A stretch of DNA of 54,699 nucleotides from a virus (taxonomy: Duplodnaviria > Heunggongvirae > Uroviricota > Caudoviricetes). Shown here one piece after another: positions 1 through 54,699 of this stretch (the first letter of the stretch is position 1; each line of letters begins with the position of its first letter). The notes under the pieces were generated by a model. That model saw only the letters and a program-made list of their open reading frames with translations, did not search any database and was not told the DNA's origin. The DNA is taken from positions 1 through 54,699 of the IMG/VR virus record IMGVR_UViG_2974665086_000001, one strand, 5' to 3'. The translations under genes were made by a program, and so were the position numbers.

Positions 1-300
1 GCGAAAAAGCTTATTTAAACTTAATGGCAAAAACTATGCAATTTTGATCAAAAAACAACAAAAATCGATCAAAATTCATCAAAAACAGCTTAATATCGGT
101 CAAAAACGATGAAAACTTAATGCAGCTTAAATAGCTATGACTTAATGGCTATCCGAGCAGAAAAGTTTTGTTTTCATATAGCTATGGCAGGCACTTGTTG
201 TTTTTATCGGGTTATTTATAGCTAGACTTAATGGCGACCCCGGCGAATTAAGTTATATGCCGGCCTCGCATCAATTTCAAATAATGTTTGTGCCGGCAGC

Positions 301-510
301 TTAGCCTAACCTAACTAAGGATAGCCTATGCTAAGTAAGGTTAGGCTAACATAAGTAAGGTAAGCCATAGCTATATAAGGCAAGCCTTACCTATGTAAAC
401 GAGACCTAACATGACGTGAGATTCAAGTAAGCATAGCCATAGCTATATTGAAACAAGATTCATGTTAGGCAACACTAACTAAGCATGACCTTAGTTGAAT
501 CCAGATTCAA
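301..510. repeat. Degenerate 20-bp tandem repeat (5-6 copies) followed by three TTGAA-N6-TTCAA-type palindromes
   Basis: Units at 301, 321, 341, 361, 381, consensus TTAGCCTAACCTAAGTAAGG. Palindromes at 411-426 (degenerate), 448-463 and 495-510. Confidence 0.85.
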
Positions 511-767
511 ATTGATTGTATTAGCGATTGTACCAACTAGCAGCATTGAACTCGTAAGTCAACAGTCAATTTTGCTGCACTACGCGAGAAACATTATTTG
601 ACAATTCTTGAAACGTTTGCTTTGCCGTCTCAGATCGATTCTAAGCGACTAATACCTTGTTTGCACACAATCGTACTAGGTATGCGCTGAAAGTCGCTTA
701 GCGTGCATCGTCGCAGGTCAGAGTGTTAAGAAAACGAAAGAAACACTGGTGTGTGATCTATGTCATA

Positions 768-795
768 TTGACAATTGTTGAATCGATTCTGTATC
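768..795 (+). promoter_or_regulatory. Possible SigA-type promoter for the left-end cassette
   Basis: TTGACA at 768-773. A near-identical TTGACAATTSTTGAAWCG motif is at 598. The -10 element is weak. Confidence 0.35.
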
Positions 796-883
796 CCGCG
801 TCATGTGCACACCGCCCGGAGAACAAACGAGAACCATGCTACAAAGAATAATACAGAAACTGTGATGCAGATCACATAGACAA

Positions 884-1225
884 ATGTTGTTTCAAGTCTC
901 GTTTGGGGGTAATGTTCTCGTTGTAAGGCAAACGGAAACGAGAACGGGGCAGACGATGAGTGAGCAAGCGATCCGCGATTACTGTGTTAAGCATTCTGAC
1001 TTTTGGAAAGGCACTGTTGTGTCTACGTTCGTGTCCGACAACTCGCACTATGCCGTAGTTCAGTTTCGTGACGTTGTAACGGCGGCGCAGTGGCTCGAAG
1101 CACAACGTGACCCGGATGATGCACTCATGCGAGCACTCGGATTCCGCCAGCTCACAGGCGATCTGTACGGGCCGGTAATCAGTGTTTACGAACCGGCCAA
1201 AGTATGCGTTAAGTTCGCAGACTAG
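884..1225 (+). CDS. Hypothetical protein, 113 aa
   Basis: ORF track; first of a co-oriented cassette; no recognisable motif. Confidence 0.7.
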   Translation: MLFQVSFGGNVLVVRQTETRTGQTMSEQAIRDYCVKHSDFWKGTVVSTFVSDNSHYAVVQFRDVVTAAQWLEAQRDPDDALMRALGFRQLTGDLYGPVISVYEPAKVCVKFAD

Positions 1226-1254
1226 TTCTTCCATTCTTTCAGGAAAGGTTCACA

Positions 1255-1632
1255 ATGATCACTCTCGCCAAAGAAACCGACTACATTACGATTACCGGAG
1301 TGCAAGCAATATCCTGCGCAATGGATATGCGTAAGGGCACCATCGAACAAACACGTTCGGGTCGTTGCTGCGATACCGGACCGTTCTCGAATACCAGGGA
1401 ATCCGACCGGGAAGAATTGCTTTACTCGTTGCTGATCTGGCGCGATAGCCCGGAAAGAATCAGCATGACTTTTATTCCAGACCGTTTGTGGTCGGATGCG
1501 CCCGATTGGAATAATCCGGTATCGGTAATGATCGATTCTGGCGATGCTTGCGAGCCACACGAATATCGGTTCGATTACGTTCCGCACGGTTTCCAGTGGC
1601 CCAACGAGAACATCGATAATCGCTACCTATAA
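1255..1632 (+). CDS. Hypothetical protein, 125 aa
   Basis: AGGAAAGG RBS upstream; co-oriented cassette. Confidence 0.75.
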   Translation: MITLAKETDYITITGVQAISCAMDMRKGTIEQTRSGRCCDTGPFSNTRESDREELLYSLLIWRDSPERISMTFIPDRLWSDAPDWNNPVSVMIDSGDACEPHEYRFDYVPHGFQWPNENIDNRYL

Positions 1633-1718
1633 CCAGCACGCGGGCACATATGAGAGTGTGTGCCCTATGGTGGATATAGTTCGGCTACCAACACACAACG
1701 CAAACAAAGGATAATACA

Positions 1719-2576
1719 ATGAGCGAGAACACTGTAACCCTCGAGAACGCTGCACCGATCAACCGTGACGATATTGCGTTCTCAAAGAACGATATGACCA
1801 CCGCCCGGTTCTGGGGTATCCGTGAGGGCATGATTAAGCCCGGAACCAAGGGCAAGACACACTCCGACGTTCTCGTTGCGTGGCATATGGCCGGTCGCCC
1901 GATTGTGGAAGCTCCCAAAGCGTGGAAGGTTCCCGCTACGGACAAGCACGCGTTCTCTGCCTACTGCGAGGCTAACTCGCTCGAGGCTACGGAATCGAAC
2001 TACAACGCTTGGGTTGTAGAAGATAAGCCGTTGCCCGTTGGGTACTGGGCACCTGAGACCAAAGCACGCATTACGTTCATCGATTCCGACGGTACAGAAT
2101 CGACCGTAGACGTATCAGAGGATAAGTTGCGTGAGACTCGACTCGAACTGTCAGGCTCGTTGAACGGTCGCCCGGAATCGCGTCACTACATCATGGCTGC
2201 ACAGTTGAACACCGACCAGCGACCTGTGAGCATGACTACTGCCAATGGTGCCCAGCACACAATCCGCGAGGCTATGGAAGATGACAAGCCTGCCGACGTA
2301 ATGGCCGGTTTTGTAGTGGAATGGCAGAGTAAGCGAGACAGCAACGTACTGCTACACGCACAGATCGCAGAGCTGCACGCTGCTATCTTCACTGCACTCT
2401 CAGAGCGTGATGATGCACGTGCACAGCTCGAGGCTATGACAGTCGAGCGTGATGCTTTGATCGCAGCACAGAGCAAGCCAGCACCTGCTAAGCGTGCAAG
2501 CACACGTAAGGCCCCGGCACAGACAAAGCGAGCACAGGCAGCACAGGCTCAAAGCGTTATCGACCTCGACGCATGA
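1719..2576 (+). CDS. Hypothetical protein, 285 aa, with coiled coil and Lys/Ala-rich C-terminal tail
   Basis: AAAGGA RBS; long ORF; C-terminus KPAPAKRASTRKAPAQTKRAQ. Confidence 0.85.
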   Translation: MSENTVTLENAAPINRDDIAFSKNDMTTARFWGIREGMIKPGTKGKTHSDVLVAWHMAGRPIVEAPKAWKVPATDKHAFSAYCEANSLEATESNYNAWVVEDKPLPVGYWAPETKARITFIDSDGTESTVDVSEDKLRETRLELSGSLNGRPESRHYIMAAQLNTDQRPVSMTTANGAQHTIREAMEDDKPADVMAGFVVEWQSKRDSNVLLHAQIAELHAAIFTALSERDDARAQLEAMTVERDALIAAQSKPAPAKRASTRKAPAQTKRAQAAQAQSVIDLDA

Positions 2577-2674
2577 GCGAGCACGGAGCAATCGCAGTAT
2601 TGCTTGGACTTGTCCACATCGAAAAAGTGATCGCGCTACTGATAGCGATAATCATTATCGCTAGTGTGATCTGA
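2573..2674 (+). CDS. 33-aa hydrophobic peptide
   Basis: ATGA overlap with the upstream stop; MSEHGAIAVLLGLVHIEKVIALLIAIIIIASVI; translated by hand. Confidence 0.5.
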   Translation: MSEHGAIAVLLGLVHIEKVIALLIAIIIIASVI

Positions 2675-2684
2675 CACACAACTA

Positions 2685-2716
2685 GCCCGGACTTGAATTT
2701 AGTTTCAAGTCCGGGC
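2685..2716 (+). terminator. 13-bp perfect hairpin closing the left-end cassette
   Basis: GCCCGGACTTGAA-tttagt-TTCAAGTCCGGGC. Confidence 0.65.
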
Positions 2717-2728
2717 AATGTCATATGT

Positions 2729-2836
2729 AGGTAAGCCTAAGTTAGGTAAGGCAATGCTAAGTTGAACTCGGATTCAAGTAAGGCCGGCCTTACCTAAGTT
2801 GAATCTCGTTTCAAGTAAGGGCAGGCTAACCTAAGT
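2729..2836. repeat. 37-bp tandem repeat cluster related to the 301-510 cluster
   Basis: CTAAG-TTGAA-N6-TTCAA-GTAAGG units with palindromes at 2762-2777 and 2799-2814; partial third unit. Confidence 0.85.
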
Positions 2837-3054
2837 GACGGAGGTCACCTTCCCCTACATCACTTACATATAAAATTTTGTTCAATTTTCATAAACAAAA
2901 TTAGGTAACATTTTGATAACGTTTATTGTTTCTTATATCGCTGTCTATCTGCCACTGTACGTGCAATAAAGCACGCTTAAAAGTCAAAAACGACCGGGTA
3001 CTGCTGTAAGCGTAGACGACCCAGGTATTATAATCTGATTTACGAATATAATAC

Positions 3055-3300
3055 TTATTTGCTGATCGCAACATTGGCTGTCTCTTCTGTCCATTCGACT
3101 ACACGAATACGCAGAAACCTATGCCAGGTCATCTCGTCTAGCTGCTGCGTGTCATTAACCTGAATCAGTGTACTTGCAGACATATGCTGTGTCTCACGCA
3201 CCAGTTCTCTCAGATCATCGAGTGTAATAGGCTGCTGACGAACTCTGGCGATGTTATCTTGTTTTGATCCGAATTGAACTCGTACGCCTGTCGCTTTCAT
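3055..3300 (-). CDS. Hypothetical protein, 81 aa
   Basis: Tightly packed minus-strand ORF with 4-bp overlap. Confidence 0.7.
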   Translation of the reverse strand: MKATGVRVQFGSKQDNIARVRQQPITLDDLRELVRETQHMSASTLIQVNDTQQLDEMTWHRFLRIRVVEWTEETANVAISK

Positions 3301-3491
3301 ATTACTGTAACCTCTCGGCTCGGCGTTAATTGAAGCTCTGTTGCACCCGTATCGAGCTTAAGTTTAACGCCATAAATGTCATGCGTAATGCTTAGTATAC
3401 GACCTGATCGTTGTACTAATTGTTTTCCGATTTGCACTCGGCAACTGATCTGCCTACCTAAATCGCGGCCTGATAATTGTTCTGCCAGCAT
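3297..3491 (-). CDS. Hypothetical protein, 64 aa
   Basis: Overlapping start/stop with neighbours. Confidence 0.7.
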   Translation of the reverse strand: MLAEQLSGRDLGRQISCRVQIGKQLVQRSGRILSITHDIYGVKLKLDTGATELQLTPSREVTVI

Positions 3492-3766
3492 TATCGACTC
3501 CTGTAATTCAATGCCTTTTCGGCCAGCAATGCAACGATGTTATAGTCTTCGAACAATGGCGATAGATCACTATCTGCTAGCCATTTCTGCCATACCTGCT
3601 GGGGAACGTCCCACCATTGCTCATGCTTGTATTTACCGAGCGAGTTTTTATCAGCTATAATAATCTCTCGTGCGGCCTTTTCCAGACCACGGCGTGAAGC
3701 CTGAAATGCCGATTCATCTTGTTCGATTACATATTCAGTAATCGTGCGCTCACGTGTTGTTAGCAT
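3491..3766 (-). CDS. Hypothetical protein, 91 aa
   Basis: Operon packing. Confidence 0.7.
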   Translation of the reverse strand: MLTTRERTITEYVIEQDESAFQASRRGLEKAAREIIIADKNSLGKYKHEQWWDVPQQVWQKWLADSDLSPLFEDYNIVALLAEKALNYRSR

Positions 3767-4151
3767 TGATAAAAAATCCTATCTCGTGTCGGCGTTTGAT
3801 ATGAATGCCGTAGTCTCTGATAATAAAGTAAATCTCGCTGGTCGATGCTGTCCATACCAGCCGATGATACTTGTGCAATTTACCTTCATGCTGTATATAC
3901 TGTTCGATGTATTTGCACAATTCTTTACGCTCGTCGTTGGCCTTCGCTGTGGCAAAATCGCCCGGTGTAAGCAGCTCATATCCCGTTTCTATTTTGCGAG
4001 CGTCGGGATACTGCTGCGCTTCTGCCCATTGTGCCAAATCAGGCAGACTCGATTCGAGCGCTTCGTTCATCGCGGCAGTTGACAGATGCTTGAGCTTGAT
4101 CGGCTCCGACCAGACGAATTTAACTTTAGGCATCAGAAACCACCGTTGCAA
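3750..4151 (-). CDS. Hypothetical protein, paralog of 4126-4500
   Basis: Shares a YPDARKxETGYELL segment with its neighbour. Confidence 0.75.
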   Translation of the reverse strand: MQRWFLMPKVKFVWSEPIKLKHLSTAAMNEALESSLPDLAQWAEAQQYPDARKIETGYELLTPGDFATAKANDERKELCKYIEQYIQHEGKLHKYHRLVWTASTSEIYFIIRDYGIHIKRRHEIGFFINANNT

Positions 4152-4500
4152 TCACGCGAGGAACATGCTGGGGATTGGTAATTGCGATCAGACTGTCATA
4201 CCAATTCACGTGAAATCCAGGCTGATTGTCGATAAACCCTAGAATATTTTCTAGCTTTTTTGCGCGAGAATCGTTCTCGCGGGCAATCTCGAAATCTTTT
4301 GTGCTCAGCAACTCGTAACCTGTTTCCATTTTGCGTGCATCTGGATATGCATCTGGCTTGGCCCATGCAATAATGTGTTGCTGATTTTCTGTCAGATACT
4401 CACGCAGCGTATAGGTACCCGCTATCTCATGGACATTATGCTCGTCCCATTTAAACTTAAGCATCGTACTGTTCAATAGCTTTCCTGCGTATGTTGCCAT
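4126..4500 (-). CDS. Hypothetical protein, paralog of 3750-4151
   Basis: Shares the YPDARKxETGYELL segment. Confidence 0.75.
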   Translation of the reverse strand: MATYAGKLLNSTMLKFKWDEHNVHEIAGTYTLREYLTENQQHIIAWAKPDAYPDARKMETGYELLSTKDFEIARENDSRAKKLENILGFIDNQPGFHVNWYDSLIAITNPQHVPRVIATVVSDA

Positions 4501-4516
4501 TAGTATACTGCCATCT

Positions 4517-4711
4517 TCACAGAATATCTCCTGTAGGTCCGTAGCGGTTCTTTAGTACCTGACCATCGGTAGTCATAATCAGAACCGCTTCGTGATAAAA
4601 TTTCATATAAAGATCAGTCTGCTGCACAGCGGCTAGGTCAAGTACCGAGTCCAAAGTGACTGCTGATCTTCCATCAGAAAACAAATAAACTATGTGTGTC
4701 ATTCTTACCAA
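4517..4711 (-). CDS. Hypothetical protein, 64 aa
   Basis: Operon packing. Confidence 0.65.
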   Translation of the reverse strand: MVRMTHIVYLFSDGRSAVTLDSVLDLAAVQQTDLYMKFYHEAVLIMTTDGQVLKNRYGPTGDIL

Positions 4712-4986
4712 TCGTAATTACTTAAGTCAATCATCTTTTGGGCCAACTTTTCTAGTTTCGGTGCCCAGTCTTTTCTATCTCGATACTTGTCCAAGAATGC
4801 AATAGCTGAACGAATATCGTCAAACGACTCGTTATGCCATTCCCACATACCGAACACAAACTCTATATAATATTCAGACTGGTTTTTAACGACCACCTGA
4901 ACGGTATCTAATTGCTTCTCGCCGTGCTTACCTAAAATTAGATACAAAGTATGTGATAACTCTATATCACTTTCGTTCAGCGTCAA
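4705..4986 (-). CDS. Hypothetical protein, 93 aa
   Basis: Operon packing. Confidence 0.7.
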   Translation of the reverse strand: MTLNESDIELSHTLYLILGKHGEKQLDTVQVVVKNQSEYYIEFVFGMWEWHNESFDDIRSAIAFLDKYRDRKDWAPKLEKLAQKMIDLSNYDW

Positions 4987-5341
4987 TGTCAGACTGTCCC
5001 CTCTTTTTCCTGGGAACCCGAAACGCCAGAACGCCGTTCTGATTAAGCAAATCTACCACATCGGTACGGTCATCAAAGAACATTGTAATTCCAAGTTCCT
5101 TGCACTTTGCCAGCTTAAGTTCTGGGGACTCTCGTGCGTGCTTAAATACTACTTCATGCACGTTCTCCGGGTCAAACTCGGGGATAATTTTAAGTACCTC
5201 CGCAGTAACCGAACCCCTACGACTGTTGCCTACAGCACTGATAAAGTGAGTCTCATGGTCCTGAAACAAGGCTGCTTCGAGAGTCGAAATCTCGTCAGGG
5301 TAATGGCTGAGAACCTGCCAGTAATCAAATCCAATAATCAT
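4967..5341 (-). CDS. HAD-superfamily-like hydrolase/phosphatase
   Basis: N-terminal IIGFD (motif I-like, second Asp absent), K motif, and C-terminal MFFDDR (motif IV). Confidence 0.5.
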   Translation of the reverse strand: MIIGFDYWQVLSHYPDEISTLEAALFQDHETHFISAVGNSRRGSVTAEVLKIIPEFDPENVHEVVFKHARESPELKLAKCKELGITMFFDDRTDVVDLLNQNGVLAFRVPRKKRGQSDIDAERK

Positions 5342-5461
5342 TAGTTCGTTCCTCCACGATCTGATTCGTCATAGTCGCCGCTTTCATAAGACCAGTTCAC
5401 AGCAAAGGGCTGTTCTGACCTGTACCCCGGCGTAGGGTAATCTTCTTCATAAAAATCCATA

Positions 5462-5674
5462 TTAGGAGGCATTCTTGCTCTCATCTACTAGTTTAAATTT
5501 AAAGTCTTTGGCAATCTCAAGTAACAAACGATAAGTGTCCGCTTCGGACATAATAATCTGTTCAGTATCGTTGTACCGGCTGTCAATCTTCTTTATTTCA
5601 TATTTGTATGCGTTGCCTAGATTAGACACGTACTGTCCATTTTTTGTTCTGCTTCGGCTTTTTGTTATGTTCAC
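5462..5674 (-). CDS. Hypothetical protein, about 70 aa
   Basis: ORF track; start uncertain. Confidence 0.55.
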   Translation of the reverse strand: MNITKSRSRTKNGQYVSNLGNAYKYEIKKIDSRYNDTEQIIMSEADTYRLLLEIAKDFKFKLVDESKNAS

Positions 5675-5858
5675 GCATTACACGTCGTGCATGAATCTTG
5701 GCCGACAAAGAAAGCGGAAAAAAGGTTTCGTACCATTCGTCACTTGTATTATCGTTAATTGAAGAATAGTAAGTAATATTCCACATGCCAAGTGGTTCGC
5801 TTGGATCGCGTACAATTTCAGCATGAGAGCATGTTTCTTTAAACCAAAGCTTCTTCAC
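5622..5858 (-). CDS. Hypothetical protein, 78 aa
   Basis: GAAGGAAAG RBS upstream. Confidence 0.65.
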   Translation of the reverse strand: MKKLWFKETCSHAEIVRDPSEPLGMWNITYYSSINDNTSDEWYETFFPLSLSAKIHARRVMREHNKKPKQNKKWTVRV

Positions 5859-5989
5859 GTTACTTTCCTTCTAACTTAGATTTAACTAATATCAGGGCGT
5901 TACGAAAACCGGCATCCCACCAGTCATCGTTCGACATATCTTCAAGTTTTGCGGGATGAGAGAGCTTAGCCAGCTCCGCTTCTATCCAT

Positions 5990-6358
5990 TTAATTGTCTT
6001 TTTCTTGCTCACTGCGGCGGTCAAACTCCTCAATTATCTTATTACGATATACATCGTATTCTCTTTGCATCACTACGAAGTATTTAACCTCAGCTTGTTG
6101 AAAGTTCTTTTCAAAGTCATGCAAGCGGCTTCTACCATCATCGTTCAAACTGAAAAGCAAAAGCCAGAAAAGGATAACTGCTGCAATAATGCTACTAGCC
6201 AGACCCAAGGGCCAGCTCACTGTAAAAAGAAACAGGGCTGCAAGCGCGAACAGAGCGGCAGCACGACCGATTCTGCACTGACGGTTGCTGTACTGCTTCA
6301 AGTCTTGCTTGGCTTGCAAATATTCTGTAATGACTCTGGTGTCATCGTCGTTAATCAT
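5990..6358 (-). CDS. Two-TM membrane protein
   Basis: Hydrophobic stretch AAALFALAALFLFTVSWPLGLASSIIAAVILFWLLLF; GGAAAGGA RBS. Confidence 0.75.
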   Translation of the reverse strand: MINDDDTRVITEYLQAKQDLKQYSNRQCRIGRAAALFALAALFLFTVSWPLGLASSIIAAVILFWLLLFSLNDDGRSRLHDFEKNFQQAEVKYFVVMQREYDVYRNKIIEEFDRRSEQEKDN

Positions 6359-6390
6359 GGCGGTTTCCTTTCCGTAGGTTCCATACCATG

Positions 6391-6419
6391 ACTGTACGAC
6401 AACATTCAGCTTGTGTCAA
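6391..6419 (-). promoter_or_regulatory. SigA-type leftward promoter
   Basis: TTGACA-17 bp-TACAGT on the minus strand. Confidence 0.6.
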
Positions 6420-6679
6420 CTATTGATTGCGTATGTATTCAATAGGTCCTTGGTAACCTGTTCTGAGATAAGTATAAACCGTTTCTCGGTTTCCATCCAG
6501 AACTTATCTTCTTTTAATCTATCTCTGTCCAGCAATTGTACTTGCGTACGCTTCTGATGCTTAATGACTCGGCACAAATAGAACGCTGGGCTACCCATAC
6601 CGGCGACCCAATAACCTATGTCACCGATCTGTACTTTATTTCCGAACATATCATTCATCGAATACGGCCTTACTGACAA
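6416..6679 (-). CDS. Hypothetical protein (SH3/KOW-like beta protein)
   Basis: DMFGNKVQIGD start, resembling its neighbour (DCFGNPVDVGD). Confidence 0.65.
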   Translation of the reverse strand: MSVRPYSMNDMFGNKVQIGDIGYWVAGMGSPAFYLCRVIKHQKRTQVQLLDRDRLKEDKFWMETEKRFILISEQVTKDLLNTYAINS

Positions 6680-6878
6680 TACGACTTGACGTACCGAAAA
6701 ATTCTGATCCGGGTGGATGCGCGAACCAGCGACCCGAGCTTGACTCGATACACTTCATATAAACTCGTGAGCCAGAAATCCGGGTGATAACGGCCTTTTC
6801 GATGGTCATATCACGAGTACCACTGATATAAATAATCTCGTCGCCTACGTCTACCGGATTACCAAAGCAGTCTATCAT
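6651..6878 (-). CDS. Hypothetical protein (SH3/KOW-like beta protein)
   Basis: DxFGNxVxxGD motif common in small phage proteins. Confidence 0.65.
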   Translation of the reverse strand: MIDCFGNPVDVGDEIIYISGTRDMTIEKAVITRISGSRVYMKCIESSSGRWFAHPPGSEFFGTSSRIVSKAVFDE

Positions 6879-7519
6879 GTTAGTTCCTTCATTATTTGTG
6901 TGCCTATGTATTCACTATAGGCAGGTGGAATAGCTTCTGCTAATTCCTTACGAACATCGGTCCAATCTATTCCCATTGCAGTCTGCCATTGCGGTACGGT
7001 TCCTTTTCCTCCACCTTCTCCGTATACAGCGAAGTAAGGTCCATCAAAGTATTCTCCGTGTCGCCAACCTGCAACTCGTCCACGATGCTTTAAGTGTGTA
7101 GGTTGATCAATTGTTATTCTATCTATCTCGAAGAACCTGTGTCGAATAACTCCGAGACCGAACATTTCACCACATAACTTGAGGTCTTTCCGTATCTCGG
7201 CCCCTGCGACATTTTCTATCACAGTCGGAACCTTGAGTTTGGAAAATTCCTGTCGAAGTTGCGGGATGAAATCAGGATAGATGTTACCCTTGTTGGTTCC
7301 CTTTGTCAATGCTGAACTTGACTGACACGGAGGACTGCCTACAACAACGTCGTACAGGTGTCCGAACTCACGAACATACTCTATAGCATCTGCCTGAATA
7401 AATTCAAATGGATAGTTAGGTTGGGGCGCAATATCTACGCCTGTAACTGTGAACCCCGCTCTGTCGTAGCCTACACTAGCTCCACCTGCACAGCAAAATA
7501 GGTCGAGAAGTGTTACCAA
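6875..7519 (-). CDS. Short C5 cytosine DNA methyltransferase
   Basis: LDLFCCAGG (motif I), GSPPCQ (motif IV), IENV (motif VI), RHR (motif VIII), EAIPP near the C-terminus. Confidence 0.85.
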   Translation of the reverse strand: MVTLLDLFCCAGGASVGYDRAGFTVTGVDIAPQPNYPFEFIQADAIEYVREFGHLYDVVVGSPPCQSSSALTKGTNKGNIYPDFIPQLRQEFSKLKVPTVIENVAGAEIRKDLKLCGEMFGLGVIRHRFFEIDRITIDQPTHLKHRGRVAGWRHGEYFDGPYFAVYGEGGGKGTVPQWQTAMGIDWTDVRKELAEAIPPAYSEYIGTQIMKELT

Positions 7520-7767
7520 GCCGAGCTAACGACCTTAATATTATAACCACGATCCCTCAAAAGGGATTCAATTCCATCCAGCGTTCCTGATTCAGTAGCA
7601 AGTGGACCCGTTACTGTGAAAGTAGTAAGTGTTGCCGCATTTATCGCACCCCTAATACGAGTTTGCAACGTTGCGACAGATGTACTAGTAACCGCACAAG
7701 GTCGTTCTTCAATAAAATCCTTGATCAAGTCCTGCAACTGGTTCAAATCAGCTACGCTCATCGTCAT
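7513..7767 (-). CDS. Hypothetical protein, 84 aa
   Basis: Operon packing. Confidence 0.65.
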   Translation of the reverse strand: MTMSVADLNQLQDLIKDFIEERPCAVTSTSVATLQTRIRGAINAATLTTFTVTGPLATESGTLDGIESLLRDRGYNIKVVSSAW

Positions 7768-7883
7768 ATTCTTTTCTCCATTGTTTTTCTTCTAGCTTAC
7801 GTTGTATATGTTTAGTTTTATCGAAAAGACCATCGCACTCTATACAAAAACATACGATGGTCTTTCCCGATTTAAACTTTGTG

Positions 7884-8066
7884 TTACGTTTTAGGGCTTT
7901 CCCCAGCATCCGAGGCAAGTAACATTTCCTTAAGTCCAGCCATAGTCTCAGAAACGACCTTCCAGACCTGCTTTTGTCCGGCCTCTTCTGTATTGTCGGC
8001 CAGATCGGAGAAGATGCCGACTAACTTATGTAGCGTGGGGATATCTCTTTGTGACAAATCTTGCAT
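7884..8066 (-). CDS. Hypothetical protein, 60 aa
   Basis: TAAGGA RBS upstream. Confidence 0.6.
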   Translation of the reverse strand: MQDLSQRDIPTLHKLVGIFSDLADNTEEAGQKQVWKVVSETMAGLKEMLLASDAGESPKT

Positions 8067-8111
8067 AATTTTCCTTAGTAGATGTAAAGCCAGTCGCAGA
8101 CCAGCGAAACG

Positions 8112-8162
8112 CCCGGTAAACTCAAGCCTTTAGCAATAAGCCATAGAATTAAGTTTACCGGG
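8112..8162 (-). terminator. Inverted repeat downstream of the Nampt-like gene
   Basis: CCCGGTAAACT (8112-8122) / AGTTTACCGGG (8152-8162); large loop. Confidence 0.4.
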
Positions 8163-8183
8163 ACGCCTAGCAAGGTCATTTCA

Positions 8184-9695
8184 TCACGTTCTGACATTTG
8201 CCTTAATTGTAGCAAAGTCTAGACGATTTGAAAAGTTACCGTCTACATAAACAGTTTGAAGATAGTTCTGACCCTGTTCGTCAAGCAGTTCCAGTTCTTC
8301 GGTAGAAAGCTGGTCCTCAAGAAAGAAGTCTTCCAGCACATCATCGAACAAAACTGCAACACGACCCTTGGCAGACTTCTTCGTACCATTATCCGTGATC
8401 GGGTCCTTAAAGATAGCGCGCTCTTCGCCATTGATAACAACGTTAGTTGCCTTCATAGCAAAACCAAACGTATCTCGTGTCACGTACTGGTATGTATACG
8501 AACCCACACCGAATACGACATTGCCGCTAGCAAATCCCTTATCAGCAAGACGACGGCAAATATCATCAGCACGCTCATAAGTAATGCTGTCGCCATAAAT
8601 AGCACCGATGTGTGGATCAAGTTCCTTAAATCCCGCATCGTTTACAGTTCCACCAAAAATATCCCATAGAAGTTCGATAACACCCTTGACGCGGTTAACG
8701 TCATTTCCTGCATTGTACTGAGCAAAGCTCTCGCTCGAAGTATTCAGACCACAAAGAATGTCTGCCGGATCGCCCGAGTCAGGACGGATAACAAGCTTGC
8801 CGTCTCGTGCCATAATCTTATCCTTAAGATTAGGCAGAATAACAGTCAGCACATTCCACAAGTCCCAGGTATCAGAAACAACAGATACGATTCCTGTGGG
8901 GTACAGATCAAGCAAGTGCTCGTAAGTAGCCTGTTCGTCTTCCGGTTCTGCACCGCCCGCACACATAACCGAGTGCTCGGTAGCAGCAACAGACAACAAC
9001 ACAGGTTCAGGAACCTGGCCCGAGTGATCGTAATAGTGCTTCTGAATAACGTCCTTGGCTACGATGCTGTCCGAACCGAGGAAGCTCAAAAGGTGAGCCG
9101 CGCCCGACGTGCCAGCAGACTCGATAGAGCTGAGTCCACGGAAGCTGAAATCGTGCAACTGGAAATCAACGACCGCTTCGGGTGTCCCTGTCTGGTCAGC
9201 CCAATCCAAAAGCAAATCACGCATACGCTTTGCCTGTGTTGCGCTTGTGCAGGGAAGCCATACAGCAGCACTAATAGCAGACTCGAAGTAATTCACAAGC
9301 CAGAAGAAACGTGGATCAGTATTCTCTACTGTGAACATAGGTACACGCAATGGGACGGAATACCCCTCTGGTACCGCCTTGAATTCGAGCGGAACATAAC
9401 CCAGCTCGTGCAGTTCACGAATGTGATCAGTGCCGATGTTATTCGGTCCTAGAATCTGATCTAGGTTTGTCTGGTACTCTTCACAGATTGCATCGATATC
9501 ACCCGCAAAGAACTTACGGAATGCTTCGTGAAACTGGTCCAAGAAAATCTGCAAACCAAAGAATACGACACTATCGATACCTTCAATACGCGAGGTACGC
9601 GGAGTAAAGTTAGATAGAATCTGCGTAGTACCCTCAGGATACTGCCTACGGTGATCGAACTTATATGCGTCGATCCAATTCATAATGTTAGTCAT
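8184..9695 (-). CDS. Nicotinamide phosphoribosyltransferase family (Nampt/NadV; likely Namat of NARP1)
   Basis: DAYKFDH, LHDFSFRG, AATEHSVM, SVVSDTWD, VIRPDSGDP, IYGDSIT, FKDPITD motifs. Confidence 0.92.
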   Translation of the reverse strand: MTNIMNWIDAYKFDHRRQYPEGTTQILSNFTPRTSRIEGIDSVVFFGLQIFLDQFHEAFRKFFAGDIDAICEEYQTNLDQILGPNNIGTDHIRELHELGYVPLEFKAVPEGYSVPLRVPMFTVENTDPRFFWLVNYFESAISAAVWLPCTSATQAKRMRDLLLDWADQTGTPEAVVDFQLHDFSFRGLSSIESAGTSGAAHLLSFLGSDSIVAKDVIQKHYYDHSGQVPEPVLLSVAATEHSVMCAGGAEPEDEQATYEHLLDLYPTGIVSVVSDTWDLWNVLTVILPNLKDKIMARDGKLVIRPDSGDPADILCGLNTSSESFAQYNAGNDVNRVKGVIELLWDIFGGTVNDAGFKELDPHIGAIYGDSITYERADDICRRLADKGFASGNVVFGVGSYTYQYVTRDTFGFAMKATNVVINGEERAIFKDPITDNGTKKSAKGRVAVLFDDVLEDFFLEDQLSTEELELLDEQGQNYLQTVYVDGNFSNRLDFATIKANVRT

Positions 9696-9705
9696 GTATT
9701 TCTTT

Positions 9706-10551
9706 CTATACTAGTTTGAGTAGTTCGGATACCGCGTCTAGATACTTCACGCCGCCCTCTCGCGGCCTATCTAGGCTGTCGGTTGTATAAATGTTATAGA
9801 ACCTGGTAAACAAATCACCAACACCCTTTGAGAAGATGCCGTGAGAAACAAACAGGTCCAACTTTACGTTCGGGAACTTGGCATGAATTGCGTCAGCCAA
9901 ACCGTTAAAGGTGCCGCCACCATCGCAGATATCGTCTCCGATAAGATAACGCTTGCCGTCAACAATACCAACCGGAACAAAGAAGTCAGACAGCTCGCCC
10001 GTTTCAAAGTTACGTGTCTTTTCTGCATATAGCAGGTTCGCATTATCATAGTCAAGAACGTCTGCAATTCCACTTGCGCGTGAGCGCGAGCCAGCATCAG
10101 GAGCGATTACACCGTCATACTTCGGAAACAGGTCCAGATTTTTTCTAATGATTGCGCGGGGAGCAACAGCCTTAATTGCTTTCCTCTGAGCTTCCAGCCG
10201 CTCTACCATGTACTGACTATGAGGATCAAGAACCGTAATCGATTCTACATTAGCCAGTCGGATCATATCGGCATAAATATTAGCACCAGTAGGAGTACCA
10301 CGATCAGCCCTAGCAGCAGGCAGATAAGGAATAACAGCATGGGCGTGACCTCCTAGCTTTGTTACTGCACTTGCCCACAAAGCTAGCTTTACATAATCGT
10401 TAGGATCAGAACCGCGTACTACTGCGATTTCCTTGCCAGTAAAGTAGCCTCTTTCGATCTTCATATCCCATTCGCCACCAGGAAACTGAAAGAACGGAGG
10501 TATGTCGTGCTTTATGGCCTTACCATTAAAGCTTGTATAAATATCAATCAC
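9706..10551 (-). CDS. Ribose-phosphate pyrophosphokinase-like protein (likely Adps of NARP1)
   Basis: FPGGE, IPYLPAARADR, LDPHS, APDAGS, DDICDGGGTF, VSHGIFS. Confidence 0.9.
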   Translation of the reverse strand: MIDIYTSFNGKAIKHDIPPFFQFPGGEWDMKIERGYFTGKEIAVVRGSDPNDYVKLALWASAVTKLGGHAHAVIPYLPAARADRGTPTGANIYADMIRLANVESITVLDPHSQYMVERLEAQRKAIKAVAPRAIIRKNLDLFPKYDGVIAPDAGSRSRASGIADVLDYDNANLLYAEKTRNFETGELSDFFVPVGIVDGKRYLIGDDICDGGGTFNGLADAIHAKFPNVKLDLFVSHGIFSKGVGDLFTRFYNIYTTDSLDRPREGGVKYLDAVSELLKLV

Positions 10552-11089
10552 TTTTTAATTGTCCTTTAGCTAGATGGTCATTTTCGCACATGACCTTGAA
10601 GTACATGTTAGCTTGCGTGTGATAGATGCAAAGACCTTCTGGACGCATATAGCCGGGGACCATCTGACTACCCTTTTCGTTCAGGTCAATCATAGTCATC
10701 AAGACGGCGGTACTTGTGAAACGTCCCGACCAGAGCAAAGGCACACAGCCCAGATTCTCGGTATTGAATTCTGCTTTATCCCAGCGATGGGTATTAAACA
10801 GGGCGAATCTATTATGATCTAGATCGTAGCCACGCCCGATCTTTTTACCATACCACTCGCCGCGATGCAGTCCTACACCTAAATCTTCAATTAAGCTTTC
10901 TTTGTTATCATAAGCCCAATCACGCAGACCGTGAAAGTCACGACCCTTGTCTATCCACTGTGTACGAGTACCAACGTTAAAGCTGCCGTCTTCACCGATA
11001 CCGATCACAGCATTACCACCGTCAATCTTTTCGGTGATAGTGATTTCTCGGAAAAGACGCGGCATCTTCTCCATCGATACAAATTCCAT
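10544..11089 (-). CDS. RNA ligase (Rnl2-like nucleotidyltransferase domain)
   Basis: ITEKIDGGN (motif I KxDG), RGEWYG (motif III), FALF, PEGLCI, FKV. Confidence 0.75.
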   Translation of the reverse strand: MEFVSMEKMPRLFREITITEKIDGGNAVIGIGEDGSFNVGTRTQWIDKGRDFHGLRDWAYDNKESLIEDLGVGLHRGEWYGKKIGRGYDLDHNRFALFNTHRWDKAEFNTENLGCVPLLWSGRFTSTAVLMTMIDLNEKGSQMVPGYMRPEGLCIYHTQANMYFKVMCENDHLAKGQLKSD

Positions 11090-11265
11090 TATTCCTCTAG
11101 TCTATCAATTACTTTTTCAATGGCCGTAATAGTACGGCTTGGCTTTAGGGGTTCTGTATACCATCCCCGCCAGAGTGCAATGCGATGCATCAGATAATTC
11201 AATCCGAATCCCATAGCAAAGCACACTGCGAGAAATGCTAGCAGACCCAGTAGATTATATATCAT
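11089..11265 (-). CDS. 58-aa membrane protein
   Basis: Hand translation MIYNLLGLLAFLAVCFAMGFGLNYLMHR...; fills the gap between neighbours. Confidence 0.55.
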   Translation of the reverse strand: MIYNLLGLLAFLAVCFAMGFGLNYLMHRIALWRGWYTEPLKPSRTITAIEKVIDRLEE

Positions 11266-11458
11266 TCTTCATTTCGTCTACTAGTTCGCGGGCGCGGGCG
11301 ACTGGTTCCCAGTCTTGGAACATAAACATATTTAGATCGTTGTGGACCATGTTAACCGTTGCAGCAGCTTCTTCATCCATACTACGCAACTGCATCATCT
11401 GAACGTCAAGAATCTGTTGCAGCAAGGTAGTTAAAACGCCCATCTGCTCGTTATTCAT
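11255..11458 (-). CDS. Hypothetical protein, 67 aa
   Basis: Operon packing. Confidence 0.65.
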   Translation of the reverse strand: MNNEQMGVLTTLLQQILDVQMMQLRSMDEEAAATVNMVHNDLNMFMFQDWEPVARARELVDEMKNDI

Positions 11459-11657
11459 CTTCTTTGAACCGTTCCTGTTCTGTAATCCACACGCCAGACT
11501 TACCGATAATAAGTCCTACGGTTTCGGGATCGACGCACTTACCATAAAGACGATGCTTATCGAAGTTACGGATATTGCTAAAGACTTCTGCGCAAGCTTT
11601 TCGAGGGCACTCGCACCTTGGGGAGTTTACCAAGATTGTGCCTGTAGATTTTGGCAT
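11451..11657 (-). CDS. Small putative Zn-binding protein (FDxHR type)
   Basis: CECPRKAC...F...NFDKHR...C. Confidence 0.6.
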   Translation of the reverse strand: MPKSTGTILVNSPRCECPRKACAEVFSNIRNFDKHRLYGKCVDPETVGLIIGKSGVWITEQERFKEDE

Positions 11658-11791
11658 TAAGTTTCTTTCGGGTTGGTGTAATAATGTGGGATCGGTTGGT
11701 TAACCACACGACCATCGGGCCTAAATCAGGTTCCCAGTATTCATCTTCGTCTTCATATGGTTCGTCATCCATACCTACTATTATACACGGT

Positions 11792-12073
11792 TTAAGATAA
11801 GTATTCGCTACGCTCGTCAACATGTGGATCAAAGAACATTAGATTTCCTATGCTCTTATACCAACTACCGTTAGCTTGCTTGTAGTCTAGCCTATGTGAC
11901 TCCCAAGGATGCTGAGTTTCAGGAGCTAGAAAATGGCCGGGAGGCAGGTTATGTATGTTGACCAATTGGATTGTTCGTTCAACACTGCGACGGTTTGGAT
12001 ACTTAAGCATATAGAAACCGGTATCCCGCCTATGCTTAATCTCGCGAGTATAATTCTGTCTGTGCTCTGCCAT
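11792..12073 (-). CDS. Hypothetical protein, 93 aa
   Basis: Start overlaps the stop of the SpoU gene. Confidence 0.65.
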   Translation of the reverse strand: MAEHRQNYTREIKHRRDTGFYMLKYPNRRSVERTIQLVNIHNLPPGHFLAPETQHPWESHRLDYKQANGSWYKSIGNLMFFDPHVDERSEYLS

Positions 12074-12648
12074 TACTTCCCCGTCTTTACGTTGTAATCG
12101 TACAGAAAGGTTGTTGCAGCACTCGCCAGATTAAGACTACGCACACTACCATGCATCGGGATATAGACAATCTCATCTACATCATTCAATATCTCTTGGG
12201 GAAGACTACGACCTTCTTCACCGAAGATCACAGCAGACTTTACCGGCCAAGGAAAGTGCGGTAGTGCGGTCATCACGTATCGTGCGTCATATTCAGCGGC
12301 GACGATAGTGTAACCCAGCTTGCGCAAACTTGCAAACAAATCGAGAACACCTTGTTCCCAATATTCGATTTTGGTGTAGTTATTGGCCCCTACTGCGCCA
12401 CGTCGGTTATACGAACGGCGTCCAGTAAAGATAATACGATCCGCGTTGAAGCTATTAACTGAGCGTACTACAGAACCCCAGTTAAAATCTTTGATTTCGT
12501 TTGATGCGATCACAATAAGGTCCGAGCTGCGGGCCGACAGAATGGACTTAACCTCTTCTGTCGGCACCGTCTTAAACTCGTCCGCTACATTGCGAGAATC
12601 AAAGTAATCCGTTTCACGGAGTTCTTTTTGTTTCTCTATGGGTAGCAA
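12073..12648 (-). CDS. SpoU/TrmH-family (SPOUT) RNA 2'-O-methyltransferase
   Basis: NWGSVVRS (motif 1), IFGEEGRSL (motif 2), IPMHGSVRSLNLASA (motif 3). Confidence 0.85.
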   Translation of the reverse strand: MLPIEKQKELRETDYFDSRNVADEFKTVPTEEVKSILSARSSDLIVIASNEIKDFNWGSVVRSVNSFNADRIIFTGRRSYNRRGAVGANNYTKIEYWEQGVLDLFASLRKLGYTIVAAEYDARYVMTALPHFPWPVKSAVIFGEEGRSLPQEILNDVDEIVYIPMHGSVRSLNLASAATTFLYDYNVKTGK

Positions 12649-12796
12649 GTCGCTCGTCCATCTTCCATATTAGGGCTACAAACGCGAGTGAGTAGACAAC
12701 AAAGATAAGTGCTAGCACTGGTGACAGTGTAAGCCCAGCGAAGAATGCGAGAATCATTCCAACTATAACGCCGGGATAATAAATAGTGTTAGGCAT
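12614..12796 (-). CDS. Small two-TM membrane protein
   Basis: Hydrophobic composition. Confidence 0.6.
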   Translation of the reverse strand: MPNTIYYPGVIVGMILAFFAGLTLSPVLALIFVVYSLAFVALIWKMDERLATHRETKRTP

Positions 12797-12947
12797 TGAG
12801 ATGGTTCTTAGGCTTTGTCAGATAAACTCCGAGGCCCGCAAGTGCAGCAATCAGCACTCCGAACAAAAAGCTTCCGACGAAAGCATTCAAAACCGCGAGC
12901 ACAAGTACAGCCCAGAGAATGCCTACGATAATCTTATTGTTTTCCAT
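12789..12947 (-). CDS. 52-aa two-TM membrane protein
   Basis: Hand translation MENNKIIVGILWAVLVLAVLNAFVGSFLFGVLIAALAGLGVYL... Confidence 0.55.
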   Translation of the reverse strand: MENNKIIVGILWAVLVLAVLNAFVGSFLFGVLIAALAGLGVYLTKPKNHLNA

Positions 12948-13098
12948 ATTCTTCAATCCAATCTAGGTCAGTGATAAATACTACAAGCAGAAGGCTTGCA
13001 GCAACCCAAGCAACAGTGCTTGTGTAAACCGTCATACCGAGTACGCTACCCAGTATTGCAAACAAAATCAGGTAGTCAACTAGCTTCTTTAATCGCAT
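12934..13098 (-). CDS. 54-aa two-TM membrane protein
   Basis: Hand translation MRLKKLVDYLILFAILGSVLGMTVYTSTVAWVAASLLLVVFIT... Confidence 0.5.
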   Translation of the reverse strand: MRLKKLVDYLILFAILGSVLGMTVYTSTVAWVAASLLLVVFITDLDWIEEYGKQ

Positions 13099-13342
13099 TT
13101 TCTAGCTTCTCACTTGACTCTTCTAGTTGCTTCCGGGTTTGAGTGACTTCCCGCCAAGCTTCTGCCTTAACTGTTCGCAGAAATAGCTTGAAGTCTTCCA
13201 TGCTGAGCGTTCCGAATGCTTCTGTAATTGCATCAGCAAGCATAGCAGACGAAATAGCACGCTCCGAAGCACCGTAATGCTTCATTTGTATACTGAACAG
13301 CTCAGATGCTAGTTCAGCTTCTTCCTTTTTCATTAATCGCAA
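13076..13342 (-). CDS. Hypothetical helical protein
   Basis: ORF track; start probably at the internal ATG (MKKEE). Confidence 0.6.
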   Translation of the reverse strand: MRLMKKEEAELASELFSIQMKHYGASERAISSAMLADAITEAFGTLSMEDFKLFLRTVKAEAWREVTQTRKQLEESSEKLENAIKEAS

Positions 13343-13526
13343 TCTCTTTCAGATGCTTCGACATACAATTCAGGTTCTAATTCCATCATCAAGAAAACCA
13401 CCGCTTCTTAGGTCGTTGAGGATAGCGTACGCGAGAGGAATTGCGACATATTTGTTATCTATGTTCAATCTAGCTCTAACAATGCCAGCAGCTTCGTCCC
13501 ACGGACTTAGTTTCTTTGTATTATTT

Positions 13527-13715
13527 TTATTGGCAGTCACAAATGCCACTCAAGCTCATCTGAATACTGCAATTGGGGCAACGCTTACCCTGTCGAGGAA
13601 CAGGCTTGGGCTGTCGCGGGGGAAAACCACCCGACTTACTAGTAGAAGTCATAGACACAGGCTGTGCACGATTAAACATTTCAGAGATACGAACCATGCT
13701 CTGACGATTTTCCAT
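13527..13715 (-). CDS. Small Zn-ribbon protein
   Basis: C-terminal CPNC...CDC; AAGG RBS. Confidence 0.6.
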   Translation of the reverse strand: MENRQSMVRISEMFNRAQPVSMTSTSKSGGFPPRQPKPVPRQGKRCPNCSIQMSLSGICDCQ

Positions 13716-13760
13716 TTAAGGTTTCTCCTCGAATTCGTTTGTTGCTTTGTTCTGTCTACG

Positions 13761-13789
13761 ACTCTACTAGCTCGTCTTCGGTCTGTCAA
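13761..13789 (-). promoter_or_regulatory. SigA-type leftward promoter
   Basis: TTGACA-17 bp-TAGAGT on the minus strand. Confidence 0.6.
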
Positions 13790-13825
13790 CACCAGATTAT
13801 TTTGATCAAAATTAGATCAAAGTTT

Positions 13826-14842
13826 CTAGATGCTGGTCTTCCACTGCTCTACAGCATACTTTGAAGCTGTCCACTTGCTGATCATTAGGTGTAATGACTG
13901 GCTGGTGCTGTCGGGATGCACGAACCCGCCGTAGATCGAGCTTGCAGAAGTGTTCGGTAGCAGAGTGCGATGATTCCAAGCTGATGTAACTGTGGGTGCA
14001 TCGTACAACGAGAGTCTATCATTCGCTGCGTCGATTACGCTAATAACCCAACGTCCATCTTTTAGCTTACGCAAACTTGGTTCGCCAAATCTACCAGCTA
14101 GAATGGGATGGAAGAACCAGTTGTAGTTCTTAGTCCACTGCCAAGTGCCGTTCCACGTCCAGTGCTCGTAAGCGAACGGGTCGAACATCTTGTCCCAAGG
14201 AACTCTACGCAAGTACAGTCCGTCTGTCAAGTGGCGTCCGTTCGAGGTAGAAAGAAGGTAAACCCAATTTCCTTCACGCTGCATAGATACCATTTGCAGA
14301 ATATCTGTACCGGCCCAGTTGTTATTCCAGTTCCAGTTCAGCTTTGTAAAATCGTTTCCGTTATCTGAATACGCAAAGCCAGTGTGATTGGTACGCCAGG
14401 TACCGTTATCCCAGTTTCGCACAGACATATAACTTACGATCTGACGCCCGGTCTCTGGAAAACTAATTCCATCGTTCGGGATAATAGTAAACTCACCATT
14501 GCCACTCGTATTATGAGCATTGGCGATGATTTCTGGTGCCATTCCAGTGCCAGCAAGCTTATAAGCTGAATCAAAAACGATTCCGTTCTCAATCGGCTCG
14601 TGACTACGCAATGCTACTGGACTACGCCAGTTAGGTCCACCCGGCATCGGTGAACTAAACGTATCACCAAACAAATAACCGGTTGAAAACCCGTTTTCCA
14701 GGGTAAAAGGAATACCTAAGTCGGTTCCTCCCACTCCGTATTGTGTTACAGGAGTTAAGTCCTTAACCTTTTGCATGTTATATCGTACCTTTCTGTTAAC
14801 ATTTGTCAACCAGTCCAGTATATCAGTAAAAGGGTTTGTCAT
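13826..14842 (-). CDS. DUF4185-family five-bladed beta-propeller, putative endo-D-arabinanase (GH183-like)
   Basis: GGTDLGIP, YLFGDTF, WRSPVALRS, IPNDGI, YGGFVHP motifs; probable start 14776. Confidence 0.75.
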   Translation of the reverse strand: MTNPFTDILDWLTNVNRKVRYNMQKVKDLTPVTQYGVGGTDLGIPFTLENGFSTGYLFGDTFSSPMPGGPNWRSPVALRSHEPIENGIVFDSAYKLAGTGMAPEIIANAHNTSGNGEFTIIPNDGISFPETGRQIVSYMSVRNWDNGTWRTNHTGFAYSDNGNDFTKLNWNWNNNWAGTDILQMVSMQREGNWVYLLSTSNGRHLTDGLYLRRVPWDKMFDPFAYEHWTWNGTWQWTKNYNWFFHPILAGRFGEPSLRKLKDGRWVISVIDAANDRLSLYDAPTVTSAWNHRTLLPNTSASSIYGGFVHPDSTSQSLHLMISKWTASKYAVEQWKTSI

Positions 14843-15743
14843 TTAGATTCCAATCTTTGGTAATCCACTCGCGGTAGCGCGGTTCGAGTCTAGTCAGCCA
14901 CTCTTCGGGCCAAATATCTCCGTGAAACGCACCTATAAAACCACCAGTGATAGCACCAATTGTATCAGAATCGCCACCTGTAATAACGGACCACTGCAAT
15001 TGACTTATAGGCTTGCGTGGAAGACTCAGCGCAAGCAAAGCAATAGCTAGAGCCTCTTCTACAACCCAACCGTCACCAATATACTTACAAGGATCAGCAA
15101 AGAACGGGTCGTGAACAAACTTAGGTCTCACTCCGATAGCATTCTGCAACGCTTTTCTTAAGTCGTCACATGCAGTACCTTGTTTAAGCTCGTAGTCCAG
15201 AGCAAAATTCAGTGCATCTTCCGGTTTCAGTGAACCATTTTCTGCCTTGATGAGAATCATCGTAGCAAGTTCCATGCAGCGGACTACAGTCATATGTTGA
15301 TGTGTTAAGACGCTCTGCGCATTAGCTACAAATGTCGATGACACTCCGCTTTTGATATAGGCGCTAGGCCAGAACCGCATGAGGGAACCGTTACCCTTTG
15401 AGTTATTCCAAGTTAGATTCTCGGAATAATGACCGTTCTCAATAAGGTGTTCTACGGACTTCATGCAGGTCTGACCCGGCGACCTATTGTTATCTGGATC
15501 GTGATACCACTTGATGAAAGCCTCTTCGATGTTATGCACCATCTTATTGAATGGCAGGTCTTCGGCCTTTTCCAATGCCTCGGCCAAGTACAAAGTCATC
15601 TGAGTGTCATCTGTTACAAATAGCTCGGGCGCGGGTCCATAGGGAAACCCGTTAGTAAAGATTTCCTCATACGACATAAACTCGTGAGGATCACCCCACG
15701 AATCTCCGTAGGCTACACCCTTTAGTACCCCGATCCAACTCAT
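14823..15743 (-). CDS. ADP-ribosylglycohydrolase (DraG/ARH family)
   Basis: GVAYGDSWG, TDDTQM, GNGSLMR, GGDSDTIGAITG. Confidence 0.9.
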   Translation of the reverse strand: MSWIGVLKGVAYGDSWGDPHEFMSYEEIFTNGFPYGPAPELFVTDDTQMTLYLAEALEKAEDLPFNKMVHNIEEAFIKWYHDPDNNRSPGQTCMKSVEHLIENGHYSENLTWNNSKGNGSLMRFWPSAYIKSGVSSTFVANAQSVLTHQHMTVVRCMELATMILIKAENGSLKPEDALNFALDYELKQGTACDDLRKALQNAIGVRPKFVHDPFFADPCKYIGDGWVVEEALAIALLALSLPRKPISQLQWSVITGGDSDTIGAITGGFIGAFHGDIWPEEWLTRLEPRYREWITKDWNLNDKPFY

Positions 15744-16443
15744 GGCGCTACTCGTCCATTCTTCTGCCAGGCAGCATAAGTTATTGGCATTTTCTTTTCA
15801 AATGCCGCTTCCATCTTCGATGCTACGTCGTTGATTTCGAACTGTGGGTTCGATGGGAACGTGGCGTTTTCGTGCTTGGTGCGCAGTCCCAGGAAATGCA
15901 TCAGGCTACGTGCGTTGCAGGTTGCGTAGAAGCTTGTCATTAAGTTCAAAGGTAAAGTTTCACGAGCAACTTCCTTTGCAATTCCTCGCTGGATACGAGC
16001 TGCGTAGCGATCATAAAGATACTGAGAGTCCTCTCTCATTTCCTGTTGAAGTGCTGCTACATCTTCTGGATCACCGGGACTAAAGATATAATGTCCAGGC
16101 TTACCAGTTTGAACCAAGTTTCTATCATCAGGAATGATATAGAAATGTGGCTTCATTTCTGAGTAACGACCTGATTCTTCGTTATACGACCAACCAACGC
16201 GGTGACGATGGAATTCTGATCTAACAAACAATGGAGTCTTAACAAAGAACGTAAAGCTACCGTGCTCGAATGGGGAACCGTGGCGGTCACGCATAAGATA
16301 ATTGATCAAACCTGCCATTCGTGACGGGTCATAATCCAAAGCGTCTTCACCGAGAGTAGAAACCCATGCAGCACGCGCTACGTCTTCATCTGTGGAATTT
16401 GTCTTAATCAGATAAACTTCTGATTCATTAAAAAATTGTACTG

Positions 16444-16447
<4 letters not shown>
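15740..16447 (-). CDS. thyX: Flavin-dependent thymidylate synthase
   Basis: RHGSPFEH, RHRVGWSYNEESGRY, NARSLMHFLGLR. Confidence 0.95.
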
Positions 16448-17441
<994 letters not shown>

Positions 17442-17504
17442 CTACATATTCGTAGTGACCTTCGTACAGCGCATCTAGATTAAGCGAGGTTTCTTCATCA
17501 TCAC

Positions 17505-17693
17505 TCATGGTCTACTACCCTTTGTGTAGAGTATATCTAGAATGTCTTGTCTTAAATCTCTTTGTTCATCATTTAGAGCTTCCGTTCCAAGCAGAGCTAG
17601 AATATTCTCTAGCTCTGCCACGGAATAGCCCAGTAGGCTATGATTCATAGTTTTCCTATGGTCTAAGGACCAGCATCCAGTCTTCGTGCTCAC
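17505..17693 (-). CDS. Hypothetical protein
   Basis: Probable start at the internal MNHSLL. Confidence 0.5.
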   Translation of the reverse strand: MSTKTGCWSLDHRKTMNHSLLGYSVAELENILALLGTEALNDEQRDLRQDILDILYTKGSRP

Positions 17694-18426
17694 GCTGCTT
17701 TAGCATTTCAGGGGACGTGATCTTTGCTTCCGAACCGTTATGCAAAACATAAGAGACATTTGTGTACTTGTCAAATATGTCGTTTGCAAACTTCATGGGA
17801 TCAGCATATCTATCCCACCTGAATTCAATGAGCACCAGCGGATGCTTTTTAGCAGAAAGGATATCGAATACATCGATTTCCCCGCCTTCGATATCAATCT
17901 TGATAAAGTCAAAAGCCTTTAGGTTATCAACCGTCTTGACCTTAATCTTATCTTCTCCATCGGGAGAGTAGACGCTCGAATGCAGACTGCCGTTCATAGG
18001 ATGGTGTCTCGGAACGATAAATTCCAATTCATCTACAACGTTGCTTACTGCCTTTTGGTGCAGCACAACATTAATATCAGAATCGAGTCTGTTCTTAGCC
18101 AGAGACTTTTTCAACAGTTTGAAAACTGCCGGGTTTGGCTCATAGGCAGTGACAGCACAACCGATGCTAGCCAACTGGAAGGTATAGAAACCAACGTTAG
18201 CACCTAGATCGGCAACCGACCAATTTGGTTCTACATTGTTGTTAACCCAAGTCATAATCCAAGGTTCCCAATATCCATCACGGATATGTGGGCTTAGACC
18301 ATTGTCAGACTTATTGATCGCAACCCAGTATTCCCCAAGGACTCGGGAGAACCAAAAGTCTCCTTCGTCCTCCACTAGAGCACTGGTTCTACCAATGTTC
18401 TCTAGCGCGTCTCTGCTAAGCGTCAC
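17656..18426 (-). CDS. FkbM-family SAM-dependent methyltransferase
   Basis: DLGANVGFYT, AYEPNP, AVSN, IKIDIEGGE. Confidence 0.85.
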   Translation of the reverse strand: MTLSRDALENIGRTSALVEDEGDFWFSRVLGEYWVAINKSDNGLSPHIRDGYWEPWIMTWVNNNVEPNWSVADLGANVGFYTFQLASIGCAVTAYEPNPAVFKLLKKSLAKNRLDSDINVVLHQKAVSNVVDELEFIVPRHHPMNGSLHSSVYSPDGEDKIKVKTVDNLKAFDFIKIDIEGGEIDVFDILSAKKHPLVLIEFRWDRYADPMKFANDIFDKYTNVSYVLHNGSEAKITSPEMLKQREHEDWMLVLRP

Positions 18427-19079
18427 TAAAAGCTACCACCGAAATCACTACCGCCACTGCTGTAGCTCGAACCCGAATCGCTGCTGCTGTAACCACCGCT
18501 GCTATGGCTGCTCGAATCGTAAGACGGAGGAGAATAGCTAGGGGCAGTATAAGACGGAGCACTGTAACCCGAATCATGCGTGGGAGTGCTGTAAGACGAC
18601 GTATCCGAAGTAGAACTGGAAGTGTCAGAAGAGCTGGCACTTGACTTATCCGACTTATCGTCGTTGTCATAACTCGGACTGTTCAGCGAACTTGCAATCG
18701 CCGCAGCAAGAGCAATGTCAGTTGCATTTGTTGAGGGACTAGGCTTCGCTACGTTCGAAGAGTCAACTCGGTTAATTGTGCGAGGCGCACGCGGTGCCGT
18801 TGCAGTAGCCCTAGATGCTTCCTTAAGTTCCTTTAGACGCTCGTCGCGCTCGTCCTGAACTTCCTTGCGAGCCTTGGCACGATCAGCAAGAATCTCAAGA
18901 TCCTTCTGAACTTCCGGCGTACTAAAGATTTCCCCTGTCTGCGCGGGAGTCGGAACTACCAAACGCGCTCGGGCTTCACGCTCACGCTTCTTATCACGTC
19001 GATGAGCAATCTCACCGGCGACAGCTACGCCAACGACGATGATTGCGATAAAAGCGATCATCCAAAAAAACGATACCAT
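18426..19079 (-). CDS. Membrane-anchored protein with Ser/Asp/Gly-rich tail
   Basis: N-terminal TM (FWMIAFIAIIVVGVAVAG); low-complexity C-terminus; start moved to MVSFF. Confidence 0.75.
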   Translation of the reverse strand: MVSFFWMIAFIAIIVVGVAVAGEIAHRRDKKREREARARLVVPTPAQTGEIFSTPEVQKDLEILADRAKARKEVQDERDERLKELKEASRATATAPRAPRTINRVDSSNVAKPSPSTNATDIALAAAIASSLNSPSYDNDDKSDKSSASSSDTSSSTSDTSSYSTPTHDSGYSAPSYTAPSYSPPSYDSSSHSSGGYSSSDSGSSYSSGGSDFGGSF

Positions 19080-19080
19080 A

Positions 19081-19368
19081 TTACTTCCATTCTGTTTGTA
19101 GATCGAGCAACGGCGCGGAATACCCATGATTCTCGTACGCTCTTCGCCACTCTAAGTAGTGTTGCATTGTTGGTACTGAGTCTAACACACCGACGAACAT
19201 TTTCAAATCAGAATCAAGCTGAATCCAGAAACTTTTTTTAATATTCTGCCTGACGCAGAACGCTTCTGCAATATCGATTCTAACTTCGTCCGTGCAGACT
19301 GACTTAGGTATCTCGCTATAATCATAGGCATATCTACCTAAGTCAGTCTTTAGTTCGTCACGGTTCAT
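19081..19368 (-). CDS. Hypothetical protein, 95 aa
   Basis: 4-bp overlap with the helicase stop. Confidence 0.7.
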   Translation of the reverse strand: MNRDELKTDLGRYAYDYSEIPKSVCTDEVRIDIAEAFCVRQNIKKSFWIQLDSDLKMFVGVLDSVPTMQHYLEWRRAYENHGYSAPLLDLQTEWK

Positions 19369-20630
19369 ACGACTACGATTAGCTCTTTCTTCGCACGCGT
19401 AATAGCTGTATATTTTAGTCGCATTAAATCGTTGTCTGGCATCGGGCGGTAGTAATTGGTTTTAGGTAGATATACACCTACACGTTCCCACTCGCTACCC
19501 TGTGACTTGTGAATAGTAATGCAGTTAGCATAGTAGAAGTTCGGCATAACCAGGTTACCAATACCTGAATGGCCTAGCTGCTCTAGCCTAGCTTTATTAG
19601 TCAAAGTCTTATTGAAGTTAGCGGCTGGTGTTATCGCTCTGACAGGCACAAGATCATTTTCTCGTGTCAGATCAAGATGAACAATACCATTCTTCACTTC
19701 ACTTTTGTCAACCCGGTAAATCTGTCCCTTGACAATGCCCTCGAACGTAGTGTAACTGAGCAATCGATCCCCAGGAACCGGGGTTGCTGGTAGCTCTGAG
19801 CGTACCTGAGCAATATGACGGAAGCAAGTCGCGTTGTCATGCGCAAGGAACTGCGTATCACGTACGTCTGTCAGCTCGTTAAAGTTACATACCTTGATTA
19901 TCTTTTGTCCGCTTCGTTCTTTCCACGAATTGAACGGCAAGCTATCAAACTTAGTTTGAGGATTCTCACGAACCAGCATTGATGCATTAATAATATGCCC
20001 ATTTGCTTCCTTCTGACGCATGTTCTGAGTCAAAACGAAATTAGGTTCATTTTCGGTGATAAATGCAGTCTGACCGACTGGCGGTAGCTGATTATTATCA
20101 CCAATGAGCAGAATGGGGCAACCAATTTGCTTAAGCTCGTTCACATCATCGTTCGACACCATAGATGCTTCATCGACTAGAATAAGCTTAAACTTTTCTG
20201 ACTTTTTGTTGCTGGTAGATTCCCACCAGACTTCACCCGACTGAGACAGTTCGTTAATTTGTACGATCAGGGACTTAACATTTTGTCCCTTTGCCGACAT
20301 ATTACGTAGCTGTTCGTTCAGTTGTCGGTACTGGCCCGCTTTCGGTCCCTCGATTGTACTAGATCGGATCGCTTTATGAACCGTCTGCACATTGGAGAAG
20401 CCCTTGCTGGTCAAAACTGATTTAGCTTTGTTAGTCGGAGCGCAAACAAGCACTTCGAATTCTGCCAATCCAAGTTCCTTGATAAGATAAGGCAGGATTG
20501 TGGATTTACCAGTGCCAGCAGCACCAGCTAGCCAGAAAACGTCCCGGCTCTCGGTGTAAAACTCTTTGACAAGGCGAATAGCCTCTGCCTGTGATTCTGT
20601 ATATTCAAATGTCAATCCTATGCCCTGCAT
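19365..20630 (-). CDS. Dda/RecD-like SF1B helicase
   Basis: GAAGTGKS, APTNKA, DEASMV, GDNNQLPPV, NMRQ, TIHKSQGSEW, YTAITRA. Confidence 0.93.
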   Translation of the reverse strand: MQGIGLTFEYTESQAEAIRLVKEFYTESRDVFWLAGAAGTGKSTILPYLIKELGLAEFEVLVCAPTNKAKSVLTSKGFSNVQTVHKAIRSSTIEGPKAGQYRQLNEQLRNMSAKGQNVKSLIVQINELSQSGEVWWESTSNKKSEKFKLILVDEASMVSNDDVNELKQIGCPILLIGDNNQLPPVGQTAFITENEPNFVLTQNMRQKEANGHIINASMLVRENPQTKFDSLPFNSWKERSGQKIIKVCNFNELTDVRDTQFLAHDNATCFRHIAQVRSELPATPVPGDRLLSYTTFEGIVKGQIYRVDKSEVKNGIVHLDLTRENDLVPVRAITPAANFNKTLTNKARLEQLGHSGIGNLVMPNFYYANCITIHKSQGSEWERVGVYLPKTNYYRPMPDNDLMRLKYTAITRAKKELIVVV

Positions 20631-21025
20631 TCCTTATGTCGAAAACCGCCTTCGTGAGTCTGAACCTTCTGTCCAACCCAAAGCCGATGACGGCAGATAG
20701 TACAGTCTACATTATGTACCGTCAAAGGGAAACTACGTGTTTTGTTGGTGAAGGTCTTGTTGATGGACTCAAGTTCTTGCTTAAGTGCCGACACCTGATA
20801 TTCAACGTAGCTGTTGTTCTTGTCTCGCTCTTCGACACAGTTTATATGAACTTTGTGTTCAAGCAAGTTGACGTACTGTTCGTGCTTACGCACAATGCCG
20901 GTGCAACGATGACATTGTAGCTTGCCGTTACCCCACTGTGAGAGCTTCGGAGCAATCACCCGACCCTGCCCTCGAATAATGACAGGACGATCGTTCTTTG
21001 TCGTACGGGCTTTCAGACTTACCAT
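20618..21025 (-). CDS. Protein with two CxxC-Xn-HxxC Zn-binding motifs
   Basis: CHRC...HINC and CTIC...HKEC; paralog of 21081-21533. Confidence 0.75.
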   Translation of the reverse strand: MVSLKARTTKNDRPVIIRGQGRVIAPKLSQWGNGKLQCHRCTGIVRKHEQYVNLLEHKVHINCVEERDKNNSYVEYQVSALKQELESINKTFTNKTRSFPLTVHNVDCTICRHRLWVGQKVQTHEGGFRHKECRA

Positions 21026-21080
21026 ATGAATTTCCTTCTAGTTCGATTCGTTTTGGTGTCTAAAGCATGACATATCAGTT

Positions 21081-21533
21081 TCAGTTTGGCAAATCAGTGC
21101 TCTGAGCTGGCCTTCTACACGTCTTGTGTCGATGCGATCCGTTCAACCACTGAATATCCTGGCCGATCCAGATTTTCTTGTGACAGATAGTACACGACGA
21201 TTCCTTGGTTGCAACCTGATCGGTCTTCTTTTTCTTGCTTGCAACCTTTTTCTTATGCAGATTCTTTTTCTGAACTTCGATGAGTTGCTTGCGCACTCCC
21301 GGAATCTTTTTATCAGAAGCAGTTAAGCATCCGGCATGACGTGGTTTGTTCTCAACGTTGACATACTTTTTGTCCTTCGGAATAGAACGCTCACACTTTG
21401 TGCACTTAATCCGTCCGTTACTAATCTTCGACAGACGATCTTCGGGCCAACCAGTAAATCCAAACGCTTCTCGTCGGTCTCCCTTCCGTTCCACGTGCTT
21501 CTTTCCGTTTGTCTTTGCCTTAACACTTACCAT
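21081..21533 (-). CDS. Basic protein with two CxxC-Xn-HxxC Zn-binding motifs
   Basis: CTKC...HAGC and CTIC...HKTC. Confidence 0.75.
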   Translation of the reverse strand: MVSVKAKTNGKKHVERKGDRREAFGFTGWPEDRLSKISNGRIKCTKCERSIPKDKKYVNVENKPRHAGCLTASDKKIPGVRKQLIEVQKKNLHKKKVASKKKKTDQVATKESSCTICHKKIWIGQDIQWLNGSHRHKTCRRPAQSTDLPN

Positions 21534-22278
21534 AACTTTACCTTTTCTTTATTTTTTCTAATTATATAGTAATAACACCCCCCCGATTTCTAAGGAAGTG
21601 GAATAAAACATGAATTCTATATAATATTAGTGTATTTTACATAGAATTCTAGGGGTTTTGCAGCACTTCTTTAGGATTTGGTTACTTCCTGCCGTCGGGA
21701 TTGCTATATTCCTATCAAGTTCTCGGTCACACCTTGATACTTTCGGCCAACTGTCGTTACTCAGCTGGATTTCTTTTGAAATTATTAATAAGGCCAATGG
21801 GGGTAACGTCCAAAAGAAACGGGGGAGTAAAGAAAGACTTAAACGTGTCGAATATAGCCACGGCACGAGTTTGTCACCCTCCCCCACGACTGTTAGTACG
21901 TCGTACACTTAAATCTCATCCGGTAGAAGTCTTTGCTTGGGGGCATAGTTACGTAGCTGTTGCTACTGGGCAGCCTAAGTAGGTGGACCCGTTTCTACAG
22001 ATCGGTTTTTGAAACCGTTAAATTCTAGATTGGTTTTTATTCGATACGACTTTGCCCTATATTGTCCTTGGACTGCCTCGGCAAAGTGATATGCTTTTGG
22101 ATACAAAAAACCCCGTACCGGAGAGAATCTTTCGATTCGTTATAGATTGGCAGTCCAACGGTACGGGGTAAGGCTTTGTAATTTTAGGTTCGAGGACTGC
22201 CGGGTCTCCGAGATATGAATACTATTCTAGTCGATGCAGCACTGCTTGTCAAGTCGATCAATATGTTATGATACTCAT

Positions 22279-22611
22279 ATGAAAGACATTGCTGGTCACA
22301 TCAAACCTATTCTAGGTGCTACACAGTGGCTCGACCTGGTTTTCAAGTCCGATCTGAGTGCTGAGCACAAGCTGATCGCCGCTGTGATTGCTAGAACGTG
22401 TCTATATAATAGGACAGTCAAGATGCAGTTGTCAAGCATAAGTTTGTATAACATTTCTCGCATCTTGAAAATGAACCAACAAGAAGTAAGCGTATTGGTT
22501 GACAAGCTGATTGTCAATGGCTGGTTGTTCGATACCGAGCGAGCGGCGGGAGCTACAAAGGTGTATGCTCTGACGTTTAGTTTACTTCCATTAAACAACC
22601 TAAGAGAGTAG
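22279..22611 (+). CDS. Putative winged-helix DNA-binding protein
   Basis: SLYNISRILKMNQQEVSVLVDKLIVNGWL (HTH plus wing); ATG lies 6 nt after TGtTATGAT. Confidence 0.55.
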   Translation: MKDIAGHIKPILGATQWLDLVFKSDLSAEHKLIAAVIARTCLYNRTVKMQLSSISLYNISRILKMNQQEVSVLVDKLIVNGWLFDTERAAGATKVYALTFSLLPLNNLRE

Positions 22612-22620
22612 AATGTATAT

Positions 22621-23610
22621 ATGATTTTTAGTTACAACACTGCCTTTAGCAACTTTACACTGAATAATGGATTCGGTAGAGCAGGCTGGGGCATGATTAA
22701 TAGTCTGAAAGAGTTAGGACATAAGGTATACTTTGATACTCCGGTAGCACCGGTCGAATTTACCTTTGCACAGCCAGATTATTTCGAATACAAGCCGAAG
22801 CAATATCAGATTTTGTTAACCCCTTGGGAATCGACTGAATTGCATCCGGGCTGGGTAGATCAATTTAACATGGCAGATGAAACATGGGCAACATCTGATT
22901 GGGTTGCAGAAGTATATAGACGTGCAGGTGTTCGCAACGTTACTACTGTGTATCCTCACGGTATAGAAAAGATTTATCAACCTAAGCTAAAAAGACGCAA
23001 GGGACCGATTAACTTTTACGTACAAGGGCCACCTGCAAACAGAAAAGGTACTCAGGAAGCATTTGATGCATTCCGCGAGGTATTCAAAGACGATCCGACG
23101 AAAGCAACCTTAACTATTAAAGCTTTCCAGCGATCTAAGATACGTTGGACAGATCAAAACGGCATGATTCGTAACCCGAACGACCTTCCCAATGTAAGAG
23201 TTATTACAAAGGAAATGGAATTAAACGAACTTGTCGATTTCACAAATAGTTTTGATGCTGCGATCTATCCTAGTTACGGCGAAGGATGGGGCTTTATCCC
23301 TATGGAGTCTCTTGCTCAGGGAACTCCTACAATTTGCACTGAGGCATGGTGCCATTACAAAGATTATTTGGGTGACCTCGCGCTTAAGTCAAATCAAATT
23401 GCGAGTCCGTGGCCGGAAGAACACCCTGGTAAAGTCTATCAACCAGATATGGAAGACCTTTGTGAGAAAATTCGTCTAGTATATGAGGACTTCGAGAACC
23501 AGTCGTTGCAAAGTTTCAAGCGTAGTTTCAAACTGCACGACGAATACAACTGGTTGAGTCTAACGGAAAAAGCCTTCCAAGATGTAGTGTCTAACCCGCT
23601 TATAAGTTAA
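22621..23610 (+). CDS. Glycosyltransferase (GT-B, GT4-like)
   Basis: TPWEST, YPHG, RKG, YPSYGEGWGFIPMESLAQGTPTI. Confidence 0.88.
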   Translation: MIFSYNTAFSNFTLNNGFGRAGWGMINSLKELGHKVYFDTPVAPVEFTFAQPDYFEYKPKQYQILLTPWESTELHPGWVDQFNMADETWATSDWVAEVYRRAGVRNVTTVYPHGIEKIYQPKLKRRKGPINFYVQGPPANRKGTQEAFDAFREVFKDDPTKATLTIKAFQRSKIRWTDQNGMIRNPNDLPNVRVITKEMELNELVDFTNSFDAAIYPSYGEGWGFIPMESLAQGTPTICTEAWCHYKDYLGDLALKSNQIASPWPEEHPGKVYQPDMEDLCEKIRLVYEDFENQSLQSFKRSFKLHDEYNWLSLTEKAFQDVVSNPLIS

Positions 23611-23618
23611 CAGTACGA

Positions 23619-23647
23619 TTGTCTTATTTAGCGTAAAAACGTATAAT
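23619..23647 (+). promoter_or_regulatory. SigA-type promoter
   Basis: TTGTCT-17 bp-TATAAT. Confidence 0.6.
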
Positions 23648-23656
23648 AGACAGACA

Positions 23657-24025
23657 ATGATTTCAACAAAACAGGATATAGTTGTCCCTAAAACAGGGAC
23701 TTATATCAGCGGGAGACTGTATTCAGCAATAAAATACAAAGCTAACCTTCGCAACATCAACTTTGAAGTTAGTTTAAAGTTTCTTGACAAGCTATTTGAG
23801 TCTCAAGGCGGGCTGTGTTACTATTCAGGTCTCTCGATTGATGGGAAGACCCGCAATCAAGTCACAGCCAGCCTGGACCGAACAAATTCTGATCTAGGTT
23901 ATATAGAATCTAATGTACGTTGGGTACACAAAGACGTTAACTTTATGAAGCATACTGCCTCCGAAGCTCACTTTTTTGATTTGATTGAATTGATACACGA
24001 AAGAAGGAACGATATTGACACCTAG
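23657..24025 (+). CDS. His-Me finger (HNH/EndoVII-like) endonuclease
   Basis: QGGLCYYSG, ASLDRTNSDLGYIESNVRWVHKDVNFMK. Confidence 0.65.
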   Translation: MISTKQDIVVPKTGTYISGRLYSAIKYKANLRNINFEVSLKFLDKLFESQGGLCYYSGLSIDGKTRNQVTASLDRTNSDLGYIESNVRWVHKDVNFMKHTASEAHFFDLIELIHERRNDIDT

Positions 24026-25019
24026 AATTACAACACCAAAAGACACATACACTTTTGATTACCCACAGGCAATCCAGTATGCAGAGATTCAGCGTAGCGT
24101 TTTCTGGTCCCCAGAAGAGATTAACGTCGAAAAAGACATTCAGGACTTGCGTGTTAATATGTCAGAGGCAGAAAAGCACGGTGTAACAACTGTACTTAAG
24201 TTATTTACTCTGTATGAATTGCTAGTAGGCAACGAGTATTGGAATGGACGAGTTCGCGAGAGCTTCCCACGACCTGACATTGAAATGATGGCTAATGCGT
24301 TCGGTTTCTTTGAAATCAACGTTCACGCTCCATTTTACAACAAGCTCAACGAAGCTCTGATGCTTAACACAGATGAGTTTTATGAAAGTTACACCAAGGA
24401 CGCGACACTAAAGGCACGTATTGACTTTGTAAACGATGCAGCAGACGACGATGATCTGCTATTCGCTCTCGCAGCATTCAGTATGCTAGAGGGTGCAGTA
24501 CTATACAGTAGCTTTGCTTTCTTGAAGTCTTTTCAGTCTCAGGGACGTAACTTATTGAATAATGTTTGTAGAGGCATCAACTTTAGCGTACGTGATGAGA
24601 ATCTGCACGCCGAAGCCGGTGCTTGGCTATACCAAACTTTGCTTAAGGAAACTGGGCTAGACTCCAATAAAAAGCGTGAGCTAGAAGCTAGAATTCTTAC
24701 AGCAGCAGCACATGTTTACGAACATGAGCAGAGAATCATTGAAATGATTTTCGAAAAGGGAGATATCCCAGGGCTATCACAAGATCAGCTCGAAGTATTT
24801 GTAAAGTCTCGAATCAACCTTTGCCTAAGCAATCTAGGTTTTGAAGAAGAAGACCTATACAAGATTGATGAGAACCCAATCGCAGATTGGTTCTACAAGG
24901 GCATTAACAGTACACAATTCGGTGATTTCTTTAACGGCACACAGTCTGAATACAACAGAACGTGGGACGAAGGAGCTTTCACCTTTAATGATGAGGAAGA
25001 TGGAGGTTTTACTTTTTAA
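24015..25019 (+). CDS. nrdB: Class Ia ribonucleotide reductase beta subunit
   Basis: FWSPEE, EINVHAPFY, EGAVLYSSF, RDENLH metal and radical motifs. Confidence 0.95.
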   Translation: MTPRITTPKDTYTFDYPQAIQYAEIQRSVFWSPEEINVEKDIQDLRVNMSEAEKHGVTTVLKLFTLYELLVGNEYWNGRVRESFPRPDIEMMANAFGFFEINVHAPFYNKLNEALMLNTDEFYESYTKDATLKARIDFVNDAADDDDLLFALAAFSMLEGAVLYSSFAFLKSFQSQGRNLLNNVCRGINFSVRDENLHAEAGAWLYQTLLKETGLDSNKKRELEARILTAAAHVYEHEQRIIEMIFEKGDIPGLSQDQLEVFVKSRINLCLSNLGFEEEDLYKIDENPIADWFYKGINSTQFGDFFNGTQSEYNRTWDEGAFTFNDEEDGGFTF

Positions 25020-26696
25020 ATGACAAATGTATATGAGCAGTATTCTGCTGAACGAAAAGCTGGACAACAAGCGGGAGAAGTACCGGATTGGTACATCACG
25101 CCGGGTTACCAGATGTTCAATCTCAAGTATATTGAGCCTGGACAGACACTTAAGCAACGCTACGAGAGAATCGCAGAGTATGCGGGTGGTATTGCAACTA
25201 GATTGTATGGAGAAGGTCAATGGGAAGCCAGATTCTTTAATGCAATCTGGAAGGGTTGGCTAAGTCCCAGTACGCCCGTACTGGCAAATCTAGGAACAGA
25301 TCGCGGTATGGCTGTAAGCTGTACTGGAAACTATGTCGATGACTCGATCTATGGCTTCTATGATTCGCGCCTAGAGTCTGCCATTCTGACAAAGAACGGT
25401 TTCGGAACTAGTAGCTATCTCGGTGATATTAGAGCCAGAGGCAGCAAGTTCAGTGATAACGGCAAGGCAAACGGTGTAGTACCAGTTGCCAAGGGATTCG
25501 TTCAGGATATGGACGACACCAGTCAGGGCAGCACACGTCGTGGTGCTTGGGCCGGGTATCTAGAAGCCGATCACGATGACTTCGATGAGTTAATCGACTA
25601 TATGTATAACCACCCAGACGGATTGAACTTAGGATGGATTATCAGTGATGCGTTTATTCAAAGGCTCAAAGATAATGACAAAGAGACTATCCGCAGGTAC
25701 CAGAAGATTCTTAAGGCACGTGCTGTAACTGGCAAGGGCTACATGTTCTTCGTGGACAAAGTAAATAAGCAGAATCCTTCGAGCTACGCAGAGAATAATC
25801 TTAGCGTTAAGGCATCGAACCTATGCTGTGAAATTGCTTTGCACTCGGATGCAGACCATAGCTTTAGCTGTGTACTCAGTTCACTTAACCTTGCTAAGTA
25901 TGATGAGTGGAAGGATACAGACCTTGTATTTACTTCCACAGTGTTTCTCGATTGCATCGCTCAGGACTTGATCGACAAGGGATCAAAGATCAAGGGTATG
26001 GAAAAGGTTGTACGTTTCACTGAAAAGTCACGTGCACTTGGTCTAGGTGTAATGGGATATCATACTTTGTTACAGAAGCGCTCTTTGCCTTTCGATTCAC
26101 CGGAAGCATTCGCTCTGAACAAGGAAGTCTTCGGCCAGATTTCTCATCTAGCTGGAAGTGCTTCTCGATACATGGCTCAAGAGGCAGGATCGCCAGAATG
26201 GGCACCGAAGGGCCGACGCAATACGCATTTAATGGCTATTGCTCCAACAATGTCCACCGCTTTGCTAGTCGGTGGTGTCAGTCAGGGAATCGAGCCAATT
26301 GTTGCTAACGTGTTTAATCAATCGTCAGCAGCAGGAGAAATGGCACGTATTAACCCAACCCTGATTGAAATAATGAAAGAACGTGGCGTTTACGATCAGT
26401 CAACAATTGACTTTATAATTGACGACAATGGATCAGTCAGAAATGTTGACTGGCTAAACGATCACGAGAAGCAGGTATTCAAAACTGCATATGAAATCAA
26501 TCAAGAGGCTGTAGTACAGCAAGCTTCTGATCGACAACAGCATATCGACCAGGGACAATCGCTAAATCTTTTCTTTGACGCTAACGAGTCCCCGGCCTAC
26601 ATCAGTAAGATTCACAAACAAGCAATGCTTGACCCGTATATCAAGGGACTTTACTACATGAGAAGTAAAGCTGGTATTCAGGCAAGCAAGGGCTAA
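25020..26696 (+). CDS. nrdA: Class Ia ribonucleotide reductase alpha subunit (no ATP cone, no C-terminal Cys pair)
   Basis: SPSTPVLAN, VSC, SNLCCEI, SCVLSSLNL, IAPT, QGQSLN, GLYYMRS; ends QASKG. Confidence 0.95.
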   Translation: MTNVYEQYSAERKAGQQAGEVPDWYITPGYQMFNLKYIEPGQTLKQRYERIAEYAGGIATRLYGEGQWEARFFNAIWKGWLSPSTPVLANLGTDRGMAVSCTGNYVDDSIYGFYDSRLESAILTKNGFGTSSYLGDIRARGSKFSDNGKANGVVPVAKGFVQDMDDTSQGSTRRGAWAGYLEADHDDFDELIDYMYNHPDGLNLGWIISDAFIQRLKDNDKETIRRYQKILKARAVTGKGYMFFVDKVNKQNPSSYAENNLSVKASNLCCEIALHSDADHSFSCVLSSLNLAKYDEWKDTDLVFTSTVFLDCIAQDLIDKGSKIKGMEKVVRFTEKSRALGLGVMGYHTLLQKRSLPFDSPEAFALNKEVFGQISHLAGSASRYMAQEAGSPEWAPKGRRNTHLMAIAPTMSTALLVGGVSQGIEPIVANVFNQSSAAGEMARINPTLIEIMKERGVYDQSTIDFIIDDNGSVRNVDWLNDHEKQVFKTAYEINQEAVVQQASDRQQHIDQGQSLNLFFDANESPAYISKIHKQAMLDPYIKGLYYMRSKAGIQASKG

Positions 26697-26718
26697 TAAA
26701 CTATAAAGGAGAAACTAT

Positions 26719-26805
26719 ATGGATGACTTGGATTGGTCAAACTGGGACAGCTCCCAGACTTGCCTTATCGAAAACGGTGACAATTGCACCGCTTGCGAAG
26801 GCTAA
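26719..26805 (+). CDS. 28-aa peptide resembling a free RNR alpha C-terminal redox tail
   Basis: AAAGGAG RBS 7 nt upstream; MDDLDWSNWDSSQTCLIENGDNCTACEG. Confidence 0.7.
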   Translation: MDDLDWSNWDSSQTCLIENGDNCTACEG

Positions 26806-26817
26806 ATATTAAATAAG

Positions 26818-26851
26818 AAATACCCCCAGAGAATAAAATCTGGGGGTATTT
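26818..26851 (+). terminator. Intrinsic terminator (possibly bidirectional) after the RNR operon
   Basis: AAATACCCCCAGA-8 nt-TCTGGGGGTATTT followed by TT. Confidence 0.8.
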
Positions 26852-26882
26852 TTGTTATAATTAGGAGGTCAGATAGAAAGGA

Positions 26883-28274
26883 TTGATTAGAATAGCTGAT
26901 TATACAAGGTATCCAGAAGCCTTTAAGAAGTTTGGAATTAACTTTACAGAAGAACCGGGTTGGCGTGAGCGCGGCCACGGAGATATAGTTAAAGTACAGT
27001 TTATCGTTATCCACCACACAGCAGGTGGAAATGATGCGGGTGACATTAGAATTGTTACATACGGCAGATCAGATTTGCCAGGACCACTATCTCAATTAGT
27101 TTTGAAGAGAAATGGTGATCCACATATCGTTGCTCAGGGTGTTGCATGGCACGCTGGTTATGGTCCTGCAATGTGGGGAGCGCCAGCAGGCAACGGTAAC
27201 TACTACTCGATTGGTATTGAGGGTGTATCTAACGGTTATAACGACTGGACAGAAGCACAGAGAGCTAATTATCCTAAGGTAGTAGCAGCTTTGCTTAAGG
27301 ATATGGGCTTGCCGTCAGATAGATGGATTTTCCACAGAGATTACAACAAGCGCGATGGTAAGATCGATCCCGCTGGTTTTGACGCGGGTTGGTTCGGGCG
27401 TGAGGTTAATCGTTGGTACAACGACGGTGGACAGCCTGTTGAATCTGCCATTCAAGCAAAGCGTAGAGAAAACGCATGGCTAGGTAATAAGACTATCCCA
27501 GAAGACGAGCGTAAGACTCTCGATGGTGTAGGACGTTATGCTAGTTACGATAATGGATATGTGTACTGGCATCCAAGTATCGGTGCTCGCACAATTAAGA
27601 ATGGTCCAATCTGGGATTATTATGCAGCACAAAAGTGGGAACAAGGTTTCTTGGGTTACCCAATTAACGATACTCACGATCTAGGAGACGGCAGAAGTGC
27701 TCAGGCTTTCCAGAACGGTTCTGTTTACTCAGGCCCAAAGGGAACTTACCTGGTTATGGGTCAGATCGGTGCAGAATGGGCTAGACTTAACTGGGAAAAG
27801 GGTCCACTAGGAATGCCCATCTCAGAAGAGCTAAAGAGTCCAGCCGGTATTATCCAGAAGTACGAAAATGGTACTATCTTTTACACAGTGGCGGGAGGAG
27901 CTAGAGCTACATATGGTCTAATCGAACAAACACGTTCACGACTAGATCAGGAATTCAGCTTTGGATATCCAGAAAACAGCGAGTCACCTTGCTTCAATAA
28001 CACTGGACGATTCAACCACTTCGTGAAGGCTAGTATTTATTGGAAGCGTGGCACTGAAACTGCCTTTGCAGTAGCCGATCCAGCTAGAGAAATCTGGGGT
28101 AAGATGGGATGGGAACAGGGAAGACTTGGTTATCCTATCTCAACAACTAGTCCGAAGTTCGGTTCTCTCGAGATTCGTAGAACAGACTTCGAGGGCGGTT
28201 CAATTGAATACAATACAAAGACAGGCGAAATCACACTTATTATCAGTGGAAAGGTTGTAGACCTACCGAAGTAA
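26883..28274 (+). CDS. Endolysin: N-acetylmuramoyl-L-alanine amidase plus LGFP repeats
   Basis: IHHTAG, HAG, IGIEG, HRDY..KIDP; repeated WE.G.LG.P motifs; probable start ATA at 26892. Confidence 0.9.
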   Translation: MIRIADYTRYPEAFKKFGINFTEEPGWRERGHGDIVKVQFIVIHHTAGGNDAGDIRIVTYGRSDLPGPLSQLVLKRNGDPHIVAQGVAWHAGYGPAMWGAPAGNGNYYSIGIEGVSNGYNDWTEAQRANYPKVVAALLKDMGLPSDRWIFHRDYNKRDGKIDPAGFDAGWFGREVNRWYNDGGQPVESAIQAKRRENAWLGNKTIPEDERKTLDGVGRYASYDNGYVYWHPSIGARTIKNGPIWDYYAAQKWEQGFLGYPINDTHDLGDGRSAQAFQNGSVYSGPKGTYLVMGQIGAEWARLNWEKGPLGMPISEELKSPAGIIQKYENGTIFYTVAGGARATYGLIEQTRSRLDQEFSFGYPENSESPCFNNTGRFNHFVKASIYWKRGTETAFAVADPAREIWGKMGWEQGRLGYPISTTSPKFGSLEIRRTDFEGGSIEYNTKTGEITLIISGKVVDLPK

Positions 28275-28283
28275 GAGTATAAT
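28255..28283 (+). promoter_or_regulatory. SigA-type promoter at the lysin 3' end
   Basis: TTGTAG-17 bp-TATAAT. Confidence 0.6.
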
Positions 28284-28289
28284 TACTTA

Positions 28290-28482
28290 TGTCAGCGTAG
28301 TTAGGCCAGGCGGCAATCCTGCGAACATGGCGTATAGTGGTCATACGGTTGATCTTGACTACTGGGGGTCCACCTTTACCCCAATCGTGCAGAAGACCGG
28401 CAGTTATAGGGATTCTTACACCCTGGTCTTAGGTATTTCGCTACCTTAGGTAGTCAATAGGCGGTCGAGAGGCCGTCTATTG
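28290..28482 (+). ncRNA. Candidate structured small RNA of unknown family
   Basis: Own promoter; at least 7 helices identified by eye; ends in a 12-bp GAGA-capped hairpin. Confidence 0.45.
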
Positions 28483-28558
28483 GCATATCTGGACCTTTTA
28501 CTATAGTTGGTTTACTACTACTTTAGTAGGAGTAGAAATATGATATAATTTTACTACT

Positions 28559-30469
28559 ATGACTTTAGATAATGTATCACAACTACCAGTAAATCCAGTG
28601 GAGAAAGACCCAGGACACCCCAATGACCACAAAATCATTCACGCAGCACTAAAAGAAATTAAGATTCATATTGATAGAGGTCGATCTTATGTAGATGTGG
28701 AGGATTTCAGACAGGCATCTGATACAGCAGATCACCAGATGGTTCAGAGAGCTGTGACTTTTGCCAAGGATAATGGTGTTAGAGAAGTTAGATTAAAGTC
28801 TAGCAATTATACTTTCAAGCAGGGTATCAACATGAATGGTTGTTATCGCCTGACAATCAGAGGAAATGGACTTAGAAGTACCGAGATTTTCGTGCCCGGT
28901 ACAGCAGCAAACAACCAAGTTGACTCTGTGTTTTGGACAAACGGTCCCTGTGCTGACTTGACGTTCGAGGATTTCACTATCAAGGGAACTGTTGTTGACG
29001 ATGCAACCGGACCTCGCAGAGCTAGAGTATTCAGCCCTACGCCAGGTTATTCTCAGGCGTTTACCTTCCGTGGCGATAGAATCCCAGCCAACGACGGCTC
29101 AACACCTAACCCAGCCTACCCCAAGGTTGAAAACATTAAGATCAACAACGTAGCGATCAACGGTTCACGCACCCTTCCATTCCTATTCTCGGGAGTATCG
29201 GGTACAGCAGAAGCAACTAACTGTGAGTTCAGAAACACAATGGACCCAGGTTGGATTTACTGTGAGCGAGTTGTGGCGCATAATCTAGTCTCAGTTCTTT
29301 CAGCAGATAACGGATTCTCTTTCAGTCGTGGTAATAAGTCGGTTATTGCATCAAATCTATATGCAATTAATCCCGCGTTCTATGGTCTATGGGTATCAGG
29401 ATTCCTAACTACAGATGGTCCAGCAGGCAAGGGACCAGAGAACTTTACTATTTCCAATGTCAGCATTATGAATGCAGGATTGGGCGGTATTGTACTAGAC
29501 AACGGTCCTAAGAACGGTAAGATCACAGGTATTTACATTAACGGAGTCAGCAGAGGACCATCGGATGAGCCAGACGGCTCGGGAGGTATTGGTATTCGCT
29601 TTGGTGGTTATCCTAGTGACAACAGAGTATCGCCAACAGACTACGCAAGTAACATCGAGATTAACGACTTTGTACTGATCGATTGTGCAAAGGGCGGTAT
29701 TCAGGTTACTGGTTCAAAGGATATTTCAGTTCGAAATGGTTTGATTATCAACGCTGGTTCTGAGTTTGACTATGACGGAACAACAGTTATCGCAGATACT
29801 TCGACAACACAGAACTTCGGTATCGGAACAGGCGGTATTGCAGCCGGTACGGTGTCAGGGTTCAACGCTACAGACGTTAAGGTTATTGATAACAGAGCTA
29901 CACCGAGAACTAACTACCCATTATATCTAGACGGAACGGTAGCACCAGACTACTCGGGAATCCTGTTCTCTGGAACACGCAGAACATCAGCAACAGACAG
30001 TGCTTCGTTTGAACGCAGAATGCTTGGTTCAACTATCATTCAGTCAATGCTTATTTTGCCAAGTGGTTTAAGATCAGGTGCAAATGCTTCTACAGGAACG
30101 GTTCGCGGTTCTGACGTTAATGGTGCAGCAGGTTCGAGAAGACAAATGGCCCAGGCTTTAACTGCCAGTGTCGCTCGTTGGGACGTTGCAGCTACAGGAG
30201 ACGCAGAGAGTACAGGTAACGCAGGGTCTAACTTCGCGATTGCAGCTTATGCAGACAATGGAACTAAGATTGCCGATCATCTTACTATCAGAAGAACAGA
30301 TGGTCGATTAACTGCTAACGGAGCTATCCAATACAAGAGTTATACAACGGCGACTAGACCCACACCAGCCAGTGTAGGAACAGGATCATGTATTTTCGAT
30401 ACTACTTTGGGTAAGCCGGTATGGTCTGACGGAACAAACTGGAAAGACGCAGCGGGAACTACTGTTTAG
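28559..30469 (+). CDS. Tailspike/depolymerase-like protein (pectin-lyase beta-helix)
   Basis: DVEDF..(DD)..VQRA-type lead-in; parallel beta-helix-like repeats; C-terminal TRP..G..FDTTLGKPVW..G..W motif. Confidence 0.7.
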   Translation: MTLDNVSQLPVNPVEKDPGHPNDHKIIHAALKEIKIHIDRGRSYVDVEDFRQASDTADHQMVQRAVTFAKDNGVREVRLKSSNYTFKQGINMNGCYRLTIRGNGLRSTEIFVPGTAANNQVDSVFWTNGPCADLTFEDFTIKGTVVDDATGPRRARVFSPTPGYSQAFTFRGDRIPANDGSTPNPAYPKVENIKINNVAINGSRTLPFLFSGVSGTAEATNCEFRNTMDPGWIYCERVVAHNLVSVLSADNGFSFSRGNKSVIASNLYAINPAFYGLWVSGFLTTDGPAGKGPENFTISNVSIMNAGLGGIVLDNGPKNGKITGIYINGVSRGPSDEPDGSGGIGIRFGGYPSDNRVSPTDYASNIEINDFVLIDCAKGGIQVTGSKDISVRNGLIINAGSEFDYDGTTVIADTSTTQNFGIGTGGIAAGTVSGFNATDVKVIDNRATPRTNYPLYLDGTVAPDYSGILFSGTRRTSATDSASFERRMLGSTIIQSMLILPSGLRSGANASTGTVRGSDVNGAAGSRRQMAQALTASVARWDVAATGDAESTGNAGSNFAIAAYADNGTKIADHLTIRRTDGRLTANGAIQYKSYTTATRPTPASVGTGSCIFDTTLGKPVWSDGTNWKDAAGTTV

Positions 30470-30527
30470 GACTTTGTACTCTAGTCTGCTTAGTCCTACT
30501 AAAGTAGGAATATGATATAATTTTACT

Positions 30528-30665
30528 ATGAGCGAATCTCAAGGTAGACTGTATTACAACTATGCTATTTTTACCGGTCCTATGGGTTCGGATTATGAAT
30601 ACTCTTTGTATCCACCTGAACTTATTCCAAGTTTTTATACTGAACTCTACCTAGATTCGTATTAG
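30528..30665 (+). CDS. 45-aa Tyr-rich peptide
   Basis: ATG lies 6 nt after TGaTATAAT; 9 of 45 residues are Tyr; hand translation. Confidence 0.5.
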   Translation: MSESQGRLYYNYAIFTGPMGSDYEYSLYPPELIPSFYTELYLDSY

Positions 30666-30682
30666 AAAAGGAGAAATATTAT

Positions 30683-32125
30683 ATGACTTTGGAAAATGTA
30701 ACACAGCTTCCAGACAATCCGGTTAAGAATAGTCCCGGTCACACAAGCGACCACAAAATTATTCACTCAGCACTAAAAGAAGCAAAAGAGAGATTCCAAT
30801 CAACTTTAAGTCAAGACGACTTACAGCCTGTAAAGCAGACTCAGGCCAGCGCCGCAGCTAACGCAGCACGAATGCTAGCCAAGCTAAACAGAGGAATCGA
30901 CAACGTATCAGTATTGTATTGTGGAGACAGCACAGGAAATGAGCCACTAGAACATATTTATCTAGAAGCTCAGGCACTTGCGGCTAGGTATCCGAAGTAC
31001 ACAGTAAACTATCGTCTATGGAATGACACAACAAGAGTCTATGACGCGGCGGTAGTGATCCAGACAGGCCAGGGTGCGACTCCACCAGTATTAACGTACT
31101 GGAACTGTTCTGTATCAGGGTTTGCAACCTTCCATTTCGTAGGAGAGAGATTCACTCAGGCATTCGAGTCATTGCCCGAAGCACCTGATACAATCTTTAT
31201 TTCACATAGTCACAACATGCTAGATGTGACTACAGCGAACCTTCGAGCAAGCTTTAGACCTAACGTAATGATTCTGTCGGAAGAACTAAGTCAGATTTTC
31301 CCAGATGCGGGCGTTATTCTAATGTCGCAGAACCCTAGTTACACACCAGGACGTGAAACTTGGCAGAACATTAAGGCCACAGAGCTACAGGGGTTAGCAG
31401 CACGTCACGGTTACGGCTTTATCGACGTTCACCAAGCTTTCGTAGACACAGGTAATGCTCAGGCGTACACCAAGGTAGATAATATCCACCCGACTACATC
31501 GGCAGATGCGCCAGCTCCGAACGGTTCAGCGCTATGGGCAGAAACGGTTATGAAGGCACTTACTTACACAGGTACAGTTTCTTCACCAGCGCAGCGTCCT
31601 TCGTATTTCGTAGAACCTGCCAGATCGTTGATTCCTAATACAGAATTCGCGGATTGGACAGACGGTTCACCACCTACAGGCTGGACATTAACAAATGTGA
31701 CAGCAGAGAAGGATACAACTAACTTCGAAACTGGTACATACGGAATGAAGCTAACTGCTACCGCTACTGGTACATGTTTTGCTCAGTTCTCAGCTACACC
31801 GGCTTCACTAGGTATTAAGGGTCTGGTTTCAGGTAAGCTTATTACTGTTGGTGTGAGAATCTTTGTTCCGTCTACTAACACAATTGCAGGTGTAGGTTTA
31901 TTGGTTAAGGATCAGGGAGGATCGACTACACAGCGACGTGTTGATATTTCATCAGCTACTCGTGGTCGTTTTCACTGGCTATATCTGACTAAGAAAATTG
32001 ATTCACCTGGTACTCTATTCACATTCCAGATTTCTCCGCAGTGGTCTGGTACAAATGCAGCCACAAATGTTATGACAGTTGATCGTGTACGTGTCGTTGA
32101 GGGAGACGTGCCACGTTTCGCATGA
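30683..32125 (+). CDS. Virion-associated SGNH/GDSL esterase with a C-terminal CBM-like domain
   Basis: CGDSTG, SHSHN, DNIHP; N-terminal 33 aa similar to those of 28559-30469; AAAAGGAG RBS. Confidence 0.75.
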   Translation: MTLENVTQLPDNPVKNSPGHTSDHKIIHSALKEAKERFQSTLSQDDLQPVKQTQASAAANAARMLAKLNRGIDNVSVLYCGDSTGNEPLEHIYLEAQALAARYPKYTVNYRLWNDTTRVYDAAVVIQTGQGATPPVLTYWNCSVSGFATFHFVGERFTQAFESLPEAPDTIFISHSHNMLDVTTANLRASFRPNVMILSEELSQIFPDAGVILMSQNPSYTPGRETWQNIKATELQGLAARHGYGFIDVHQAFVDTGNAQAYTKVDNIHPTTSADAPAPNGSALWAETVMKALTYTGTVSSPAQRPSYFVEPARSLIPNTEFADWTDGSPPTGWTLTNVTAEKDTTNFETGTYGMKLTATATGTCFAQFSATPASLGIKGLVSGKLITVGVRIFVPSTNTIAGVGLLVKDQGGSTTQRRVDISSATRGRFHWLYLTKKIDSPGTLFTFQISPQWSGTNAATNVMTVDRVRVVEGDVPRFA

Positions 32126-32313
32126 TTACTACAGAAACAGCTCAAGAGAGATTTGATCGAGATTGGGTTGCGATTAGAGACGATAGAAAGGTCCGTGGCT
32201 GGGACCAGCGTCCTTATGATCGTAGAGTTCGCGAGTATGCACCGCATACAGAACCGGATGATGAAGTAATTGAGTCAAACAGTTATACAGAGCTTTATCA
32301 AGCGACATACTAA
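32122..32313 (+). CDS. Hypothetical protein, 63 aa
   Basis: ATGA overlap with the upstream stop. Confidence 0.55.
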   Translation: MITTETAQERFDRDWVAIRDDRKVRGWDQRPYDRRVREYAPHTEPDDEVIESNSYTELYQATY

Positions 32314-32330
32314 TATGCTATTATTGACAG

Positions 32331-33797
32331 ATGAGAAACTTTGATATAAGGGTAAGAGACTACAACCTAACACAATACTGGTCCAGCTTAGTAAGCAGCG
32401 GTAACAATGTCACAGGTCAGGTTGCAAACAGTTTGATTGGCGATCTAATATTCACAGCCAATCCGGTAGTCAACAACCGTAATATCACATCTGATAGCCA
32501 GAATAGTATTCTGCTAAGCTCGAATGCAGGAATCTTTGCATCGACAACTGGGTTTGAAAACATTCAGTTGTCGATGCTTCTGTATCCTAATGTAAGTGAT
32601 TTGTGGATTGTGAAGCTTCAACACGCTACGTTGGATATCGGCGTTCGTATTGACGCGGGTGGAGTTATGACTCTCGCCTACCCAGTAGAAGAAGTATTGG
32701 TAGAAGAAACGATTACATATGACGAACAGGTTAGTTATTTCTTGTTCTCTGTGATCGGTTCAGCAGCATCAGTCGTTCTAAACGAGAAGACTATCTCAAT
32801 TGAGGGAGACTTTTTGTCGTTCGACGGTGCGCAACTCGGCGGTGGAACCGGATCAGCTCTGATCGATAAAGTAGCAGTAAGTTTCTCTGGAAATCTCCCA
32901 TTTGCGAGAGACTACGCCAGAGTATTCAAATCAATCAAACTAGACACAGTTCCTAGACCTTTCGGTGCAGCAAGTTTTGCCTACATAAGCGATACTTTGC
33001 GCCCGTACGCTACATACTTAGACGCTACGGATTTTAATTACGACAATGGGTTCTACTACTCACATGCGCGTAATACATTACCCAGTGCTCGAACAGCGAT
33101 ACACAAGCTGGCACCCTTTGATATTGAGTACAGCGTCGATCAGATGGTGACCTGGACACCGCTAGCAGCAGACACATACCTGCCAGATACTATCTCTGAG
33201 GTCGTTTTCAGACACTCGGAAGAGTCAGCTTATGATTATTCTGTCGCAGTTCTGTTCACTGACAGCTCAGTAGACCCTTTAATTATGCCTTTGGCAGACT
33301 TCGACGTATCAATTTCGGGTGATATTTACCTAGCAGATGACACAGGATCGGGTTATTACGACGTAGAAACAGGCAATACTTCAAGTGCATCTATCGCAAT
33401 TGCTGGTGAAGTGAGAACTGTAGAGGCTCTGGTTGAGTTTAATTCGACTCCGACAGCATTTGTATCGACAGATATAGTCTCAACGAAGACCTATTATGTC
33501 AACGGAGTTGTATGTTCTGACCTATCTGTACTAAAATTAAACCAGGTTTATCACGTAGTAGTAACTTTCAGTGCAGCAGCATCAGTAGCAACGATTTCAG
33601 GCGATATCAAGCTAGCTGGTATTGGTGCAGCAAGCATGGCTTACTCAGCTTCGGATGCGTATAATATATTCGGAACCTTCGCTGGTAACACCTTGATTGA
33701 CGTTTTGGAAGAGATTCCTAGTTTGAAAGACGGAATTCACGCTTACAGTGAAGATAATCTTCCTGGTATTGTATATGACTTGCAATGGAATAGTTAA
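32331..33797 (+). CDS. Probable structural beta-sandwich (LamG/ConA-like) protein
   Basis: Long acidic beta-rich ORF upstream of the portal; fold call is tentative. Confidence 0.55.
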   Translation: MRNFDIRVRDYNLTQYWSSLVSSGNNVTGQVANSLIGDLIFTANPVVNNRNITSDSQNSILLSSNAGIFASTTGFENIQLSMLLYPNVSDLWIVKLQHATLDIGVRIDAGGVMTLAYPVEEVLVEETITYDEQVSYFLFSVIGSAASVVLNEKTISIEGDFLSFDGAQLGGGTGSALIDKVAVSFSGNLPFARDYARVFKSIKLDTVPRPFGAASFAYISDTLRPYATYLDATDFNYDNGFYYSHARNTLPSARTAIHKLAPFDIEYSVDQMVTWTPLAADTYLPDTISEVVFRHSEESAYDYSVAVLFTDSSVDPLIMPLADFDVSISGDIYLADDTGSGYYDVETGNTSSASIAIAGEVRTVEALVEFNSTPTAFVSTDIVSTKTYYVNGVVCSDLSVLKLNQVYHVVVTFSAAASVATISGDIKLAGIGAASMAYSASDAYNIFGTFAGNTLIDVLEEIPSLKDGIHAYSEDNLPGIVYDLQWNS

Positions 33798-33817
33798 AAT
33801 ATGTTACAATAAAGGTT

Positions 33818-34156
33818 ATGAATGAAGTAGAACTAGCCCTAAGTGGCACCAAGAACCCGCAATCTAATAAGAAAAAGATGCATGTTGTTGAGCAGGGTAA
33901 CGTTGGCATGTACGTCTGGATCAGAAAAGGTCAAGATAGTCCACTTGCAAACGAGAATAGAGAGATTCTAAATGTACCTGCCGTTAAGGGTGACCTACGA
34001 GCAATTGCAACTATTCAAAAGACAGCGAAGTACCTCGGATATCCCGAAGGTAATGCAGTATGGGTGGAAGCTCACCGATGCTCAGAAGACGAATATGAGG
34101 AGCAGCTAGCCGACTTCCAAAATGGCATTTTGCCAATTGGCGGGGCGCGCAGATAA
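33818..34156 (+). CDS. Hypothetical protein upstream of portal
   Basis: ORF track; extended -10 7 nt upstream. Confidence 0.75.
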   Translation: MNEVELALSGTKNPQSNKKKMHVVEQGNVGMYVWIRKGQDSPLANENREILNVPAVKGDLRAIATIQKTAKYLGYPEGNAVWVEAHRCSEDEYEEQLADFQNGILPIGGARR

Positions 34157-34159
34157 TTT

Positions 34160-35890
34160 ATGGAACAATTACCGGACCTACCAACATTGCAGGGTGTATA
34201 CATGGATTCCCAACAGGGAAGACGTGTCGTAGAGAACCCTACAACAGATATCTTTAGCAAGGAACTATCCCCAGAGGTTGTTCCTGATTCTAAGGTTCTC
34301 AAAAAGTTACTAGTTAACGCTGCAAAGACAGCGGGATCAAAGCAGTACGTTCCCGAAGGTCCGATGAGCGTTTATAACGCTGTAGACTGCATTGAGCCTA
34401 GTTATAACCTAGACTATCTAGCTCAGCTATACGATATCTCTGACGTACACGCATCAGCAGTGGACGCAAAGATTGATAATATCGTAGGCTTGGGCTATTA
34501 CTTTGATTACACTCGTAAGGCTGACAAACTTCGTCAGAAGGCAGCTTTAAAGGGTGAAGACAAGCGTGATGCTCTAGAAGAAAAGATGACCGATGCTAAG
34601 GACATTCTAGAAAAGATCGCAGACGAATTCAATCAACAGGATGAGTTTGACGAGACACTAGAGAAGTTCCTTAAGGATCGTTTTGCCACAGGTAATGGAT
34701 ATATTGAAGTTGGTCGTACCGTAGAAGGTAAGATCGGCTACGTTGGACATATCCCAGCCAGCACAATTCGTGTACGTCGTTTACGTGACGGATTCGTGCA
34801 GTTTATCAACGGCAAGGCTATCTTTTTCCGTAACTTCGGAGACAAGACTACAAAAGATCCTTTCGGTTTGGACAATCGTCCTAACGAAATTATCCACTAC
34901 AAGAAGTTCAGTCCAACCGACAACTACTATGGTGTTCCTGAAATCGTTTCAGCTCTGAACAGCATCGCCGGAATTAAGTATGCAACAAAGTACAATATCG
35001 ATTACTTCGAGAACCTAGCGGTTCCTCGATACATTATTGTGACTAAGGGCATGAACGTAGACGCGGCGGCTAAGAAAGACTTGCTACGATTCTTCGAGGT
35101 AGAGACAAAGGGCACATGGCACCGATCTATTGTTGTCCCATTGCCCAATGCTAATGCTGAGATTGAATTCGAGCCTGTTGAGACAGGTAAGCAAGACAGC
35201 AGCTTCGATGAATATATCAAGCTGAACCAAGGCAATATCTTATTGCGTCACCGAGTACCTGCAAACAGACTGGGTAAGTCTGACGGCACAAGCCTAGCAG
35301 CATCACGAGACGCGGATAAGATTTTCAAAGAGTCTGTTTGTCGTCCTGAACAACGTATCATCGAGAAGAAAGTCAATAAGATTTTCTCCGAACTAACTGA
35401 TATGTTCAACTTTAAGCTAAATGAATACAGTCTGACTGATGAAGATCAGAAGTCTGCAATTTACGAACGCTACCTGCGTTACGGTGTTGCAGTACCCGAC
35501 GAGATTCGTGAAAAGCTTGGTTGGGGTCCACGTTCTGACGGTAAGGGTGACGAGCCTGTCGATAGTAAGGCGTTGCAGGAATCTCAGCAGGAATCGGCTG
35601 AAAGAATGCAGCAAGCTACTTTGGCTAGTGCTGAAAAAGTAGCAAAGTCTAATGCCGCTGCGGCAGCAGCTAGACCTACTGCAACCGGATCGACACCAGC
35701 TAAGAAGGCAGCACCAGCTAAGGCACCTGCCAAAAAGGCAAGTCCAGCGGCTACAGCTAGAGCGGAACAGAAGACTAGTACAACTCAGGGCAGAGTTCGA
35801 GACCAAAATCGAACAGCAAGCACAAGTCCTGACAAGGCTGGAAGTCCCAACACACGTAACCCAAAGGGCGCGGGGACGAAGGTTAAGTAA
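34160..35890 (+). CDS. Portal protein
   Basis: GNGYIEVGR, HIPASTIRV, EIIHYKK..P...YYGVPE, YNIDYFEN.AVP motifs; position before protease and capsid. Confidence 0.9.
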   Translation: MEQLPDLPTLQGVYMDSQQGRRVVENPTTDIFSKELSPEVVPDSKVLKKLLVNAAKTAGSKQYVPEGPMSVYNAVDCIEPSYNLDYLAQLYDISDVHASAVDAKIDNIVGLGYYFDYTRKADKLRQKAALKGEDKRDALEEKMTDAKDILEKIADEFNQQDEFDETLEKFLKDRFATGNGYIEVGRTVEGKIGYVGHIPASTIRVRRLRDGFVQFINGKAIFFRNFGDKTTKDPFGLDNRPNEIIHYKKFSPTDNYYGVPEIVSALNSIAGIKYATKYNIDYFENLAVPRYIIVTKGMNVDAAAKKDLLRFFEVETKGTWHRSIVVPLPNANAEIEFEPVETGKQDSSFDEYIKLNQGNILLRHRVPANRLGKSDGTSLAASRDADKIFKESVCRPEQRIIEKKVNKIFSELTDMFNFKLNEYSLTDEDQKSAIYERYLRYGVAVPDEIREKLGWGPRSDGKGDEPVDSKALQESQQESAERMQQATLASAEKVAKSNAAAAAARPTATGSTPAKKAAPAKAPAKKASPAATARAEQKTSTTQGRVRDQNRTASTSPDKAGSPNTRNPKGAGTKVK

Positions 35891-36291
35891 TGAGCAAAAC
35901 AGGTAAGGGTTTCTGGGAGTCAATGTTACAACCCATTAACCCTAACCTGTCCATTCTAATAGGACTTCTGAACGTACTATACGGCCTCTGGTTATTCATC
36001 CCTGATGAAGACCTGGCAATCTATCAGTACCTCGATTTCTTTATTCCTGGACAGGTATGGGGAGTAATCTTAGTTGGACTTGGTGCATCGATGATGTATA
36101 TTAATCGTAAATACTCACCAAGAGCACAGGTTAAGCCTATGTATCTTAATGCAATAATCTGGTCGATCATCACTGGATTTACAGCACTGGGAGACGTGAC
36201 AAACAACATTTGGATTCTTATGTTATTCGTATGTATCTATTCGATTTTTGTTGCTTCTAACTTTTGGGTAAACTGGGAATACGGCAAATGA
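35890..36291 (+). CDS. Four-TM membrane protein (holin candidate)
   Basis: Four hydrophobic segments in 133 aa. Confidence 0.6.
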   Translation: MSKTGKGFWESMLQPINPNLSILIGLLNVLYGLWLFIPDEDLAIYQYLDFFIPGQVWGVILVGLGASMMYINRKYSPRAQVKPMYLNAIIWSIITGFTALGDVTNNIWILMLFVCIYSIFVASNFWVNWEYGK

Positions 36292-36338
36292 TATGAATTT
36301 GCAATTAAAGTTACAATGCTGGTATAATGATAGTTACA

Positions 36339-37640
36339 ATGGATAGAGTTCAAAATGCTTTATGGAATCGTGATGGTAGCAATGTTAACCTTAGTTTCGA
36401 TATGCAGAAGATTGCAGACGAGAATGAGCGTATTGTTATTGGCTTTGCGACCCTAGATAATCTAGACCTTACAAGCGATATTGTTACGGCTGATGCAAGT
36501 TTAAAGGCATTCAGTCGTTTCCGTGGAAATGTTAGATTGCAACATGACAAGTCAAAGCCAGTTGGTAAGGTAATTAGTTTCCAGCCAGCTAGTTATTACG
36601 ACGAAGCGACGCAAATGGAATACTCAGGTATTCAGGTTGCAGTTCGTGTGTCAGAAGGCGCGGAAGACGTTTGGAAGATGTGTCTTGACGGCACTCTTAC
36701 AGGATTCTCTATTGGTGGAGCCGTCTTAAAGACCTCCGATCTATATCGTGAAGATATCGGCAAAAGAGTTAAGGTAATTGAAGAGTACGCTCTTCTGGAA
36801 CTTTCTCTTGTTGATAGTCCAGCCAACCACTTAGCCAATATTCAAATCGTTAAGGCTCTCAGTCTAGATGGTATGGAAAAGGGTTACGATTCTTACAATC
36901 TGTTCTGGTGCGGCATCGATCGCGTAGCAACTAGAAGCAAGAATGATTCTCACGTGTGCCCCGATTGCTCAACAGCAATGGCTAACATGGGTTCTATTGA
37001 ACAGAATGAAGATATTAAAACACAACTAGACAAGGTACTAAAGAGCCTTGATATTGATATGGAAGGAGGTCAGTCAAATATGGCAGACACAACATTAACT
37101 ATTGAAAAGGGTGAGGACGGTGCAGAGATTGCATCCGTTGACGAAGTTTCGGTAACTGAGGGATCAGTTGCAGCAGCACCAGTCGAAGAAGCACCCGAGG
37201 CGACAGAAGAAGCTACCGAAGAAGTAGCAACTGATGAAGTTGCAGAAGGCGAAGGCGAGGATGAAACTCCAGCCGATGCTAATGCAGAAATTAAGGCTTT
37301 AATTCAGCAGCTTGCAGAAACAGTTGAGGCATCTACCGGCAAGGTATCAAAGGATGCAACAGAAATTCGCGCAGAGGTTGAAAAGGTAAGTTCTGAACTT
37401 ACAGGTCGTTTTGAAAAGCTAGAAAAGGAATTGAAGACATTCCAAGATGCTCAGGACGAACTAAAGGAAAAGATTAGCACTACAACTGCTGGCTTAGAAG
37501 AGACACGCAAGCGTCTTGACGATGCAGTCGAAGGCACTGCAATGCAGAAGTCAGTAGATGTAGCAACAACAACAAAGACTCCCGAAGCACCAAAGAGTAA
37601 ATTCCAAGGTCTTTTTTCGGGCGATTACGGACGCGAATAA
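36339..37640 (+). CDS. Prohead protease (HK97-like) fused to an acidic scaffold domain
   Basis: DLTSD, VRLQH, GKV, LTGFSIGG, ELSLVDSPAN; E/A-rich coiled-coil C-terminus. The track start at 36327 overlaps a -10 box. Confidence 0.88.
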   Translation: MDRVQNALWNRDGSNVNLSFDMQKIADENERIVIGFATLDNLDLTSDIVTADASLKAFSRFRGNVRLQHDKSKPVGKVISFQPASYYDEATQMEYSGIQVAVRVSEGAEDVWKMCLDGTLTGFSIGGAVLKTSDLYREDIGKRVKVIEEYALLELSLVDSPANHLANIQIVKALSLDGMEKGYDSYNLFWCGIDRVATRSKNDSHVCPDCSTAMANMGSIEQNEDIKTQLDKVLKSLDIDMEGGQSNMADTTLTIEKGEDGAEIASVDEVSVTEGSVAAAPVEEAPEATEEATEEVATDEVAEGEGEDETPADANAEIKALIQQLAETVEASTGKVSKDATEIRAEVEKVSSELTGRFEKLEKELKTFQDAQDELKEKISTTTAGLEETRKRLDDAVEGTAMQKSVDVATTTKTPEAPKSKFQGLFSGDYGRE

Positions 37641-37707
37641 TCCTACCAGAACTTTTGCTAAGTAACAAAACTTTTTACAAAATACACAGAAATGAAAGGA
37701 GCTACAC

Positions 37708-38709
37708 ATGAGTAACAACGAAATGCTTGAAAAAGTAATCACTACAATGGGGATTGCTGCCGATGGTAACGGATTTTTGTCCGTAGATCAGGCCAAGTCA
37801 TTCATTGACTTTATTTGGGATGGTCGCGTGTTGTTTAACGACGCACAGAAGATCGTTATGACTGCCCCTGAAAAGGAATGGTATGCGGCTGCTGTAGGTG
37901 CACGTATTGTGCGTAAGGCTACAGAAGCAGTTGACACAGGTGAGAACGCAAGTGCGCAGTTCACACGTGTTTCATTGCGTACAACAAAGGTACGTCTTGA
38001 CTGGGAAATCTCAACCGAGTCACTAGAAGATAACATTGAGGGAAGAGGTCTTGATGACCACTTGGCTCAGCTATTCGGACACCAGTTCGGACAGGATATT
38101 GAGGAACTATCTATTCACGGTGATGACACATCATCAGATAAGCTTCTAAAGACATTCGACGGTTGGCACAAGCTTGCTCTCGAAGGTGGACGCGTAGTAA
38201 CTCACGCAGGCGCAGGTGCTTTGGGTCGTCAGGACTTTAACAAGGCTCTAAAGGAAATGCCACGTAAGTACCTATCTCGTAAGTCAGACTTCAAGTTCTA
38301 CGGACCTACAAGTCTAGTTAACGATTACCTATTCAGCCAGTCTGAAATCGGTATCGTTCCTAACGAGATTATCGCTAACACACTACGTCAGTCACCTGTA
38401 ACAAGTGGCGCAGCAGGTTGGTCTACAAACTGGCCGTTCGGCGTGGAGCTAATCGAAGTACCAATGTTCGATGCGCAGTTTAACCAGGTTAACGCTGCAA
38501 CAGGAACAAGCGGTGCAGATGATACATCGTTCATCGAGCTAACTACTCCAAAGAACCGTATTATCGGTATCCAGCGTGATATCCAGGTTGGCAAGGAATA
38601 CAAGATCAAGAAGGATGCTATCGAGTACACAATGTACCTACGATTTGCAATCGCTTGGCAGAACTTGGACGCTGTAGTAACAGTGGACAACATTCCAGTT
38701 CAGGACTAA
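37708..38709 (+). CDS. Major capsid protein (HK97 fold)
   Basis: Follows the scaffold; LDWEISTESLEDNIEG; strong RBS; terminator downstream. Confidence 0.9.
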   Translation: MSNNEMLEKVITTMGIAADGNGFLSVDQAKSFIDFIWDGRVLFNDAQKIVMTAPEKEWYAAAVGARIVRKATEAVDTGENASAQFTRVSLRTTKVRLDWEISTESLEDNIEGRGLDDHLAQLFGHQFGQDIEELSIHGDDTSSDKLLKTFDGWHKLALEGGRVVTHAGAGALGRQDFNKALKEMPRKYLSRKSDFKFYGPTSLVNDYLFSQSEIGIVPNEIIANTLRQSPVTSGAAGWSTNWPFGVELIEVPMFDAQFNQVNAATGTSGADDTSFIELTTPKNRIIGIQRDIQVGKEYKIKKDAIEYTMYLRFAIAWQNLDAVVTVDNIPVQD

Positions 38710-38724
38710 GGTCTAAAGGCTACA

Positions 38725-38752
38725 CCCCGGCTCTTAATTGAGCCGGGGTTTT
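38725..38752 (+). terminator. Intrinsic terminator after the capsid gene
   Basis: CCCCGGCTC-ttaatt-GAGCCGGGG-TTTT. Confidence 0.85.
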
Positions 38753-38777
38753 GTCGTAGTTATGATAGAATAGAAAC

Positions 38778-39182
38778 ATGAAGAGAATATCCCAATACAG
38801 CAAGCCCGAACTAATCGCGTTGTTCGAAAAGTATAACCTAGAGCTTCCTCAAACCAAGCCAGGAAAGCAACCAACCGTTAAAGAAATGGTGGTTCAGCTC
38901 GGTGTTTACGAGATTAACGACGAAACCCTTCGTAAGATGGAAGAAAAGCATGACTTCCAGCCTGACGAGAAGACTTATGAAAACATAGCGGCTACCTCAC
39001 CATCAGGTGACGTGGTGGTAATGATGACTCGCAAGAATCCTAGTTTTAACTTTAAGACGCACAAGTTTACGCAAGAACGTAGGTTTGTGCCTATGAGCGA
39101 GGAAGACGCGGAACAGCTTATCTCCATTTGGCCTGGTTTTCATAAAGCCACAAGAGAGGAAATTCAGCGTTATTACCGATGA
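38778..39182 (+). CDS. Hypothetical head-region protein
   Basis: ORF track; synteny. Confidence 0.7.
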   Translation: MKRISQYSKPELIALFEKYNLELPQTKPGKQPTVKEMVVQLGVYEINDETLRKMEEKHDFQPDEKTYENIAATSPSGDVVVMMTRKNPSFNFKTHKFTQERRFVPMSEEDAEQLISIWPGFHKATREEIQRYYR

Positions 39183-40060
39183 AAGAAATTTATAGTTCCG
39201 AACCAAACAAGGCAAAGCTGATCACAGCTATCCAAGGACAACCGACTACACCACAGAGTAAGTCGGGTTCTATTCGTGTCACAAACGACAAGGTTACATA
39301 TACCGATTCAACACCGATTGAGTTTATGCAGCTAGACAACGGCGACTTCGAATACATCATTCCACAGGATTTAGTTAACGGTTATCGCTTTGCAGAAGTA
39401 ACAATCGAATACACGTTGCCTTATTACGGATCGTTTAAGAAGGTTAACACGTATGAAATCACCAGAAGATTGTTTGACTTTGATGAAATCAATGACGTTC
39501 TGGGCGAAGACTTAGCGATTGAGTACAACGTATTCACAGAAGCAGAAGTCAATGTCCGTAAGATTATCGAGTCTCACTGCAAGCAGCGTTTCGATAGTTG
39601 GATAGGAACTCAGAAAGTCGCGGGTAAGGATAATAATCTTATGCTTCCCGAACATATGGACAGATTAGATGGTGTGACAATCGTTTCAGATATAATTCTC
39701 AATGGCCTTAGTTTGCCTATGAGTGGATATGAACTGTCTGAAACAGGATTCCAGATTAACAATGATGCTCGCAATAAGACAATTACGTTTTTGCATCAGA
39801 ATCCACGCACAACTAATTTTCATATTACAGGTCTATGGGGTTACTCAAGCGTGCCTACAGCCGTGAAGCAAGCAGCATTATTGCTCGCCAAGGGTTTCTT
39901 ATGTGACGATATTGAATACAGAGCTAGATTTATTCTGGCTATCACTAATGGTGATACTCGTATCCAGTTCAGTCCAGAAGCATATGTAGACAGCACAGGT
40001 AATCCAATCGTAGACACTTTGCTAGCACCTTACGTCAGATTCATCTACGGAGCAGTGTAA
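39179..40060 (+). CDS. Head-to-tail adaptor
   Basis: ITGLWGYSSVPTAVKQAALLLA...LLAPY motif typical of gp15/gp6-like adaptors. Confidence 0.75.
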   Translation: MKEIYSSEPNKAKLITAIQGQPTTPQSKSGSIRVTNDKVTYTDSTPIEFMQLDNGDFEYIIPQDLVNGYRFAEVTIEYTLPYYGSFKKVNTYEITRRLFDFDEINDVLGEDLAIEYNVFTEAEVNVRKIIESHCKQRFDSWIGTQKVAGKDNNLMLPEHMDRLDGVTIVSDIILNGLSLPMSGYELSETGFQINNDARNKTITFLHQNPRTTNFHITGLWGYSSVPTAVKQAALLLAKGFLCDDIEYRARFILAITNGDTRIQFSPEAYVDSTGNPIVDTLLAPYVRFIYGAV

Positions 40061-40488
40061 TGGTTTCGTGCCTAGCAGCAGCAGCGTACACGATGAAGGC
40101 CGACGTATGGGACCAAGTATTGACGTATGACGAAAATACAAATGAAACTGTACGTAACTGGATATTCGTCAAGACTATTAAGTGTCTGGCGTTTCCTTAT
40201 GTTGACGGCGGTATTCATGGTGCCGGTACCAAAGAAGACTTTAGAGAGAAGTACGTCAACTCTGATTATGCTCGTCTAAAGTCTATGACTAACCTGACTA
40301 AGCGTGCTCGAATCACAAATATTCGAAATGCTCGTACAGGTCAGTTGCTATGGTCGGATGAAGATACAGACAACGATCCGGCGACGGTGTTCAACGTGGA
40401 TGGTTGTATCCCATTAATCAATCCTATGACCGGCCGCGTTAATGAGTATCTAACAATGTTGTCAAGAGCCGAGGTTTCAGCACCTTGA
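40060..40488 (+). CDS. Head-to-tail stopper
   Basis: Size and synteny. Confidence 0.55.
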   Translation: MVSCLAAAAYTMKADVWDQVLTYDENTNETVRNWIFVKTIKCLAFPYVDGGIHGAGTKEDFREKYVNSDYARLKSMTNLTKRARITNIRNARTGQLLWSDEDTDNDPATVFNVDGCIPLINPMTGRVNEYLTMLSRAEVSAP

Positions 40489-41291
40489 CCACAGTAACGG
40501 CAAGCGTTGATACGTATGGTGCAGAAGTTTCAATCGGAACTTTGTACTATGCAATTGAGAAAATCAAAAAGGGTGCTATTAATGACCCTGTACTCGACGC
40601 TGCCTTTACTTATCTAGAAGCTGCCTTTCTCGCACACGTGAGGGAAGAAGCATCTGGAAAACGACGTTTGACTCACGTATTCGATTACGGAGTTGACGGG
40701 GGTTTGGGAAATCCACTATGGAAGCTTGTTAAGAGTGGCACCAAGGCAAACATTGTTGTGGGCTACACATTCATAGAATCAGATAATCCAGTACCCATTC
40801 CAGAAGAGTTGCAGGGCAAAATTACCTCGCAGCACATCTTCCGTGAAAAGGCACAGATTCTAGAATCAGCAGCACCAGTGATCATTGCTCGTAAGAATGC
40901 TAAATGGTTGGTCTACATCAATCACCGAGCAGGTGCAGGTTTCGTGGATAACACACCTGGCTTCACAAAAGGCAATACAACATTTCACAAGGGCGCAAGT
41001 TACATCGAACGTGCCGGTGGTGGAAAGTTTCAGAACCAGTTCGACAATGAGTTCTTCACTTGGTGGAGTTTGTCAGCCGGTAAAGAAGCTACCTTGGATT
41101 TTCTGGCGAATAAGTTAACCCGACAGGTCGCAGTTCAGTCAGCTCGTTTCGCGAGTGCTAAGCGTCGTGTTGCAATTTATCGCGGTAAGGCTGCAAAGCC
41201 AGATGCCACACCAGAGGCTAAGGCGAAAGCCGAAGCAATGATCCAAGAGATTACAAAACAATGGAAGGGGACAAGACGTGCCCAATTATAA
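40485..41291 (+). CDS. Tail completion/neck protein
   Basis: Synteny; TTG start overlapping the upstream TGA. Confidence 0.5.
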   Translation: MTTVTASVDTYGAEVSIGTLYYAIEKIKKGAINDPVLDAAFTYLEAAFLAHVREEASGKRRLTHVFDYGVDGGLGNPLWKLVKSGTKANIVVGYTFIESDNPVPIPEELQGKITSQHIFREKAQILESAAPVIIARKNAKWLVYINHRAGAGFVDNTPGFTKGNTTFHKGASYIERAGGGKFQNQFDNEFFTWWSLSAGKEATLDFLANKLTRQVAVQSARFASAKRRVAIYRGKAAKPDATPEAKAKAEAMIQEITKQWKGTRRAQL

Positions 41292-41826
41292 GCAAATGCC
41301 TTTGACAGTGATTAACAAGTACCTTAGCGACACACTATTCGACGCTGGGATTATGTATAAGGAAATCACGATTAACGGTAAGAAGCAACCAACTATTATT
41401 CCAGCAGCTCAGACACCAGAGTTAAACGACTCGGGCGCGGTGGGCGATGAAAGACAAACAACCTTTATGGTTTACACGTTGGTATTGGACGAAGACGAAC
41501 AACAGGATTGGTCGGACTGCGAGAAAATGGAATTCACAATCTACGCACCGACCGTATCTAAGATACTAGAGGTCATCTACTGCTTTAAGGATTCGTTCGG
41601 TAGAGGATATTCATCAGCAGATGAAATCAATGACTGGCAGGTATCAAAACTAGCACCAGGCGAAGACATATATTTTGAGTTTCTAGCGACAAGCTGGAAG
41701 GTGATTATTGGTCCTAGCGCTACTCGAACAGAGGGCGGTAGGTATGGTGCTGCAATTGAACTCCATTATGAATACACATACCCAGTTACTACTAAGCCTA
41801 ATGGCTCGGTAGGCAAGAGAGTTTAG
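41278..41826 (+). CDS. Tail terminator-like protein
   Basis: Immediately before the major tail gene. Confidence 0.55.
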   Translation: MPNYKQMPLTVINKYLSDTLFDAGIMYKEITINGKKQPTIIPAAQTPELNDSGAVGDERQTTFMVYTLVLDEDEQQDWSDCEKMEFTIYAPTVSKILEVIYCFKDSFGRGYSSADEINDWQVSKLAPGEDIYFEFLATSWKVIIGPSATRTEGGRYGAAIELHYEYTYPVTTKPNGSVGKRV

Positions 41827-41855
41827 TTGAGAATCCTACCACAAAATGATATAAT
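41827..41855 (+). promoter_or_regulatory. SigA-type promoter for the major tail gene
   Basis: TTGAGA-17 bp-TATAAT with extended TG. Confidence 0.7.
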
Positions 41856-41923
41856 ATAACACAGGTAGGATTTAATTCGCAATTAGATATTTTTCACTTT
41901 AGAAAGGAGCTAAGAAATCTAAT

Positions 41924-42592
41924 ATGGCATACAATGTAAAGAACATTATTTTCGGTGCTGCGGCAATTTACTTTTCCGTAGACAGTTCTGATTCAGCAGC
42001 GTGGGCAGGTTCAGTAGACTTGCCAGCATATTCAACAGGTTCAGCAGCAGCAGCACTGGAAGCAGATGCAGCTAGCGGTTCGCCTAAGTGGAAGCACGCA
42101 GGCTTTACCTCAGAAGGCGTGGAGGTAGAATACTCACCCGAGTTCACTGACGTAGAAGTTGACCAGTTGCTAGACGCAGCTTTGATCTTCAAGACAAAGC
42201 AGTCTGTGACAGTAAAGACAACTCTGTCGGAAGCTACACTTGAGAACTTGCAGTTTGTTTGGGGTCTCCCAGCAAGTTCACTTAAGGTTAGTGGTACAGG
42301 GTTCGACGGTACAGCTCTCCCAGCAGGAGACAAGGAAATCGGTATTCACGAAGGTGCACTTGGTGATTACCCAGTTGAACGATCAATGGCATTCGTTGGC
42401 GCAGGCCCACGAGTACAGGGTTCAAAGACTGAAAGAGTATATCACTTGCGACGTGTTCTACAGACAGAAGCATCAAGCTTTGGTCTAAAGAGAGCGGAAA
42501 CAACAATGTTCCCTGTTTCGTTCCGTTGTCTTCCTGACCCTTCTCGCACAGGTTCAGGCTACGGTACAATCAGAGACCGTAAGTACACATAA
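41924..42592 (+). CDS. Major tail protein
   Basis: GFTSEGVEVEYSPEFTDVEVDQ, VKTTLSEATLENL, FPVSFRCLPD. Confidence 0.88.
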   Translation: MAYNVKNIIFGAAAIYFSVDSSDSAAWAGSVDLPAYSTGSAAAALEADAASGSPKWKHAGFTSEGVEVEYSPEFTDVEVDQLLDAALIFKTKQSVTVKTTLSEATLENLQFVWGLPASSLKVSGTGFDGTALPAGDKEIGIHEGALGDYPVERSMAFVGAGPRVQGSKTERVYHLRRVLQTEASSFGLKRAETTMFPVSFRCLPDPSRTGSGYGTIRDRKYT

Positions 42593-42611
42593 GGTTTAAT
42601 AAATCTTATGC

Positions 42612-42648
42612 AAGCGGGCAACTAGTTTATTCTAGTTGCCCGCTTTGC
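42612..42648 (+). terminator. Hairpin after the major tail gene
   Basis: AAGCGGGCAACTAG-tttatt-CTAGTTGCCCGCTT. Confidence 0.8.
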
Positions 42649-42701
42649 TATCTCTATGATACTATTTAGTTATGTTTTACAACAGAAAGGTTACACAATA
42701 A

Positions 42702-43184
42702 ATGGCAAATAAGAAGTATTACACATCTGAGGTTATTGAATTTCAGAACGGCGATAAGACAGTCGCTAAGCCACTCACACTCAAGAAGCTAAAGGCTTTC
42801 TCTGAGGTTTGGTCAGATTACAACGACGGCTTGCAGGCCGTATCAGCCTTTATGCGCAAGCTCGAAGAAGATGCTCTCGCAAAGGACAAGAAGCTAACCA
42901 AGGAAACGGTTGATATCGAAGCTTTGTTCGAACTAGCTAAGGCTAGTGGTGAAGTTCCAGAAGAACTTGAGAACTCACCTAGTTACATCGACACTTTGGC
43001 TGCAACAAGTTTGATTGCACTTTCTAAGTGGGGCGTAACAAATGACAAGGAAAAGCCTGTCAACGTAGATTTGGAATACATCGAGGAAGAACTTGACGTA
43101 GCAACACTAAGTAGAATTAATGAAATCGCTGGATCAATGCAGCTCGGAGATATCTCCGATGATGTTGAGGGAAAAGCAAGCTAG
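42702..43184 (+). CDS. Tail assembly chaperone (gpG-like)
   Basis: Between major tail and tape measure; ends with the slippery site. Confidence 0.85.
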   Translation: MANKKYYTSEVIEFQNGDKTVAKPLTLKKLKAFSEVWSDYNDGLQAVSAFMRKLEEDALAKDKKLTKETVDIEALFELAKASGEVPEELENSPSYIDTLAATSLIALSKWGVTNDKEKPVNVDLEYIEEELDVATLSRINEIAGSMQLGDISDDVEGKAS

Positions 43185-43513
43185 GAATAGGTCTTGACGA
43201 CTTAGAGTTAATCAGACTTGAAGAATATGTTTTCACCCTGGGAATCTGGAAATCGATGGATGAACTGGAAGAAAACTTAAATATGGAAGAGCTTCACAGA
43301 CACTTTATAACTCTAAGACGACAAGAGCACGAACAACGAACATTCATGGCGGCTATGAAGGGCGTAGAAATGAAACCCTTTGAAGACCCGGATATGGAAG
43401 ATGTTGTTAGTGCAGAGCAAGTTAAGGAAAATGCTATGAGACGTAGAGCTGAGTTTCTTGGTATTAAGCCTGATGATGACACCGATAATGAGTTCGGTTA
43501 CGAAATGGAATAA
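43169..43513 (+). CDS. -1 frameshift extension of the tail chaperone (gpGT-like)
   Basis: G GGA AAA heptamer at 43169-43175; the -1 frame is open from there into ORF 43256-43513. Confidence 0.85.
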   Translation, partial: GKSKLGIGLDDLELIRLEEYVFTLGIWKSMDELEENLNMEELHRHFITLRRQEHEQRTFMAAMKGVEMKPFEDPDMEDVVSAEQVKENAMRRRAEFLGIKPDDDTDNEFGYEME

Positions 43514-43530
43514 GAATGGAGGAGTTTTAA

Positions 43531-46500
43531 ATAGCTAACGCACGATCTACAGTAACTATTGGTTTTCAGACCACTGGTGCCAATACAGCCATGCAACAAA
43601 TGGCGAAGCTAAGAGCACAGCTTGCTTCGCTTAATACTGCTATGGCGTCACGTACTCAATTGCCCGTTGTAATGAACGGTCCTTTGAGAGATATGGATCA
43701 ACTCACTAAGAGAATCCAGCAAGGTAAAATCTCATCGAAGGAGTTCAACGATACTCTGTTTAAGCGTAACAAGCTTATGGAGTACCAGAACCGTCTTCAG
43801 AAGGCGAACCTTGCAAACGCTAGGCAAATTGGTACATCTGGTAGATTCGCGGGTCAGCTAAATATTCCTCAGCTTAACGCCCAATCTGCTGCTATGAAGA
43901 GAACGGCAGCAGATTGGGCTACCATGTCGGCGGCAGCTAAGTCGTATGGTCGCTCGGTGCAAGACGCCGGTAAGAACATGGCCTTTATGGGTCGTCAGTC
44001 GTTGCTATCAATTACAGCTCCCATTGTAGCTATCGGCGCGGCAACTGCTATGGCCTTTTATGATGTTGACAAGGGTCTAACAAACATCGTTAAGGTTTAC
44101 GGTGACAGCCGAGATAAGATTCAGGCATCAGCGAATGATATTCGTGATGCAAGTATGTCCTTGGCTAAAGACCTGGTAAATGGTCTAGGTACATCTGTTA
44201 ACGATACTTTGAAGTTGGCAGGCGCTTTCGCAGCTTTGGGTGAGTCTGGTACAAACCTAGACAACATGACAACTCAGGCAGCAAGACTTATGCGCCTTGG
44301 TGACGTAACTACTGAATCAGCTACAAAGATGATCAGTACACTTCGTACAGTTTTCAGTCTCTCAGGCAGCGGCCTGTCAGAGGCTATTAACTATGCCAAC
44401 GAAATGGAAAACAGTACAACTCTTACAATGCAAGATTTCTCGGATGCATTGCCTAAGATTGGTCCTATTGTTAAGGCATGGAACGGTGACATTAAAGACG
44501 CCGGTACAATTCTAGAAGCTTTTACACGTTCTGGTATTAATGCTGTCGAAGGTGCTAACGCACTTAAGTCAGGTTTCGCTAAGCTATCTCGTACAACACC
44601 ACAGCTTCGTAACATGTTTGACGAAATGACTGGTGGTAAAGACCTAGATGCAATTGTTAAGCAGTATCAGGGTGACGTACCGAAGATTCTAGCTGAAATT
44701 GGTAAAATCCAGGATGCACAGAACTGGGACCGCTACAAGCGTGGTAAGTTTGCTTCTCAGCTATGGGGCGCACAACAGCTTGCTCGTGGTATGGCACTTA
44801 CAGAAAACCTAGCAAATCCGGGTGCCCAGAGAGCACAGGATATCGCTGCCAAGAGTAGAGAAGAACTTGCTGCCATTGCTCAGCGAGAAATCGACGCTAT
44901 TATGAACAGCGCAAGTGCTAAGTTTGACGTAGCCTTGCAGAACATGAAGCTATTCGCCGCACAGATCGGTGAAAAGGTTCTACCGCTTATTACTAGCATG
45001 ATTCAGGGATTTATGAAGGTCGGTGAATTTATTCACAAGGCTTATCAGAACTTCCGTGAGTTCACAGGACCAATCGGTGACCTTCTCGCATTCGTTGGTA
45101 AGCTAACTGCTGGACTTCTAGTAATGATGGGTCCAATTATGCTTATGATCGCCGCTGCTAAGATGATTAAGGGTACTCTGATTCGAGGTTGGGGCGCTGT
45201 AGTTGGCGATAGAATGACTAAGCGTGCTGGTGGTAATGCAAGTACATTTAGTACCGCAGAACAAAAGGCAAGTCAATTAAGTTCAACTAAGATTACTCAG
45301 GCTCATCAGGCTCAGAATCGTTCATACGCTAGCTTGCAGAGTGCTGTAAACAGACTTACATCTACATACAATGCACAGGCGACTGCTGCTCAGAGAGCTG
45401 CAACGTCTAACTTGGCAGCTTCTAATACAAATGCCGCCGCTGCACAAAGATTAAATGCAATTACTGCACAGGGTGCACAGCAAAGAGCACAAGCTGCTCA
45501 GGCTGCTGTATTGGCGACAAAGCAAACAACTAGTGCAACCAGAGCACAGACAAGAGCTATCTCGGGTCAGACTTTGGCGGTAAGCAGTAATAACGCTGCC
45601 ACACGTAGTAGTTTCACTTTGCGTCAACAAGCTATGCGTACCGATGCTAATACAGGCATGAATACTTCTCCTCCAAAGAACACTTTGTTAAGTTCTAATG
45701 GTGGACGATGGGAACAGAACACACGTTCTGGCGATATCGCACGTCTAAACAGCGATGGTTCTCGTAGCCCGGTAAGTGCTGCAAGTCAGGCTAGAATTCG
45801 TCAGGAATTCGCTAATCAGAGACTAGCTCAGCTAAACTCAGTAACTCAAGCTGCTGGGTTGAATGCGCGTGCCGCAAATGCACAATCAAGTGCAGTTGGT
45901 TCTAGCGCTCTAAATGCTAATACTAGCGCTACTGCTAGTCGTGTCGCTGCTGCAACTAGCACTTCTGCTGCTGCACTTGCGCCGGTAAACCCACTGATCC
46001 GTCAGGCTACAATCTCTCAGCGTGCCTTTACTGCTGCTTCTAACCAAACAGCACAGTCACTAGCAAGAGGCGTAGCGGGTAGTTACAGCTCCATTGTTGC
46101 TCGTCAGCAAAATGTAGTTGGATTGCAGAATAGAATTAATGCTGCTGTGTCTAAGGGTAATGCTGCAACTCGTTTGCAGGCTCTAACTGCTGCTCAGTCA
46201 GCACAGATGCAGAACAATACTTTGCTAGCGCAGAACGCTGGACGTAATGCAATGAATTCAATGTTTGTTTCTCAGGGTCGTCAATTGACTCCACAGCAAC
46301 AGCGTAAGAATGCAATGCAGGCTAGAATGCAAAACTTAATGGCAACTCAGGGCAATCGCGCTGGTGCACCATCAAGTTTGATTGGTACTCAGGCTCCCGC
46401 TAATACTGCTGCAATGGCTCGTAACATGACTGTTACAGCCGATAGAGCAGGCGATGTTGGTCAAAAGCTAGGTGGCGCTCTAGTAGTAACAGGTCTGCTA

Positions 46501-49500
46501 GGTTCTATGTTCGCTAAGAATAACCAGGCTTTGCAGAATACTCTAGCAACTGTAAGTACAATTGGTATGAGTTTGATGTTGCTTGCGGCTGCTGCACCTG
46601 GCTTGTTAGCTAAAATCGGAACTGCGTTTACTACTCAGTTCGGCAAGATGACTAAATCTGTCGGCGGTGGAACAGGAAAGATGACTGGCATGTTTAAGAG
46701 CATGGGCGCTGGCTTGATAAAGGCTTTGCCTTGGGCTGCCGTTGCCGCTGCTGGTGTAGCTGCTGCTTATGTTATCTATCGTGCCTTTACAGCTAATTCA
46801 CGTAAGCTTACAGAAGAAAACGATAAAATCACTAAGTCAATCGAAGGTTGGCAGAAGCTTCTAGACTTGGCTCCTACTGCTTTCGGTCAGATTGAAGGTA
46901 AGAATGGTGATGTTATTGATACTGCTACAAGCCTTATTGATGCCGCTAAGAAGGATGATAAGCTAGGTGCAGTTATTGACAAGCTTGCTCGTAATAGTGC
47001 AGACACACAGGAACTAAAGAATATCCTAGAACGCGAAGCCGTAAAGATGGGCGCTCGTGGTGCTGACAGCGCGACAATTGAAAAGGGTCTTAACACAGTT
47101 ATGGCCGCTGCGAACTTGCCGCCACAGGTTATTGATGAACTAAAGATTCAGTTTAAGAATGTTACTGTGACTGGTATCAACGGTGCCAGCTTGTCAGATG
47201 GTGTTAAGTCTCAGCTAGACGATGTTCTAGGTAGTCGTGATGGAAACACAGCATCAGGCGTTCAGCAGACATTTAATGGCGCAAGTCCTACCGATTTGTC
47301 TCAGCTTGCGAAGGCTCGTATTAATGACTTGATGGAACAGCTAGATAATGAAGCTGCAACTCAAGACCCTAAGGTTCGAGCAGACGTATTTAATGCCTGG
47401 ACAAAGGGACTTGAAGCTCAACTAGATAAGAGTCTAGCAGGTCTAAGTGAAGATGCTCGAAAGAAGATTGATTCACTTGGTGGAGTTGTTAAGCTAGATT
47501 GGGGAGACCTAGTTGATATGGAGGGCGACGGTTTAATTACTGACGCTCAGCGCGATGACTTGATGTATCAGAAGAAGGTTCTCGAGGATATGATTAGTCG
47601 TATCACTGCGGCCGGAAATGCTGATGATAAGGGTACAGCCGCCATGCTTACTGATATTAGCAGTGCAATGATTGTTCGTGCACAGCAAACAGGTACAGTA
47701 ATTATGTCCATGATGAGTGCTCAAGATAAGTTCCAGATGAAGGTATTCAGCATGGGCGATGCTTGGAAGAACCTTAGTGACGATGAAAAGGGAACTATCA
47801 TCAATCACTACCGTATGGCTGCGGGTCTAAAGGCTCTGACAGATCAGCAACGTGATGCCGCCATTGCTGCGGGCAACCTTGGTCCAGAGATTTATGACGT
47901 TGGTAAGGAAGCTGATATTGCTGCTGCGAAGGTAGCAGAAATGGACGCTGAATTCGGCGAAGGTAGAACTGCTGACTGGAAGATTACTCTAACAGTTGAC
48001 GGTATGGACTTTGGTAGCGTTGAAGATCAAGTGCAGGATATGAAGGATGCGCGTAAGAAGATCGGTGATCAAATTGCAGAAGATATGCAGGTTGACGCAG
48101 AAAACCAACACGCTGCTTCGGAACGTTCTCGCAAGGCTGCACAGCAAGAGGAGACAGACGCACTAAGCGAAGCTCAGAAGTCTGAATCAAAGGCTTTGTC
48201 AAAGGCTCAGGATGCTGAAAAGAAGGCATTCGATAAGGGCTGGGATCAGCGTATTGAAAATGAGAACAAGGGTTACGAAGATCGCATTAAGGCGATTGAA
48301 GATACTCAGGAAGCGGAAGATGATCTAGAGCGCACACGTAAGCGTAATAGTGATCGCGAATCTCGTCGCCTTAAGTACCTACAGAGCTTGATGCAGGGAC
48401 AGATCGATTATGCTGCGGCTATGGCTGGCGGTAATCTTGACGAAGCTGCACGTATTAGTCTAAATGCTTCTGAAACTACTCAGAACTACGCACAGGAAAC
48501 AACTGATGCGGAAGCTGGTTATAAGAAGGAAGACGACGACCGCGCTAGAAGCAAGGTTATCGATCAGATTAAGGAAGAACAAGACGCTCGCATGAAGTCT
48601 CTCGAACTACAGAGAGAGGCCGAAAGCGAGGCAATGCAAGAACGTCTTGAAATGCAGACAGAGGAATTGCAGAAGAAGCAAGAAGCTCAGTCTAAGTATC
48701 TTTCTCAGAAGCAGGCTAATGAAGATGTTGCCAACGAATTAGCTTATCAGTCAACTCAGCGTAAGCTACAGCGTGAACTTGACGCATTGCGTCAGATCAT
48801 CCCTGTGACTAATGCCGAGCAAATGGCTCAGGTTAATGCGATGGAAGCTGTATACCAGAAGTACGGTATTAACTTAACTGTAAGTGCCGAGGGTTGGGCT
48901 ACAACAATTGAAAAGGGTCTAGTTGATCACGTAGATATTGCTCGTCAGAAGACAGCTAACGAAGCTGCTTGGAACGACTTTGGTAACAAGATTGCCAATG
49001 CCGCTGCCAACGGTGGATTTGATATGTCCATTGACGACTTTATGAAGTTCATCAGCACAGGTGAGCTACCAGCTAACTACAAGGCTGCGCAGAGTGCTAA
49101 GGACAATAACATGTTCGGCGCACGACACGGCGGTGGTCCTATTGGAAACATCGGCGGTGGCTACGATAAGTTTAATAGTCGTGGTGGTCGTTCAATGAGT
49201 TCTGGTATTGCACGAGACGAAGCACCAATTCTCGCTCAAAAGGGTGAGTTTATGATGCAGAAGAAGGCCGTAAACACTTACGGTTCTGACGTTATGCACG
49301 CTATCAACAATGGTACTTTCAACCCAGGTAATACAGGTGGCGCAGAAGTAACTAACATGAACGCTATCGGTGGTTTCGGTATCGGAAACATTGGTGCCTT
49401 TATTGCTGCTGGTATGATGCGTGCAGTTATCAGTCGTGCAGTTGAAGCTACTGGTAATGCTATGATGAATGCAGTTAGCGGCGGTGGAGACATTGGTGCT

Positions 49501-50742
49501 ATCAACATTAGTCAGAAGGCAGGACGCTACGGTAATACTGTACTGAACGAAACTCAGCTAAAGACTGCTGCTCTAATTGCAGAAGCTTCGAGAGAAGTAG
49601 GCGCAAGTAAGCGTGATCTAACAATCGCACTTATGACAGCTTTCCAGGAATCAAGTATGGGTACCGCTGGTATGTATACAGAAGTTGACCATGACTCTCT
49701 TGGTCCATTCCAGCAGAGAGCTGCTTGGGGTCCACGTGCAGATAGAACAGATATTAAGAAGTCTACAAAGATGTTCTATCATGGTGGTCAGCAAGGTCAG
49801 CGAGGTTTGTTCGACTTCCCTAACCGTAACTCAATGAGTCTAGGTCAGGCTGCTCAGGCAGTTCAGGTATCTGGTAACCCAGGTGCTTACGATCAGTGGA
49901 GAGACGAAGCCGAAGCTATTATCGCAGCGGGTGTTGGTACTGATATCAGTCGCAAGGACTTGGGCAATAACCTTAAGTTCGGTGGTTGGACAACAAAGGG
50001 TATCGATGCTTATGCAGCAAAGTGGGCAAGTAGCGCTGTAGGTTCTGGTGGACCTATGAACGTTCAGCCTGGCGAATACCAGAACCCTGTTCCTGGTTCT
50101 CCTGTAACTTCTGGTTATGGTATGCGTTGGGGAGCACTGCACGATGGTATCGACTTCGGTGCACCGATTGGTACTCCGATTTACGCTACTAAGGCAGGTA
50201 CAGTTACATTTGCTTCTAACTATGACGATGGTGGCTTTGGTTATCACACAGTTGTTGACCACGGTGGCGGTATTACTTCTGGTTATGCCCACCAGTCTCG
50301 TCTAGGTGTTTCTGCTGGACAGCAAGTTGCTAAGGGTCAGAACATTGGTTGGGTTGGTAATACAGGTCAGTCAACTGGTCCCCACCTTCACTTCCAGCTA
50401 GGTAGGGGTTCAAGTGGTGGTAAGTATTCTTACTCAACCGACCCTGCACAGTTTGGTATTCCAGGTTTGCGCGTGGGTGGCATTGTAGGTTATGATAATA
50501 CTATTGCCAACTTGCACAAGGATGAGGCTGTATTGACAGCGCCTTTGAGCAAGAGTCTACAAAATGGTATTAATAACCTAGAAGCCGGTAACACAGGAGA
50601 GATTAGTCTAAATCTTACTGTAGAAGGTTCTGTGTATGGTGTAGATCACCTGAACGCAATTCTAGAGGGATTCAAGAAGGAGATTAAGCAGGAATTGATT
50701 GAAGAGCAGAGAATGAAGCAACGTAGGGTTACTGGTAAGTAA
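43531..50742 (+). CDS. Tape measure protein with C-terminal lytic-transglycosylase-like and M23 peptidase domains
   Basis: About 2400 aa; tape-measure domain; TAFQES..DHDSLGPFQQR; HDGIDF, YAH, HLHF. First ATG is 43591; proposed ATA start is 43531. Confidence 0.92.
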   Translation: MANARSTVTIGFQTTGANTAMQQMAKLRAQLASLNTAMASRTQLPVVMNGPLRDMDQLTKRIQQGKISSKEFNDTLFKRNKLMEYQNRLQKANLANARQIGTSGRFAGQLNIPQLNAQSAAMKRTAADWATMSAAAKSYGRSVQDAGKNMAFMGRQSLLSITAPIVAIGAATAMAFYDVDKGLTNIVKVYGDSRDKIQASANDIRDASMSLAKDLVNGLGTSVNDTLKLAGAFAALGESGTNLDNMTTQAARLMRLGDVTTESATKMISTLRTVFSLSGSGLSEAINYANEMENSTTLTMQDFSDALPKIGPIVKAWNGDIKDAGTILEAFTRSGINAVEGANALKSGFAKLSRTTPQLRNMFDEMTGGKDLDAIVKQYQGDVPKILAEIGKIQDAQNWDRYKRGKFASQLWGAQQLARGMALTENLANPGAQRAQDIAAKSREELAAIAQREIDAIMNSASAKFDVALQNMKLFAAQIGEKVLPLITSMIQGFMKVGEFIHKAYQNFREFTGPIGDLLAFVGKLTAGLLVMMGPIMLMIAAAKMIKGTLIRGWGAVVGDRMTKRAGGNASTFSTAEQKASQLSSTKITQAHQAQNRSYASLQSAVNRLTSTYNAQATAAQRAATSNLAASNTNAAAAQRLNAITAQGAQQRAQAAQAAVLATKQTTSATRAQTRAISGQTLAVSSNNAATRSSFTLRQQAMRTDANTGMNTSPPKNTLLSSNGGRWEQNTRSGDIARLNSDGSRSPVSAASQARIRQEFANQRLAQLNSVTQAAGLNARAANAQSSAVGSSALNANTSATASRVAAATSTSAAALAPVNPLIRQATISQRAFTAASNQTAQSLARGVAGSYSSIVARQQNVVGLQNRINAAVSKGNAATRLQALTAAQSAQMQNNTLLAQNAGRNAMNSMFVSQGRQLTPQQQRKNAMQARMQNLMATQGNRAGAPSSLIGTQAPANTAAMARNMTVTADRAGDVGQKLGGALVVTGLLGSMFAKNNQALQNTLATVSTIGMSLMLLAAAAPGLLAKIGTAFTTQFGKMTKSVGGGTGKMTGMFKSMGAGLIKALPWAAVAAAGVAAAYVIYRAFTANSRKLTEENDKITKSIEGWQKLLDLAPTAFGQIEGKNGDVIDTATSLIDAAKKDDKLGAVIDKLARNSADTQELKNILEREAVKMGARGADSATIEKGLNTVMAAANLPPQVIDELKIQFKNVTVTGINGASLSDGVKSQLDDVLGSRDGNTASGVQQTFNGASPTDLSQLAKARINDLMEQLDNEAATQDPKVRADVFNAWTKGLEAQLDKSLAGLSEDARKKIDSLGGVVKLDWGDLVDMEGDGLITDAQRDDLMYQKKVLEDMISRITAAGNADDKGTAAMLTDISSAMIVRAQQTGTVIMSMMSAQDKFQMKVFSMGDAWKNLSDDEKGTIINHYRMAAGLKALTDQQRDAAIAAGNLGPEIYDVGKEADIAAAKVAEMDAEFGEGRTADWKITLTVDGMDFGSVEDQVQDMKDARKKIGDQIAEDMQVDAENQHAASERSRKAAQQEETDALSEAQKSESKALSKAQDAEKKAFDKGWDQRIENENKGYEDRIKAIEDTQEAEDDLERTRKRNSDRESRRLKYLQSLMQGQIDYAAAMAGGNLDEAARISLNASETTQNYAQETTDAEAGYKKEDDDRARSKVIDQIKEEQDARMKSLELQREAESEAMQERLEMQTEELQKKQEAQSKYLSQKQANEDVANELAYQSTQRKLQRELDALRQIIPVTNAEQMAQVNAMEAVYQKYGINLTVSAEGWATTIEKGLVDHVDIARQKTANEAAWNDFGNKIANAAANGGFDMSIDDFMKFISTGELPANYKAAQSAKDNNMFGARHGGGPIGNIGGGYDKFNSRGGRSMSSGIARDEAPILAQKGEFMMQKKAVNTYGSDVMHAINNGTFNPGNTGGAEVTNMNAIGGFGIGNIGAFIAAGMMRAVISRAVEATGNAMMNAVSGGGDIGAINISQKAGRYGNTVLNETQLKTAALIAEASREVGASKRDLTIALMTAFQESSMGTAGMYTEVDHDSLGPFQQRAAWGPRADRTDIKKSTKMFYHGGQQGQRGLFDFPNRNSMSLGQAAQAVQVSGNPGAYDQWRDEAEAIIAAGVGTDISRKDLGNNLKFGGWTTKGIDAYAAKWASSAVGSGGPMNVQPGEYQNPVPGSPVTSGYGMRWGALHDGIDFGAPIGTPIYATKAGTVTFASNYDDGGFGYHTVVDHGGGITSGYAHQSRLGVSAGQQVAKGQNIGWVGNTGQSTGPHLHFQLGRGSSGGKYSYSTDPAQFGIPGLRVGGIVGYDNTIANLHKDEAVLTAPLSKSLQNGINNLEAGNTGEISLNLTVEGSVYGVDHLNAILEGFKKEIKQELIEEQRMKQRRVTGK

Positions 50743-51155
50743 TGGTAGCTTACCAGTTCCCCGTAAAGGCGTTGTTAGAGTTTAATGGAAACAAGGTAAC
50801 GGATCATAACCGAGCACAGATAAGTGTTGGTACTGAGAAGTTTGGTAACGATAATCGTATGGTTAACGCTACCTTACGCCGTTACGTTGTTTCTGAAAAA
50901 CGAACTTGGTCTGTCGGATGGAACAATCTCTTCGCCAAGTCCGGTGCTGTCGTAGATGGTTACTGGTCTGGCGAGGAAATTCGTTCTTTCTATAAAGCAA
51001 CACCAGGTGAGTTTACATTAACTTTAAACTATGGCGATGGAACAAAAGAAGATGTTCTCGTTATGTTTACAAGTTGGAGTTACGATGTTTTGAAGAGAAC
51101 ACCAGGACAAACAGGTGACTGGTGGGACGTTAGTTTAGAGATGACAGAGGTATAA
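50742..51155 (+). CDS. Distal tail-like minor tail protein
   Basis: Directly after the tape measure; 137 aa. Confidence 0.65.
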   Translation: MVAYQFPVKALLEFNGNKVTDHNRAQISVGTEKFGNDNRMVNATLRRYVVSEKRTWSVGWNNLFAKSGAVVDGYWSGEEIRSFYKATPGEFTLTLNYGDGTKEDVLVMFTSWSYDVLKRTPGQTGDWWDVSLEMTEV

Positions 51156-54100
51156 TGCAGAAGCCACTATTAAATGAATATGTAAATGAGCTGGATTATA
51201 ACCATGATATTCATGGTACGCCCAAGGTCGTTGCCGAGCTAAACTGGAATCAGACTAAGTTCCTTGCCGATCCCGCAAAGCGTGGTTCTCACGTGCGCGT
51301 ATTCGACGGAACTGGTATTAATCCTGTTAATGAAACAGGGTTCAATCAGGTATTCCAAGAGTCTCGCTACAAAAAGTCTGTATACAGCAGTACAGTCAAC
51401 TGGTACGAAGGTTCTAACAAGCCACAGTTAGACTGGGTTGTTCCTCCGCGTATGCCTGGATCGTTCACAAAGTTCGGTGCAGAGCAGACGTTCTATATCG
51501 ATGTGCAGGAGCCGGGTACCTGGAAGTTCTTTGTGAGTTCTGACGATGGTCACGACTTAACAATTTACAGCCAGACAGACGTACCTACCAAGGTTACGTC
51601 GTATTACGGTGGACGCTTTATCTCATTCCCGCCTAACTATACTGAAAGCGGAACATACAACTTCCCGACAGTAGGACGTTACAAGGTAAGAGCACGCGTT
51701 TACAACAACGATATTGCGTGGGGTATTTTTATTGGGTATCAGACACCAACAATGATTGCAGCATCCAAGGTGCCAGTTTACTTAACCGATTTGGCTATTA
51801 GACCGGACCAGCTAGATGCTCCATTTGCCAACCCAGTAATTCCATACAACCCTTATGCAGCAGACACAAAAGAGTGGAAGGAATGGCGAGAGTTCTACCC
51901 GGTAGATTCGATCATTAAGCCGCACAGACCTGAATCTGGAATCAGATACAACGAGCTGGACGGCGATGCTTATTTGATGAGCTACAGTGATTTCATCGTA
52001 GAGCCAGGTGGATACAAGCTACCTCACTATTACACTTTAAATAAGAAACAACAGACGTTCGCATACTGGAAGACGGACACCAAGAGCGCAGCAACAGGCA
52101 ACGCTTCTGGTTACCCAATCAGCAATGCAGATGTTACAATATTCTACAACGAGCCAGTTCCTACAAATAAGATTGTTGTCACCAACAATATAGGACCAGT
52201 GCCTACGGTATTTGCGATTACTTATCGTGACGAAGCTGGGGTTTGGCATGACGTAGTTAAGACTACAGACGTTATCGCAGTCAATCAGGAAACTGGTAGA
52301 CTCGAAATGTATATCAATGAGCTAGGGAACTGGACAGAAGCGCCAGTTATCGATCTAGATTATTCTGTAAATGTAACAGCGTTGCGTTATCGTGTTGAGC
52401 GTTTGAATGCCAGAAACTCACGTCTAGAGGTTCTAGAGTTAAGTGCTCGCAAGGAACTAGATATTACAGATCGTATCGTTGACTTTAGTGTTGACAATAC
52501 GATGGATGAAGCTGATTTCTTACGAATTATCGGCTCAATCAGTAGTAACTCTGGTAGTGTGACAATTAGCAACTGGGACGGAGCGTTCAATCTGGAAGAA
52601 CTTGCACCTATTACAGATGCAAAAGATAGATTGAATTTGCTTGCAGAACGTCAGGTTAAGTTTACGTTCGATCTGTTGTATGATCTTAAGGAACAGGGAG
52701 AGCTAACACCTTATCCTGTTCGTTTGGCGACAATGTACGCTAGTGACTGGTCGAAGGACGGCGAGTTTGATTACTCGGTTAACCTGTTCGACAGCGCTAA
52801 ATACCTGATGAACGTGCAGTGTCCTGATCTATATGAAAAGGATATGCCAATTCATATTCTGATCGCTCAGATTCTAGACAGCGTGGGATTCAGTCAGTAC
52901 AGACTTGACAAAGAGGATTACAGCTCAACAAGCCCGGTATTGGATTTCTTCTCGAACAAGCTAGATGCGACGGTATGGGAAGTTTTGCAGGAGCTATGCA
53001 CCAACACTATGTCTGCCATTTACATGGATGAATACGATGTGTTGCAGCTTATTACTCGTGACAAGATTACCAAGGCAGAAGAACCAGTTTATACCTTGCG
53101 TGGACAGACAGATAATGACGGTAAGCTACCGAACATTATTACGTTCGACAAGAACTACGATATGGAAGCTAACAAGGTAAAGATTACTTGGAAGCCGAAA
53201 AAGGTAAAGACAAATAAAGACCCGATCTTCCCCGAAGACTTGACAGATATTCTATGGCAGTCTAATGAAACGATTACTTTGCGTGCAACAAGACTTGTTA
53301 AGACTCTGGCATATGAGGAAGAAAACGAATTCTGGATCGATGAGAAGGAAGCGGTTGAATGGCCTTACAAGGGTAAAGCCAATATCAATGGTGAAATGGT
53401 TGCGTGGGATGGTAAAGAATACTACTTCCGCGTGCGCAAGACACCTATCAATCAGCCTCCGGTTGTCGAATACCAGACACGAGTTGTTCGATCTAAGGAA
53501 GAATTAGATCAGTGTATCGCTATGGCTAAGGATAATACTTATCAGTACGTGAATAAGTTCACAGGTAAGATTATGCTACGTCGTGACGAGAAGACTAACG
53601 TGCCTACAGGCCGTGCAATTGACCCGAGCAAGTATCGAGTTGCGCACCCTGTTAATCGTCGTCCGGGCTGGATTGACGCTACTACAACAATCGGTCAGCA
53701 GGGTATTTTCCCTGGATTCTGGCCGGGTGAGCAGTCAACTAGCTGGTACACACAGACTAATAGCCCTAACCAAACTAGCATCGAAATCAATCGACCTACG
53801 AACCGAAGTGACGATTGGTTCAAGAATCAGATTTTGATGCGAAAGTCAGAGCTACCTTTACAGCAATGGGGAGCTAGAATTAAGTTTAAGAATTCTACTA
53901 CTATTGGTGAGTTGAACTTCATGTTCAATATGGGTCAAAGCTTTGGCAACTCGGAGGTAGTAACTACTGCCATTCCGGCACTGTTCAACCAGTATTACAA
54001 CGTGACATTCCTCGAGACTCAGAATCTCGTGCGCAATGCTACACACGAAATTGCAGCATGGGTAGTATCACCTGACCCTGTTTACAGAACATGGGACAAC

Positions 54101-54699
54101 GCTATTCGTGGTTCTGCAAGTCGTATGTATAACCGTAACTACTGGGATACATGGGCCGAACGAATGAAGGGTTATCAATTCGAGTTTAAACGTGACACTT
54201 GGTATGATATCAAGATTGACCTTACAAGAGGTCGTGGTTATAACGCTAACTCAGATATGCACTTCTTTATCTGGATTAACGGTATGCCTGTCGGTGGCTT
54301 TAACGCAGCAGGACCAGCTAATAGACATAAGTGGCTAGCCAGAACTAACTACTGGGCTATTGGTAGTCGTGCAGCATCAAAGGTTGAAGTTGAATCGGCT
54401 TACAGTTGGACCGAGTTCGATGTGGACGAAGGTACGTTGCAGACGTACGAAAACTTCCGTTACGATTACACCAACGGAGGTTACTTGTCAACATATCTGG
54501 AAGACGGAGTTTTGTACCCAAGCAAGGGTAAGACTGCGCCGTACAGAGACGGAGCTGAGTTCAACGGTGAGTTCTTTTTCGATGACTTCGGAGGAATGGT
54601 CCACGAGATTCGTGACTTTGAGGTTAACCTAGATAAGGCACCAGCTATGAGTCAGAACGTTTTGATCAGTAATGAGGGTGTAAGAGAGCTTGATCTAGT
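51155..54699 (+). CDS. Large minor tail/baseplate protein, truncated by the window end; PA14-like domain
   Basis: ATG overlaps the upstream TAA; frame open at the start and end as read by hand (absent from the track because it has no stop); GTWKFFVSSDDGHDLTIY. Confidence 0.8.
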   Translation, partial: MQKPLLNEYVNELDYNHDIHGTPKVVAELNWNQTKFLADPAKRGSHVRVFDGTGINPVNETGFNQVFQESRYKKSVYSSTVNWYEGSNKPQLDWVVPPRMPGSFTKFGAEQTFYIDVQEPGTWKFFVSSDDGHDLTIYSQTDVPTKVTSYYGGRFISFPPNYTESGTYNFPTVGRYKVRARVYNNDIAWGIFIGYQTPTMIAASKVPVYLTDLAIRPDQLDAPFANPVIPYNPYAADTKEWKEWREFYPVDSIIKPHRPESGIRYNELDGDAYLMSYSDFIVEPGGYKLPHYYTLNKKQQTFAYWKTDTKSAATGNASGYPISNADVTIFYNEPVPTNKIVVTNNIGPVPTVFAITYRDEAGVWHDVVKTTDVIAVNQETGRLEMYINELGNWTEAPVIDLDYSVNVTALRYRVERLNARNSRLEVLELSARKELDITDRIVDFSVDNTMDEADFLRIIGSISSNSGSVTISNWDGAFNLEELAPITDAKDRLNLLAERQVKFTFDLLYDLKEQGELTPYPVRLATMYASDWSKDGEFDYSVNLFDSAKYLMNVQCPDLYEKDMPIHILIAQILDSVGFSQYRLDKEDYSSTSPVLDFFSNKLDATVWEVLQELCTNTMSAIYMDEYDVLQLITRDKITKAEEPVYTLRGQTDNDGKLPNIITFDKNYDMEANKVKITWKPKKVKTNKDPIFPEDLTDILWQSNETITLRATRLVKTLAYEEENEFWIDEKEAVEWPYKGKANINGEMVAWDGKEYYFRVRKTPINQPPVVEYQTRVVRSKEELDQCIAMAKDNTYQYVNKFTGKIMLRRDEKTNVPTGRAIDPSKYRVAHPVNRRPGWIDATTTIGQQGIFPGFWPGEQSTSWYTQTNSPNQTSIEINRPTNRSDDWFKNQILMRKSELPLQQWGARIKFKNSTTIGELNFMFNMGQSFGNSEVVTTAIPALFNQYYNVTFLETQNLVRNATHEIAAWVVSPDPVYRTWDNAIRGSASRMYNRNYWDTWAERMKGYQFEFKRDTWYDIKIDLTRGRGYNANSDMHFFIWINGMPVGGFNAAGPANRHKWLARTNYWAIGSRAASKVEVESAYSWTEFDVDEGTLQTYENFRYDYTNGGYLSTYLEDGVLYPSKGKTAPYRDGAEFNGEFFFDDFGGMVHEIRDFEVNLDKAPAMSQNVLISNEGVRELDL

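Follow-up and report, generated by a model that had tools for sequence, protein, structure and literature searches.

A class Id-like ribonucleotide reductase with its putative redox-active C-terminal tail encoded as a separate micropeptide in phages and bacteria

The nrdB-nrdA-peptide locus and the class of its reductase

The window analyzed here is a stretch of 54,699 nucleotides that makes up the first 54.7 kb of a 139,262 bp phage genome with direct terminal repeats. The phage is of the Rhodococcus type. Two genes for the subunits of a ribonucleotide reductase (RNR), nrdB and nrdA, are followed in this window by a small open reading frame (ORF), a terminator hairpin and the lysin A gene (Table 1), and the order of peptide, hairpin and lysin A is common to the phage relatives. 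Profile searches of the whole phage genome returned one peptide gene and one RNR alpha gene.

Table 1. Features of the nrdB-nrdA-peptide locus (positions in the window)
Feature	Position	Strand	Description
nrdB, radical-generating small subunit	24015..25019	+	334 aa, TTG start; PF00268, E 2.4e-49
nrdA, catalytic large subunit	25020..26696	+	558 aa; PF02867 and PF00317; tail-less; tandem stops TAA TAA to 26699
Shine-Dalgarno sequence AAAGGAG	26706..26712	+	6 nt 5' of the peptide ATG
Putative detached redox-tail peptide ORF	26719..26805	+	28 aa, MDDLDWSNWDSSQTCLIENGDNCTACEG; stop 26803-26805
Intrinsic terminator of the nrdB-nrdA-peptide operon	26816..26853	+	15-pair stem, then T run
Lysin A gene	starts 26883	+	Amidase_2 plus LGFP repeats; own TATAAT in front

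The deduced NrdA ends as ...YYMRSKAGIQASKG (the last residues being QASKG) in front of the first TAA, and a second TAA stands at 26697-26699. After a spacer of 22 nt the peptide ORF follows in the +1 frame relative to nrdA, and its product ends as ...CLIENGDNCTACEG, with the terminator downstream. An earlier sequence-only reading of this DNA had described an NrdA that possesses the active-site cysteines and the YY motif and stops at TAA TAA with no C-terminal Cys pair, and behind it, in another frame, a 28-aa ORF with its own AAAGGAG and then a terminator; every one of these details was found to be correct in the sequence.

The same reading had taken the enzyme for a class Ia RNR, an assignment that we revise. 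NrdA scored 605.8 bits against TIGR02510 (NrdAi, 'NrdE-prime'), a narrow margin over the cut-off of 602.25, and its domain matches were PF00317 and PF02867 only, the ATP cone being absent. The structures closest to NrdA are the class Id alphas 6dqw and 6dqx (E 7e-114 for PDB 6dqw), while those closest to NrdB are the class Id beta subunits 6cwo, 5olk, 6sf4 and 8dq3; a domain search of NrdB revealed neither a glutaredoxin nor an ATP-cone add-on. The length of NrdA of about 560 aa (the median of NrdAi is 564 aa, Burnim et al.), the gene order with beta before alpha, the TIGR02510 score and these structural matches indicate from sequence comparison that the enzyme is class Id-like rather than class Ia, the NrdB side of this assignment being a similarity to class Id beta structures. 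C101, N267, C269, E271, C284 and Y545/Y546 of NrdA occupy invariant or nearly invariant alignment columns, and the protein looks catalytically intact apart from its absent tail. There is no Cys at all behind the YY motif; the alpha-borne C-terminal Cys pair that serves as a criterion for NrdAi is thus missing here, which marks a sub-clade.

A conserved separate ORF behind tail-less nrdA genes

Class I alpha subunits recharge the active site via a Cys pair on their own flexible C-terminal tail (PMC9669993, PMC11903788). Among the 120 best NrdA homologues in a search of 5.8 billion proteins, 55 were devoid of Cys after the YY motif. The loci of 35 tail-less NrdAs with flanking DNA were inspected, together with six more picked from the deepest branches, and a peptide ORF was located directly downstream of nrdA in all 41 (35/35 and 6/6), ending with C-x-x-C-E-G in each of the 35. 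None of 58 tailed loci needed a downstream peptide ORF. The 41 loci comprise the window, the Rhodococcus phages NiceHouse and Grayson, metagenomic phage contigs and bacterial chromosomes, about 30 of the latter (Nocardioides, Lentzea, Phycicoccus, Segeticoccus and Marmoricola) being among the 35; the arrangement is not confined to phages but is an inherited trait of a clade of actinobacterial phages and bacteria, chromosomes included. Inspection of the sequence after nrdA in related phages, a check proposed with the sequence-only reading, revealed a separate conserved ORF in each case: NiceHouse (74% DNA identity) displays the same layout with the peptide in frame 0 after a 3-nt gap, and in Grayson, Peregrin and Weasels2 the peptide lies in frame +2 with a 1-nt overlap with nrdA. 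When 400 genomes, sampled evenly across the phylum, were searched with the peptide profile, the only matches were the centre genome and one fused-tail protein. Judged by these sequence searches, the detached-tail trait is rare overall and, outside Nocardioides/Lentzea-type carriers, absent from the genomes searched.

Relative to nrdA, the peptide is in frame 0, +1 and +2 in 7, 11 and 17 of the 35 loci, respectively; its spacing to nrdA varies between a 4-nt overlap (-4) and +92 nt, and an SD-like sequence (GGAG, GAGG or AAGG) and an ATG are present in most copies. The use of all three frames, the variable spacing and the presence of own SD sequences point to independent or coupled initiation and exclude a common recoding mechanism; separate translation of the peptide from an nrdB-nrdA-peptide operon mRNA fits these signals. 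A tailed full-length NrdA might otherwise be made by programmed frameshifting, stop-codon read-through or ribosomal bypass, in which case there would be no real split, and the NiceHouse-type loci, in which nrdA and the peptide ORF share a frame, with one TAA and one sense codon between them, would suit such recoding. However, the window has a tandem TAA and the +1 frame, and no single mechanism fits three frames and such spacers across the loci, with further stops in between and mostly an own SD and start, which renders recoding very improbable. Contigs from four independent metagenome studies span the junction with both stops intact, indicating that it is no assembly error; the continuous fused ORF that the sequence-only reading had named as the result that would overturn it was not seen in any of them. 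A natural variant of the junction carries one additional nucleotide in the spacer and lacks three nucleotides inside the ORF, as expected for separate frames.

The N-terminal half of the peptide is an acidic Trp motif, D-x-L-x-W-x-x-W, and the C-terminal half is a three-Cys tail, C-x-IENG-x-x-C-x-x-C-E-G. In the family alignment, in which the detached peptides span 26-56 aa, these motifs read D-x-L-x-W-[DES]-x-[WF] and C-x-I-E-N-G-x-[DE]-C-x-x-C-E-G, respectively, and the first Cys is invariant in all homologues but one (L122), which has two cysteines and keeps just C-x-x-C. A pN/pS of 0.26-0.28 was obtained for a 27-codon core of 27 distinct sequences, and the invariant Cys, Gly and Glu residues of the family use synonymous codons; by this comparison the ORF is under purifying selection and is a real gene. 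A profile built from 17 bacterial peptides only matched one of the 2,109 six-frame segments of the window, namely this ORF (E 4.5e-13, next best E 3.5). A search of 1.84 billion representative proteins with the peptide profile gave 23 small proteins, 29-100 aa in length, that bear the motif at the extreme C-terminus. In this search not one NrdAi had the long motif fused to it, and four further matches, all of them long Ig-repeat proteins rich in Thr/Ser/Ala/Gly, were discarded as due to chance. The peptide has been called as a gene in NiceHouse (gp50), Grayson (gp65), Peregrin (gp64), Nocardioides and Lentzea, there is no annotated feature beneath the match in Weasels2, and gene callers overlooked the ORF in three of the six metagenomic loci of the deep-branching set.

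The named homologues that were looked up are annotated as 'hypothetical protein' (NCBI, JGI), and the one from Lentzea pudingi also bears the UniRef label 'FxLD family lantipeptide'. This one automatic database label, along with the short length, the richness in Cys and the acidic, leader-like N-terminus, would be compatible with an unrelated precursor of a ribosomally synthesised natural product. On the other hand, the peptide matched no Pfam, NCBIfam (E<=1) or PHROG model, the ORF is flanked by nrdA and lysin A or, in bacteria, by genes of various kinds, with no adjoining modifying enzymes, and linkage to a tail-less nrdA was seen always. Members of the family lying beside lanthipeptide synthetases and away from nrd were sought in the 35 and 6 loci and for the single real match of the phylum sample, and none was found, all of these copies lying directly after nrdA (the contexts of the 23 small proteins stand outside this count). 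Purifying selection, moreover, rules out a chance ORF, and a precursor or a chance ORF is an explanation that we regard as still less probable than recoding.

Fused and detached tails and the origin of the split

The closest tailed homologues of NrdA (about 55% identity) are those of T5-like Vibrio phages and of Pseudomonas phage PA11, with ends that read ...QASKGECVACEG or ...QASKGECEACSG; ends of the ...QASKGECVACEG type are also found on many metagenomic tailed relatives. Aligning the detached peptide with these ends established a close match, since the last seven residues (...NCTACEG for the peptide and ...ECVACEG for the tailed relatives) are nearly identical. The fused tails of this sister clade have two cysteines, whereas the detached peptides have three. 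The three-Cys half, C-x-[IL]-E-N-x3-C-x2-C, is present in fused form on the large class I alphas of two actinobacteria (L127 and L132), which end as ...ACSIENGPDCEACQ and ...ACSLENPEACEACQ, which confirms the C-terminal half of the peptide as a genuine type of RNR tail; these two proteins also bear out the sequence-only reading where it gives C-x-I/L-x-N-x3-C-x2-C as a pattern of fused tails. The acidic Trp motif was found in detached peptides only. The sequences leave two possible origins of the long motif: it may derive from a split in place, or the tail may have been borrowed from another RNR clade.

Phylogenetic trees were constructed from the NrdA core only, with all residues after the YY motif removed (quick-search trees, midpoint-rooted). 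In the core tree the tail-less sequences lie on one side of a single branch (55 vs 64 sequences, SH-aLRT 100), and the same separation was obtained when more distant tailed homologues were included (63 vs 75, branch support 99). Since every one of the most divergent homologues has a tail, the simplest reading is that the tail was lost once, as a derived state, and that the loss was inherited in a clade that spans phages and bacterial chromosomes. Together with the 41 of 41 tail-less loci, these trees lend strong comparative support to what the sequence-only reading had proposed from a single genome, i.e., a redox tail that is encoded apart rather than fused.

Bacterial copies of NrdA are nested among sequences from long, phage-like contigs. 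As a separate matter, position 417 of NrdA, which is Cys in the tailed sister clade and Val in the tail-less one, was considered as the site from which a Cys had 'moved' to the peptide; this was rejected, as Met, Leu or Val occupies this position in more distant homologues with a tail.

A putative redox subunit acting in trans and its precedents

We consider the product of the 28-aa ORF to be probably the redox-active C-terminal tail of the class Id-like RNR, made as a separate polypeptide, in effect a micro-sized third subunit that would act in trans. Turnover would leave C101 and C284 of NrdA as a disulfide; by analogy with fused tails, whose role in RNR re-reduction has been described (PMC11903788), the C-terminal C-x-x-C of the peptide would then enter the active site and reduce C101/C284 via thiol-disulfide exchange. 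The oxidized peptide would in turn be re-reduced by a thioredoxin-type protein, for which a phage protein with CNPC or a host system may serve; a thioredoxin-fold protein with the CNPC motif is encoded by the phage outside the window and is a candidate reductant, and no glutaredoxin was found to be encoded in the phage genome. Being confined to detached peptides, the Trp motif is the obvious candidate for a non-covalent anchor that would most likely stand in for the lost covalent link, docking the peptide on NrdA near the C-terminus or at the active-site rim, or else on the reductant. That the peptide binds NrdA and transfers electrons, and what the Trp motif and the first Cys may do, we infer by analogy. 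The basic stub that follows ...ASK in many tail-less NrdAs was also considered as a partner of the acidic peptide and rejected, since in the phages it is largely the translated Shine-Dalgarno sequence of the peptide (AAG AAG GAG).

Alternatively, the peptide might bind the RNR or its reductant and yet shuttle no electrons, be it as a regulator or inhibitor in the tail site, as an adaptor recruiting thioredoxin or as a three-Cys metal-binding factor, in which case a small thiol or a reductant protein would re-reduce NrdA without an intermediary. Sml1, for example, competes with the tail of yeast R1. The three invariant cysteines, compared with two in the fused tails of the sister clade, would be in line with such a role. 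In the RNR of B. subtilis, thioredoxin docks on aromatic residues (PMC11903788), so the Trp motif could be a handle for the reductant, and for RNRs that have no cysteines in the tail a possible use of small-molecule reductants has been suggested (Burnim et al.). However, the peptide ends in seven residues that agree with the fused tails of the sister clade, and it is present exactly where the NrdA tail has been lost; the homologue that retains C-x-x-C alone suggests that this pair is what is essential. A role other than that of a shuttle is therefore unlikely in our estimation, though it deserves more weight than either recoding or an unrelated precursor.

Several observations qualify the preferred reading, a detached redox tail. 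Nocardioides-type carriers also encode a B12-dependent NrdJ with a zinc-finger tail, and Lentzea possesses, besides NrdJ, a large class I enzyme. These bacteria thus have other RNRs than the split one, which need not be essential there. The homologue with two cysteines departs from the three-Cys pattern, and the long motif might derive from the tail of another RNR clade. AlphaFold2 prediction of the 40-aa Nocardioides homologue alone resulted in two short helices at modest confidence (pLDDT 72, pTM 0.35).

If the reading is right, a clade of class Id-like enzymes present in cultivable phages and in bacteria has shifted its tail onto a peptide of about 30 residues. It would offer a natural system in which the poorly understood re-reduction half-cycle takes place in trans, and in which the tail could be titrated, mutated, labelled or made synthetically with the catalytic subunit left untouched; the docking motif may moreover reveal the tail-binding site. 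For annotation, tail-less NrdAs of this kind could be misread as non-functional or as users of small-molecule reductants. We see about even chances for the broader proposition that class I RNRs can have a genuine third subunit, a micropeptide with the re-reduction cysteines and a docking motif of its own, so that recharging could be dosed apart from the catalytic subunit, one tail could be shared by several active sites, or recharging could be coupled to actinobacterial reductants via the extra Cys.

The nearest known enzymes are the class Id RNRs (NrdAi/NrdBi of Flavobacterium johnsoniae, Actinobacillus ureae and Leeuwenhoekiella blandensis), with which the phage enzyme shares the minimal alpha of about 560 aa without an ATP cone, the beta-alpha gene order and the top matches to TIGR02510, 6dqw/6dqx and class Id betas. 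Among the relatives examined, the NrdAi-type enzymes with a tail bear it on alpha, whereas this clade does not. Compared with covalent class I tails (C754/C759 of E. coli NrdA, C695/C698 of B. subtilis NrdE, ...ECVACEG of NrdAi), the peptide likewise has C-x-x-C at its extreme C-terminus, with its last seven residues nearly those of the sister NrdAi and its three-Cys form like that of the actinobacterial large class I alphas; it differs in being unattached to alpha, with its own start codon and ribosome-binding site, and in possessing a docking-like N-terminal motif that is absent from fused tails.

A class I nrdA whose product consists of two polypeptides is also known from a phage, namely the fragmented nrdA of Aeromonas phage Aeh1, in which the two polypeptides must reassemble (Crona et al. 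2011, PMC3045599). In Aeh1 a mobile endonuclease gene splits the catalytic core, whereas here the core is intact, the tail alone is detached and the junction is without a mobile gene.

Pseudomonas aeruginosa offers the closest published precedent that was found, a split class II RNR (NrdJa/NrdJb) in which NrdJa holds the active site and NrdJb, with its C-terminal cysteines, performs thiol-disulfide exchange, binds near the C-terminus and active-site rim of NrdJa and is required in vivo; this split has been called unique among free-living organisms (Crona et al. 2015, PMC4520616). Both systems combine a tail-less catalytic chain with redox cysteines on the polypeptide of an adjacent gene, and in both the split is inherited within a clade. 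The Pseudomonas enzyme, however, is class II, AdoCbl-dependent and gamma-proteobacterial, whereas the enzyme described here is class I (NrdB present, YY dyad); and NrdJb is a folded protein, predicted to have IscU-like and zinc-finger domains (Burnim et al.), whereas the peptide is a chain of 26-56 aa in which no domain is recognised, with a new acidic Trp motif and no sequence relationship to NrdJb. By analogy the peptide would be NrdJb-like in its working while lying outside the NrdJb family. The sequence-only reading knew of no description of the arrangement; for class I our full-text literature search, with subscription journals mostly outside its coverage, found no description of a detached tail either, but for class II NrdJa/NrdJb had already been published (PMC4520616). 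The principle is thus known from class II NrdJb, and what appears from the sequences to be new is its class I form, a micropeptide with a docking-like motif that is shared by phages and bacteria.

Genes and probable insertions in and around the RNR operon

A 122-aa endonuclease is encoded downstream of the glycosyltransferase gene and overlaps the start of the next gene, nrdB (see table). In NiceHouse, the Rhodococcus phage with the same arrangement, the corresponding position holds a gap of only 125 nt, and the window gene therefore has the appearance of a homing-type endonuclease, free-standing, that was inserted next to the RNR genes.

On the other side of the operon, the order nrd operon, terminator, lysin A is kept in several phage relatives. 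Separately, at L120, a locus from a metagenomic phage relative, nrdB and nrdA are separated by an inserted ORF for which no Pfam family is recorded, and at locus L121 the peptide ORF is followed by an HNH endonuclease gene. Insertions thus seem to be drawn to the RNR operon.

Features around the RNR genes of the phage and of the compared loci
Feature	Location	Strand	Details
122-aa endonuclease gene	window 23657-24025	+	phrog_3322, E 5e-33; HNH and endonuclease VII families as weaker matches
TATAAT and AGGAGG ahead of lysin A	window 26854-26883		directly 3′ of operon terminator
Lysin A	window, TTG start at 26883		Amidase_2 and four LGFP repeats
Thioredoxin-fold protein, ~100 aa	G000:C1:104417-104722 (= L118:1411-1716), phage genome outside window		CNPC active-site motif; PF00085, 35.6 bits; phrog_22
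218-aa ORF	L120:148-804
~119-aa Cys-rich protein	L095:3331-3687; equivalent position in L092, L093, L097-L099, L102, L103, L107, L108
Peptide homologue without first Cys	L122:2499-2597		downstream of P0031
Large class I alphas with three-Cys fused tail	L127:1-1551 (G393); L132		L132: second alpha of Lentzea

NrdA columns and possible redox partners

Comparison of the tail-less clade with its tailed sister clade revealed a few differing columns, corresponding to residues 102, 144, 147, 281 and 417 of the window NrdA. Three of them adjoin active-site elements: one is at +1 of C101, another at -3 of C284, and the third concerns the PTMSTALLVGG phosphate loop, with Val in the tail-less clade and Cys in its sister clade. 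Since this Cys is absent in more distant tailed homologues, we claim no coupling between it and the tail state.

The CNPC thioredoxin-fold protein is a candidate dedicated reductant of the detached tail; the phage genome yielded no glutaredoxin. A Cys-rich protein (CRGCCCG...) begins on or beside the peptide stop codon in a single sub-clade of Nocardioides, and it is absent from the other peptide carriers. Its similarity to thioredoxin-like [2Fe-2S] ferredoxin is weak and below threshold (E 0.007).

Cysteine variation and fused three-Cys tails

The first Cys of the peptide, invariant elsewhere, is missing from the L122 homologue, which keeps the acidic Trp motif and has the terminal C-x-x-C as its only cysteines. 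Large class I alphas of two actinobacteria end in a fused three-Cys tail, C-x-[IL]-E-N-x3-C-x2-C-Q, closely resembling the C-terminal half of the detached peptide, and this resemblance suggests a tail type common to, or borrowed between, class I clades.

Follow-up and report, generated by a model that had tools for sequence, protein, structure and literature searches.

CopA/CopT of plasmid R1 and the OOP RNA of lambda are trans-acting antisense RNAs that act on mRNAs or replication primers. The T7 downstream box and the epsilon enhancer are phage mRNA elements complementary to 16S rRNA, the mechanism of which is disputed, and phage action on host translation is known via proteins and tRNAs. 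No paper on a phage RNA pairing with ribosomal RNA was found in the literature, and the paper describing the Rhodococcus phages considered here does not mention non-coding RNA. On the host side, the mycobacterial toxins MazF-mt3 and MazF-mt6 cut the sequence UU^CCU in helix/loop 70 of 23S rRNA, and they act on free 50S and not on 70S, so that this strand is reachable in free subunits (PMC5408214).

The window, that is the whole stretch of 54,699 nucleotides analysed, carries between its lysin and tailspike genes (plus strand, ~28291-28492) a locus that is probably an independent and presumably transcribed small-RNA gene of a virulent Rhodococcus siphophage. Our main reading, to which we give a probability of about 0.6, is that this phage RNA gene was derived from inverted 23S rDNA and that its transcript would be antisense to 23S rRNA, with two arms conserved. 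Like CopA/CopT and OOP, the product would be a short, structured and terminator-ended RNA pairing via a conserved exposed stretch. Unlike them, its predicted target is rRNA, which would be contacted by two separated arms bracketing a target hairpin, and the phage gene appears to derive from the target gene itself rather than from a phage gene's opposite strand. It shares with the T7 downstream box and the epsilon enhancer the complementarity of a phage sequence to host rRNA, and those elements are thought to affect translation; they are short, lie in or beside coding starts and pair with 16S, whereas the Rhodococcus phage RNA is a separate gene or 3' element predicted to pair with the interface side of 23S. 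The toxins MazF-mt3 and MazF-mt6 share with it the same 23S loop, the UU^CCU site lying at the end of one of the arms (arm B) or being covered by it, but they are host proteins. The match of the phage RNA begins 3' of helix 69 and not inside it, and a hairpin is kept at the place of helix 71. Reading of the sequence by eye revealed no guide-RNA boxes of the C/D or H/ACA type, and bacteria are not known to use guides of either type.

All sequence strings quoted in the initial annotation were located where it had placed them. The putative promoter, recognised from the sequence and from its homologues, lies on the plus strand and consists of a -35-like TTGTAG (28255-28260), a 17-nt spacer and the -10 box TATAAT (28278-28283); the end of lysin A, with its stop codon at 28272-28274, falls within it. 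A simple consensus promoter scan did not call the TTGTAG promoter because its -35 element matches the consensus at only 3 of 6 positions. The corresponding sequence is TAGACA-17-TATAAT in NiceHouse and L030 and TAGACA-17/18-TATACT in Dorin, Francesca and L066, these three having constant hexamers and a variable spacer; Peregrin and Weasels2 carry extended -10 boxes. In every homologue the -10 box is situated about 7 nt ahead of a G. The predicted small RNA of ~195-200 nt covers positions 28291-28492 of the plus strand, its 5' end being set from the -10 box and its 3' end from the terminal hairpin together with the limit of strain conservation.

Among strains, the body of the RNA gene appears to be under purifying selection and the adjacent spacer free to vary. 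One strain contig showed no changes in 28275-28620 versus 13 in the lysin gene, and a second showed 2 changes in 28290-28490 and at least 12 changes plus indels in 28493-28536. Contigs from RNA-labelled sequencing runs carried parts of the lysin gene only, or probably stem from DNA, and are uninformative on expression.

The gene was also identified in the Rhodococcus phages NiceHouse, Dorin, Francesca, Peregrin, Grayson and Weasels2 and in three IMG/VR contigs. Family members hold one copy per genome, and the predicted RNA length across the family is 165-230 nt. The upstream gene varies by member (lysin A, an HNH gene, a tailspike-like gene or an esterase) and the downstream gene by lineage (tailspike, serine protease or major tail protein); each downstream gene has its own -10 box located past the terminal hairpin. 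In L034 only arm B and the hairpin are present, directly after the major capsid gene. Cultured SEA-PHAGES isolates, grown on R. erythropolis and R. equi, are among the members.

Blastn of the region against the phage collection gave no matches, and relatives were located via flanking genes and motifs only. A search of IMG/VR with lysin A and the major tail protein as bait yielded no further relatives, and a gapped pattern run against metagenome contigs returned one already known contig and one chance match inside a coding sequence. The 16-mer AATCCTRCGAACATGG has 28 matches in IMG/VR; those other than L030 were set aside as chance matches, as the second motif is absent from them, and a 3-mismatch match to the second motif in L010 proved to be coding sequence. 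True family members score 41-84 bits with model R1, and the 80 matches to the 3' motif listed from bacterial genomes all score at most 29 bits; no bacterial copy was found among them, L155 being ambiguous. The four lineages could not be aligned with one another over their 5' domains.

The initial annotation had proposed an autonomous small RNA, with a promoter and a terminal hairpin belonging to it, and this is supported by the conservation of promoter and terminator in four lineages, the single copy, the lack of a conserved ORF, the differing downstream genes and the purifying selection among strains. The initial annotation could not assign the RNA to a known family, and the Rfam scan of the whole window gave no matches at gathering score. 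With Rfam 15 at E up to 10 only noise was obtained from the window (12-17 bits versus cut-offs of 50 and 229); the eight homologous loci yielded only tRNAs, in L034, and ARAGORN called no tRNA or tmRNA genes on the window.

Comparison with the actinomycete 23S rRNA stretch CCTAAGGTAGCGAAATTCCTTGTCGGGTAAGTTCCGACCTGCACGAATGG indicated what the initial annotation had missed, and what is by alignment the essence of the locus: a piece of 23S rDNA in inverted orientation, with invariant bases antisense to 23S rRNA. The minus strand aligns as a diverged, inverted copy of part of the host 23S rDNA. The colinear alignment of the minus strand with 23S gave z = 9.0 for Weasels2 over offsets 0-108, z = 5.3 for NiceHouse and z = 4.4 for Peregrin. 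The source fragment is presumably ~1924-2030 in E. coli numbering. The 50-mer CCTAAGGTAGCGAAATTCCTTGTCGGGTAAGTTCCGACCTGCACGAATGG was present with up to two mismatches in 110 of the 201 Actinomycetes genomes sampled, the great majority of the matches listed being exact. As the fragment is inverted relative to phage transcription, the predicted transcript is antisense to 23S rRNA.

The invariant core of arm B, AUUUCGCUACCUUAGG (28435-28450, plus strand), is the exact antisense of 23S CCUAAGGUAGCGAAAU, which we take to be 1924-1939. The first base of this target is the last base of helix 69 and the remainder extends into helix/loop 70; in the Rfam LSU model the target is unpaired save for that helix-69 base and, as single closing pairs, C1-G5 and G11-C38. 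The exact antisense run is 16 nt long in the window, Dorin and L066 and 18 nt long in L030, while arm B of Weasels2 keeps all 18 pairs, one of them as a G.U wobble, with a longest exact run of 10 nt. In most of the nine family members arm B is either unchanged or differs only in ways compatible with wobble, and three of the four kinds of substitution preserve pairing by wobble. The wobble cases are A>G opposite U (Weasels2, NiceHouse) and C>U opposite G (Francesca, Peregrin); in Peregrin and L034, arm B places a C opposite A.

Arm A, UUACCCCAAUCGUGCAG (28376-28392, plus strand), contains the core UCGUGCAG (28385-28392), an exact antisense match to 23S CUGCACGA, which forms the unpaired strand on the 3' side of helix 71 (1962-1969 by our assumed numbering), and an extension antisense to GAAUGGCGUAA with 2 mismatches. 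NiceHouse and L030 lack UCGUGCAG and carry instead AAGUCGUUAC, antisense to the adjoining 23S GUAACGACUU. The duplex energy of arm A alone is ~2-4 sd better than that of shuffles, and the strain variant 28387 G>A breaks one arm A pair. In the Rfam 23S model the strands opposite both arms are unpaired junctions; they flank helix 71, the segment skipped, and lie at the subunit interface beside helix 69. When a 139-kb genome is compared with 4.6 kb of rRNA, an exact match of 16 nt is expected by chance, shuffles giving 14-17 nt, so that the case is built on position, colinearity and context rather than on this match by itself.

Cofolding with an 84-nt 23S fragment predicted the same bipartite hybrid in all five RNAs tested (the window, NiceHouse, Dorin, Weasels2 and Peregrin), with paired offsets 0-13/19 and 37/39-54/61 and a net gain of -23 to -25 kcal/mol. 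Shuffles, which were made for the window and Weasels2 only, gave -6 +/- 3 kcal/mol and none of 60 was as good; the minus-strand RNA cofolded with -7 to -10 kcal/mol.

On its own, the plus strand folds better than shuffles (z = -2.76, with 2 of 200 shuffles equally good). The 5' block AAUCCUGCGAACAUGG (28315-28330, plus strand) is kept as AAUCCUACGAACAUGG in NiceHouse and L030, as seen by alignment and pattern matches, and is absent from the Dorin and Peregrin lineages. The following plus-strand hairpin, UGGGG(G)...CCCCA (28363-28383), continues through its 3' arm into arm A; its counterparts are GGGAGU/ACUCCC in NiceHouse, GAGAGU/ACUCUC in L030 and GGGG/CCCC in Dorin, with a compensatory G-C to A-U change between NiceHouse and L030. 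The middle hairpin AAGACC/GGUCUU closing AGGG/CCCU (28393-28430, plus strand) stands at the place of helix 71 and varies by lineage. In Dorin, Francesca, L066, Peregrin and Weasels2 it shows a UCAAGUU loop, a bulged A and three compensatory pair changes, and in NiceHouse and L030 this region is strongly unlike from one to the other.

The terminal hairpin (28453-28484, plus strand) abuts arm B and is the presumed terminator. The GAGA tetraloop (28467-28470) that the initial annotation had described was confirmed, but the stem, formed by 28453-28466 with 28471-28484, has 14 bp and not 12. Across nine sequences both partners have changed in 13 of the 14 pairs, and 89.5% of its cells are paired versus 70.8% in shuffles; in a natural strain variant, 28454 T>C, a U.G pair of this hairpin becomes C-G. 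Peregrin carries on the plus strand an unrelated hairpin followed by U6 at this position, and the window, like most members, has no U-run directly 3' of the stem. The UAUCU tail (28486-28490, plus strand), kept in NiceHouse, L030 and Weasels2 according to folds and alignment, is able in folds to lengthen the terminal stem via the AGGUA of arm B. Arm B can also form a 4-bp mini-hairpin (28442-28445 with 28449-28452). This intramolecular pairing likewise accounts for the wobble-compatible changes of arm B.

Of the other helices listed at the outset UGGGG/CCCCA was upheld, as was the terminal hairpin, while in NiceHouse and L030 the helices CAGG/CCTG, CGTAT/ATACG and AGGTA/TACCT were missing or shifted out of register. 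A closing helix between the 5' end and UCGC, seen in the folds of the window, NiceHouse and Dorin, was not adopted, being absent from Peregrin, Weasels2 and L034. The conformational switch proposed earlier, in which TTGACTAC (28355-28362) would pair alternatively with GTAGTTAG (28297-28304) or GTAGTCAA (28450-28457), found no backing, as neither alternative partner of TTGACTAC is conserved; the variant 28454 T>C would break the TTGACTAC-GTAGTCAA pairing and strengthen the terminal hairpin.

The antisense 16-mer occurs in IMG/VR in 22 distinct contexts. Nine of these have CCATTCGTG (at most 1 mismatch) upstream and ten have a hairpin and a T-run downstream on the antisense strand; neither feature was found in the 17 contexts of the reversed control 16-mer. 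Raw enrichment of the 16-mer in IMG/VR was not seen (32 versus 23 for the reversed control). Unrelated IMG/VR phages carry shorter two-armed versions with antisense-strand terminators.

These data bear on several other readings of the locus. Most of the inverted copy is only ~50-65% identical to 23S, which a neutrally decaying rDNA fragment would explain, the region being kept only because its promoter and terminator punctuate the passage from lysis to tail genes; strong hairpins are common after late genes, and 16-nt rRNA matches at the scale of a genome can be chance. The decay is, however, very uneven, with arm B exact in four members and its neighbours rebuilt, and the whole 200 nt are under apparent purifying selection among strains beside a variable spacer. 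A promoter serving a relic alone would be odd, and unrelated phages have independently shortened versions with the same two arms, so that we consider such a relic unlikely. It is likewise improbable, in our judgement, that the region acts in cis and not as a free RNA, forming the 3' UTR of the late message upstream (lysin, or capsid in L034) and serving as stabiliser and terminator or as a tether by which released 50S subunits are kept close to that message: the upstream gene varies between members, and a conserved promoter lies just upstream in every Rhodococcus-phage member. Lysin A transcripts must nevertheless run into the RNA gene, and the position of the L034 arm B and hairpin immediately behind the major capsid gene agrees with a role of this kind.

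A product made from the minus strand, mimicking the helix 69-71 junction and serving as decoy for a ribotoxin, a ribosomal protein or an assembly factor, is suggested by that strand being the sense copy of 23S and by the mycobacterial MazF toxins cutting exactly the same loop (PMC5408214). The UUCCU site is, however, not kept, the window reading UACCU and Dorin UACAU, and only Peregrin UUCCU. Neither a promoter nor a terminator was found on the minus strand of the locus, its fold is no better than shuffles (z = -0.23) and the U-run terminator of Peregrin is on the plus strand, which makes this very unlikely. Endonucleases of the I-CeuI and I-PpoI type recognise sites in the same 23S rDNA region, and the locus might be a DNA-level target or landing pad of such a homing endonuclease. 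An HNH endonuclease gene lies between lysin A and the RNA gene in Francesca and upstream of lysin A in Dorin, but none is annotated beside the RNA gene in the window, NiceHouse or the Peregrin group; only 14-18 bp of rDNA identity remain, the helix 69 half is replaced by an unrelated hairpin, and promoter, strand bias and second arm are left unexplained, for which reason we regard this possibility as highly improbable. The riboswitch-like attenuator, ribozyme and 40-codon product at 28327 considered at the outset are hardly credible. There is a structured region with a hairpin just ahead of the next gene, and the 40-codon ORF exists. Yet the attenuator reading fails because the downstream gene is lineage-dependent and has its own promoter, with a -10 box past the hairpin, and the switch is not conserved. 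Rfam offers no match to a ribozyme or riboswitch even at E up to 10. The ORF has no counterpart, no ORF being common to the lineages; NiceHouse reads ATG GTC TAG there and its copy has no ORF of at least 20 codons.

Under the reading that we prefer, an RNA antisense to 23S rRNA, the captured 23S copy would have mostly decayed or been rebuilt as hairpins of its own, with the two arms kept. The arms would pair with 23S in particles that leave the strands accessible, namely nascent or pre-50S particles or free 50S, and form a two-armed hybrid with helix 71 looped out. In the mature 70S, tertiary contacts occupy the target strands and the interface is not exposed, so that binding is perhaps limited to precursors or free 50S. 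Such binding might interfere with late 50S folding or 30S-50S joining, or might cover helix/loop 70. Few parts of the ribosome are as conserved as the target junction, helices 69-71, which also makes bridges to the small subunit; by gripping it, an RNA could control subunit joining or 50S maturation, or counter toxins cutting there. The same two-armed design in unrelated uncultured phages points to a widespread, undescribed handling of host ribosomes, and as the members are cultured virulent phages with a laboratory host the idea is directly testable.

A more specific function is a long shot: the RNA might be a splint or shield of helix/loop 70, giving RNA-guided rRNA repair as a counter-defence against the MazF-type ribotoxins of Mycobacteriales. 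By pairing with both flanks of the loop it would, as a shield, hide the UU^CCU site in free 50S or, as a splint, hold the two 23S halves in register, in which case the phage's RNA ligases could reseal the cut. An Rnl2-like ligase is noted in the genome of this phage. RtcB-like and other ligases have been reported in phages of clusters CB and CE (PMC13313380).

The phage record is 139,262 bp long with direct terminal repeats, the window being its first 54.7 kb. Analysis of the gene order indicated that the putative small-RNA gene (about 28291-28492, plus strand) lies in a 284-bp gap between the lysin A gene (26883-28274; Amidase_2 and LGFP repeats) and the next gene, coding for a beta-helix tailspike (28559-30469). 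In the phage collection the closest relative is Rhodococcus phage NiceHouse, whose flanking genes are about 80% identical at the nucleotide level. Relatives of the full element were found in NiceHouse and in the 136-kb IMG/VR contig of locus L030, and further relatives in the Rhodococcus phages Dorin and Francesca and the IMG/VR contig of L066, and in Peregrin, Grayson and Weasels2. The high-GC phage contig L034 carried the 3' module only, directly after the major capsid gene. In the records carrying it the homologous element is single-copy per genome.

The gene upstream of the element was lysin A, an inserted HNH gene, a tailspike-like gene or an esterase, and the gene downstream was a tailspike, a serine protease or a major tail protein, with its own -10 box in every lineage compared, in agreement with the separate promoter assigned to it in the initial annotation. 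Since these downstream genes differ and each has its own -10 box, a leader or riboswitch of one particular gene, which had also been suggested, is excluded. Upstream of the tailspike, a TTGGCA-16-TATAGT promoter-like site (10/12 matches; 28480-28549 region) begins within the 3' arm of the terminal hairpin, and an extended -10 box, TGATATAAT, is located at 28542-28549; with only 9 nt separating this box from the ATG at 28559, the tailspike mRNA may have almost no leader.

Comparison of the homologues supported the proposal of a stand-alone RNA: the locus is real and conserved, and is best taken as a non-coding gene. A 40-codon ORF at 28327 had been mentioned as a possible product; no ORF was common to the relatives and the NiceHouse copy has none of 20 codons or more. 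The element had been placed in no known family, and Rfam likewise returned none, E values up to 10 included; ARAGORN found no gene for it. The plus strand folded better than its shuffles (z = -2.76), and the minus strand gave no fold signal over shuffles (z = -0.23).

The promoter (28255-28283) and the predicted transcribed region were both compared among relatives and strains. A -10 box precedes a G by about 7 nt in every member. Dorin, Francesca and L066 share unaltered TAGACA and TATACT hexamers around a rewritten 17/18-nt spacer, the pattern expected for a real promoter. Natural variation was read from the contigs of two natural strains. In the first, 28275-28620 was unaltered, against 13 changes in the lysin gene; the second showed 2 changes in 28290-28490, followed by at least 12 changes and indels in 28493-28536. 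The contigs of these two strains show that selection acts on the whole RNA unit. The spacer 3' of the RNA gene (28493-28536) is hypervariable among natural strains, and one wastewater strain has 220 other letters in place of 68 nt where the tailspike gene begins (28556-28625 region).

The strings quoted in the initial annotation were all found in place in the window sequence; the helices drawn from them were retained in part. The terminal hairpin with its GAGA loop is present and consists of 14 bp (28453-28466/28471-28484), not 12, and alignment of nine sequences revealed that 13 of the 14 pairs had changed on both sides. Peregrin carries an unrelated hairpin and U6 in its place, so the terminal hairpin is presumed to be a terminator. 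Covariation also supported the UGGGG/CCCCA hairpin, and a middle hairpin with the loop UCAAGUU showed three compensatory pair changes (Dorin and Peregrin groups). The remaining helices and the proposed conformational switch were not conserved in NiceHouse or L030, and the switch would be broken by the 28454 T>C variant of the second strain, which converts a U.G at the base of the terminal hairpin to C-G.

The sole stretch common to all members, (A)AUUUCGCUAYCUYRGG, directly adjoins the terminal hairpin. An actinomycete 23S gene (Rfam LSU, 2266 bits) contains CCATCCTAAGGTAGCGAAATTCCTTGTCGGGTAAGTTCCGACCTGCACGAATGGCGTAACGACTT, and the segment designated arm B (28435-28450) is the exact antisense of 23S CCUAAGGUAGCGAAAU. 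The core of a second segment, arm A (28376-28392), is UCGUGCAG at 28385-28392, the exact antisense of 23S CUGCACGA, and its extension UUACCCCAAU has two mismatches to the antisense of 23S AAUGGCGUAA. NiceHouse and L030 lack UCGUGCAG and carry instead AAGUCGUUAC, antisense to the adjacent 23S segment GUAACGACUU. The arms run colinear with 23S, and what they skip between them is the helix 71 hairpin of the Rfam consensus structure. The two targets, which we take to be about 1924-1939 and 1962-1969 in E. coli numbering, are unpaired junction strands in this consensus, the exceptions being two single closing pairs and the final base of helix 69. Of 201 Actinomycetes genomes sampled, 110 contained the 23S 50-mer running from CCTAAGG to GAATGG with at most 2 mismatches, and the great majority of the matches listed were exact.

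The 16-nt match alone is not beyond chance: the 139-kb genome also yields 14-17-nt exact matches to shuffled rRNA, and the raw 16-mer count in IMG/VR was 32 versus 23 for the reversed control. One stretch of the whole phage genome, GCCGGGTGAAGCAGCA at 86758, matches 23S exactly in the sense direction over 16 nt, which is at chance level in shuffles. The case beyond chance rests on the arm B match coinciding with the invariant core of the element, on homology to 23S that is colinear across 60-108 nt, on cofolding and on the context in other phages. Cofolding with an 84-nt 23S fragment predicted the same bipartite hybrid in five lineages (offsets 0-13/19 and 37/39-54/61), leaving helix 71 folded and yielding -23 to -25 kcal/mol net once the unfolding of both partners is included. 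Shuffles of the window and Weasels2 elements gave -6 +/- 3 kcal/mol (0/60 as good) and minus-strand RNA -7 to -10 kcal/mol.

Alignment of the minus strand with 23S extended over offsets 0-108 in Weasels2 (z = 9.0 against shuffles); z was 4.4 for Peregrin and 5.3 for NiceHouse over offsets 0-61. The minus strand of the element is a diverged copy of 23S rDNA, which makes the gene an inverted rDNA fragment; its hairpin parts have been rebuilt and the parts facing unpaired 23S strands have stayed exact. A free-standing HNH endonuclease gene (L032:4623-5159, L031:1924-2502), which in Francesca separates lysin A from the RNA gene and in the closely related Dorin lies upstream of lysin A, is a mobile insertion adjoining the rDNA-like stretch.

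The best reading of the locus is a trans-acting RNA antisense to 23S, which would also form the 3' end of read-through lysin messages. The RNA would base-pair to both junction strands beside helix 71 where they are accessible: in nascent 23S, in late pre-50S particles or in free 50S. At the end of arm B falls helix/loop 70, which contains the UU^CCU site of MazF-mt3 and MazF-mt6; MazF-mt6 cleaves this loop in 50S and not in 70S (PMC5408214), so free subunits leave the strand accessible. The consequence we favour is that subunit joining or late 50S folding would be blocked or delayed, followed by shielding of helix/loop 70 from ribotoxins and then by marking of 23S for double-strand-specific cleavage. 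Against strong constraint are a mismatching strain variant in arm A, an arm B position in Peregrin and L034 where a C faces an A, the absence of a U-run behind most terminal hairpins, and wobble-compatible arm B changes that equally fit its own 4-bp mini-hairpin. The element occurs in cultured phages, so the antisense idea is testable there. The invariant UUCGCU (28437-28442) includes U^CGCU, the recognition sequence of MazF-mt7 (PMC5408214), an overlap that may be coincidental, from being antisense to AGCGAA.

Among distinct 16-mer contexts in IMG/VR, CCATTCGTG (at most 1 mismatch) was found within 70 nt upstream in 9 of 22 and a hairpin and T-run downstream, on the antisense strand, in 10 of 22; both were absent from the reversed-control contexts (0/17 each). 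Many matches in other phages consist of GCGCCATTCGTGT, a 4-nt linker, ATTTCGCTACCTTAGG and a terminator, which is the two-armed design in shortened form. A model of the element's 3' module (R1) scored family members at 41-84 bits, the other-phage modules at 28-30 and chance 16-mer matches at up to 29. No paper was found in the literature on phage RNAs pairing with 23S rRNA, and from its sequence the locus would belong, as a new long form, to an as yet undescribed class of 23S-antisense phage RNAs.

Longer antisense 23S stretches including helix 71 were observed in IMG/VR at L220:141 (-) and L223:4924 (-), with local scores of 87 and 35 when compared with antisense 23S; they fall between the short modules and genuine rRNA genes, L232 for instance. 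On a 3.8-kb contig of a Propionibacteriaceae MAG, L155:551-620 (-) carries GAGTGTTTCGCTACCTCAGGTAAGT, with 19 nt in common with L034 and GAGTGT as in Francesca and L066; only a weak hairpin follows and no fold signal was detected (z = 0.27), and it may be a remote member or a coding sequence. In L034 a second small-RNA-like unit (8282-8385, plus strand), called by neither ARAGORN nor Rfam, directly follows the arm B and hairpin module. Its features are an extended -10 box (TGATAAGAT), a GCACGCC/GGCGTGC closing stem with a T-run behind it, an internal GGGTTCGATCCCC similar to a T-arm, and a stretch, CCUCCUCCC, resembling the 16S 3' tail.
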